Positions 1-64,000 of a DNA stretch of 64,000 bases are shown piece after piece (position 1 is the stretch's first letter; each line of letters begins with the position of its first letter). The translations under genes were made by a program, and so were the position numbers. The notes beneath the pieces are model-generated. The model saw only the letters and a list, made by a program, of their open reading frames with translations, had not been told where the DNA came from and made no database searches. The stretch covers positions 26,784,001 to 26,848,000 of the forward strand of contig OZ024762.1 of assembly GCA_964016885.1 (NCBI GenBank), given 5' to 3'. Source of the stretch: Eledone cirrhosa. Taxonomy: Eukaryota.

Positions 1-195
1 CAGCGTTATTTTTGTTGTTGTTGTATTTGTTGTTGTGATCGTGTCTTTGTGAAAAGATTGGAGCAGCATTACTTTTGTTGTTTTAGTTGTTGTAATCATG
101 TCTTTGTGAGGAGACTGAAGCAGCATTACCACAGCAGGGGGTGGCTTTATTGTGCATTAGTGGTGATGACAATCACTTTTACCATATATGGAATT

Positions 196-291
196 ACCCC
201 CTGAGAAGCTCGGCTATTCATATACCAGGATAAAAATTTTCATTTAGTCCAGAATTAGCCGTCGAAACGGCTTGAGCTCAGCCGTCGGGGT
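196..291 (+). ncRNA. Type I hammerhead ribozyme, core variant CTGAGAA (mini-element family A)
   Basis: ACCCC-CTGAGAA-stem II (CGGCTA..TAGCCG)-GAAA-CGGC ttgagctca GCCG-TC-GGGGT. Stems I and III pair perfectly; G8 is replaced by A. Confidence 0.65.
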
Positions 292-422
292 CCTACTCGT
301 TCCTATTACCCACTCTACTACCCTAAGTATTGACTACTTTGGTGCGTTATGGTCCACCTGGTTCCTTACCACATTTCCTTCGTTTTATATATATATATAA
401 ACGGAAAAATGAAACGAAATTT

Positions 423-469
<47 letters not shown>

Positions 470-478
470 CGAAATATA

Positions 479-519
<41 letters not shown>

Positions 520-528
520 CGAAATATA

Positions 529-583
<55 letters not shown>

Positions 584-1214
584 CATATAATATATATATA
601 TTTGTATAACATATAATATATATTTTATTATATATATATATATATGTATCACATATATATATATATATATAGTTGAGTGCTTATTCGATTTGTGCTATCT
701 ATGCAATTTGCTGTATGATATACACATACTGAATTCATTTGCCAAAATCTAGGGAATTTTCCTCTCGTGACTTACACATATGCCTTTACAAAGTTCTGCG
801 TCACTCACAAAGTTGGTTAAAGAGCAAAATACCTGTTGATAACGAGATATTCCTTGTTCGATCTTTATGCTGAAAGTTTATAGTTTTAAACAGACAGTAT
901 TATTGATTTAGGTGTCATAGAAACCCAGCATTTGGATTTTAACATCAATTCCACTTGGGTCCAGGTTGGTTTATATCATTTCTTTAGTTTGACCTGTATA
1001 GCTTGACTTGTTTTTTGGCTTAGGTGGTTAATGCCTTCTTGACCACTTTTCAGTTTGTATGGAGTTTTAACATATTGTTTAGCTCTAGTTTCTTTTAACT
1101 ATTGGAGCGCTTACCAGCATTTCTACGGATTTGCGTTTCGTTTCGCTTTTTCTACCAACCTAATACGATTCTCGCTGAATATATATTTATATATAATATA
1201 TATATATATGTATA

Positions 1215-2300
1215 ACATTGACGTTAGGAAGGCCTTTCATTCTGTGGAACGTCACTGCCTTATGGAGATCTTACAGGCTTATAGAATCCCCAAGAAGATA
1301 GTGGTCCTGATATCACTGCTCCACACCATCACCAAAGCCCAAGTTATTACACCTGTTGGGATGACAGAGTTCTTTGAGATACTGGCTGGAGTGCTCCAGA
1401 GAGATGCATTGGCTCCCTAACTTTTTATCATCGTAGTGGACTATTGTATTTACCTTGCACTGGAGAAACACCAGGACTCTAGCTTTACTGTAGCACCGGC
1501 TCAGAGCAGTAGAGTTAAGGCGAAAAAGATATCGGACGCTGAATTTGCTGGCGACATAGTTTTGGTGACAAATACAGTGAAGGAGGTAGAGGATTTGATG
1601 CAGGAGGTTGAGACTGTGTCGATGAGTGTGGGGCTGAGAATGAATGAGACTAAAACAAAATATCTGGTAGAGAATGTTGAGAAGCCAGAGGGGATTACTA
1701 ATGTAGGCGGAAAGCCGCTGGAATTAGTTGAGGACTTCCTGTATTTGGGAGCAAAGATTGGGAATGCGGTAGATGATGTCGTTGAGAGGAAGAGCAAAGC
1801 CTGGGCGGCATTCCACAGCATGAGATCGTTGTGGAAGTCGGACCTTCGTGGAGACCTGAAGATCCGCCTCTTCATTGCTGTAGTGGAGTCTGTGCTGCTG
1901 TACGGGTCTGAGACTTAGACACTGACCAAGAAACTAACTCAGATGGTGGATGGGTGCTATACGAGAATGCTGAGGATCGCTTTGAACATTAATCAGTATA
2001 CACTGAGGATGGAAAACTCAGCTGTATGGGAGCCTCCAAAAAGTCAGCTCAAAAGTGACACAGAGGAGATTGAGGTTAGCTGCACATGCTCACCGACATC
2101 CAGAGTTGACATTGCACTCAGTGCTCCTGTGAGAGCCCCTACATGGACACACTGGAAGAGGAAGACCAAGGTTAACATATGTTGATGCCCTAAGGACAGA
2201 TACTGGTCTGTTGGAGACGCAGGACATGACAGCGATAATGAGGGACAGAGACAGCTGGAGAGAACTCGTCCATAGGTCTCGGGAATTTTACCTGCCCTAG
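1215..2300 (+). mobile_element. 5'-truncated RTE-clade LINE (RT and C-terminus, disrupted)
   Basis: ORFs 1055-1420, 1436-1918 and 1943-2185 give D.RKAFHSV, GVLQRDALAP, EFAGDI (FADD-like), FLYLG and VESVLLYGSET, with stops and frameshifts. The 3' end GAATTTTACC(C/T)GCCCTAGA is shared with three other copies. Confidence 0.85.
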
Positions 2301-2351
2301 AAATGTATAACATGTATATATATATATATATAACATATATATATATGTATA

Positions 2352-2437
<86 letters not shown>

Positions 2438-3129
2438 ATAAATATATAATATATATATATGTATAATATATATATATATATATTTAATTGTAGTTTTTCC
2501 AAATTGAAGGATGAGTATTTAAATTTTATTTTATTCCGAGTTAAGACTCTATTGGTTTTTGCCCTTGGTTTCACAAAATCTGAGGATACAATCTATGTCT
2601 TGATTTTTTTAAATTGAGTTTGAATTATTTTCTCATATCTTACGTTCATTATTTTCCATTTTGACGTTATAGTCACTTATATATTATGAAATACTGTTGG
2701 CTTCTTGTTCACATTAATTTCTATATTTCTATTTATATATAATATATATATATAACATATAATATTTATATATATAAATATATAATATATATAACATATT
2801 ATATATATAAATAAATATATAATATATATATAATATATACTATATATATATATAAATATAAAATATATAAATAAATATATAATATATATATTACATATAA
2901 TATATATATAAATATATTTTATATATAACATATAATATATATATATATAAATACATAATATATATATAAATATATAATATATAAATAAATATATAATATA
3001 TATACAACATATAATATATATATATATAAATATATAATATATATATAACATATAATGTATATATATATAATATATATAATATATATATGACATATAATAT
3101 ATATATTTATATATGTATATATGTAGAGA

Positions 3130-3185
<56 letters not shown>

Positions 3186-3743
3186 GAGAGAGAGAGAGAG
3201 AGAGAAGTAGTTACTTTTTTCCGTAGGTAGGTCGATAGATAGATAGATAGACAGTCATATAGATAATCAGACAGACTGACAGATAAACAAATATAGCTAA
3301 AGGTGTATATGTCGATCGTACAAGAGCAGCTGCCGAGGTGAAAGATACATTGCTATTCCCTTCGAGCTCACGTATGTTATCTATAGCATATGATATTTAT
3401 GTGATGTTGCAATGATCAATTCTTCATGTTTGTTTAATTCATATGGACATAGAATCATAGCATCGTGTTATCGACTTCCTACAGTCTCTTTGTGCTGAGT
3501 TGAACTCTCATGTATGACCGTATATATGTTTCGAGTGTGAATTTTACATGTTTTTACATCTGTATATATATATATATTCTATGTATATATAAAGATATAT
3601 TTGTGTGTCTGTGTGTCTGTGTATGAGAGTGTGTGAGTGTGTGAGTGTGTGAGTGTGCATATATATACATAATAGAATATTAGAATATATATCTAGATGT
3701 ATATATATATATATACATCTAGATATATATTATAATATTCTAT

Positions 3744-3875
<132 letters not shown>

Positions 3876-3966
3876 ATGATGATGAAATGTATATGAATAT
3901 ATATATATGTGTATATACATAAACAAACATATATATATTAATGAATAATATATGTGTGTATATTCA

Positions 3967-4018
<52 letters not shown>

Positions 4019-4178
4019 CATATATATATATGAGAGAGAGAGCGAGAAACAGAGAGAGAAAGGGAAACAGAGAGAGGTGGAGAGGTGGAGAGGTGGGGGA
4101 TGTTGAGATTAGTAACAGGTGTAATTGCCTGAAAGATCAAAAATGGTAGCGTTATGTTAGGAATTATATACATACATG

Positions 4179-4214
<36 letters not shown>

Positions 4215-4498
4215 CATATGTATATATATTTATACACACACATGTATATATATATATTTATACACACACACATATATATTTATACACACACACACATATA
4301 TATATATACATATATTTATACACAGACATATATATTTATACACATATATATATATATATATATACACATATATACATATAAATATTTATACACACATATA
4401 CATATATATTTATACACACACATACATATATATTCATTTATACAAACACACACACATATACATATATATATATATATGTGTATATATATATATATATG

Positions 4499-4600
<102 letters not shown>

Positions 4601-4910
4601 CATATATATATATATATACACATATATATATTATATATATATTATATATATATACAAAAATGTAGATATTGTAAATTGAATGATTAATGAATTCTATCTG
4701 GAATTCTTAATTAATAGATAATACATTAAGCTCGAACTTTGTCGAAAGATAAACGTCTAACGTAATTATGACTATTATATATATTATATATATATATAGA
4801 TGTGTGTGTGTCTCTGTGTGTGTGTGTATGTGTGTCTGTGTGCTTGTGTGTGTCTATGTGTGTGTGTCTGTGTGTCTGTGTGCGTGTGTGTGTCTATGTG
4901 TGTGCATATG

Positions 4911-4977
<67 letters not shown>

Positions 4978-5329
4978 ATATATATATATAATATATAATT
5001 TTCCTTCAACACATTTTATATATTGATATCTTTAGAGTAATAGCTATATCTATACATGTATGTGTGTGTGGTGAGGGTATATGCGGCTATGTGTGTGTGT
5101 GCGTGTGTGTATGTGTGTGTGTGATGGCGGTGTGTATGTATGTGTGTGTATATAATTTAGGTGAAATTACGTTAGAATTCTGAAGATATTTACGTATAAT
5201 TGTATAATTTTTCTTAATTATGTATTATGTATTAGAATATACATAAACTTACATGTGTATATACATATATATGTATATATGTATATATATCAGTTTTGGT
5301 AGGAGTATAAGAATATATGTATATATATC

Positions 5330-5446
<117 letters not shown>

Positions 5447-5529
5447 TATGTATTTATGTATGGATGCTTTATATCTGGAGATCTCTCTGCACTTGTCGTC
5501 ACATGGTACCATGGGCCCAGCACTATGTG

Positions 5530-5675
5530 TCAATAATTGTCACAGGTGTAGTGTTTGTACCAGAGTTTTCAAGTCGATGGCTGGACTAGAAAGTCACACT
5601 CGTTCAGCGCATCGGTAGGGGTTCTCCTACATGGATATAAAGTAGTGGCCGTACTCGAAAACGAATTGTCAGCCA

Positions 5676-5680
<5 letters not shown>
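5530..5680 (+). mobile_element. Short 3' fragment of a probable RTE-type LINE with C2H2 zinc finger
   Basis: [22 protein letters not shown]-stop, then a short UTR and (TA)n. A C-terminal C2H2 finger occurs in some RTE ORFs. Confidence 0.45.
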
Positions 5681-5747
<67 letters not shown>

Positions 5748-5879
5748 ATAAATATTTATATATGTATGTATAGTTATAGCTCTGGTTCAACCGAACCATT
5801 GAGAAATTTGCCGCAAATTTCGAAGATTGTTTTTCGTTATTTCGTGGGCCGAAGTTCCGATTCTCGCTAATTTTCTTTG

Positions 5880-6624
<745 letters not shown>

Positions 6625-6630
<6 letters not shown>

Positions 6631-7699
6631 TGCCCACCTAAATATATTCTTACATGAATATATGTTAGACTTTTACATAAACTGGAGACATTCTCCCAAT
6701 TTGTAGAAAACTTATAATGAAACAATTGTTCGGAAAGAGAGATATATTTTAACTTTAATTATATCTCATAAAATAATAAAACTGGCTTTCCACAAAATAC
6801 ATATAGTTAGCATCCCAAACACTTAAATTGGGTTATACTAACATATAACCTAATGTTTATTGAGTGAGATGGTTACCAGTCGGAGTTTAGCGTTAAGCTA
6901 TCTCTGTTATTGTATTAAATATGTTACTCTTGATTTGGCCAGAGGTACTTATTTCCAGGTACCTTATAAACATGAGTTTCTGTATTTGTTACTGTGGAGG
7001 TTTTTTGGTTGTAACTTCTCTGTTTTTAGCCTAAGAAAATATATATATGCGTGTGTAAATAATTACATGCATACATTTATTTATTTTTTAAAATTAATTG
7101 AGTTCTTAACACGTGGAATTGATAATAGTTTTAAATAACTAATTAACCCGCGTGTATTAAATATTTTACTCTTAATTTGGCCAGAGATTTACATTCCCAA
7201 TCCATTTTAAAGCGTAACCTTCAGTATTTGCTGCAGTGATGTGATGCGGTTTGTTATTTTGGTATCACCTCTGTTTTTAGCCTAAGAAAATATCTATATG
7301 CGTGTGTAATTAATACACGCATACATTTATTTTTTAATTTCAATTGAGTTCTTAACACGTTGGATTGATAATATTTTTGAAAAAAATAATTAACCCGAGT
7401 GTATATTATTTTTTTTTTCTCGTGTATCGTGGTTGTCTCCCTTTCCCGCTTCGTGACGCTATGAAACTTCCTCAGTCAAAAGACTGCTGGGATTTCAAAT
7501 TTGGCGGTCATTCGATGCGTGAAAGAGCAGCTTAGCAGACACGATTTTTAACTGTGGTAAGAATTTTTTCTTATATCAAAGTGTAATGGGCTTCCACTGA
7601 AGATTTATAAGTGCCCACCTAAATATATTCTTACATGAATATATGTTACGCTTCTACATAAACTGGAAACATTCTCCCAATTTGTAGAAAACTTATAAT
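6625..7699 (+). mobile_element. ORF-less terminally redundant mini-element (about 981 nt unit) with split hammerhead
   Basis: About 94 bp direct repeats at 6625-6718 and 7606-7699, flanked by (TA)n. CTGAAGA at 7597 and GAAACAATTGTT at 6719. Internal duplication of about 250 bp (6911-7165 vs 7153-7405). Confidence 0.7.
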
Positions 7700-7783
7700 A
7701 TATATATATGTATATATGTATATATATGTATATATATGTATATATATAGATAAATATATGTATATATATATATATATATATGT

Positions 7784-8474
7784 ATATTTTAGTAAGTAGG
7801 TTAATTTTATAATTTTCTTATTTTACGTCTCTCATATTATTGTTCTGCAACCCCATGCATTGAACCACAAAGTTACTAAGACAAAACCTATATATTTGCT
7901 AGCATTGTTATGCATCTGTATGTATATATATATGTTACTAGATATTAATTCTTTATAATTATCTCCAAATTATTTGTCGAGCAATATTGGCCATGGCTGC
8001 TGCTATGGTAGCAGGCCGCTGTCTTATTAACAAACCACTTTCCACTGATTGACCTCGATGTCACGTGATTGATTCTTTTTGAATTTGCCACCGACGCAGA
8101 GGCAGTGATTTTCTCAATGGCTAGGAATTCAGTCCACGCTTTGCTATTTCCTATCCACTGAATTATTTTTTAATAAGTTTCCAGTGTCCACGCTTTGCCT
8201 GGATACTTAGATGAGAATAGACCTCCCTGACGACGGAATGCTTCTCTGTATCTTCTTCGGAAAATATATTTATTCCATTCCAGAAACTAATTAGTTGGAA
8301 GTGATATTTTAGTAAGTAAGTTAATTTTATAATTTTCTTATTTTACGTCTCTCATATTATTGTTCTGCAACCCCATACATTGAACCACAAAGTTACTAAG
8401 ACAAAACCTATATATTTGCTAGCATTGATATGCATCTGTATGTATATATATGTTACTAGATATTAATTCTTTAT
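7784..8474 (+). mobile_element. ORF-less terminally redundant mini-element (520 nt unit) with hammerhead
   Basis: About 172 bp direct repeats at 7784-7957 and 8304-8474, embedded in (TA)n. An HHR sits immediately 5' of the second repeat. Confidence 0.8.
8222..8301 (+). ncRNA. Type I hammerhead ribozyme
   Basis: CTCC-CTGACGA-GGAATG..CATTCC-GAAA-CTAATTAG (palindromic stem III)-TT-GGAAG. Confidence 0.75.
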
Positions 8475-8653
8475 ATGTATAAATATATGTATATATATAT
8501 GTATCTATATATATATCTATATATATATGTATATATATGTATATATGTATATATATATGTATGTATATATGTATATATATATGTTTGTATATATATATAC
8601 ATATACATATGTATATATATATGTATATATGTATATATATATATGTATATATA

Positions 8654-8684
<31 letters not shown>

Positions 8685-8709
8685 CTATATATATATGTAT
8701 ATATATATG

Positions 8710-8753
<44 letters not shown>

Positions 8754-8829
8754 CAAATAGGCGGAAGAAAACAAGATGCATCAATGCTGGCAAATTCCAA
8801 GCAAACCTGCAAACACAAATACAGTAGAA

Positions 8830-9635
8830 CACAGTTACGCAGGACCAGGAGGGACCTTTATCCCCGTGTTACAATCAATACGAACCTGTGTATAGATATG
8901 AGCGATGATGCATCTTTTTCCTCACTCCATATGAATGTGGCGACAATGTGCAGACGCCTCGATGGCTGGATCTTGAGTACTTTCTGGACAAGAGACCGAG
9001 ACACCATCTTGACACTATGGAGGACATTTGTCCTAAGCCGCCTGGACTATTGCTCCCAGTTGTGGTCACCCCATAGTGTCAAACACGGAGCTTGAGGCAA
9101 TCCAGCGAAGCTACACCAAGAGCATTGCAACGATGAAGGAGATAAGCTATGGGGAGAGGCTAAAAGAAATTAACCTCTACTCCTTGGAACGAAGACGGGA
9201 AAGATACGCAGTGATCTACATGTACAAAATCCTGGAGGGACTAGCACCAAACTTTGGCATTGGGAGCTGGACCAACCGTCGAACAGGACGTCATTGTGTG
9301 GTGCCAAAGGTCCCGTCTTCCACATCTAGAATAAGGAGCTGATATTGCAATAGCCTGGGATTCAAGAGCCCTCACCTCTTCAACAAGCTGCCGAGTAATC
9401 TGAGAGATCTGCATGGTGTGGAGGTCTTCAAGAAACATCTCAACACCTTGCTTTCAAGGATCCCGGATGAGCGCACAGAAAGGCACGTGAGAAACCTAAG
9501 GGCAGCAGCAACAAACTCCCTCTTACACCAGTGTTCAACCTATACAGGCTGGAGATATAATGTGTAGCAACAAGGGCGGTGCCCCAGCATGGCCTCAGCC
9601 GTATGGCTGGAACCGGTAACAGATTAAAAGAGTAT
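8830..9635 (+). mobile_element. CR1-group LINE 3' fragment
   Basis: [20 protein letters not shown] and [33 protein letters not shown] are typical CR1/L2-group ORF2 C-terminal motifs; frameshifted. Confidence 0.8.
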
Positions 9636-9654
9636 AAATACATGTATATATATA

Positions 9655-10802
<1,148 letters not shown>

Positions 10803-11582
10803 CATGAGAAGCACAAGTAAAAAAGTTATATGCAAGGAAAATTGCTGTACAATTGGTGTACAGTCAATAAGGCATGTATGAGGAAAGAGTTATAATGCAC
10901 TTGAAATAAACATATTTTGTGTGGGGTTTTAAAGAATGTTATAATTGTTATAAATGTTTAAGATAGTGTGTAATTTGTTAGAGAGGCATGTGGTGATAAT
11001 GTAGGTATTTGTTATGTAAGGTGTAATGTAAATCACGTGACAGAGTTGGATATGTGATTTTCATTTTAGTGTTTTTGTGTTGTAGTTCGTATGTATGTGT
11101 ATATGTTCTTTGTAACTCACAACTATTAACCATGGTATTATTTTGAGTCGTTTATAGTCAATAGGTCTTTGTTTGTTAAATGTAAATTCCACCGAATTAC
11201 CTGCCATGTTGTTATTGTAGGTATATTATCTGATGCCTTTTTTATCTACAAATTATCTTTTCTAGGGTTTGTATTAACCGTTATTGGGCTGTTGGTAAAC
11301 CGTTAGGTTACTTAATTTTATGAGTTTACACAGGAAGATGTAAAGGGGGCTAATAACAAGGGGAGGTAATTATGGTTGTTGATAAATTAAGGGTTGTTTT
11401 AATATTGTAGTAGTGTTATAAATTAATCTTTATGGAGTGTATAAAATATTATTGGTTATATAGTTAGCTTTCAATCTTGTGTGGAGGGAGTTAAAAACAT
11501 TTTTAAAATAATTTTATTATAACTAGATAGTTTTTACATAGTTAGTCAATGTATCTACAATATAAGGTATATATATGTGTGA

Positions 11583-11671
<89 letters not shown>

Positions 11672-14600
11672 CAGATTGTGTAGAGAGAGTTGAAGTTTTG
11701 ATGACAGGATAGAGAGTTGCATAATATATACTGGAGTAACTGGTGTTATATACACAGTTGTCTGCTATTTAGTTGGTGTTATATATTGAGAGTGTATTAG
11801 AGTGTCTATATTATTTAAATATTTTAATTGTATAAGGTAAGAGATCAAAAAAGGGGTTTATTGACTGCATGTAGGTTAGTGTGGTCTTTTAATTAAGGTG
11901 TAGTCCTATATTCATGAAGGTGTAATTGGACAAATTAAAAGGTGGTGGTCAGGTGTTGTCACCGACATTGGTCTTTATTTTTATTTTTATTATCATTATT
12001 ACTAGTTACTAAGTTTGAAGTAGTGGACGAGAATTTATGGTAATGTGGACACGTGGAGAAGATCTCTGATTTCCTATTTAGCAGGCTAAGATTAGAGTGA
12101 ATGATTTTTCTAGACTCGAGGATGCAAAGGTTACAAAATTTGTTAGGTGGTCTATATGAAGGGGCCTTAGCTATCACTTCCCATTTTAAAGTGTATAGTA
12201 TATTACTTGATTTTAATGAGTGTATGTATATGGATAGTGAGGTTACGTTGCTAAGTTTAGGGTTTTTGAACGAATGAAGGTGTGAATTATTTCTGGTCTT
12301 AAAGCTATTCGAAGTTAAGCCTATATATACTTTCGAGATGTGATTAGCGGTTACAGTACCGGAGTAGATAATGTCTTTAATAAGACAGTTCTTATTTAAA
12401 GGGCATGTCTTGTTAGGTCTATAATTACAATTGTTTTGGTAACTAGTATGCATTTGAGTGGTTGTTTCTGTTTCTACTTCTCCTATTATGATTATGGTAA
12501 GTATTATTATTATTATTGGTATTATTAATGTGACTTGCTGTATGGTCTTGTATTGTGTTATTGTTCAGGTTATTTCTATGCTAGACATTATTACTTTGGT
12601 GTAATTTGAAGTACTTTTTAATCTTTCTCTTGTTGGTGTTGGCTATATGGTCTGCTATGTTAGGTGTGGTGGAGTAGGAGATTTTAATTGTATTTTTGTT
12701 AAATAGGTTGTCGTATTTATGGTTAGTTGGGAAGTTTTTGTCTAGAGTAGAGAAGAAAGCTTTAGGTATGTTTGTTGATACATTTAAGTTGAACGGAGGA
12801 TTAAAAATGTGTTACTTCTATTCTTCTTATGGGTGTTATACATACTACTGGTTAGTGTGGTGTTAGGTTCCTTGTTATCTATATTTTTCTTTCTGTGGGT
12901 TTTCTTAGGATTATTGCTGTGGTGTGATTTAACTTTTTTGATGCCCTCGTATAGCAGTCGGGATTTTCAATACTATGATCATATTTAATTTTATTCATGG
13001 CTATGTTGTGTGAAATTATATTAGGTTGTCTATGGGTGGTTGACGATTTAGGTTTAAATTTAATTTTATCTCTATGGCCGGAACGGGCTAAGGCTTCATT
13101 ATAGTATTGGGAGTTACGATTAAATGTATTCTCGTTGTAAGAAAGACTAGAGATTCTATTAGATACCCCCTTTAATGATTGAGGTCAATACAGATTTAGG
13201 GTGGTTAGAGTTGGTATTAACATAGAAAAGTTTTTCATTAGATTTATGATACGGTGTATATTTTTAGAGTCTAAGTAGAGAGTGACGTCCAGGAAGTTAA
13301 CATTTTTGGTGTTTTTATCTGAAGTGATGCTTAAGTTGTAGTTTTTAAATATTTTATGTAATTGTTTTCTAGTTCTTTCTATATTGAACTTTTTATAGTC
13401 TAAGAGGAAAAGTGCGTCGTCTCGGTAGAGACAACCGTTAAAGTAAGGTAGGTTCTTATGTATTTCGTTTAAGAGAAATAGACCAACTAAGTCGGTTACC
13501 TGTGCCGAGTCACTAGATCCCATGGTAATATCGAAGTTGTTGGGTGTATTCTTGCGGGTCCATAGTTGGTCTTCAAATTTAATTATTGTTTTCCTGGCCG
13601 CAAGAATTATATCTACCTGGATCTAGTGAATTCACTATTGTTCATGGCCATTATTAATGCTTTATTTAGGATGATAGGTGAAATAGAGGTGTACTAGGAG
13701 TTTATATGGAATTGGATGAATTTCTTATTATTATTTGCATTAATACCATTAAACCATTCGATTACTTCACTAGTGTTTCCCGAGAGGTTAAAATGAATTA
13801 TTTGTTTAATTTGGGGGATTACTTTATCTAAATTTGTTTTACTAATGATACCAATGTTGAATCTGGATGGGAAAATAAGTCTAATTTAGGGGTTAGTATT
13901 GAAGTCATCCTTATGGTCTTTCAGAGAGAATCGCGGGGGATTAAGGGTGTACGGTTGAGTATATCTCTCTAGTCCTAATTTACATATTAAACTACGGGCT
14001 TCAATATTTATGTCATCCAGGTTTTTATGAGATGTTTTTTTTTGTAGTTCCTATAAAGTTCTTTATATATAAATGCTCTATATGTATCGTAATCTAGGCT
14101 ATATATGTTTTTAGTTTTATCTGCTAGTACTAAGATATTCCTATTCTTATTAAAGTTTTCTTTGGTGGAAATTAGGTTATTTAGGAAGTAGTTCTTCTTA
14201 TTGTAGTCTTTCCTGTACTTAATCCTTTTAACAAGTGACACAAGGTCGTTTTCAAATGAGTCCAGTAAGATATTGTGTGGAGGGCTTTTATATGTTTTGA
14301 AGCCGTATGTTTCAAACGAAGGTGCACCTTGTTCTTTCACAGCGCGGTTCCTATCATAGTTGAAAACCCTCCATCTAACTCTTTTAATTAAAGAGTTGAC
14401 ACTATTAATCAGTAGTTTCTCATATGTATCCCTAGATAGGATAGGTATGTTCTTTAGAGACAAAGGAAGATAGTCTTTGGTCAACATACCGGTAATTCTA
14501 TATATGTCAGCTCTACTAGAAGGAGTAGAATTAGTAATAAGAATGTTTATATTTATATATGTTTGATACAAATATAAATATGGAGGGTAGTACTAATTAC

Positions 14601-15056
14601 TAGCCGGTTACCGGTATGACAAAAGGCTCAATGGAAAATGTTTAAGTGTTTTATAGAGCAGCCGAGATACAAAGTATTAAAACGATCAAATTCTAGTTTA
14701 AAACATTTATTTACTGACAATTGTTTCTTCCAGAGCGAGGTCTGGAATTATCGGAGCATAAGGAATGTCGAAACATGTTACTAAAATCAACAGTCATTTA
14801 GAACATTGAGAGTACATAGTTGTTGTTAGTGCCATAGGTATCATGTGGAGAGTCAGGAGTTAAAAAGATGTTCTGCTTGGGAGAACACAATTACAGGCAG
14901 CACTGGTTGAAAGTGTAAGATGTATAAGTGAGAAGCACAAAGAATACAGACAAAAAAGTTATAAGCAAGGAAAATTGGTGTAAAGTGCAGGAGTCAATAC
15001 AGTCAATAAGGCATGTATGAGGAAATAGTCATAATGCAGTTGAAATAAAAATATTA
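10803..15056 (-). mobile_element. Nearly full-length decayed Naiad-type Penelope-like element with terminal direct repeats
   Basis: ORF pieces: 14008-14571 (LKNIP, RVRWRVF, YGFKT), 13185-13523 (MGSSDSAQVTDLVG, YRDD, NFLDVT) and 11959-12453 (CNY..CPL..CL, YIGLT, FKTR, CNLC, LNRKSE, CPH). Direct repeats of about 115 bp at 10803-10915 and 14929-15056. Confidence 0.9.
14712..14758 (-). ncRNA. Hammerhead motif in PLE 5' repeat, variant core CCGATAA
   Basis: Minus strand: TGCT-CCGATAA-TTCCAGA cctcgc TCTGGAA-GAAA-CAATTG-TC-AGTA. Confidence 0.65.
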
Positions 15057-15249
15057 TATACATATACACATATATATATGCATAAAATTAGAATTACTGC
15101 TCTGAAATAGCGATGTATACATGAATATATATACAGTATATTTGGCAATGGACTGTATGCTTAATTAAAAACATTTTGAAGACCTTGCGTTATTATTTTA
15201 AAGTAGTGACTATGTCACTTACTTCTTTTTTCAACAAGCAAAGGGAGAT

Positions 15250-15293
15250 AAGCTGACAGATCTGTTTCACACTGTTGATGATCATCAGAGCTT
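15250..15293 (-). ncRNA. Type I hammerhead ribozyme
   Basis: Minus strand: AAGCT-CTGATGA-(weak stem II)-GAAA-CAGATCTG-TC-AGCTT. A homologous element is at 61470-61570. Confidence 0.75.
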
Positions 15294-15339
15294 AGCACTC
15301 GCCGATGTTTATTGAAAATTAAAGACGCGTATATGTATA

Positions 15340-15923
<584 letters not shown>

Positions 15924-15942
15924 AGTGTATATATATATATAA

Positions 15943-16243
<301 letters not shown>

Positions 16244-16368
16244 ATTATGTGGTATTTTTTCAGGGCTATAAGGGGCTTAGCTCTGTTTCTTGACCGCTGT
16301 ATCACGTGATTGACTATCCCTCCGCCTTTTCGAGATTCTATCTCGCGCATTACACACGTGTTTTGAAA

Positions 16369-16475
16369 CCCTTAATGAGGTATCTCCTTGATAAGTCGGC
16401 AGAACCTCACAAAAACTCTATATCACTATGATCTAGTGTTTTTGCATAATATGCCACGAAACTACGTAGTCGGGG
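16369..16475 (+). ncRNA. Degenerate hammerhead motif
   Basis: CCC-TTAATGA-GGTAT..ATGCC-GAAA-CTACGTAG-TC-GGG; the core has two substitutions. Confidence 0.5.
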
Positions 16476-16703
16476 ACTGAAGAAGCAGCTTAGCTATGAT
16501 ATATCTTATTACTAATTATATCTAATGTTTCTTCTCTCTTCATAATGTACTTTATAGCTCTGATACTGAATCAGTCTAATCCATTCGGATTGGTTTCTCC
16601 CAGATATTCATAGAGCAACATCGGTTGAGGTTGGCACCACTAACTCAGGGATATGTGTGGATATATTCATGTATATGTATGTGTCCGCATCTGTGTGTTT
16701 CTC

Positions 16704-16807
<104 letters not shown>

Positions 16808-16849
16808 TATATACATATATATGAATATATATATATATATATATAAATG

Positions 16850-17150
16850 TAAGTCCAAAGTATTATTAGATAAAATATATACAGTATTTCCTCTCCCAAT
16901 CAGTATAAATTAACCACTCAAAAAATTATTTAAACGAGGCTATAAGATTAAAATGTACTTATGAAGAAATGATAGACAAATGATACAGATTCATTTCCGC
17001 GATGTACAGCTATATGACATTTACCTAGTAATAGTCCTAGCCTGTAGAAATTGACCAATCAAATAGTTAACTACACGAAATTAGGTACAAAATTGAAGTT
17101 AGAAGAAATAATCCACATAAATATAACCAATATTCTCATCGTCTCTACCA
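16850..17150 (+). mobile_element. Degenerate PLE RT fragment
   Basis: Visibly homologous to 47490-47760, which precedes the PLE RT ORF at 47841. Confidence 0.5.
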
Positions 17151-17285
17151 ACCGGTGGTTTCGTTCCACTTTTTGGATATATCCGGTCTCGGAGAAATCC
17201 ACGAGGCTCGGAACTCATTAGGAGATATTATGTGTACGTTACTTTTTGTGGGGACAAGGGGAATTTCGCCTGTTCTTGCATTGTC

Positions 17286-17375
17286 TTTCTTCTTCTTCTT
17301 CTTCTTCTTCTTCTTCTTCTTCTTCTTCTTCTTCTTCTTCTTCTTCTTCTTCTTCTTCTTCTTCTTCTTCTTCTT

Positions 17376-17406
<31 letters not shown>

Positions 17407-17890
17407 ATCCATTTATTCCCGAGAGGGACCTGCACACAGTGTCGTCAAACACTCCTTTCAGTGGGTCCTGTCAAAAGCAACCATCTCCAACTGTTCCGAC
17501 TGGATCCCCGAGACCAGCCAAGCTCATGGATGTTATCCAGCAATCTTGCTCGGGGTCTACCTCTGGGTATTTATCCGTTGGTTTTGCCCGTAAAATCTGT
17601 CCAACGATTCTTTCCTGAGACATTCTAACCAAATATCCATAGTATGTATCAGAGCTGTGATCCGGCGAAGTAATGGCTCTACCTGGACTGACTTTCTGAT
17701 CTCCGAGCAACGCACTTTATCGAGTAACGTTACCCCCAAAACACTTCGGAGGTATCCCATTTCAGCCGCTTTTATTCGCGATCGCATTCTTTAGGTCATT
17801 ACTGAAGATCCATGACCATAGGTAAGGGCTGGCATGAAAACCGAACTGAAGACAGCGATTTTGGCTTTCTTCTTCAGCATTCAGTAATTA
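17286..17890 (-). mobile_element. RTE (Rex3/Expander-like) LINE 3' fragment with (GAA)n tail
   Basis: RIKAAEMGYLRSVLGVTLLDKVRCSEIR..VEPLL, YGYLVRM. The (TTC)n tract at 17286-17404 is the minus-strand tail. Confidence 0.8.
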
Positions 17891-18619
17891 GATTATTGAA
17901 TGCTGAAGAAGGGAGGTAGGCCTAAAAGCGAAACTCACTATTTTCAATTCGGTTTTCGTGTCAACCTTTACCTATGGCCATGAATCTTGGGTAATGACCA
18001 CCCCAAAAATTTGAATGGTATGGTACAATATTCAAATTTAATATCCTTCTGTTTTCATTTCCAATATCTTAACGCCTCTAGTCTTGCATTTTATTATAAA
18101 TATTATTAGAAATCCCCCAGGCAGTGAAATTGGTTTCAGAAAATAAGACAGTGAAATATTCGGTGTTTAAATGAATTCATTTCAGTGCTTGCCTGCCAGT
18201 ATTTCATTACTAGTGTCGACATGGTTTACTAAATCAATGTACTGCCCCCCCCCCCCCCCCCAGCTTGGTCCGCTGTATCATGCCGTAATGCAGTAAAGAT
18301 CGAATCGATCGACAAGATCCCAAACTTCATTCGTTTACCGAGGGAGGTGGAACTCGTCAGATTGGACCAAAGAAACATTGTTCTTGGTCTTACCAATCGT
18401 TCATACTATCTAGCGGTCACAACTCCTGGCAGAATATATATTTGAATTTCGTCTACTGCCATCATGTAAATTTCTAAATCGGTAGCCAATCAGGAGAGGG
18501 CATTGTGACGCGTGGGGATTCCAGTTACCGACATTTTACTGTGTTGGCCGTCACATACAGTCATAGCTGGCATGGACTGGAGTCGAATTCTGTCAATCGA
18601 TTGGTTATTGATTAGGCGA

Positions 18620-18711
18620 AACTGTCTGATGAAGCCACAAGCGCCGATTGTGCATTGGTGCATAATATATGCGGACAGAGGATGCTCTGTGGCCGAATCT
18701 CGAGTTGAGTT
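18620..18711 (+). ncRNA. Hammerhead motif upstream of PLE ORF
   Basis: CTGATGA-aGCCACA..TGTGGCc-GAAT-CTCGAG-TT-GAGTT; A15.1 is substituted. Confidence 0.6.
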
Positions 18712-18892
18712 CGGGAACAATTGAAGGTACCCGTTTATGTGTGGTGTATTGAAGCGAATAACTATGTGTATACTCTGGGAGTTTATTTAACGTTACCTAT
18801 TGGGTACGCTGAGATGCAACCGGTACTAGCAGTGATATCTATGCTAGTTCCGTCAACCTATCATATATATATATATACACATATATATATAT

Positions 18893-18924
<32 letters not shown>

Positions 18925-21080
18925 GGATAAGGACATGGGTAATCTTCCTGCATCTAAAGAAAGGTACGGCTTCAAGACATGTCGGAACCCGGCGTACAAC
19001 ACCTTGCTGGACTCCTTTGAAGAAGATTTACTTAACTTGATCAAAAATGTAAAGTTTAAGAACAAACGCCGATGCAGTAACCCATTCCTGACCTCCCTGG
19101 ACACGCTCATCACCAAGATCAGGAACGACCGACACCCTTTCATTGCCTCTGACAAAACTAAGAAACTTTATAGGCTGGATGTAAGCAGGTACAGACAATT
19201 CATTTATAACGAATTAAACAAAAACTACAAAAAACACATATTAGTACTTTAAACGACATTAATAGAGTAGGTAAGGATAGTGTTACCGGCTTAGATATAG
19301 ATAAGAATACTAACACCTATGTTCCTATGACACCCACATTCTCTCTTAAGGATCACAAATATAATTTTAATGAAAGCCCTTCTATTATATTAATATGTCC
19401 CTGTACTTCAGATATAGGTAGGATTAGTAAAGTGATCCTTGATAGAATAATACCTGAACTCAAATACAAAACTAAGGTTTGTCTCTGGAACAACACCGAC
19501 CAGGTCATTAATTGGTTCACCGAGTTGCCTGAAAGGCAGCTCTAAAATTCATCCAGTTTGACATAAATAATTTACTATGCCTCTATTTCCCCTGTACTCT
19601 TAAATAAAGCCCTTATTTTAACTATATCTAACACTAGCCTCACTAAAAGAGATTGATATAGTACTGGCTGCGCGGAGACTATTATTCACTTCGAGGGTTC
19701 CCACTGGACCAGAACCAATCACCACGATAACTTTCATATTACGATGGGGTCCAGTGACTCAGGGGTCCAGTGACTCAGCGCAAGCAAACGACCTGGTCGG
19801 CATTTACCTCCTGCACAGACTTAGAGATGAGATCCCTGTGCTACAAGGAGGTGTATATAGGGACGACGCTCTATTTACTGTTAGGAACCATAGAGAATCT
19901 TAACAAACGTATACACAAGTTCTTTAAGTCGTACGGCGTTTCTGTAACTATAGACCTCAACCACCACATAGTCATCTTCCTAGATGTCACCTTAGAATTA
20001 AGTACTGGCTCATACAGACCGTACCATAAGCCCGGCGAGGTTCTATCAATTACGCTTCTAACCACCCTAAGTCTACGCTCAACTCCATAGTCTATAGCAT
20101 CTCCCATAGAATCTCGCGGCTTTCTGCTAATGAGGACTTCTTCAAGCAAGCAGCCGAATACTACAATAGGGCCTTAGCAGACTCATGTTATAACCGTAAG
20201 ATTTCCTACCTCCCTAACGCCGACTGTTACCCCCCCCCCCCACTGCAGCCACGCTAGTGTAACTAATAGTAGAATAGATAATCGCAACAATAGATACGGC
20301 CCGCATGCGAATTACAGAGGTAGCGGGGCAGCCGGTTTAACGCAACTAAAGTGTCCCGGTCCGGTTGACGGTAGCAGAGGCAGCCTACTTGACTTATTCC
20401 CCGCTTACAGGCTTAATAAATATAATGGCCTACTACCTACACCCTCTAATCTGCCTGCGGGCACACGGAACCGTCGCATTTGGACAACTCGCGCACCTTG
20501 GCATGACGCAAACAATATGCGCATTAGGCAGCAACACATTAGCAACGGTAAGAAGGGTCACCTGGGAAGCCCAGCCCATAGCAAACCCACATCTACACGT
20601 AACCGCCAACGTAATGTCCTCTGGTTCCATCCTCCTTACTCTCGGAGAGTGGCCTCAGACTTACCTAGAATCTTCTTCGAGGCCTTAGGGAAAAACTTCC
20701 CACCTAACCATAAATCCAAACAAATCCTCAATAAGAATAGCGTAAACATATCCTTCTCCACTTCACCCAATCTAGCTGACCTCATAGCGATAAGTAACTA
20801 CAACAAGCTCACTAACACACAGCATTCTAGCAACGACAATCTTAAAGAATACGACAGATTGGATAACCTTAGCGATTCCCTAGCTGCATCCGGCAATGCT
20901 GGTGGTAACCTTGACTGGCATGCTCGCCACTGTAGTAGTACGGCCGAGGGCCACGGTATGGACCTCAATAGTGCGAGCAACCACAGTAGAAGGCACGGTA
21001 ACATACGGCGTACACATGATACTACACTGTGCGCCCGTAAATTTGGTAATACTAACGACAACAATCGAAGCCGTTGTCCT

Positions 21081-21125
<45 letters not shown>

Positions 21126-21700
21126 TTACCACATTCTGAGAAGTGGTATAAGCATAAGCCAGAGGCGGTGATAGAAAACGATCAGGTGAAGGTGCTGTGG
21201 GATTTTAGGATACAGACGGACAAGAAACTGGAACACAATAGACCTGACCTGGTGGTTGTGGACAAAGAAAAAAGAACGTGCCTGATTGTGGATGTGGCCT
21301 GCCCATTCGACACGAGAGTGCAAGAGAAGGAGAGGGAGAAAATTAACCGATACCAGGACTTAAAGTGGGAGGTAAAAAGGATTTGGAACTGCCATGAAGT
21401 CAAAGTGATCCCGATTGTCATAGGCGCAGTGGGGACTATCTCAAAAAGATTCCAGGGATGGTTAAAGAAAATTGGCCCCTTCACGCTTTTTGGAACGCTT
21501 CAAAAGGCATGCTTGCTGGGAACAGCAAGAACCCTCCGATACGTCCTGAATATCTGAGGCTGCAGGTACTGGCTTGATATTCATTTCAACAAACTTTCCA
21601 GTTAACTAACATCAATGACTGAGACTCAAAGAGTAATAACAACAACAATAATAATAATAATAATAATAATCAATGACTGAGATTCAAGGAATAACAATAA
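21126..21700 (+). mobile_element. 5'-truncated R4/Dong-like non-LTR element (restriction-like endonuclease) inserted in (TAA)n
   Basis: VLWDFRIQTD..HNRPDLVVVDK..IVDVACPFD..K..RY..IPIVIGAVG..LQKACLLGTARTLR. (TAA)n on both sides (21083-21125 and 21634-21723). Confidence 0.9.
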
Positions 21701-22509
21701 CAATAATAATAATAATAATAATAGTATCGCGGTGGGTACTAACAACCGCCGGTCCGAAGGTGACCGTAGTAATCACTGCAACTGTCGTGACTCTGCTAAT
21801 TGTCCGCTCCGGGGCCAATGCCTAACTAAAAATGTTATATACAAATGTACAGTTACTAGCCACAATAGTGTCAAATATTACATAGGGGCCACTTCTGGGT
21901 CGTTGAAGATTAAATTTCGAGCACATCTTCACTCTTTCAGGAATAGGAAGCTAAGGTACACCCCTCGCCAATTACATCACCCGTTTAAACGACGCTAGCA
22001 CCCTGATCTCATCAACAGTAGAGCCGAAACCGTCATCAATTGCGGCCATAGACTACAGCAATCGTTCTACAGATGGACCCCGGTAATACCCAAACACCAT
22101 AGTACCAGGGCATTTTACACCGCGCCCAGGCTTGTCTTAAAACGGTGGGTTAAAATTAAACATTTCTGAACAATACTATTATCCAGCCCCCGTCATCCCT
22201 CAAGGGTGTAGAACTGCATGTGTCCAGACCTAATTGCCTCGTCGTATTCCTCCACACCAACGGAATACATCTTGAGTATCTCTGCAAGATCGATGATTGT
22301 ACCATTTAAACACCATGGGCGTATAATCGTGTGATCGTGCAAGGCCTGACGTTTATGCCTTTACACTTTTCGGCGTTTAAACCTTTGTCGAAATTGCAGC
22401 CTCACACTAACTTAGACTCTACATAAGTTTCACCGACCATAATATTATAGAACACTCACCTTCATACCTTAACTGTGCCGCTGCAAACTGGTTTGACAAA
22501 GCATAATTA

Positions 22510-22657
22510 AATTAGCATAGTTACGTGCCTTTACGATCTGAGTTCAAACCCCGGCGAGGTTGACTTTGCCTTTCATCCTTACGAGGTCGATAAAATAAAG
22601 TACCAGTAATGTACTGGGTAATTACTGGCCTTGTGCCAAAAGTAGAAACAATTATTA
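22510..22657 (+). mobile_element. tRNA-type SINE
   Basis: B-box GAGTTCAAACCC, central GCCTTTCATCCTTACGRGGTCGATAAAATAAAGTACCAG (resembles the Meta domain), tail GGCCTTGTGCCAAAAGTAGAAACAATT; many copies in the window. Confidence 0.8.
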
Positions 22658-23129
22658 AATTAGCATATAGTAAATAGACTCAGGGGAGTAAATGAATATT
22701 TTATTATAGTGGAATTGAATTTTAGCAGATAATTCTAAATCAGCACCGGAATTATTCCTCTTTGTACACAAACTTAAGCAGCTAACTCTGTAACACCGAG
22801 ATACGAATTTCGATGTTAAAATCGTATTCATACCCAATCAGGGTTCCTAATTAAACCCTCTACTTCCCTCTGAAACTCCGAGAAGCCCAAATTGGGCGTA
22901 ACATGTGTAAGAGCTTCTTACAAAAATATTTTATCGGTCTGCTTCTTTTTTTCAATTATAATTGCTCTGCTTAAATTCGCACACTAAATATTAACGCTTC
23001 TAATGTTTAACCCTGTCTGCACAAACATCGAGCACTAAAGCAACTGCTTATGGCAATTAATTATCTGTATCGTATCCTTCTATAACGCTTCTTCTCTCTA
23101 TTCTCTCTCACGATACTGTAACATTTTAA

Positions 23130-23217
23130 ACTTTGACTTTCATCCTTACGGGGTCGATAAAATAAAGTACCAGTAATATTACTAGGTAAATGCTGGCCTT
23201 GTGTCAAAAGTAGAAAC

Positions 23218-23222
<5 letters not shown>
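23130..23222 (+). mobile_element. SINE fragment
   Basis: Same central and tail sequence as 22510-22657. Confidence 0.75.
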
Positions 23223-23252
<30 letters not shown>

Positions 23253-23450
23253 GATAAATCTACCAAGAGTTTACGGTAGTGTCCAATCCGTATGAAGAAC
23301 TCAATGTAATCCGGATATCATGGAAAGAAGAGATGCAATGAAAAATCACTTTCGGTGAAAGATAAACGGAATACAGAGTCAAGATAAAATATTTAAAAAA
23401 TAATGAATAAAACAATGAAACAGTTCCTTATATTAAACAAAAAAAGTTCA

Positions 23451-23597
23451 TTATTTAACGATCGTTTCTAGGATATATATGTGTTAGAATTGGCATGCAT
23501 ATTCAACAGATCTATGTACAAAATTATACAAAATTATACAAACTATCAAAATTAAATATACATACCAAACACATATATATGCCGTCTTCAGAAATAA
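23451..23597 (-). ncRNA. Type I hammerhead ribozyme with long stem II
   Basis: Minus strand: ATTT-CTGAAGA-..ATATATATGTGTT..AACACATATATAT..-GAAA-CGATCG-TT-AAAT. An inverted partial copy lies at 24183-24283. Confidence 0.7.
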
Positions 23598-24274
23598 TGA
23601 AATATATTTATTGATAATAACAACAATTCAAAATTTCAGGTCCGTTTGGGAACAGAGTTCAAATTGACCAATGAAAATACAAAAAATTTTATGCAGTTAG
23701 GTGTGTGTATATACATGTAATTAACTTCGTACACATATTTGCATAAAGATATATGTTCACATGCATACGCATGCCAAAAAGATGTATGTAAATACAAAAA
23801 TTCAAGGCTAATGTCTCTGTAAGTTTATAATCTACAGATAAAATGCGTATAGACACATAAATATGAAATAAATGTATACACACATTCATATACTCACACA
23901 TATTCGTACACTCACACACACACGCGCGTATATGCATAAACATACACATAACTACGAACATACATACACACACACACCCCCACACACATATATATGTGTA
24001 TATAGTATTATCATAAGCATATGGACATTAATGCACGCACATAAACACTGCCACACATATTTAGATCAGGATACAGAAATTAGGTGGGTGGGGGGGAGAG
24101 GTCAGTATTCAACGGTGTCGGCAGACTGCCTATTTATAAATGTATCTATAAACTTAGAAATAAAAAGAAAAGAAAAAGAAAAAACACATATATATCCTAG
24201 AAACGATCGTTAAATAATGAACATTTTTGTTTAATATAAGGAACTGTTTCATTGCTTTATTCATTATTTTTTTA

Positions 24275-24331
<57 letters not shown>

Positions 24332-24640
24332 TTCAAGAGTAACCAATCTTAAAGAGAGAGATTGAGATAGTAGAGGAGATATGAGAGGAAAGATTGGTGA
24401 GTTAGTTAGAAGCCAAAGCGTAAAGGCATGTGCTCAATGTGCAATATGCAGTAGAAAGCAGCTAGGTGGCTGGGTTCATGCAGAGGTTAGGTGCGCAGAG
24501 CTGGAAATATTCATTAGTTAAGCAAAACAAGACCACAAATTTCACAAGGAAGATATTATTAAAAGATTGTCAACATATTTAGTTTGATGTAAGGAATATA
24601 GAGAATAATAATAATAATAATATTAATAATAATAATGCCC

Positions 24641-24760
24641 GTTTACAATTGTTTCGCTACTCCGTATAATATTTCTGGATCAGATGACTATGTATCATAA
24701 TTGATCTGGTTCAGTTGAAAATAATTAACATATTTAAAAAACAGAGTGGCTCATCGGAAC
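24641..24760 (-). ncRNA. Hammerhead, variant core CCGATGA
   Basis: Minus strand: GTT-CCGATGA-GCCACTCTG..CGGAGTAGC-GAAA-CAATTG-TA-AAC. Confidence 0.7.
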
Positions 24761-24785
24761 TCAAAGGAATATAAATTAAAATAAT

Positions 24786-24986
24786 TGTCTCTACATTAGG
24801 CACAAGGCCAGCAATTACCCAGTGTGTTACTGGTACTTTATTTTATCGACCCCGTAAGGATGAAAGGCAAAGTCAACCTCGGCGGGATTTGAACTCAGAT
24901 CGTAAAGGGACGTAACTATGCTGGAAAGCATGGCGTCCGACCCTCTACTGATACTGCCAATCCACCGCCCAAAGAGGGATATATAT
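24786..24986 (-). mobile_element. Full-length tRNA-type SINE with probable target-site duplication
   Basis: A-box-like TGGCAGTATCAGTAG, B-box GAGTTCAAATCC. ATATAAATTAAAATAAT occurs at about 24769 and 24987. Confidence 0.85.
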
Positions 24987-25098
24987 ATATAAATTAAAAT
25001 AATGTTACATAATATAATGTTCCATATATTAGTTTTTACTATGGTGCCTTTGTTTCATCAGCTGTCAGCCATGGCTGACAGCTGATGAAACAAAGGCA

Positions 25099-25176
<78 letters not shown>

Positions 25177-25935
25177 TATATATATATATTTATAAATATA
25201 TATATAACGAAGGAAGTGTGGTAAGGAACCAGGTTGCATAACGCACCAAACTACTCAATACTTAGGGTAGTAGAGTTGGTAATAGGAGAATGTTCAAGAC
25301 CCCGACGGCAGGGCTCTACGGCTAGAGCTTTGCCGTCGCGGACTTAAACATTTTCATATATATATATATTCCGCTAGTGCTAGCTGTTGGAGCTCAGCCG
25401 TCGGTGTCCTGACTTATTCGTATATATATATATAGTGTAAATGAAAAGTATAGAAATTATTGTAACAAGAAGCCAACAGTATTCCATAATATATATCTCA
25501 AGAGAGAGAGAGAGTGATTTACGCTATGAAGCTTCAATTTTTGTAGTCAATATACAAGGAAAGCTTCAATTTCTATATTCAAAAGTTCCAATCACCACAG
25601 TATTCTATATAAACCACACACACACACACAGATGCACATATATAAACATATACACACAGAAGCACGTACGCACACACACACATACATACACATTTATATA
25701 TAAAACTACATTTATTTTGACTGAGATCCAATACCAGAAATTTATTTAATTAGTGAATAATTAATTGAACGCTCATGTCTACACACACTCACACACATAC
25801 ACACATACACACATATACATACACACACATATGTTTATATATATATATATATATTTATATAAATGTGTGTGTATATATATATATAAGTTAAAACAATGAA
25901 ATAAAAAATCAAGTCATTAGAAATATACTTCACTG

Positions 25936-26067
25936 CTTTACGGTCGTTTCTAAGTGATGATAATACATCGTAACTATACTTCGATATCGATCTATGTGAA
26001 GTTAGTTACAAAATATCAGATAAAGAGAATATTTACTTACATGCATATCACCAGCTGTTGTCAAAAG
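25936..26067 (-). ncRNA. Hammerhead, U3:A8 core TTGACAA
   Basis: Minus strand: CTT-TTGACAA-..GTGAT..ATCAC..-GAAA-CGACCG-TA-AAG. The same core occurs at 28056-28062; the plus copy at 27485-27615 reads TTGACAG. Confidence 0.6.
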
Positions 26068-26175
26068 AAATAATAATGTTATTCAAAATTAGTAGTAAAT
26101 TAGTATTATGTTTAGTTCTATTACCTTGTTTGGAGGTAGTTGAAGAATTAACCAATCAGATTGTTTTATTCCATA

Positions 26176-27140
26176 CTAGCAGTAAAGCCCGGCGTTGCTC
26201 GGGGTCGCTCAGTAGCTATGTTAAAGTTACAATGTTAAGTTTTTTTTTTGGCTTAAAAACTGTAGTGTCTACTGTGCAGACTTGCATGTGGTGTTTTTGA
26301 TTAATATTCCCTCAACCAACAATATGCCTTATGAAGTTAAGAAAACATAACGATAACCCCAATGTTATAACAAAAGAGGATGCTGGGGATAAAAACTGCA
26401 CTGGTTATTTATTAACAAAGATCGAAAATGTAAACACTGCAACGCAGAGAAAAACATTAGCGTAATCAAATTATCAGTTATGTCTGTCTGCACGCCTATA
26501 TCACCTCTCTGCACGACTGTCTGTCTGCACGCCTATATCACCTCTCTGCGCGACTGTCTGTCTGCACGCCTATATCACCTCTCTGCACGACTGTCTGTCT
26601 GCACGACTGTCTGTCTGCACGCCTAATGAAATTTACAGATACATATATTTTAAATAAACTTATATAATTTTTGCTTTTTTTTATGAAATATTTGCTTGTT
26701 TTACGTAGTCTTTAAATAGACTTGTTTTCAAGTAAAAATATTGTTTTAAAAGGCTTTTAAATGGAAATGAAGCAAAACGGAAGCTTAGTGTTCGAACTGA
26801 TGAATTTTGCAGGTCAATATTTTGCTGGCTCGACAACTGTTAGTGTATTGTGTTAATGTCATTTTAAAGGCTGAGAAAGCCAGCGTAATTTTTTACGTAA
26901 GACGCTCAATGTAAACAGAACAAAAGGAAATAACTCATCACTTACGCTCAAAAATCGATACATTAGATTCGATTTCGTCAGATAGGGCGGGTCAATTTGA
27001 AATATTTGTTTTCCGATGTCTTCGCTAGGGCTCAATGTACAAGTATAGCAATTTCGGTGCAATTCCGTGAGAGATTCTAAGAGGAGATGTGTGCCAAAAA
27101 TCGATAGACAGACAGACAACTTCAGTTTTATATATATAGA
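26176..27140 (-). mobile_element. Non-autonomous Helitron
   Basis: Minus strand starts TC(TATATATATAAAACTG) and ends with hairpin CCCGAGCAACGCCGGG then CTAG. It is inserted between A and T with no TSD; the empty site is visible in the opposite arm near 27370-27385. Confidence 0.9.
26481..26624. repeat. Minisatellite of about 36-37 bp inside the Helitron
   Basis: TGTCTGTCTGCACGCCTATATCACCTCTCTGCACGAC three times, plus partial units. Confidence 0.85.
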
Positions 27141-27822
27141 TGATGTTAAGATGAAAAATAATTCACTTTAGTTGAGGTCATGTCCCGTTGAAAGGAATGG
27201 TTGAATTTTTACATTCTTTTTAAACTTCACTCCACCATATACATTCAGCTATCAATTTGACAATCCCTTTTTTCCTAACAGAGTTTTATGGCAGTTCTGT
27301 TATTAACACCATTCAACCATTCCTTTCACAGGGTCATCACCTCAACTAAAGTGAATTATTTTTCATCTTAACATCATATGGAATAAAACAATCTGATTGG
27401 TTATTTCTTCAACTACCTCCAAACAAGGTCATAGAACTAAACATAATACTAATTTACTACTAATTTTGAATAAAATTATTATTTCTTTTGACAGAAGCTG
27501 GTGATATGCATGTAAGTAAATATTCTCTTTATCTGATATTTTGTAACTAACCTTACATAGATCGATATCGAAGTATAGTTGCGATGTATAACATCACATA
27601 GAAACGATCGTAAAGCAGTGAAGTATATTTCTAATGACTTGATTTTTTATTTCATTGTTTTAACTTATATCATGACTCTGTTTTCCGTTTAATGTTTTAT
27701 TGTTTTGCGGGATTTATTTTAGCCTACAACATTTTCAACATGTCGATTACATTAAGTTCTTCATGCAGAATAGACCCCACAACTTACCGTGGATATCTCT
27801 TTGTATATATATATTTATATAA

Positions 27823-27885
<63 letters not shown>

Positions 27886-28059
27886 TTAAAACAATGAAAT
27901 AAAAAATCAAGTCATTAGAAATATACTTCACTGCTTTACGATCGTTTCTAAGTGATGATAATACATCATAACTATACTTCGATATCGATCTATGTAAGGT
28001 TAGTTACAAAATATCAGATAACGAGAGTATTTACTTACATGCATATCACCAGCTGTTGT

Positions 28060-28158
<99 letters not shown>

Positions 28159-28208
28159 AGTATGTATGTATACGTACATACATATATGTATACAGACGTA
28201 CAGTAGCA

Positions 28209-28250
<42 letters not shown>

Positions 28251-28549
28251 CAGGTACACATACATATATGCACGCATTAGTTTAGCGGACGCTTATTATA
28301 ACGCCGCTTTGTTCGTTTGTCAACAAACTGAACAGCCTTAATTTATGCCATACGGTGTTAAGGCAACCACGTCACCTTTTTGTTCAACACTGACACAGGA
28401 ACGATGTACTATATAAATATATATATATATATATATAAATATATGTGTGTGTATGTATATGTGTAAGTATATATATATATATATGAGAGTATTGAAGTTT
28501 GCTTGAAGCATTGTGGAATAATAAAATATATATATATATTTATTTATAG

Positions 28550-28601
<52 letters not shown>

Positions 28602-28605
<4 letters not shown>

Positions 28606-28769
28606 CGAAGGAAGTGTGGTAAGGAACCAGATGGACCATAACGCACCAGAGTACTCAATACTTAGGGTAGTAGAGTGGGTAATAGGAAAAAAATATGACC
28701 CCGACATCAGAGCTCAAGCCGTCTCGACGGCTATCTGGTCCAGGAATAGCCGTCGAAACGGCTTGAGCT

Positions 28770-28770
<1 letters not shown>
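28602..28770 (-). mobile_element. Family A mini-element fragment with fold-back of HHR 3' half
   Basis: Homologous to 250-385. TAGCCGTCGAAACGGCTTGAGCT is repeated in inverted orientation at 28710-28770. Confidence 0.75.
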
Positions 28771-29090
<320 letters not shown>

Positions 29091-29264
29091 TGTGTAGAAA
29101 TTCTATTTAAATTGTTGGGATACAACAAGCAAATATTTTTATAACTGATATAAAGCACTCAACGATTAATTGGACTAAAAATACTATCCGGGAGCTTCCA
29201 ACAGTAATGGTCGCATTCTTTAAGGGTATGTCAATATTTATTTATGAAACTGCTGTATATTATA

Positions 29265-29325
29265 TTTTATCTGATGAAAGCACACCATAATTTAACTTGG
29301 TGTCCTTGAAATATGTATAATGAAA
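29265..29325 (+). ncRNA. Type I hammerhead ribozyme
   Basis: TTTTAT-CTGATGA-AAG.ACACCA..TGGTGT.CTT-GAAA-TATGTA-TA-ATGAAA; same family as 57846-58646. Confidence 0.8.
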
Positions 29326-29442
29326 TAAATATGGTTTTATAAATATCGTTTCCATTTGTTAATATCGTATATATATATATATTTCACAATTCAAGAAAAA
29401 AGAGTGACATGGTTCGCTAAACAATAAGGGTTTTATTCACAT

Positions 29443-29552
29443 TGCTGACAATTGTTTCTTCGATCTGGTAGGTCTAGAGTTCGCTACTCTCCTGATTTTG
29501 CGTCAATCGAACTCCAATACTTTGTTTATAACCAGTCGTTTTCATCGGAGCA
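29443..29552 (-). ncRNA. Hammerhead, variant core CCGATGA
   Basis: Minus strand: TGCT-CCGATGA-aaaCGACTGGT..ACCAGATCGaa-GAAA-CAATTG-TC-AGCA. Confidence 0.7.
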
Positions 29553-29638
29553 TCGCGTGTCAGTCATTTTTCTTGAATTATTATTACTCGACTGCCTATA
29601 AAGATAAGCTGTTATCCTGTATATATATATTTATATAC

Positions 29639-29707
<69 letters not shown>

Positions 29708-29732
29708 TGTAATAAACAACATAAGGCAATTA

Positions 29733-29793
29733 TTTCATTTACCAGTGGTTTCTTAAAAGCAAAACAATTTTGCTTTCAATCATCAGAATGAAA
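29733..29793 (-). ncRNA. Intact type I hammerhead ribozyme
   Basis: Minus strand: TTTCATT-CTGATGA-TTGAAAGCAAAA ttg TTTTGCTTTTAA-GAAA-CCAcTGG-TA-AATGAAA. The copy at 40524-40577 has lost GAAA. Confidence 0.85.
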
Positions 29794-29804
29794 AAATCCT
29801 GGCG

Positions 29805-29871
<67 letters not shown>

Positions 29872-30651
29872 AGAAAGAGAGAGAGAGAGAAAGGGGGGGG
29901 GGAGAGAAAGAGAGAGAGAAATCTAGATAGATATATAGACAGATAAATAGATATAATTTATATGTATCAGTGTGTGTGCTTGCATGTGTGTAAGTGTATG
30001 TATATATGTGCGTACGTGTGTATTTGTGTGTACGTGTGTATGTATGTTTTTGTGTACAGGTGTATGTGTGTTTGTGTATATGTGTGTGTTTGTACGTATG
30101 TGTGTATGTGTGTGTTTGTATGTGTGTTTGTGTATATGTGTGTTTATGTGTACGTGTGTATATGTGTTTATGTGTGTGTATATGTGTACGTGTGGGTATA
30201 TGTGTTTATGTGTACGTGTGTGTATATGTGTTTATGTGTACGTGTATATACTTACTTGATTGTTATCAAGATTGACGCCACCTCTCTTTTTAATTTCATT
30301 TCCTATTCCATTCCATTCCACCCATCTCTTCTCTTTCCATATCTTTATTGCCATTCCCTCATGCTGCAATTCTTGAACATTCCAAGACATTAAAAACCTT
30401 TCTGTGACGCTCCAATATTATATTTAATAATCTTCTATATGAAGATTATAGCAATTGCTTTCATTATAAGTGCTAACGACGCTAACCACACCCGGCTTTC
30501 TACCCCACCCTACCAATCAGCAGATAGCATTTTTTATTTCTGCTTGCGTATGCAAAATTGATATTTTCCCTTATTGATTGGTAATGGTAATGCGCCTTCT
30601 ATCTATCTATCTATCAGTCTATCTATATCAGTCTATCTCTTTCTCTCTCTA

Positions 30652-30763
<112 letters not shown>

Positions 30764-30842
30764 TATACATATATATATATGTGTGTGTTTATATATATAT
30801 ATACATTTCCATATATATAAGTACAACACCAACATACCTATA

Positions 30843-33800
30843 CCGGAGGGTAGACTGGTAGTCCGAGACGTAAACAGTATTGGAGGTAGAGCCTTCAGAC
30901 TGGTGGCCGTTTATGCCCCGACCGGGCAATCGCAATCACGGCCAGACTTCTTTAAGCGTCTAGAGTCTTTTCTGGGAACGTCTCGCTCCTTACTTTTAGA
31001 GGGAGACTAGAATGGTATCCTAGATGCACGATGGGACTATGTGGGAGTATGTCTCAGTAGAGCGGGGTGCAACAGCCTCAAAACTTTAATCGGCCAATTC
31101 CAACTGGCCGATAGGTATCGACTGGATTTCCCGACTGCACCTCAGTAGACGTGGGCAAACAGCAGTGGGACATCTAGATCGTATTTAGATAGGTTCTTCA
31201 TTAGAGAAAGGGACAAGGAGATGTTAAGCTGTCCACGAATGCACATGGTTGCCTATTCAGATCACAAGTTAGTCGTCTTCATAGTCAACCGTGATAGAAT
31301 ACATAGACAGGGACCCGGATACTGGAAGCTGAACGTGTCGTTGCCGGCACGTAAAGCTTACAGTGAACGGATAAGTAGACTAGACAAGCAACAGTTAACG
31401 GGAGCCATCGTCAACAATAGATGGTGGTACTCTCTCAAGAAAGCAATCAGAGTAGAATCGATAGGGTATAGCAGAGAGTTAGCCTTAGAGAAAAACAGAA
31501 TAGAAAGAGAACTAGTAGCCAAGGTAGAGGAGGCACTTAGAAGTGGCAACGCGGCTAGAGTGTTAGCGTCGAGAACGGCACTGGACCAGTTCTTCGATGC
31601 GAAACACGAAGGCTGCGTGGTCAGAAGCAAAACACGTGCTCTAGGAAACGAAGGAACGAAAGCTGTCAGCTGGGCCCGAGTGGCGGAGGCAAAAAGTGGC
31701 AACAAGTCCACGATTCGGTCTTTGAAAGACCAAAACGGACGCGTGCTACTTGACCCCAAGCAAATGTGCGCGGCCTTTCAGCGGCACTTTGCGCGACTGT
31801 TTGAGCAGAACGACGGTGAGCCGAACGGGGCAATGGACTTTAGTTCATACCTCGACGGCCTGCCGCATCTCTCGAACACGGACGCCGAGTTCTGCGAAAG
31901 ACCGATCATGGACACTGAGATACGGGACGCTCTGGGCCGCTGCGGGAAACGCAAGTCACCCGGTCTAGATGGTCTACCCTACGAATTTTACATAGGCATG
32001 CCGGACTTGTTCTCTGGCGTCGTCGAAGCCGTCTACTGCAATTGGCAGCAGAACGGGAGAATTCCCAGTTCTGCAGGCAAGGGCGTAGTAACGCTTATCA
32101 GGAAAGACGAGAACAAGGGGGACGAAATTAACAACTTCAGGCCCATAACTCTGCTCAACACAGAGTTAAAGATTTTGGCCAAGGTGCTAGCGACGAGGTT
32201 GGCGCTTGTCGTCGAGAACCTGGTAGGGAAAGCGCAAACGTGTGCAATCCCGACCAGGTCCATACACGACAACCTCCACCTCATGCGATACATCATAGAG
32301 AGGGTGGGTAGTAAACCCGGCTTCGGTGGGGCTCTGATCAACTTGGATCAGTCTAAGGCATTCGATAGGGTCGACCATCGATACTTGGAAGCGGTTCTCA
32401 AGGCGGCCGGTTTCGGTCCCGTGTTCAGAGGATGGATCGAGGCGATGCACACCAGCATCTGCTCGAGGGTCAAGGTGAACGGCTACCTATCGGAGCCGTT
32501 CGCAATCACGCGTTCCATTCGACAGGGATGCCCTCTCTCCTCCATTCTGTATGTATTGACTCTAGAGCCACTACTGCGGAAATTGGAGCTGTTGCAGGGC
32601 ATCCGCCTAGAACCGGGACTGCGCAAAGCGGCGTCGGCTTATGCCGACGACGTGACAGTAATGGTGTCGAGCACCTCGGAAATCGGGGTGATCGGCAACA
32701 TACTGAAAGAATACGAAACGCTGACGGGAGCAAAACTAAACCCAGACAAGTCTGTCGGTTTGCAACTCGGTACGTGGAGAGGCAAACCGATGACATCCGA
32801 CAGCGTCGTTGGACGCTGGACGGACGGACCGGTGAAATTGCTCGGGGTCTGGTTCGGTCCAGACCTCCAGGTGGAGAAAAACTGGAACGAGGTCACGGCC
32901 AAGGTGTTTGCACTCACTCAGAAGTGGGCAGAGTGCAAACTGTCCTTGAAAGGTCGAGCGGAGGTGGCGAACACTTTCATAGCGTCCGTCATCTACTACC
33001 GCTTGACTGTCGTGCCTTGTCTCCGTGAACACCTCGCGAAGATGGAACGCATGCTCTTCCAGTTTCTGTGGAAGAAGCAGGCTCCGCTGGTGAGGAGATC
33101 CGTCTGCTGTCAGCACCCTTCCAACGGAGGGCTGGGAATGCCGTGGCTGATGATGCGCAAACATGCGCTGAGGCTGCGGCTTCTCCAGGTATTCCTCACC
33201 AACCCCCAACCGGTGTGGGCACCGTTTGTGAGACAGGCTTTCCCACAGCTTGTCTCGCTAACGGAGCTGCAGTCCTGGGTGAAGAAAAGACCGAAAACGA
33301 TGGGCGCCTGGCACATTGAATGCGCTCAGGCGCTCACAGTCCTCTGGCAAGCGGGCGCAGCTATCAGTGGAGACTCCACTTCGACATTCTATAGAGGGAT
33401 TGTACGTTACAAGGGCGACGACGTGCTCGGAGAGACTCTGGGCGTCGAAGACGATGAGCTCACCAGTATGTTTGGTAGGACTTTCCGCCCGGGACCTATG
33501 GACAACTTCCAGAGGTCCCTGGCCTGGCAGTGCTACCGAGGAGCTCTACCGGTTCGTGACAAGATCTACAGGCACGGACGCCCTGGCAGGGATCCTTCCA
33601 AGAGGACGTGTCCAAGATGTGCCAGGACATTGAAACAGTTCTGCACGCAATTGTACACTGCCCGGGCGTAAGCGACCTGTGGAACTATGCAGAACAACTG
33701 CTGTCGCGTATGGGACAAATCCAGTTGACTGCCGAGTCCATAGTAAGGATCAAACCGCCAGACTCTTTCAAAAACCAAAGAGAGGCGGTTTTCCTCTGTA

Positions 33801-34258
33801 CGGTGGCTATGGTGAAAGAAGTTATATGGTGGACGAGGTTGAGAGGACTGAGGACAGATGCCTTTCTCTCCGGACAACAATTGATTCCCTTCTTTAAGTA
33901 TCACTTTAGAAGGAGAATCAGGGTGGAGAGAGAGGCACTGCACCCCAGTAAATTTACTGAAAGGTGGGTGAATGAAGCGAAAATGGCCCGAGTGATTGGG
34001 CCTTCTCTGTTTATAAGCTTGTAGGTTGAGGAAGAGAGCAAAAAGAAGAAAGGAGCACTTGCACAACACGCTCCTCGAGTTGAGGGTTGTTCTATCGACG
34101 GGGTATTAAACAACCCATTTGTGGCGCCTCCCCCCTATTGGGGATTTCGATTGTTGAAATTGTTTGTTTTTATATTTTTTACACGACTGTATGTAAAATC
34201 CCCGGCATGTCTTTGTATTGTCCCCTTTCTTGTTGCGCCCTTGTGGCTAATAAAGAAA
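30843..34258 (+). mobile_element. 5'-truncated L1/Tx1-clade LINE, ORF2 nearly intact
   Basis: APE motifs VYAP, GD*N, SYLDR, SDH. RT motifs KSPGLDG, NFRPITLLN, AFDRVDH, RQGCPLS, YADD. C-terminal CPRC..ETVLHAIVHC. AATAAA at 34249. GC-rich relative to the flanks. Confidence 0.95.
31221..34024 (+). pseudogene. Tx1-like ORF2 (APE end, RT, CCHC knuckle) with one frameshift near 33620
   Basis: The 816 aa ORF 31221-33671 continues in ORF 33608-34024. In-frame stops lie upstream at about 31008 and 31146. Confidence 0.9.
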
Positions 34259-34326
34259 TCTATCTATATCAGTCTATCTCTTTCTCTCTCTATATATATA
34301 TATCTCTTTCTATATATATATATATA

Positions 34327-34479
<153 letters not shown>

Positions 34480-34621
34480 GGAAAAAATGAAACATACTTA
34501 TATATATATATACATATACATATATATATGTGTGTGTATATATATATATATATATACATTTCCATATATATAAGTACAACACCAACATACCTATATATGT
34601 ATGTATATGTATATATATATA

Positions 34622-34962
34622 TCTAGGGCGGGTAAAATTCCCGAGATCCTTGGACGAGATCTCTCCAGCGGTCTCTGTCCCTCATTATCGCTGCCATGTC
34701 CTGCGTCTCCAACAGACCAGTGTCTCTCCTTAGGGCATCAACATACGTTAACCTCGGTCTTCTTCTTCCAGTGTGTCTATACAGAGGCTTCCACAGGAGC
34801 ACTGATTGCAGTGTCAACTCTGGATGTCGGTGAGCATGTCCAGCTAAACTCAGTCTACTCTGTGTCACTTTTGAGCTGACTTTTAAGAGTCTCCCATACA
34901 GCTCTGAGTTTTTCATCATCAGTGTATACTGATTAATGTTCAGAGCCATCCTCAGCATTCTC
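34622..34962 (-). mobile_element. RTE LINE 3' fragment
   Basis: MLRMALNINQY..LAGHAHRHPE..GRRRPRLTYVDAL; same family as 1215-2300. Confidence 0.85.
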
Positions 34963-35229
34963 TTAAGCTAACAATGCATATATTTCAGGTGACATATAGG
35001 CATTGTTAGCTTAAGAGAAACTTAAAAATAGGGAGTGGCACCCCATTCTGAACTTGGTTATAGAATTCTTTCTGCCTTTGTTACTCTAAATATACATTAT
35101 AGCTTTAAAGAATTAGCTTTTAATGAATTCCATTTTCTATCAACCAATGACCTCTACCCATCCCACTCCCCACCCTCTCCTACCACCTGAAGAGACCTAT
35201 AAAATACCTTATTTATTTTTTGCTACCCA

Positions 35230-35280
35230 GATTCCTGATGATTTCTAAAGAATGAAACAGTAGAATCAAACTGTAGAATC
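35230..35280 (+). ncRNA. Intact type I hammerhead ribozyme (family B)
   Basis: GATTC-CTGATGA-tTTCT aa AGAAt-GAAA-CAGT agaatcaa ACTG-TA-GAATC. The downstream 3' end recurs at 39516-39605, 43352-43430 and 56530-56610. Confidence 0.85.
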
Positions 35281-35707
35281 TCATCTATATTAAAACTTTT
35301 ATACTCTGCTATGTATTGAGTACCTTACTTACTGTGGTTACCTCCGATCAACCCGGAATAACGTACCTATATATATATATATATATATATAAAACTGATG
35401 TTGTCTGTGTGTCCTCATTTATATATTCCTTGCGGTCTAAAGATATTAATTACTGCTTTTTTTTTTTCAATGTTATGTTGTTAAACGGTGTTAGGCGCCG
35501 GTTATCCATCTCGTCGCGCTCTTATAATATCTGGCTGTGTGCCTGGCTGTCTGCATAACGTCATTGCTGATTATCGCTACATTCACACACGCACACGCGC
35601 AAGCGCGCTCGCACGCACGCATATATATTTATATATATATACTTATATATACACATATATACATATACACACACATATATACACATATACATATATATAT
35701 CATCATT

Positions 35708-35995
35708 ATCTATAAAAGTCATATTGTTGTTGTGTTTGGTGTGTGTGTCTGTGTGCATGTTCCATGTTTATACATTTGGACAATTCCAAATCGATTCGAG
35801 GCAACCTCTGTAGGAATGTTGGAAATGGTCTAACTTAGGTCACCGACTATTTAGTCTTTTCCAACTCACCCACAATTAGTGGAATAATCGATAAAACTAA
35901 ATACATGACGCTTTACTCCTCTAATACAGTCTGATGTATTCTCTCTACTCCCCTTAACATTCGATCAAGCTACATACATGCTGCAACTTCCTCTT
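35708..35995 (+). mobile_element. Helitron-like 5' fragment (TCTATAAAAG family)
   Basis: Homologous to the arms of 51160-51680; begins A-TC. Confidence 0.45.
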
Positions 35996-36162
35996 ATATA
36001 CGCTTAAACCCACTCCTTACAAACTTCCTTTAGGAACTCCGAGGAAAGAAGAGAGAAAGAAATGACTTGTTCCCTGGTACCTCCTGAAACGAGACGATTG
36101 TATATATATATAAGAGAATGTGAAGTAATCTTGAATTGCATCAATGATTACGGCAAGTATAT

Positions 36163-36358
36163 ATTGACATTGCACTCAGTGCTCCTTTGGGAGCCCCTAC
36201 ATGGACACACTAGAAGAGGAAGACCAAGGTTAACATATGTTGATGCCCTAAGGACAGACACTGGTCTGTTGGAGATGCAGGATATGGCAGCGATAATGAG
36301 GGACAGAGACCGCTGGAGAGAACTCGTCCATGGATCTCGGGAATTTTACCCGCCTTAG
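36163..36358 (+). mobile_element. RTE LINE 3' fragment
   Basis: LHSVLLWEPLHGHTRRGRPRLTYVDAL..SREFYPP. Confidence 0.85.
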
Positions 36359-36477
36359 ATAGATAGATAGATAGATATATATAAATACCGGGGCGGTGGA
36401 AGCATTTCTGAATTGGTGGGGGCCAGATTTGGTCAATTTAGTTGTATTGATTAGTTTAGCTGTTATTATCAAATCCC

Positions 36478-36597
36478 TGTGAGTTCAAATCCCGCCGAGG
36501 TTAACTTTGCCTTTCATCCCTTCGGGGTCGATAAAATAAAGTACCAGTAATGCATTGGGTAATTGCTGGCCTTGTGCCTAACGTAGAAACAATTATC
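36478..36597 (+). mobile_element. SINE
   Basis: B-box plus central domain plus tail. Confidence 0.8.
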
Positions 36598-36763
36598 AAA
36601 TATCAATCTAGATGTAATTAACTTCGATCTGTGATAAACATAACATGTATATATATTGTATCGTATATAACTAGATACAAATAGATGTGTGTTGGTAGTT
36701 TGGGGAGGAAAATATACAATTATTGGGCGGCGGTGGAGAGGGAGGAGGATTGGTCAACACCTG

Positions 36764-36881
<118 letters not shown>

Positions 36882-37047
36882 TTACCGTAAACATTTATAT
36901 ATATATATAAAGTTTAAGCAAAGTATCGCTGCTTTCACCCTTAACGGGATCTTCTGAAACTAACAAAGTCAATCTGTGAACGCAGAAGTGAATATTTCAA
37001 AAAACGTTGCAACCGGAGGAAGACAGGAAGACGATACTTTGGATCGT

Positions 37048-37309
37048 GGAAACGTTCCCTGGCAAAGAACGGGAAAAAACGAATAAGATACGTCATTATT
37101 TGGAGCGGTGAAAAACAATTACACGCAAAGACAAAACCACGTCTATGGTATAATAGAAGTCGTAGACTAATGTTCTCTTAGGTGGTTCATAGAGACGTTC
37201 TCTGGCAATGAACGAAAAAACGAAGATAATAGGTCATATGTGGACCGGAGAGACCAATTGCACGCAAAGACAAAACCACGTAAATGGTATAGCAGAAGTG
37301 GTAGACTAA
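37048..37309. repeat. Diverged tandem duplication (about 145 bp unit)
   Basis: ACGTTCYCTGGCAA..CACGCAAAGACAAAACCACGT..GTAGACTAA occurs twice. Confidence 0.75.
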
Positions 37310-37477
37310 AATTCTAACTAGGAGACCGAATGATTCTCGGCTTCAGAGTTAAGAATAAAGTAAATAAAATACAGAGAAAATTGAAATTAAATAAATACAT
37401 ACACGCATCCATATACGAACATACACAAGCATATGCGAAAAGACTCGCCATAGGTATACAAATACACTCACATATAA

Positions 37478-37530
<53 letters not shown>

Positions 37531-37532
37531 TG

Positions 37533-37564
<32 letters not shown>

Positions 37565-39360
37565 CGTGTATACAAATAATTAAATAAACGTATATAAATA
37601 AATAAATACGTATATAACAAGCGCACACACATACCTACATGTAAATACACAAATGTTCGGAGACGTACGTCAACCAGAACACGAAGTACACATATACACA
37701 CACCCTACATACGTACGAACCCGCATACTCACACAGACGCAAAACTCACGTATACACATAACCAAAAGCATATGTACCAGAATATATACAATATACGCCA
37801 TAACATGTACAATCAAATATACGTACGAGAAAGTATACGTCTGGAATGTCTCCCCTGGGAACATAAATACTGCAACCTGAACTATATTGTACTTCTTGTC
37901 TTGATTTCTCCATCTTACTCCACCACCACTCTTGTTGGTTTATTTATATATTTATATTTATATATTTATATATTTATACCTTTGCTTTATCAATGTGCTT
38001 TTCCACGTATTCCACTTGTATGTATCCATGTATTTCTACTCCTCCTATTGGGACTTTTGCTCACTTGTACCCATTAGCACACGACACTAGAATGTCTCCC
38101 CCTGAGAACAAAAATAAATATTACTCGACTATATCCCTTATTCTACATCCCACTAGGATAAATTATAGAAGATCTACATAATACAATTAACGTTTCTTCA
38201 TAAAAGACTCTCTTTAACTAAAACCCGCAACCCAAAACCTTAAAAAAGTTTTTTTTTATGTTTAATTTTCAATTTTCTGTTTGTTCAATTCTCAATCTTC
38301 TTACTCTTTAATTTTATAATGTTATTCTGAATTCTTTCAACTTCATCCTATAAATTTAAACAATATTTTAACGTTCCAACTTTCTGTCGGACTGTTGGGT
38401 TGGTTTTCCTGGCGGCGGGACCGGCCCCCTGGTGCATAGGCCTACCTTGAGTGCTTGGAAAAATAAATTTCCCCTTCTTTCGGTAAATGAAACTACTCGG
38501 AGTGGCTTGATTCGCCCCAGGGGCCCGGCGCGCGGCCGGTTTTTTTAACCGCCACATAGTACCTGTAAATTACAGATCAAATCAGAACTATTACATATAT
38601 CAACCTTAAAATGTTAAACTGTTTAACTTTAAATTTTCTAATTTCTTTAATATTAAATATTAATTATTAATTTTTAACTTCATCCTATAAGTCTAAACAA
38701 AAACGTAATGTTCCAGTCTTCTGCTCACACATTATAACACACTGACCCCCACTATATTTACCTCTGCTAAGATACGGGTCCCTCTGAACATTTTTTCGCG
38801 CCACTCCTGGCCTGACTGTTGTCTGACATTAATATCGACCTTCCTTCCTCTTTCTCTCTATCTTTCTTCTTGTAGCAATCAACCCTGACTTGTTCTACTT
38901 CTTCCTTTTCTTCCTTCTCTTCTCCCTTCTTTCTGTCTTCTTCCCGCAGACTTATCTTCCTTCCCCTTTTTGTTTGCCTATATTTGACCGGTAGTAGTTG
39001 TTAAGATACGGGTCCCTTTGAATAAAAACATTTTTTCGCGACAATGCTGGCCTGATTGTAATACCGACCTTTCCTCCTCTTTCTTTCTGTCTTTCTTCTT
39101 ATCGCTGACATTAACCCTGGCTTCTCTTCTTCTTCCATCCCCCTTCTTCTCTCTTCTTTCTTTCTTTTTCTTGTGGCATGATATTAACGCTGACTTATGT
39201 TCCTATCCCTTTCAGTTTTCCTTTATCTGACCCGTAAGTTTCAGCCACGTCACTCGAGGGCGACCGGCAAAGGTAGAAGATGGTGAATGGCGGTCGCGCC
39301 CGGGTCCTTGATTTTCAGCCCCTTGGATTTTATCTATTACATTCACGTATTATATTTCGA

Positions 39361-39418
39361 ATATGTGATGATATCACCGGATTCATACGGAACCCGGTCA
39401 TTGAAATGATCATAGTAT
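39361..39418 (+). ncRNA. Hammerhead motif (C3G) near the 3' end of a probable PLE remnant at about 37880-39475
   Basis: ATAT-GTGATGA-..ACCGG..CCGGT..-GAAA-TGATCA-TA-GTAT. Confidence 0.6.
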
Positions 39419-39472
39419 AATAAACCTTTCAAGGATTTACACAAATCCAGCCTCCTGTAATTTCATTATAAT

Positions 39473-39516
<44 letters not shown>

Positions 39517-39631
39517 GTTATTCCGGGTTGAATCGGAGGTTAACCACAGTAAGTAAGGTACTCAATACATTGCAGAGTATAAAAGTTTTAATATAGATTC
39601 TCATCTATATATATATATATATATATATTCA

Positions 39632-40425
39632 AAGACCTACCTGTATAGATGAGAAATGTATAATCTGTAAATTAAGCCCCCATATTAACTGTAAAACTAG
39701 AAATGTAGTATATAGCATAAGATGTACCGAAGGACAATGTAGAGATAAAAATATAGTGTACATAGGTGAGACAGCTCGTTGTATAGGGGAACAGATAAAT
39801 GAACACTGACGAGACTTCAAGATAGTAAAGAATCATCTGTACTCTACCAACATGCTCAAATAGAACATAAGGGTAAATTAGAGAACATAGAAATAAAAAT
39901 AGAATCTACACACAGAAAAGACGCAATGTTTAGACAAATCACAGAGGCAATAAACATAAATGAATTACAACCAAAATTAAATAGAAAAACATAAGTGGAA
40001 CAGCAACATCACAACCTATAATTAAGGACAAAATGAAAACACACACGCACATAGATCAAACAAACAACCAGTAACCTGTAAATAAATTAATAAATAAACG
40101 AATATAAACACACACAGACACCCGGATGTAACACATGCGCAAGCTAAGCACACAACACACGCAAAAACAAGATGGCGTAGGACAGAACAAAGGAGAGGGA
40201 CCAAAAACAAAGAAAAGAATCCCCAGTCACTGAAGAGGTCACAGAATGTGTGACGAAAGAACTTTGACAATATATAAACAACCACCTGGTTGTGGAACCA
40301 ACCAACCAACCGGAAATTTCTAAATTCCTAAATTTATAAATTTATTATAATAAATTGAAGTGAAAGCAACATTGCGTGTGTTTCTTATTGTCAACATGAC
40401 CCTCCCAAAGTATAACAATATTGGT
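39632..40425 (+). mobile_element. Penelope-like 3' fragment (second copy of 9655-10645)
   Basis: High nucleotide similarity over the GIY-YIG region and 3' repeat. Confidence 0.85.
40226..40268 (+). ncRNA. Type I minimal hammerhead ribozyme
   Basis: GTCA-CTGAAGA-gGTCACA gaatg TGTGAC-GAAA-GAAC-TT-TGAC. Confidence 0.8.
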
Positions 40426-40645
40426 TTCAACACACGTTTTCAGATAAAGAATCTTGCTAAACAAATTCAGAAACGAAATATATATATATATTTAGTTATG
40501 TAATAAGCAACATAAGGTAATTATTTCATTTACCAGTGGAAAGCAAACAAATGTTGCTTTCAATCATCAGAATGAAAAAATCCTGGTGTCTATGTGTATA
40601 TATATATATCATAATAAAATGTGAAGAGGAGTAACACGAGTTAGG

Positions 40646-40679
<34 letters not shown>

Positions 40680-41289
40680 GAAAACACGGGGAAAGAGACG
40701 ATTATGAGGAAGAAAAACATTTTTTTTTCTTTTTTTGTCTCTCTCTCTTTTTCTGGGTTAGAAAATGATTAAAACGAAATGTTTTACTTTGTGTGAAGTG
40801 TTAAGGTATTAGTTAATTTATTTATTATTTAACAATGGCATTTATATATCTATTTATATATTTAATTATTGTCTATTACCGGTTTCTGCATTTACATGCA
40901 TTATCAAATGATAGTGAAATGTATTAGTGTGGTGTCACACATGTTAAACAGAAGGTGCAGAAAGAATAATGTTATATACAAACAAGGTTTAAGAAGTGAA
41001 AAGAAAAAAGAAAAAGGAAAAAAAAACATGCATAATGTGGAACGTAAAAAGTCAATGTGGAAGAAAAGTGAATGTTATTTACAAGCACAGTCATTGAAGT
41101 TAAGTAGTTCAAAATGTGTTAATATCGCAAGAGTGCTTAGTTGAACCATGGTTCCGTGAAGGAGGCAAATGGTGGACTGTGGTTTGATATGATTTCCCTT
41201 TTTAGAGAATTAATATGCAGGGGGAAGCAATTCTTGCTGGGTGATATTTAATTTATTTAAGAAAAAGGATTAGGAACCATGGTTTAACT

Positions 41290-42800
41290 AAGATAGATGA
41301 GAACATATCCTATAATGGTATCTATAATAAGGAACGCGTAACCAGGAATACTACACCCGATTAAGAAAGATCTGGTTATCGGAACTCTCTGCGCAAAACA
41401 AAACAGTGGCTCACAATGTGTTTGCTGCACCTGTCCTAACACCAACGTTCGGAATACTCAATTGGACGATAGACGAAATCCGAGCAGTTGGTGTTGGAAC
41501 TCGAAAAGTACTAAACAACACCGGAAAATTCCTCATCAACAGTGACATAGACCGCCTTTACTTGAATCGTAAGCAGGGAAGCAGAGGCCTAACATAAGTC
41601 CAGACAACATTTGAATGTTGCATCATATCTCTCCAACAACATCTACGAACCTTAAAGCGTAGGAGCCCGTTTCTCGAGCAAGTCTATCTGTATGAAACAG
41701 ATACGATTATGAGAGTTGGGAAGGAACTCCTTGAGAGATATTCCCTGTGTGATAATCAAAAACTCACACCCAGGGAAGTCGCTCAGCAGTATCGCAGTAG
41801 ATCCATGGATGAAAACTACATACTTATCAGCAAAAATGCATGCATAGATATGTTGCCAGGAAGCTCCAGAGTGAGAGTAATATAGATAAGGAATGTGGTT
41901 TATCTTGGCCCAACAACCGCTATATTGGCTCCCACTTTGAAGGATACGCTTTTGCAATCCAAGAACAGGAGATTAACACGAAATACCTGATTCACAAAAG
42001 AGGTAGGGATGCATGCAAAACACCGAGATGTGATAACAAGTGCAGACTCTGCAGAACATATCACCTTTGTCATTAGCAGCTGTCCAAAGATGTCATCGCG
42101 GTACTATCTACCTCTGAGGCGTGATGTAGTGGCCAAAACACTGTACAATGTTGTACGTAAAAAAGATAGCCCCGATAATAAACACATTAAAAGCTACAGC
42201 AATATGGAAGACATCCATGTACATAATATGAAAGAGTACTGGTGGAATGTTCCAGTAAAACCCCAATAAAATGCAGGCATAACAGACCAGATATTATGAT
42301 ATGGGACAGGGCGAAGAAAGCATGCACAGTAGTGGAAATTAGCTGCCCAGCAGATGCCAGTATAATATCAAAGATTAGTGAAAAGGAGAATATTTATGCA
42401 GAACTGATGAGAAATCTGCAGATACTCCACCCTGATTACACCTTCAGATTTATGCCTGTGATTATTGGGGCACTGGGGTATGTTAGTAACTCCCTCAATA
42501 CAAATCTTGAGAAGCTAGGCTTCACAGGAACAGAAAGAACACAACTAGTTAGGAAATTACAAGTACAATCCATTAATGGAACAGTAAAAATATGTAAAAC
42601 ATTCCAAACATTTTGTATCTAATAACTGCATATACACATGTACAGATGCAAAGCATATACACATACACACATACAACTCAAAACATACACATCCACACAT
42701 ACAATAACATCCATATCTATACATTCATGCATACACATATATCTACCTAGTTGATGTTGTGTAAATTCCAATGAGAGATTCTTCTGCCTATGTTAGGAAC
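41290..42800 (+). mobile_element. R4-clade non-LTR element 3' half (RT end, CCHC, REL endonuclease), disrupted
   Basis: APVLTPTFGILNWT, DIDRLYL.R..G.RGL, AIQEQEINT, KCRLC, SCP, HNRPDIMIWD, VEISCP, PVIIGALG. Confidence 0.85.
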
Positions 42801-43442
42801 CGACTCTCTTTCTATTGGTAAAACTTTGTGAAATTATAAAACCAGATGAACATACATACATACGTACATACATACCTACATACGTACATGCATATATACA
42901 TACATACAAACACACACACACATATATAAAGTTTTCTCGAAGATCGATTTGAAGCGCGATTGTATTAGAATCCCTAGAATTGTGAGAGATCCTCATCTCA
43001 AGTAATGTGTTAAAACAACAAAATGCCGTCAATGTCAGCACCAGCTAAGATTTACCCCCCAAAAAATACAAATCAGAGGTTAGAGGTGTGTCGGCCCACA
43101 GAAATGATAGGAACAAAGGAAGAAAATGAATGAGACAAGATCACACAAAATCATTTCACCTCAGACATCATTTCAGACCGGCTGTAGTTTCGCTTCTTCC
43201 TTTGCTTCCTCCTTCCTATCACTTCTCTGGACCAATATCCTTCTAGCCGCTAATTTCTGTCATTGGAGGTAAATTTTGCCCGACGCTGTCACTGACCACA
43301 TTCTACTGAGTTTTCCTTATAATCGCATAAATATATATACATATATATATGTTTATCACGGGTTCAATTGGGAGTAACCACAGTAAGTAAGGTACTCAAT
43401 ACATAGCAGAGTATAAATATTTGATATAGTCCTGGAGAAGCC

Positions 43443-43591
<149 letters not shown>

Positions 43592-43651
43592 CTCCCTTCC
43601 CTAACCTCATTACACTACTCATACGTGTATCTGTTCTCTCCCTATCCGAAT

Positions 43652-43686
43652 TTTGCTGAAGTAGGATTTCTGTCCGAAACGTTGAA
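43652..43686 (+). ncRNA. Minimal PLE-type hammerhead (A9T)
   Basis: CTGAAGT-aGGA tttctg TCC-GAAA-CG-TT. Confidence 0.55.
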
Positions 43687-43784
43687 GCTTTCTCCCCTTC
43701 CAGCAAGCTTGAACCTAATATAACTGTGGAGAAATGGCCCCCCTACGTGTTGTTTGTTTTATTTATTAACGATATATATATATT

Positions 43785-43888
43785 CTAGGGCGGGTAAAAT
43801 TCCCGAGATCAATGGACGAGTTCTTACCAGCGGTCTCTGTCCCTCATTATCGCTGCCATGTCCTGCGTCTCCAACAGACCAGTGGCTG
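43785..43888 (-). mobile_element. RTE LINE extreme 3' fragment
   Basis: CTAGGGCGGGTAAAATTCCCGAGATC matches 34622. Confidence 0.8.
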
Positions 43889-44041
43889 TCCTTAGGGCAT
43901 CAACATATATATAAACATTTAATATAGAAATGGCTTCTACAGGAATAGAACATTTTCATTCGAAGGAAATCACCAGATAAGCATTTTCCTGGTGATTTAC
44001 TTCGAATGAAACAGTTTTAGTTCTACCCCCGATTGAACCCA

Positions 44042-44092
<51 letters not shown>

Positions 44093-44399
44093 ACTTTTTA
44101 CAGGTCTCGTGTCTGAAATCGTACTAAATCAACGTCTAGGAGTATTTATTTACCATTAATTCAGATTTCAATATTTTCATGTTTTTAATTAAATATAATA
44201 TTCTGCCTGAAAGCTGTAATTTCTGCCAACAGTTTCTCATACCTTAGGCAAAGGAATTGGTCGAAGAATTTAAATGAGAATATTTAAATCTTAAAGAAAT
44301 TTAATTCAGGTATTCATTTCAATGGAGTACAGGTATAAACGCGACGAGTATTAATTTTATAATTTGTCCTACTGTAACTGGGAAAATATATAGAATATA

Positions 44400-44941
44400 T
44401 TAGTTTCTGATTTAGTCACAAGGCCAGCAATTTTGGGTAGGGAACAGTTGACTAAATTTACCCCAGTGTATTACTGGTACTTTATTTCTAGCTTAGACAC
44501 AAGGCCAGCAATTTTTTTGGGGGGGAGGGAAAAGTTGATTAAATCTACCCCAGAGCATTACTGGTACTTTATTTCTAATATAGACACAAGGCCAGCAATT
44601 TTGCTTTGCAGCATAGAGTTACGGACCTTTATGATCTGAGTTCAGATACCGCCGTGGTTAACTTTGCCTTTCAGCCTTACAGGGTCAATAATGTAAAGTA
44701 CCAGTCACGCACTGGGGTCGATTTAATCGACTTTCCCCTCCCCTAAAATTGCTGGCCTTGTGCCTATATAAGAAACCATTATTATTGGGTGGTGGATTGA
44801 CAATATCGGTAGAGGGTCGGACGCCATGATTTGACTCATAGACTTACGGCTCTTGCCATTCTCAGTTCAAATCTCGCCGAGATTAACTTTGCCTTTCATC
44901 CTTACGTTGTCGATAAATAAAGTACCAGTAATACACTGGGG
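44400..44941. mobile_element. Cluster of SINE copies and fragments in both orientations
   Basis: Three minus-strand tail repeats (CACAAGGCCAGCAATT) and two plus-strand SINEs (about 44605-44785 and 44787-44941) running into the gap. Confidence 0.8.
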
Positions 44942-45141
44942 NNNNNNNNNNNNNNNNNNNNNNNNNNNNNNNNNNNNNNNNNNNNNNNNNNNNNNNNNNN
45001 NNNNNNNNNNNNNNNNNNNNNNNNNNNNNNNNNNNNNNNNNNNNNNNNNNNNNNNNNNNNNNNNNNNNNNNNNNNNNNNNNNNNNNNNNNNNNNNNNNNN
45101 NNNNNNNNNNNNNNNNNNNNNNNNNNNNNNNNNNNNNNNNN
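44942..45141. other. Assembly gap (200 N)
   Basis: Run of N. Confidence 1.
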
Positions 45142-45226
45142 CAACACCAATATCAAACGTATGTCAGTGAAGAGCGTAAATATACAGCCACAGAAACAAT
45201 TGTACCGAACATACCACCCTCTTTGG

Positions 45227-45289
<63 letters not shown>

Positions 45290-45400
45290 AAAAATATATA
45301 ATTCTTCGGCTCTGTTTAATTACATTGAGCTATATCTTATACTGTCATTTCTATAATATGAAGAGGGTGTTTAACTCCAACACACTCTAGTATTTTAATT

Positions 45401-45455
<55 letters not shown>

Positions 45456-45546
45456 ATGTGTGTGTGTGTTCATGTGATGGTAGCTAAGACGCTTCCATAG
45501 GCGGTATGCCGGTTGAGCACTCTATGCTCTTACAGAGCAGAGTATG

Positions 45547-45899
45547 ATAGAATAGAAAACGAAAAATCAGTGATGCATCTCGACTCAATTTATTGTGAAT
45601 TACAATTGTTTCGCCGGCGGACATCTCGAGACACGATCATTGTGTGGATCTGTCTGATTCTGGACCCGCAGGTTCGACGGACACGTCTAATGATTTCGGA
45701 GCATATTCTCTCACGCGGAGAATATTCTCTAACGAGAAAATATGCTCCAAAATCATTAGACGTGTCCGTCTAACCTGCGGGTCCAGAATCAGACAGATCC
45801 ATACAATGATAGCGTCTCGAATGTCCGCCAGCGAAACAATTGTAACACACAATAAATTGAGTTCAGATGCATCACTGATTTTTCGTTTTCTATTCTATA
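45547..45899. repeat. Fold-back palindrome of about 350 bp with an HHR 3' half in each arm
   Basis: Arms are centred near 45723; GCGAAACAATTGTAA occurs on both strands. Confidence 0.85.
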
Positions 45900-46017
45900 T
45901 ATATATATATCACATCTCTTCCCACATATTGATCGCTTTGCCAACTTTAGATAATCTGTAACAATATATAATATACTCTTTATATAAACCTTAACGTGAA
46001 ACCTCGTTTTATTCTTA

Positions 46018-46059
<42 letters not shown>

Positions 46060-46164
46060 CGAAAGAGTTGTGGTAAGGAACCAGATGAACCATAACGCAC
46101 CAGGGTACTCAATACTTAGGGTAGTAGACTGGGTAATAGGAAAAAGTATATATATATATATATA

Positions 46165-47335
46165 AATTAATAAAAACAATGAAATAAAAACAAAGAACAA
46201 GTTCTTTATATTAAAAAATTCATCATTTTACGATCGTTTCTAGGATGTATATGTGTGTTGGTATATATATCATATAGATCTATGTAGAAATATTACAAAT
46301 TATCAGAGGAAATATACTTACCTTCACATATACATACTGTCTTCAGAAATGATGAGATTTGTTTATTGAAAAAAAAACAACAAAGATTTAATATAAAAGG
46401 TTTGTTTGGGAACAGGTTTTGAATTGACCAATAGAAAAGTAGTTAGAGGTCAAGTTGATAGAATAGTGGTAGTAGAAATTTAATTTAGGGGTAGAGGAGT
46501 GCAGACTTATGTTTTGAATGAAAAGAATAATTTGAAAGAAAATAATACTTTGGGGGTGAAAAGAGGTCAAGCCAGTGAAGGGAACACGAACATTTGATGT
46601 TATTAAAGAATAATGTTAAAATCGAAGGAAAATAACATTTTAGGGTAAGGGTATTAGTGAGAAATACTAGTCTTATTTAAACCACAAGGAATCTAGCTCT
46701 ATAACAAGAAATTAAATTAATTGATAGGTATACTTATAGGGATAATTTATATTAATTCATATGAATGTGATAAATAAGAATTAGATGTTATTAAAGAGTG
46801 TTGTTAAAAACGAAGGAAAGTAAAATTTTGGGATAAGAGTTGTAGTGAGAAATACCAATCTTATATAAACTACAAGGAATCTAGATTCATAACAGGAAAT
46901 TAAATTAATTTATAGGTATACTTTTAGGTATTAATTTTAGAAAAAGAGAGTTGTAAGCGGGAAATAAAATTATGAAGTTCTCTGTAGTAAAGTACTAATT
47001 ATAGGTTGACTAAATTAAAAAAACTAATTATAATATATAAAATATAAGTATAAGATGTATATTAATTAGGTTTATAATATTTGAAGGTTCTTCTAATTCT
47101 ATGATTGCAAGATATAATTAATTCCTGTCGCTTATTTAATAGGATATCCTTAGATTTCATGATTTCAAAAAGTTCATTGGAGCATAACCTACACTCGTAT
47201 CTGTTATTTTGATAAGGGGTGGCCCTTTTGAGCACACTCCAGGTGAGGTTGTAATCGATATTCTTCTTTCTATAATTATTAATTGTTTCAGCCTTCGTTT
47301 TTAACAACACTCTTTAATAACATCTAATTCGTATT
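46165..47335 (-). mobile_element. Naiad-type PLE 3' end (GIY-YIG C-terminus, UTR, HHR)
   Basis: ORF 47062-47310 has W..LKRATPY..CRLC..E..LNKRQE..CNH. Confidence 0.8.
46220..46355 (-). ncRNA. Intact type I hammerhead ribozyme with long stem II
   Basis: Minus strand: TCATCATTT-CTGAAGA-..ATGTATATGTG..CACATATACAT..-GAAA-CGATCG-TA-AAATGATGA (9 bp stem I). Confidence 0.85.
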
Positions 47336-47431
47336 TATCACATTATATATATATATATACACACATACACACAAGTATATATATATACATGTATATATGT
47401 GTATATACAGTATATATATATACACACACAC

Positions 47432-47467
<36 letters not shown>

Positions 47468-47469
47468 TA

Positions 47470-50332
47470 AAACATGTCTATAGAATCACAAGATAAAATA
47501 TATACTATTTCCTCTCCCAATTAGCATAATTAACTATATAAAAAATCGAATAGACCAGGCTATAAGAATGAGGCTTCTATGAAGAAATCTCCGAGAAATA
47601 ACCAAAACTAGCCCTTTGCGTCGGCCGTAGCGGAATATTTATCGAATATTTCGACAGCGTAATCGCCCAGATACAGTCAACTAAACAGAATTAGGTGTAA
47701 AATAAACTAGGAGAAAATAGAATACATTTAAATACCTCTACCATGAACTGTACATCATTCTCACCGCAAGAAAAACTATCCTGGAATTCAACAACGAATA
47801 TTGAACTAAAGCTGATACTTCCAACAATTTTGATATCACAATGGGCTCGTCAGATTCAGCGCAATTGACGGACTTGATTGGAATCTTTATTTTGAATTCT
47901 TTAAATCGGAAAATTCCTCAACTTCGCGGTGGAATTTATCGTGACCATGCCCTTTTTACTGTTAACCTTAATATTATTAAGAATAATATACTTGATCTAT
48001 TTAAGCACCATAACCTAAAAATTGAATTTGAAAACAACGTCAAACTAGCTAACTTCCTGGATTTATCCCTTATTCTTGACACCGGCCGATATTACCCTTA
48101 CCATAAAGATAATGAGAATCTAAATTATGTTAATTTTAAATCTAAACACCCTATTAACATTAAAAATGCTATAGTCAGTAATGTTGAAAAAAAGAATCTC
48201 AAATCTATCTTCTAATAAACTTATCTTTGACGCTAAAGCCAATTATTACAACAATGTGCTTTCCAGAGCCGGTTATCCTGACAAAATTAAATACAGTAAA
48301 GAAACCAATCATGGAGGAACTTATAGTAATATAGTTAGTTATAAGCATTCCAATAGCATAAAGAACAAACCTAGATATAAAAATATGATTTGGTACAACG
48401 CTCCTTTTTCTCTATCTATTATTAGTAATATTCCTAAACTACTTTTAGTGCCCTAGATAAATGCTTCCCTCCTTCACATATTTATAGTAAGATCTTTAAT
48501 AAGCATACAATTAAATTCTCTTATTCCACCATTCCAACATCTCTAACATTATCTCAAAACATAATACTAAAATATTAAGTAATAAATCATATCCATCCAA
48601 CACTGAGCGTCATAATAATAACAATAGTAAGCCCGACGTCAATGTTAACTCTTCCGTAAATTTAAATACGACGTCAAACGTAACTTTGTCGAATTTTCAT
48701 AATACCAATCTAAATCAGGAAACTTTAGCACCTATCGTAAGTAACTTCTCCAAATCAATTCCTTCTATAAATAATACTGGGTCATTTGCTAATAAGTCTG
48801 GTAATTTCTCTAATCGTAATTGCAATTGCCCTATTAGAACTAAATGTCAACCTATTAGAACCAATGTTTTGATAAAAATTTAGTGTATGATTGTAAGGTT
48901 ATAACTGGCACTAATTCTTTTACCTATTTTGGTTCCACTTCCACTTCCTTTAAAGCAAGATTTTATAATCACAATTCTTCTTTTAAATACCAACTTAAAA
49001 GAACTAACACAGCACTCTCAGAACTCATATGGTCCTTAAAGGACAAAAATATTAACTACAAAATTTCTTGGAGGAAGGTTTGCAACGCCTCTCCTTACCT
49101 TAATTCTTCCCTATCCAGAACTTGTAATCTCTGCCTAGCGGAGAAATTTACCATTATCTCTATTTTTAATTCTATAATAAATAGACGTACGGATTTATTT
49201 TCGCTCTGCTTGCATAAATCTCATAGAACTTTCCATAGAGTATATAGCTAATATCTTACTACCTAATTAGTTTAAAATCTTTTTTTTTCTCAAACGCTTT
49301 TATATTTTTTACAAATATACCCATCTTTCTACCTTATTTCAGTATATTATACAATATTACTCATACTATGTCGTTAGCGGTCCCCTAATTTTCTTTTTTT
49401 TATTTCTAATCTTTAATCTGCAACTTTTACTTCTCAATTACTTCTTAATTCATCTTATAACTCACTATAGCATTTTCCTTATATTCTCGGCAATACAAAT
49501 TTTTTTTTTTAATATATACTAATATTACCATTAGAGAAATTTTGTAAACATATTTTTTTTGACGTTATATATTTTTTCTTCCTTGAATTTTTTCTTTCTT
49601 CTCTCCTTCCATGCTCGTATTAAATCTATTATTTACTTTTTCCTATTACAATATATAGAAACAAACTTGAATCCTAATTGATTCCTCTTAGTTCATAATT
49701 CATTTAACTTTATCTTCATTCACCTTATCTTCTTAATATATTTTATTTTAATAATACATTTTAATAAATTCCTTTTCGCACATCTTATTAAACCCTTCAA
49801 TATACATTAAATAAACCTTATATACCTTCAATAAACATTAAATAAATAGTATTCTTAATTCCTTTTTCTTTAATCATAAGCATCACCATTCATAAACCTC
49901 ATCACTTTTAATTTCTTAATTTTTTAAATTATGTGTTATCTTACAACGTTTTGTTTTAATTTTTCTCTGTGAGACAGTGTTTCTCAGTATTAAAGGTTAT
50001 ATATATATCTCTCTCACTCATTTTCTCCTCTTCTCTCATCCTTCCTTTTTATACTCCTCCTCCGTCATCCTTTCCTTATTATTATATTTTCTATCTATAT
50101 TCTTTCTTCCTCTTCCTTACCTTTTCCTTCCCCCCTTCCTTTCCTTTTTTCCAATCTCATATATCCATCTTATTTTATTTTTCATATGTTGATTTACTGC
50201 TCGCAAGTGTTTTTTAAGCTTCATATCATGTCTCCCTATTTTATCTGATGAGAACGCAAATATCATCCGATGATGATATTTGTTTTTGAAATGCGCATAA
50301 TGCATGGAACTCTTTTAAACATCTTTTGATTT

Positions 50333-50340
<8 letters not shown>
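47470..50340 (+). mobile_element. 5'-truncated decayed Naiad-type PLE
   Basis: MGSSDSAQLTDLIG, YRDH, NFLDLSL..YPYHK, WYNAPFS, CNCPIRTKC, YFGST..FKARFYNH, TALSELIW, CNLCLAEK. Confidence 0.9.
50242..50302 (+). ncRNA. Type I hammerhead ribozyme in PLE 3' repeat
   Basis: TAT-CTGATGA-..CAAATATCATC cgat GATGATATTTG..-GAAA-TGCGCA-TA-ATG. Confidence 0.8.
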
Positions 50341-50409
<69 letters not shown>

Positions 50410-50410
<1 letters not shown>

Positions 50411-51090
50411 TAGCATCAAAGCCCGACGTTGTTCGGGGTCAGTAAGTTACCAAAGTTAGGTTGCACCACCCATTTTATGGCAGCACTTTTTTGTCTGCCA
50501 GGCACTGGGTGGATGAATTTCAGACCTGGTCTGCCGAAGCAGGAGCTGCGCCAGCAGTGACAATTGAGGTTTCGCCTATGGATATTATCTCTGTGCAAAG
50601 AAGTGTTGAAATTTATTGTTTCACAGTACTTGCGCAACACGCGCGTAGACGATGCCAGCCGAACAACAGAGCTGCGATGGAGTTGTCCTGCATGGTTGTC
50701 TAATGTGTGTTTTCTATATTTAAGACAGTAGGGAGGGGTGTGATGCGGGGGGAGAGTTAGCTGCTGTTTCTAGCAGGTTTAGTTACCTCATAGGGAATAT
50801 GTTTTCTAAATTTAAGACAGTAGGGAGTGGTGTGAGGGAGAGTTAGCTGCTGTTTCTAGCTGGTTTAGTGACCTGATAGAGGATATTATTGTGTATAGTA
50901 AATGAACTGATACTTCTTTCTTCCACGTTCGTTGATAGATGTTTTAAAAAAGATTTATCGCTATTTTTTTTGTTGTTGAATAAATTTACCTATTGCTTTT
51001 GAATAATTGTTGTTTCGTATGAAATGTAATAAGTTCTCTTTGTCATTGAAGTAAATAAATGTTTGACCGTTCCACACTAAAAAATAAACG
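50410..51090 (-). mobile_element. Non-autonomous Helitron 3' portion
   Basis: Minus strand ends CCCGAACAACGTCGGG..CTAG-T, like 26176. The 5' boundary is unclear. Confidence 0.65.
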
Positions 51091-51159
51091 TTCTCTCTCT
51101 CTCCCTCTCACTCTCTCTCTCTTAAAGTTTGTATGTTTAATCATCATCATCATCATCAG

Positions 51160-51680
51160 TATCTATAAAAGGCAGATTTTTGTTGTGTTGGTGTGTGCAT
51201 GTTCCATGTTTATACATTTGCACAATTTCAAACCAATTCGACTCAAAGTCTGTAAGAATGTTGTAAATGGTCTAGCTACACGTCAACGACTATTTATTTC
51301 ATTCAAACTCACCCACAATTACGGAAATAATCGATAAAATTAAATACATGACGCTTTATCCCTCTAATACATTCAGAATTCTTCTCTCTACTCCCCTTAA
51401 AATTCGATAAAACTACATACATACTGCAACTTTCTCTGATGAAGCGGAGTAGAGAGACGACATCTGATTGTATTAGAGGTGTAAAGCGTCATGTATTTAG
51501 TTTTGTCGATTATTTCCGTAATTGTGGGTGAGTTTGAATGAAATAAATAGTCGTTGACCAAAGTTAGACGATTTACAACATTCTTACACATTTTGAGTCG
51601 AATCGGTTTGAAATTGTGCAAATGTATAAACATGGCACATGCACACACACAACAACAACAACAATCTGCCTTTTATAGAT
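51160..51680. repeat. Fold-back of a Helitron-like 5' segment
   Basis: Arms of about 250 bp, each beginning ATCTATAAAAGGCAGATT. Confidence 0.75.
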
Positions 51681-51686
51681 AATTAT

Positions 51687-51877
51687 TTCTACTTTTGGCA
51701 CAAGGCCAGCAATTACGCAGTGCAGTACTAGTACTTTATTTTATCGACCCCGTCAGGATGAAAGGCAAAGTTAACCCCGGCGGGATTTAAGCTCAGAATG
51801 TAAAGAGCCATAAATCTATGCTGCAGAGCATGGTGTCTGACGCTCTACCGATACTGCCAATCCACCGTCCAATACAA
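51687..51877 (-). mobile_element. Full-length SINE with 20 bp TSD
   Basis: TGCCTTTTATAGATAATTAT at 51667-51686 and 51878-51897. Confidence 0.9.
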
Positions 51878-51890
51878 TGCCTTTTATAGA

Positions 51891-52124
<234 letters not shown>

Positions 52125-52151
52125 TATATAGATATATAGATATATATATAG

Positions 52152-52225
<74 letters not shown>

Positions 52226-52308
52226 CTTGGCAAGCTATTTAGAACACTGGTTTAACAGCTTTACTTATATATATATATATAAACCAGTGTTCTAAATAGC
52301 TTGCCAAG

Positions 52309-52346
<38 letters not shown>

Positions 52347-52431
52347 CTTGGCAAGCTATTTAGAACACTGGTTTAACAGCTTTACTTATATATATATATA
52401 TATAAACCAGTGTTCTAAATAGTTTGCCAAG

Positions 52432-52505
<74 letters not shown>

Positions 52506-52547
52506 CTTGGCAAGCTATTTAGAACACTGGTTTAACAGCTTTACTTC

Positions 52548-52582
52548 CCTCCGAAGAAGAGATATTATCTCGAAAATTAAGG
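52548..52582 (+). ncRNA. Ultra-minimal hammerhead, variant core CCGAAGA
   Basis: CCT-CCGAAGA-aGAGAT att ATCTC-GAAA-AT-TA-AGG. Confidence 0.6.
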
Positions 52583-52789
52583 ACATTTAAATAAATCTAA
52601 GGTAAAAGATTAATTGTCAAAAATTTCTTTTGCATTTGCATTCTTTATTCTATGTCCATACCTGCATTGTTTTGGCTTTATTAAAGCTTCAAGTGAACTA
52701 CAACTTCCTCCTATATATATATATATAACGAAGGAGGTGTGGTAAGGAACGAGATGGACCATAACGCACCTGAGTACTCAATACTTAAA

Positions 52790-54440
52790 GGCGGCTGATT
52801 ATTGGTTGAGAGCCTGAAAATAGGCTAGAAGAAGCAGGCGAAAAAGGATTCTGGAGAAAAGAGAGCAGGGACGTTATAGAATAGGTAAATTAATTGAGAA
52901 TAGAAGATAATAAATAAATAAAACAATATATTAAAATATAAAATTGGATAGTAAGATGTGATAAAATAATCTCTAGAGTCTAAAACAGCTGCTATATTTA
53001 GTTGGTGTTGCGCTTTCGGCCAATGCCTCTGGAATAGGTTAATAAGATGAGAATAGAAGATACAAAATAAATAAAAAATTAAAAAAATTTTAGAATTGGG
53101 TAGTAAAAAGTAATACAAAATCACCATGGTCTAAAACTGCTGCTATAATTAGTTAGTATTGCGTTTTCGGCCAATGCTATCTATAATTTACTGAGGCTAC
53201 AAAAGCCCGATGGGCTGCCTCGGGGTAGGCGAAAGGGGAAAAGAAAAAGGAAGAGGGTAGGGAGTGGAAGGACGTGATAGTAAGAGGTAAAGGGAAGAAG
53301 AAAATAAAAAGGAAAAGAAAAGAGGTACATCTACCTATCTTGTTCGGCAAGTGGGGAAAAGGAGGATGTTGCAGCCATTGTCTACCCACCCGGGTCATTA
53401 ACGGGTTTGAGGGCGAGGTAAGTCCTACGCAATCGGTGTTTGCATGCACTTACAAGTTCGTCATTTTTGTTTCGGAGTTAGTCCTTCGTAAACAGCATTT
53501 GTAATGTTTCCTCCGAGCATAGGTTACACGGACGGCGTCCTCCCCTGTAGGAGTTAGCCCTGGACAGTAAGCTCCAAGTAAGATTGTATGTTATGTTATT
53601 ATCTTGGAGATCCCAGATGTGGCCCGAAAGTGCAGTGGCATGTCGCCGGGCCCGGTTTCGGAACGTATGTCGGTGTTAGTAGAGCTGGGTCTTAAAGTTA
53701 CAAGCGGTTAATCCTATATAGGCTTTGTTGGAGGGGTCCGTCTTCATGTTGCATTGGTAGATCACGTTACGTTCTCGGCATCTATTGTTGAGGGGGCACG
53801 TAGATCTATCAGGGAAGTTACACCTCCTGGTCGGCTCTCTACTAATGTCTAGGTTGTTTCATCCATAGGGGTTGAATTTCTTTTTGTTTGAGGAGGCGAT
53901 GTTTTGTGCGAAGTTGGGTGTGGTGCTGTAGGAGAGTTTGATAGTATTTTTGTTGATTATGTTGTGGTAGCGGTGTTGTGGTGGGAAGTGTTTTTCGAGG
54001 AGCCTAAAGAAGATTTTCCCGATAGGTGTTGCCACCTCGGCATTGTGGGGATAGTTGAACCACGTTACGTGGCGTGAGCCACGCCGTCGCCTGCTGTTCA
54101 ACTAAAGGAAGCTGGATAAAAGGATATTTCCTCCCGGAAGCCGCTTCGCTTAAGAGCCTGGTTGTAATGAGGCGCATGTTCATCGAATATCTGCTCATTA
54201 GCGGACACACGAGATATGCGGAGGGAGATGTCTTTAACCAGGTTATTGGTGATGTTTCTAGGATGGTTAGAGCGGCGGTCGATGTAGTGCAGGTTGTCGT
54301 TTGGTATCCTGTATGGTTAGTACATATCATTTTCGAGGTTGTGGGTAACGTCCAGGAAATTGACTCGGGTTAGGGACGTTTGTAGGGTGATTTTAAATCC
54401 CCAGTCCCGGAAGAAGTCGATTAGTTGTTTACGGAAGCTC
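52790..54440 (-). mobile_element. Naiad-type PLE fragment (RT end, thumb, GIY-YIG)
   Basis: VTWFNYP..KHFP..INKNTIKLSYSTTPN; minus-strand CPLNNRC..NVIYQC..AYIGLT; SNHP. Confidence 0.85.
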
Positions 54441-54639
54441 ATTTTTCATACACAATCCTTATAATTTGCTATATAGAATTCACTTTCAACGCTTGACGGG
54501 CTCCACCCACTCCCTCATTGTTCTACAGGCAAGTTCAGCCACCCCCACCTCCCACCCACTGACATGATAGACTTAATTGTGTTTACAAGAAATTTTGACC
54601 AATCCTCTTGACAACTACAATCTTCCCATATAAGGATGT

Positions 54640-54735
54640 ACCCCTTGAAAAGTTCGGCTATTTATTTACCACGCTAAAAATTCTAATTTAGTTCAGAAAT
54701 AGCCGTCGAAACGGCTTGAGCTCTGCCGTCAGGGT
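54640..54735 (+). ncRNA. Hammerhead family A, U3:A8 core TTGAAAA
   Basis: ACCCC-TTGAAAA-gttCGGCTATTT..AAATAGCCGtc-GAAA-CGGC..GCCG-TC-AGGGT. Confidence 0.7.
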
Positions 54736-54746
54736 CAAACATTCTC

Positions 54747-54783
<37 letters not shown>

Positions 54784-54808
54784 TTATATATTATATATTA
54801 TATATATG

Positions 54809-55309
54809 GTTTGAAGGTTTTTTAAGTGGTGATAAGCCTTGCACTCGCCCAATCCCAATCTCTGAGCATCGGAAACACTACCCGAAAGGGAGAACTGGTA
54901 ACATCATCGAAAGTTTCCGAAGCCGCAGGTTTTTTTTTCAGAGTTTCCCTCTCTTAGAAAGGTGTTGAGACAACTGGAGGCCTTTCACTCCCAGGTGAAA
55001 AAAAGATGTTCTGTTTCGATGGCCGTTGACTCTGCTGAGAAACTCCGCCCTTTGCCGGGTCTTGTATTTTATCCCGCAGGGTGTCCAAATATCACCCTCC
55101 TCACCAAACAGTACATTTTTTTTCACCTGGGAGTGAAAGGCCCCAGTTGTGACAAAACCTTTCTAAGAGAGGGAATCTCGGAAAAAAACCTGCGGCTTCG
55201 GAAACATCCGATGATGTTGACCAGTTCTCCTGTTCGGGTAGTGTTTTCGATGCTCAGGGAGTGCGATTGGTCGAGTGCAAGGTCTTTCCCCACTTAAAAA
55301 ACCTTCAAA
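54809..55309. repeat. Long inverted repeat (arms of about 205 bp)
   Basis: 54809-55017 is the imperfect reverse complement of 55105-55309. Confidence 0.85.
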
Positions 55310-55502
55310 GCACAGACATTACTTGTTCAGAATAGGTTACACGTTCGTGTGGCTGGCTGTAGCCTAAAGGTGCACCATTTTCTGTAATCTGACTAGCTAT
55401 TGCAATACTCTTAGAAGAGTTTGCAGCCATCATATATATATATATAATATATGTGTGTGTGTAGAGAGAGAGAGTTTAAATGTTTTGTGTGTGCCTATGA
55501 AC

Positions 55503-55589
55503 GCATATCTGAGGTGTCGACACAGAGTCGGGCTCCGACCATCATCATCGAGCACAAACCTGATCGATATCGAAACAGTTATCATATGC
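55503..55589 (+). ncRNA. Degenerate type I hammerhead
   Basis: GCATAT-CTGAGG-TGTCGA..TCGATA-GAAA-CAGTTA-TC-ATATGC (perfect 6 bp stem I; A9 lost). Confidence 0.6.
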
Positions 55590-55879
55590 AATAAAGATAA
55601 TTTAAGGTGCAACCCATGACTTCGTTCCTGCTTAATTATAATTATGTTCTGTATGTCACAGCTGCTCTATCCCGGGAGCAGAGTTATCTATCGACGCCAC
55701 TCGAAACGGACACACCTAACAGCATTGAGTTACATTATCTATCAATCTATCTGTCTGTCTATCTATCTATATATCTGTCTATCTATATATCCATCTATCT
55801 GTCTATCTATCTATCTGTCTACCTCTCCCTATCTCTCTCTCTATGTATATATAATTTATATATATGTGTGTATATATAT

Positions 55880-56198
55880 ATATATTGGTAAACGGAATAG
55901 AAAATGCTGACGAATTGTTCACAGTGAAAAATAGTTTAATTAGGAATAAGTGAGAATTAGTAATTGTATTGGTTAGTATTCAGTTTTGGTTTTAAGTTTC
56001 ACAGATCAGAGAAAACATCACGGACGCTCTATCTCAAAATTATTTTTGAAAAGCATTTAGAAATGCGCAACCGGTAAAACTTAAAACCAAAACTGAATAC
56101 TAACCAATACAATTACTAATTCTCACTTATTCCTAATTAAACTATTTTTCACTGTGAATAATTTGTCAGCATTTTCTATTCCGTTTACCAATATATAA
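55880..56198. repeat. Fold-back element (arms of about 120 bp)
   Basis: 55880-55999 pairs with 56077-56198, between (TA)n tracts. Confidence 0.85.
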
Positions 56199-56226
56199 TA
56201 ACTTGTGTGTTACACCTCTATTCTTT

Positions 56227-56354
<128 letters not shown>

Positions 56355-56366
56355 TGAGAGAATGAG

Positions 56367-56401
<35 letters not shown>

Positions 56402-56612
56402 TCTATCATTACAGAAGCAGAAGTCCTACGAGCTTTTGATTACAGATTCGGGCCAGTTCGATACGATTCGAACATTGAGCTGATCAATAGCCAAACGTGC
56501 GTCATCAATAAATGAACGTGATGTGTGTGAGTCCCGGGTTCAGTCGGAGGTAACCACAGGAAGTAAGGTATTCAATACATTAGTAGAGTATATACACATT
56601 TTAATATAGAAA

Positions 56613-56658
56613 GCTCTGATGATTTCTTTCGATGAAACAGATCTGATCCTGTAGAAGC
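56613..56658 (+). ncRNA. Hammerhead family B
   Basis: CTGATGA-TTTC tttc GAT-GAAA-CAG..CTG-TA-GAAGC, preceded by an inverted copy of the family 3' end. Confidence 0.65.
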
Positions 56659-56671
56659 CGTATCTATATTA

Positions 56672-57420
<749 letters not shown>

Positions 57421-57732
57421 ATATAAATATATATATATATATACATGCATACGTACGTATTTACATACATACGTACATATGTGGTGGTGGTGGTGGTGTT
57501 AGTATGTAAGGACGTATGTTTTTACATAACACTTACGTACATAAACGTCGTGTACAAACACATAGACCTAAAGACATGATCTATACTCATATATAAGTGT
57601 AAATGAATGTGAGAAGCAATGGAAACAAATGGGATTTAAGCAAGCATCCATCCAGATATACACAGAACTCTGTTTAAGTATGTGTTGAAACAGGGTAAAC
57701 TTGAAGTGTAAGATTTATGAGCAAGCTTTCAT

Positions 57733-57803
<71 letters not shown>

Positions 57804-57845
57804 TATATTAAATAAATGGAAACTATATTTATAAAACCATATATA

Positions 57846-57906
57846 TTTTATTATATATATTTCAAGGGCAACCAAGACAACATTGGTGCGCTTTCCTCAG
57901 ATAAAA
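57846..57906 (-). ncRNA. Type I hammerhead (left arm of fold-back)
   Basis: Minus strand: TTTTAT-CTGAGGA-AAG.GCACCAA..TTGGTTGC.CTT-GAAA-TATATA-TA-ATAAAA. Confidence 0.8.
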
Positions 57907-58026
57907 TACAAAGTTTATTTTATGAATAGAAACATACCCAAGAAAATCATAACTTACCGGTTGGAAATTCACTGGATAAGGTATGATTTACTAGGGTATG
58001 TCTCTATTTCTAAAACAAGTTTTGTA

Positions 58027-58087
58027 TTTTATCTGAGGAAAGCGTAACAATGTTTCATTGGTTGCCCTAGAAATATATATAATAAAA
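58027..58087 (+). ncRNA. Type I hammerhead (right arm of fold-back)
   Basis: TTTTAT-CTGAGGA-..CAATG ttt CATTG..-GAAA-TATATA-TA-ATAAAA. Confidence 0.8.
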
Positions 58088-58281
58088 TAAATATGGTTTT
58101 ATAAATATATTTTCCATTTATTTAATATCATTGAATATTTGCTCCAGTAACATGTTGAGTGCTCTAAATCAGTTATAAACATTTATATTTGTCGGATTTC
58201 CAACAAATTAAATAACACTTCTACTTATATATATATAATGTCCATGTGCGTCTGTATATATATGTAAATAAATGTATATAT

Positions 58282-58324
<43 letters not shown>

Positions 58325-58584
58325 TATTTATAATTGTATGTATATATATATATACACATATACAATATATTTATAAATGGAAACTACATTTATAAAACCA
58401 TATTTATTTTATTCAACCTAGGCAAATTATGGTGCGCTTTCATCAGATAAAATACAGATTTGTTTTATAAATAAATATTGACATACCCGGAAAAAAGACA
58501 ACCTTAACTATCCAGGAAGCTCCAGCCGTTAAGGTTGTCTTTTTTTCCGGGTATGTCAATATTTATTTATAAAACAAATCTCTA

Positions 58585-58646
58585 TTTTATCTGATGAAAG
58601 TGCACCATAATTTGCCTTGGATGCCCTTGAAATATGAATAATAAAA
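58585..58646 (+). ncRNA. Type I hammerhead in a second fold-back of the same family
   Basis: TTTTAT-CTGATGA-AAG.GCACCA..TGG.TGC.CTT-GAAA-TATGAA-TA-ATAAAA. Confidence 0.75.
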
Positions 58647-59095
58647 TAAATATGGTTTTATAACTATAGTTTCCATTTATTAATATATTGTGTATTTACT
58701 CCACTAAACTATTGAGTGCTTTATATCACTTATAAACATTTTAATGCTTGTTGAATCCCAACGAATTAAATATAACCTCTGCATATATATACACATATAT
58801 ATATTTTAAATATATATATGTGGATGTATATATATGCATATATATATATATGTATACATACATACATATATTCACTTATACATATATGTATATTTATATA
58901 TATATACATTCAGATAAAGATATATACATTTATTTACACATGGACATTATAACAATATATATATATATATATATATTAAAAGGTCATAGCCATTTAATGG
59001 CTATCATCGAAATATATATAGCAGTAAATAAAGGATTATGAGTTCATGCAATTGACTTATGTTTCGTCACTATATATATATATATATATGCATAT

Positions 59096-59155
<60 letters not shown>

Positions 59156-59197
59156 TCGAAACATAAGTCAATTGCATGAACACATAATCCTTTATTT

Positions 59198-59254
59198 ACT
59201 GCTATATATATTTCGATTGATAGCCATTGAATGGCTATGACCTCATCAGGCAGT
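59198..59254 (-). ncRNA. Intact type I hammerhead
   Basis: Minus strand: ACTGC-CTGATGA-ggtcATAGCCAT tca ATGGCTAT..-GAAA-TATATA-TA-GCAGT. Confidence 0.85.
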
Positions 59255-59853
59255 TAGTCAGTTCTTAGATATGCCAGCTCTGTGTGTATAGTGTTGATGG
59301 TATCAGAGCCTTGGGACATATGAGCTTGTTAGGAATAATTTAATGTTGTCAGCAGGAATAGTGGTTGGACTCTAACCATTATTTTAAGTATTACCACCCC
59401 GCATTTTGAATGTGTGGATGTGTGTGTGTGTCTGTGGAGGTGGGTGTGAATGTAGTGCAAGCCTACCTACTTAAGTCTTTTTATTTGTAAACTTTCTACT
59501 CTAACCATAATTTTCAGTAGCACCACTCCTCATAAATCCCTCAATTTAAGAATGACCTGTAGTATCTATTTCATACTATTAACCTTAATTGAATATATAT
59601 ATGACCAGGAATGCTTTTTGTGGAAATCAGTCATATGGAACTATTGTCATCTTGCCTGACGGTTTGAACTTTACAACACCACCTGCCTCTTTGAGGTCAA
59701 ATACCAACCCTACTAGCATCTACAAACTGACCAATGAGAGTTAAGACTATTCCTGCTGACAACATTAAATTATTCGTAACAAGCTCATATGTCCCAAGGC
59801 TCTGATACCATCAACACTATAAACACAGAGCTGGCATATCTAAGAACTGACTA

Positions 59854-59909
59854 ACTGCCTGATGAGGTCATAGCCATTCAATGGCTATCATCGAAATATA
59901 TATAACAGT
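59854..59909 (+). ncRNA. Type I hammerhead (opposite arm)
   Basis: ACTGC-CTGATGA-..ATAGCCAT tca ATGGCTAT..-GAAA-TATATA-TA-ACAGT. Confidence 0.8.
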
Positions 59910-60040
59910 AAATAAAGGATTATGAGTTCATGCAATTGACTTATGTTTCGTCACTATTATAACTCCGGAACTTATATCTTAGTTGAGTGCTCCCTATCTG
60001 CATACTGAAGTACTGGATTTTACCAACACTTACTTTCTTG

Positions 60041-60163
<123 letters not shown>

Positions 60164-60510
60164 GAAAGTTAGAGTTAATAACTCTTACTGAAACCCTGTA
60201 ATCAATAAGCTCCAAGCATAAATACTGAGCATTATAAGTTAACCATGAAGCAGACAGAATGATAAAATAAAATAAAATGATATTATACAAACCGCCTCAA
60301 TAACAATTACATCTCTCAGTAAGAGTTATTAACTCTAACTTTCATTTATATTTCGGCTCCCTCATGAGGTGAGCTTATTAAGTTGCGTGTGTTGGACTGT
60401 TGTTTCTAACCAATACACTCATACCACTTTTGACTTACGGCGCACGAGGTGATAAATTCATCTTTCTGTGTGAACGTTGGTTCTAGTTGTTTGTCGCATT
60501 TAATCAGATT

Positions 60511-60588
60511 CTCTCGCTGATGATGCCCAGGATTATCTGTTACAAACACACTCAGGGCGAAACAGATTATCCTTAATCTGTCCGAGAG
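60511..60588 (+). ncRNA. Canonical full type I hammerhead ribozyme
   Basis: CTCTCG-CTGATGA-t-GCCC..GGGC-GAAA-CAGATTA tcct TAATCTG-TC-CGAGAG. All three stems are perfect and the site is GUC. Confidence 0.9.
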
Positions 60589-60732
60589 TTGCAATTGTTA
60601 TTGAGGCGGTTTGAATAATATAATTTTATTTTATTTTATCATTCTGTCTGCTTCATGGTTAAATATTTCAAACAAATGTGGTTTTTCAACCCTCGTAATA
60701 TTAGACACACGGTTTACTGTGTTTCTTACTAC

Positions 60733-60811
<79 letters not shown>

Positions 60812-61239
60812 TTAATAGATGGAAGGGGACACAGATTTCTGAACACTAATAATTTATGGGTTATCAACAAATCTGAAAATAAACACGTAAGTAGAAGTGG
60901 CGATATAAAGTATATAGAAACGTCGGAAATTACGTATATTATTAGTATTTAATATTTGAAAAATGAGAAGAAAAATTTATATCTAAACACATGATGGATT
61001 GGAAGAGAATTTCTCCCCATAATTACATTGGACAACAATACAAATATTCATACATTGACCAGAGACATTTATAGGAGAAATTTGGGGTAAAAGAGTATAG
61101 TGTGTTGTATATAGGAAACATCAATATTTTAAAAACTGAAAGTTCTAAATTTGGTTTTGGTGTTGGATGTAAAACGAAGAACAATATATTTGAGTGGTGT
61201 TTTTAATAAGGACAACACTGCTTCCATCTGTTTCGTAGG

Positions 61240-61306
<67 letters not shown>

Positions 61307-61526
61307 TCAATACTTATCTGTTTCCATTTCGTAGAGTGTTCTAAGGTTCTAAACGCCACTGTCAGGCTAAAACTTCTTCAGTCAAAAAGTACGGCGCAAG
61401 CTTATATATATGAATGTATATTTGCAATATACCATGTTTAATTAACAACATTTAGAAGACCATATACTATCAGTTTTAAAGTAGTGACTATGTCACTTAC
61501 TTCTTTTCGGCGAAAGAAGGGAGAGA

Positions 61527-61568
61527 AGCTGACAGGCTGTTTCACGCTGGTTGAAGCTCATCAGAGTC
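61527..61568 (-). ncRNA. Type I hammerhead (family of 15250)
   Basis: Minus strand: CT-CTGATGA-GCT tcaacc AGCgt-GAAA-CAGcCTG-TC-AG. Confidence 0.7.
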
Positions 61569-61638
61569 ACGTATACCCCTGCTTCCGCCGAAAATTGTAG
61601 AAGTGGGATACTCATAGAATTCCAGTAATATTAAGGAG

Positions 61639-61708
<70 letters not shown>

Positions 61709-62144
61709 AAGTAGAAATGGATTGACATATATATATATATATAAAATAAACATATGAAACAATCTCAGGGAATAATTTGTAAAGTGTGTAAGCACACATA
61801 GCTAGGTAGGTAACTAATTAAAGTTTAACTAGAACTTCAAATATAAATACCTTTGAAAATGATTAATCTCCTTTGTATATATTTCTTTAAATAAAAAATA
61901 TATTTCACCAATTAACCAGTAAATCACAGCAGGCAAATCCTGGATGGTCACCAAAGGAGAAGATCCACAGCAAGGAGAAGATCCACAGCAAATGCAAATC
62001 TGTGAATGACTCGAACCACGTGTTGCATTTTATAAAAAATACAGACATCGCACGGCGTCATCCCAGTGGCGTGAACAGGATTATCGACAGCTAGAAATAG
62101 CAGCCGAGTCCATTCAACTGAATTAGCTCTACAATCAAGGGGCC

Positions 62145-62220
<76 letters not shown>

Positions 62221-62350
62221 TTGTTTCATGTTTATTTTATATATATATGTGTCAATATATTTCTAGTTGATATAAAATATTCTTTGAGCTTATTCTTGCA
62301 GTGAATATGGTGCATGTCTCTCAGACATGACAACCTTAATATATTTTTGG

Positions 62351-62385
<35 letters not shown>

Positions 62386-62627
62386 GGCAAAATGATTAAT
62401 GAAAGAGTTACAAGCCGTTAAAAAATATGTATATAAAGCTCTTACATATGTTTCTCCCAGTGTGAGTTTGAAGGCCTAGAAAGGTAAAGTCACTTTAGAT
62501 GGAATTTGTATAATTATATGATCAGTTGTCTAAGAAATGACTTTACCTTTCTAGGCCTTGAAACTCACACAGAACTTGCCACTTTGCACTAGTTAAACTT
62601 GTGTAAAGTCTTTAATGACTTTACTAA

Positions 62628-62722
62628 TAACTGTTTCTACTTTAGGCACAAGGCCAGCAATAAATCAGTGCACTACTGGTACTTTATTTTATCGACCCCG
62701 TAAGGATGAAAGGCGACGTCAA
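62628..62722 (-). mobile_element. SINE fragment
   Basis: Tail and central domain of the window's SINE family. Confidence 0.75.
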
Positions 62723-63034
62723 TCTCTAACACCGTATAACACAAATTCTTTTTCTCTGTTCCTGGCTTGTAATCACTTTTTTGTGTTGCTTAGGTCCCAA
62801 ATAAATAAATAAAAAAGTACTATTAAACAGTTAAAAGTTTGGGTTTGTAAAAATTCTAAGTTATTCATTAGAATTATTTGTATGCTGGATTTTACGTTGT
62901 ATGTAAGTTTAATTTGCTTATGTTAAATGATTTGTTTATATATGTTTCAGGTTAAATTAAAATTATAAAATAAAGAATAATAAATGTGCAATAAAGTATA
63001 AAATTGTTAAAAAGTGGATTAAAGAGATTTATTG

Positions 63035-64000
63035 ATACTGGGCTTCCCGAAAATGTTCCTCACTTCCCAAACCAAAAAGAAGTCAATGACTTGGTCAGGG
63101 ATATGGGTCTGACCAAGTCCAATGCAGAGCTATTCGTCTCCAGGATGAAGCAGTGGAACTTGGTCAAGGAGGAAGTGCAGGTGACAAGTCAGAGAAGTCG
63201 ACACGAACCTTTCTCAGGCTTTTACACTCTTATGGATGGCCTATGCTTCTGCCATGACGTGCCTGGACTGTTTGACGTTATTGGGTGCCGTTTGTGCCGA
63301 AGGAGTGGCGGCTATTTATAGACAGCTCCACCACAAGTTTGCAGCCTGTCCTCCTCGACAATGGAAACAAGTTCCCGACACTGCCCCTAGCTCATTCTGC
63401 CTGCCTGAAGGAAGATTACTACAGTGTGAAAGTCCTCTTGGAAGCTCTGCAATATAACCAGTACAATTGGGAAATCATTGGAGACTTCAAGATGGTGGCT
63501 TTCCTGCTTGGACTCCAAGGAGACTTTATCAAATTCCAATGCTTCCTCTGCCTTTGGGACAACAGAGCCACCTCTGACCACTACAAAAGAAAGAACTAGG
63601 AGCAGCGAACAGAATTTGTAGTTGGGACCCGGAACGTCATGTGGGAGCCACTGGTTGATCCCAGGATTGTGCTCATGCCGCCACTGCACATTAAGTTGGG
63701 GTTGATGAAAGTTTGTGAAGGCTCTCAACCAAGAATCAGCCGCTTTTAAGTACCTTCTTGAGTTCTTCCCCAAGTTGTCTGAGTCCAAAATCAAAGATGG
63801 AATTCTTGTTGGACCTCAGATAAAGAAGGTGTTTGAGTCTACCGAGTTCTCCAATAAGCTCAATAGGATTGAGAGAACAGCATGGAACTGTTTCAAAGCA
63901 GTTGTTAAGGGCTTCCTGGGCAACTACAGAGCTGAAAACTACCAGCAATTGGTGCAGGATCTGAGAAAGGCTTTTGGCGCCATGGGATGCAGGATGTTGC
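63035..64000 (+). mobile_element. Chapaev3-like (CMC) DNA transposase remnant, continues beyond the window
   Basis: LVRDMGLTKSNAEL, WRLFIDSS..LLDNGN, GDFKMVAFLLGLQ, CFLCLWD, PPLHIKLGLMK, GPQI, FLGNY; frameshifts and a stop. The family name is assigned from motif recall. Confidence 0.7.

What the first reader, a model, noticed from the sequence alone, without database searches (positions are those of the whole stretch)
7784..8474. 520 nt retrozyme-like monomer whose 5' end maps to its own ribozyme cut site
Seen: a 172 bp terminal direct repeat. The HHR at 8222-8301 is predicted to cut after 8296, and the repeated sequence that forms the element's 5' end starts about 8 nt later. Inference: this fits reverse transcription of a self-cleaved tandem or circular RNA for more than one unit.
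Basis: partly seen in the sequence, partly recalled or inferred. Interest (0 to 1): 0.75.

Follow-up and report, generated by a model that had tools for sequence, protein, structure and literature searches.

The report
Penelope-type retrozyme; ends crowd ribozyme cut
This is one of thousands of copies of a non-coding jumping repeat with a predicted self-cutting RNA motif, likely pasted into TA microsatellites by a Penelope-type reverse transcriptase; its copies stop just short of the predicted cut site about three times more often than chance, which suggests the ribozyme does cut the copied RNA, though most copies read straight through it.

Summary
Real. The 173/171-bp repeats (period 520) and a type I hammerhead motif (8221-8302, predicted cut 8296|8297, covarying stem II) are present. 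The element is one of at least 2,463 genomic units in subfamilies of 520-541 nt. The terminal repeat is no LTR: 3' ends sit at two fixed sites 61 and 181 nt after the cut, mostly in (TA)n, and 84 of 87 inverted insertions pair one of each, as ORF-bearing Neptune-like elements here also do. A circle is not shown: satellite arrays up to about 200 kb offer linear templates, and no RNA run was listed. Extra: a sister subfamily carries (CT)4-40 at the distal end in 24 of 28 copies versus 0 of 43 internal sites, suggesting reverse-transcriptase stutter. No autonomous partner found. The scan has noted this two-armed kind before in this and other genomes.

The parts
7784..8474 (+). Whole insertion: one 520-nt unit plus 171 nt, single (non-inverted) arm, 5' end at cut+8, 3' end at the distal start site
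   Evidence: same layout at an independent locus L015
7784..7956 (+). 5' copy of the terminal repeat (pseudo-LTR-like overlap)
8304..8474 (+). 3' copy of the terminal repeat
8221..8302 (+). Type I hammerhead motif, long stem II with cUUCGg loop (8255-8260), minimal palindromic stem III; activity untested
8285..8296 (+). Perfect 12-nt palindrome of stem III, predicted to allow a dimeric hammerhead; predicted cut after 8296
   Evidence: self-duplex -10.8 kcal/mol; invariant in 12 of 12 representatives
8350..8357 (+). Proximal 3' end site of the family (unit position 54, cut+61; also 7837 in the first unit); read through in this copy
   Evidence: 50 of 95 anchored arms end here; loose TA ends at 8357 in public contigs
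8466..8474 (+). Distal 3' end site (unit position 174, cut+181), used by this copy
   Evidence: 45 of 95 anchored arms
7694..7787 (.). Left (TA)n-type microsatellite flank (target)
8472..8753 (.). Right (TA)n-type microsatellite flank

Best explanation
This is a copy of a high-copy, non-coding tandem repeat family with a predicted type I hammerhead (an animal non-LTR retrozyme), likely mobilised in trans by a Neptune-type Penelope-like reverse transcriptase/GIY-YIG endonuclease whose identity was not found. Shown: 3' ends fall at two fixed sites 61 and 181 nt after the predicted cut, mostly in (TA)n; inverted insertions pair one of each; arms run from under one to several units; 5' ends are scattered but about threefold enriched just 3' of a cut site. 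Inferred: the enzyme nicks both strands of a TA tract, each strand primes inside the RNA at one of the two sites using TATA/ATAT microhomology, and copies towards the RNA 5' end; the ribozyme cuts only a minority of sites, so the polymerase usually reads through but sometimes runs off a self-cut 5' end and is joined, with a few bases lost, to the target or to the other arm. The window copy is such a run-off: distal start, one ribozyme read through, stop 7 nt short of the next cut. The template is most likely a partly cleaved linear multimer (about 55%) rather than a monomer circle (about 35%).
For: Copy number: 3,002 first-look candidates, top 40 at 97-100%; 2,463 exact 37-mers. Two ends: 95 of 110 arms in 61 position-ordered loci; 168 loci hold 84 proximal+distal inverted pairs, 2 distal+distal, 1 proximal+proximal, 48 and 30 single arms. 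TA-rich flank at 192 of 255 3' ends and 32 of 72 free 5' ends. ORF-bearing elements with RT, GIY-YIG and CX2-5CxxC linker in the same genome show the same long/short inverted ends in (TA)n (L136, L140, L146). Two internal RT start sites and the tail are shown in vitro for an anole PLE (PMC11167929). 5' ends in cut+1..21: second pass 18 of 88 (5.2 expected, P about 1e-5); pre-set fresh loci 9 of 37 (3.7 expected, P=0.014), with third pass 12 versus 4.3 (P=0.002). TA-joined ends on C1: 20 of 21 lie at cut+3..22, one beyond the cut (binomial P=0.016); distance to the TA tract is 22 nt or less in 19 of 21 versus 18 of 35 at a control site (Fisher P=0.003). One event joins unit position 433 to exactly cut+1. 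Internal priming: 6 of 89 distal ends in four subfamilies keep two further template bases. Stem II covaries.
Against: No autonomous partner among 50 GIY-YIG loci of 10,596 candidates. In the first unbiased sample the excess over all passes was not significant (10 versus 5.7, P=0.067); the split by pass was post hoc there. Ends form a broad rise over cut+1..60, and few lie at the cut itself; cut+7..12 offers palindromic or ATAT microhomology that could attract joints. The background stop rate rises with arm length (about 4% per 20 nt in the first full unit, about 8% in the next; hand sums), which lowers the excess to roughly threefold. The first-versus-later-pass contrast (10/142 versus 23/105, P=0.001) is weaker in fresh loci (first pass 5 of 25) and among TA-joined ends (11 first pass, 8 later, 2 unclear). 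With a template-kept measure the control comparison was not significant (P=0.24; control undercounted). The motif has a C.A mismatch at the base of stem II, a GUU triplet, no Rfam hit, and this copy has a stem I mismatch. HHR cleavage was dispensable in vitro for the anole PLE (PMC11167929).
Confidence: 0.7

Rival explanations
1. Same element and enzyme, but the template is a 520-nt covalently closed circle made by double self-cleavage and ligation; the polymerase laps it, and the pile-up near the cut comes from re-cut circles or from stalling during strand displacement.
For: Arms of up to about 5 units; no recurrent upstream-versus-downstream unit variants; 45 locus-private variants shared by units or arms of one locus versus about 2 by chance; first ribozyme rarely ends an arm in the unbiased set (3 of 88); circles are shown for coral, mussel and axolotl retrozymes (PMC7229834); monomer folds better than shuffles (z -3.1).
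Against: A closed circle has no 5' end, so it does not by itself predict stops at the cut; homogeneous satellite arrays (C28 about 200 kb, C4 about 80 kb, L092) give linear multimers with the same sharing; adjacent units differ by 2.3%, no less than two arms (2.0-2.4%).
Confidence: 0.35
2. The 5' pile-up marks an internal promoter's transcription start or a structural pause just 3' of the ribozyme, not self-cleavage; the hammerhead is a mostly silent passenger.
For: Ends centre on cut+5..20 with a tail to +60 rather than at +1; PLEs have an internal promoter in the pLTR (PMC8557442 passage); no reads began at the HHR cut in anole RNA-seq (PMC11167929); 8 of 9 Xenopus dimers did not cleave (10.64898/2026.07.22.740005).
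Against: The drop lies at the cut; one exact cut+1 template join and one exact cut+1 arm start (L191); core and stems are kept across subfamilies about 20-30% apart.
Confidence: 0.25
3. Local DNA duplication or satellite spread without an RNA step.
For: Large satellite arrays of three subfamilies exist; no A>G strand bias in private variants (61 versus 77 T>C, ratio 0.99).
Against: Dispersed copies on many contigs with fixed 3' ends, variable 5' truncation and inverted twin arms identical in style to RT-encoding PLEs.
Confidence: 0.03

Closest known systems
Metazoan non-LTR retrozymes (Cervera and de la Pena 2020, PMC7229834: passages and Discussion read; Li, Clavereau and Pollet 2026, bioRxiv 10.64898/2026.07.22.740005: parts 1-3 of 5 read)
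   Same: Non-coding, AT-rich (36% GC) tandem unit with one type I hammerhead, monomers to large arrays, co-occurring PLEs; unit length within the 51-972 bp range of the preprint.
   Different: Longer than the ~300-nt typical unit; expression and circles not shown here; the texts read do not describe two fixed 3' ends, proximal/distal inverted pairs, (TA)n targeting or 5' ends mapped to the cut.
EN+ Penelope-like elements, Neptune type (Craig et al. 2021, PMC8557442: passages; Frangieh et al. 2024, PMC11167929: parts 1-2 of 4)
   Same: Partial tandems forming pLTRs, inverted 5'-truncated copy, tail at one end only, microsatellite bias, two internal RT start sites downstream of the HHR cut.
   Different: No ORF; the two sites are 120 nt apart instead of 30-40; the one-of-each rule is quantified (84 of 87); 5' ends lean on the HHR cut, whereas HHR cleavage was dispensable in vitro for the anole element.
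Minimal PLE hammerheads (Cervera and de la Pena 2014, PMC4209133: parts 1-2 of 4 read)
   Same: Long helix II, extra base after A9, G-C first pair, palindromic helix III suited to dimers; circle-templated more-than-unit copying was proposed there.
   Different: An extra A opposite the extra C gives a C.A mismatch at the base of helix II; helix II closes with a cUUCGg loop in A subfamilies.
Template slippage at RT initiation in LINEs (UnaL2 TGTAA; PMC3747384 passage) and LINE microsatellite seeding in squamates (PMC6050309, listing only)
   Same: Short repeat in the template at the start site expanded at the element's 3' end.
   Different: Here it occurs at one internal start site of a PLE-type passenger and only in the subfamily whose template reads CTCTATA.

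Membership tests
Metazoan non-LTR retrozyme | Type I hammerhead in each unit | tested here: met
   Core found in 140 of 162 units examined; covariation; no Rfam hit
Metazoan non-LTR retrozyme | Tandem, multi-copy, AT-rich units | tested here: met
Metazoan non-LTR retrozyme | No protein-coding capacity | tested here: met
   Six-frame translation full of stops; no match to PLE proteins beyond another retrozyme copy
Metazoan non-LTR retrozyme | Self-cleavage activity | not testable with these tools
   Only indirect support from 5' ends
Metazoan non-LTR retrozyme | Expression as linear and circular monomer RNA | not testable with these tools
   No RNA holder listed
PLE-mobilised element | Two alternative 3' ends (tail) | tested here: met
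   spacing 120 nt
PLE-mobilised element | Partial tandem plus inverted 5'-truncated copy | tested here: met
   87 inverted pairs in 168 loci
PLE-mobilised element | Microsatellite insertion bias | tested here: met
PLE-mobilised element | Sequence shared with the pLTR of an autonomous PLE | tested here: inconclusive
   None among 50 loci examined of 10,596 GIY-YIG candidates
Autonomous PLE | RT plus GIY-YIG ORF | tested here: not met
Plant LTR retrozyme / LTR element | Type III HHR in true LTRs with fixed ends | tested here: not met
   Type I topology; 5' boundary varies from copy to copy

The most novel reading that the evidence does not exclude
The family records in its genomic copies two steps of Penelope-type retrotransposition not shown in the papers searched: the ribozyme really makes the 5' ends of the copied RNA in vivo, sparing the site nearest the start, and the telomerase-related RT stutters at the distal internal start site, writing new (CT)n microsatellites from a CUCU seed before it elongates.
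Probability: 0.35. Interest if true: 0.72.

Novelty: new member of a known kind. Interest (0 to 1): 0.5.

Why it matters
The role of the hammerhead in Penelope-like elements is called unclear in PMC8557442, was dispensable in vitro in PMC11167929, and PLE mobilisation of animal retrozymes is proposed but not shown in the texts read. Thousands of young copies with mappable ends turn these into countable questions: where the RNA begins, whether a circle is the template, and whether a telomerase-related RT seeds microsatellites in a genome full of them.

Tried and rejected
Rfam: no hammerhead model matched at E up to 1 or 10. Expression: no RNA holder listed; the three runs laid are contigs of unknown kind from one sample and may be the source of the assembly. 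Partner search: Pfam GIY-YIG scan, 50 loci read, tblastn, blastn and nhmmer gave only two nested retrozyme copies (L118, L139); the apparent 3'-UTR link in L139 is a separate insertion in a TA tract. A diverged copy as query led to a satellite, not an ORF. Circle tests by unit divergence, recurrent unit variants and shared private variants were inconclusive. RNA-editing scar, a lead from e1-8803865: not seen. (CT)n from compound-microsatellite targets: rejected, no CT tract left on the opposite flank of inverted copies. (CT)n from later DNA slippage: unlikely, since A-family proximal ends have (CT)3 beside (AT)n and 1 of 100 carries a CT tract. (CT)n inherited from source loci: not excluded; length does not track relatedness (permutation P=0.39) but lengths peak near 8 rather than falling geometrically. 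The automatic pass flag was unreliable and was replaced by the layouts. Genome-wide pattern counts (73 versus 28 forward) lack denominators and are not used as a test. Paper searches with no or no relevant hit for cut-site mapping or PLE repeat synthesis; PMC12602865 passages held nothing relevant. Supplements were not read; those of the preprint and of PMC11167929 (Fig. S2) may bear on end mapping.

Full report
Observation. The window lies in an unnamed 3.0-Gb, microsatellite-rich animal-type genome. The repeats 7784-7956 and 8304-8474 are 97% alike at a spacing of 520 and sit between TA arrays 7694-7787 and 8472-8753. A type I hammerhead motif spans 8221-8302 with a predicted cut after 8296. 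The repeat begins at the 8th base after the cut; the left junction shares ATAT with the flank. No long open frame exists. Rfam does not recognise the motif, but the core is present in 140 of 162 units, and in 12 representatives 96.6% of stem cells pair, with 15 double-sided changes and 3 of 6 stem II pairs covarying, above all 500 shuffles and all slid controls (relatedness can inflate the shuffle test). Hammerhead numbering and the cut rule are from my own knowledge; long helix II, an extra base after A9 and a palindromic helix III match the PLE hammerheads of PMC4209133.

Family. The internal part gives 3,002 candidates with the top 40 at 97-100%; a 37-mer occurs 2,463 times. Subfamilies have units of 520-525 (A), 539 (B; a B copy is 78% to the window over 303 columns) and 541 nt (C). 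Satellite arrays exist on C1, C4 (about 80 kb) and C28 (about 200 kb).

Anatomy of insertions. In 61 loci taken in order along C1, 95 of 110 arms end at unit position 54 (50) or 174 (45), that is 61 or 181 nt after the cut. Over 168 independent loci there are 84 inverted pairs with one end of each type, 3 with two alike, and 78 single arms (dropped first: 39 duplicate loci, 13 satellite or secondarily rearranged loci, the window copy; 17 arms with other 3' ends and arms touching a locus edge were left out of end counts). 192 of 255 3' ends and 32 of 72 free 5' ends abut TA-rich DNA. Young ORF-bearing elements with RT and GIY-YIG domains and a CX2-5CxxC linker, which PMC8557442 ties to Neptune, show the same long/short inverted ends in (TA)n (L136, L140, L146). 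This is the PLE tail, explained in vitro by two internal RT start sites (PMC11167929). Six of 89 A-family distal ends keep two more template bases (8 flagged, 2 rejected by eye), as internal priming predicts. So the terminal repeat is the overlap between a fixed distal start and a variable stop. None of 50 PLE loci shares sequence with the unit; the partner is unidentified.

In the unbiased set 5' ends are spread over the unit; the 21 nt after the cut hold 10 ends against 5.7 expected (P=0.067). Splitting by how many ribozymes an arm has reached suggested an excess from the second on. I wrote this down and fetched fresh loci from three subfamilies: 9 of 37 arms stop there on the second pass (3.7 expected, P=0.014), 3 of 6 on the third; pooled P=0.002. 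By subfamily it is uneven (A3 5, A2 4, B 0 on the second pass but 3 on the third and 8 in cut+22..60). All sets: 10/142, 18/88, 5/17. The background rises with arm length, so the excess is about threefold, and it is a broad rise over cut+1..60. As a separate look, TA-joined 5' ends on C1 lie at cut+3..22 in 20 of 21 cases with one beyond the cut (P=0.016); at a control site they spread evenly (19/21 versus 18/35 within 22 nt, P=0.003; P=0.24 by a measure that undercounts the control). Of these 21, 11 are short first-pass copies, so sparing of the first ribozyme is partial. One duplicated event joins position 433 to exactly cut+1. The claim therefore holds as a tendency: the window copy belongs to a real minority class, while about four in five arms read through.

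Template. Adjacent units in an arm differ by 2.3% (697 of 30,499 sites), two arms by 2.0-2.4%, with no recurrent position-specific variants outside homopolymers; 45 of 495 locus-private variants are shared within a locus against about 2 by chance, and there is no A>G bias. This fits one source per insertion but not circle over homogeneous array. Stops at the cut need a free 5' end, which favours partly cleaved linear RNA or re-cut circles. PMC11167929 found the shortest active 5' truncation 6 nt upstream of the HHR cut, which would explain why RNA cut at the nearest ribozyme is a poorer template (inference).

Side result. Subfamily B reads CTCTATA at the distal site. 24 of 28 terminal sites carry 4-40 CT units against 0 of 43 internal sites. 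CT tracts of 5 or more: B distal 23 of 31, B proximal 0 of 35, A distal 0 of 89, A proximal 1 of 100, with none left on the opposite flank. Length does not follow relatedness (lengths entered by hand). One PLE copy shows a TATC run at its long end (L144). RT slippage at initiation is the likeliest cause (about 60%); inheritance from source loci is not excluded. Slippage is known for LINEs (PMC3747384 passage); searches found no such report for PLEs in the held library.

Comparison and verdict. It meets the sequence-testable features of a metazoan non-LTR retrozyme and of a PLE-mobilised element; cleavage, expression and circles are untested. The class, its proposed PLE link, the tail, inversions and microsatellite bias are in print (PMC7229834, 10.64898/2026.07.22.740005, PMC8557442, PMC11167929). 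Earlier notes of this scan describe the two-armed pattern for other families here and elsewhere; they are unchecked and not counted as support. What this family adds is a measured pile-up of 5' ends at the ribozyme cut, a 120-nt tail and the CT expansion. New member of a known kind; interest 0.5.

Noticed in passing
window 56770-57400: A second, unrelated hammerhead repeat (motif at +57165) with a short inverted arm and TA flanks; same family as a 459-nt tandem in L132.
   Followed up: partly
window 29271 (+), 57900 (-), 29786 (-): Further type I hammerhead-like motifs; the first two resemble each other and the first is followed by a TA run, likely PLE ends.
   Followed up: no
window 8780-9500: Degraded 3' part of a LINE reverse transcriptase frame right of the TA flank (label from my own knowledge).
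   Followed up: no
window 6622-7699: 97-nt direct repeat (6622-6718 / 7603-7699) between TA arrays and a ~245-nt partial tandem at 6911-7414.
   Followed up: no
G000:C28:8783040-8979962 and G000:C4:18614133-18695193: Satellite arrays of about 200 kb (541-nt unit) and 80 kb (524-nt unit) made of hammerhead-bearing units of this family.
   Followed up: partly
L131:2809-5622 (-), L133:1775-5062 (+): Long open Neptune-like PLE frames (938 and 1,096 codons); the L131 family is about 97% alike and has a hammerhead-like motif with a variant core (UUGAAAA in place of CUGANGA).
   Followed up: partly
L026, L037, L077, L091, L173, L271: Inverted pairs whose two arms end at the same unit position, often at a short palindrome, hinting at cDNA-cDNA annealing.
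   Followed up: no
L144, long end of the L134 PLE family: A long TATC run follows the end where the template reads CTATC; possibly the same start-site stutter.
   Followed up: no
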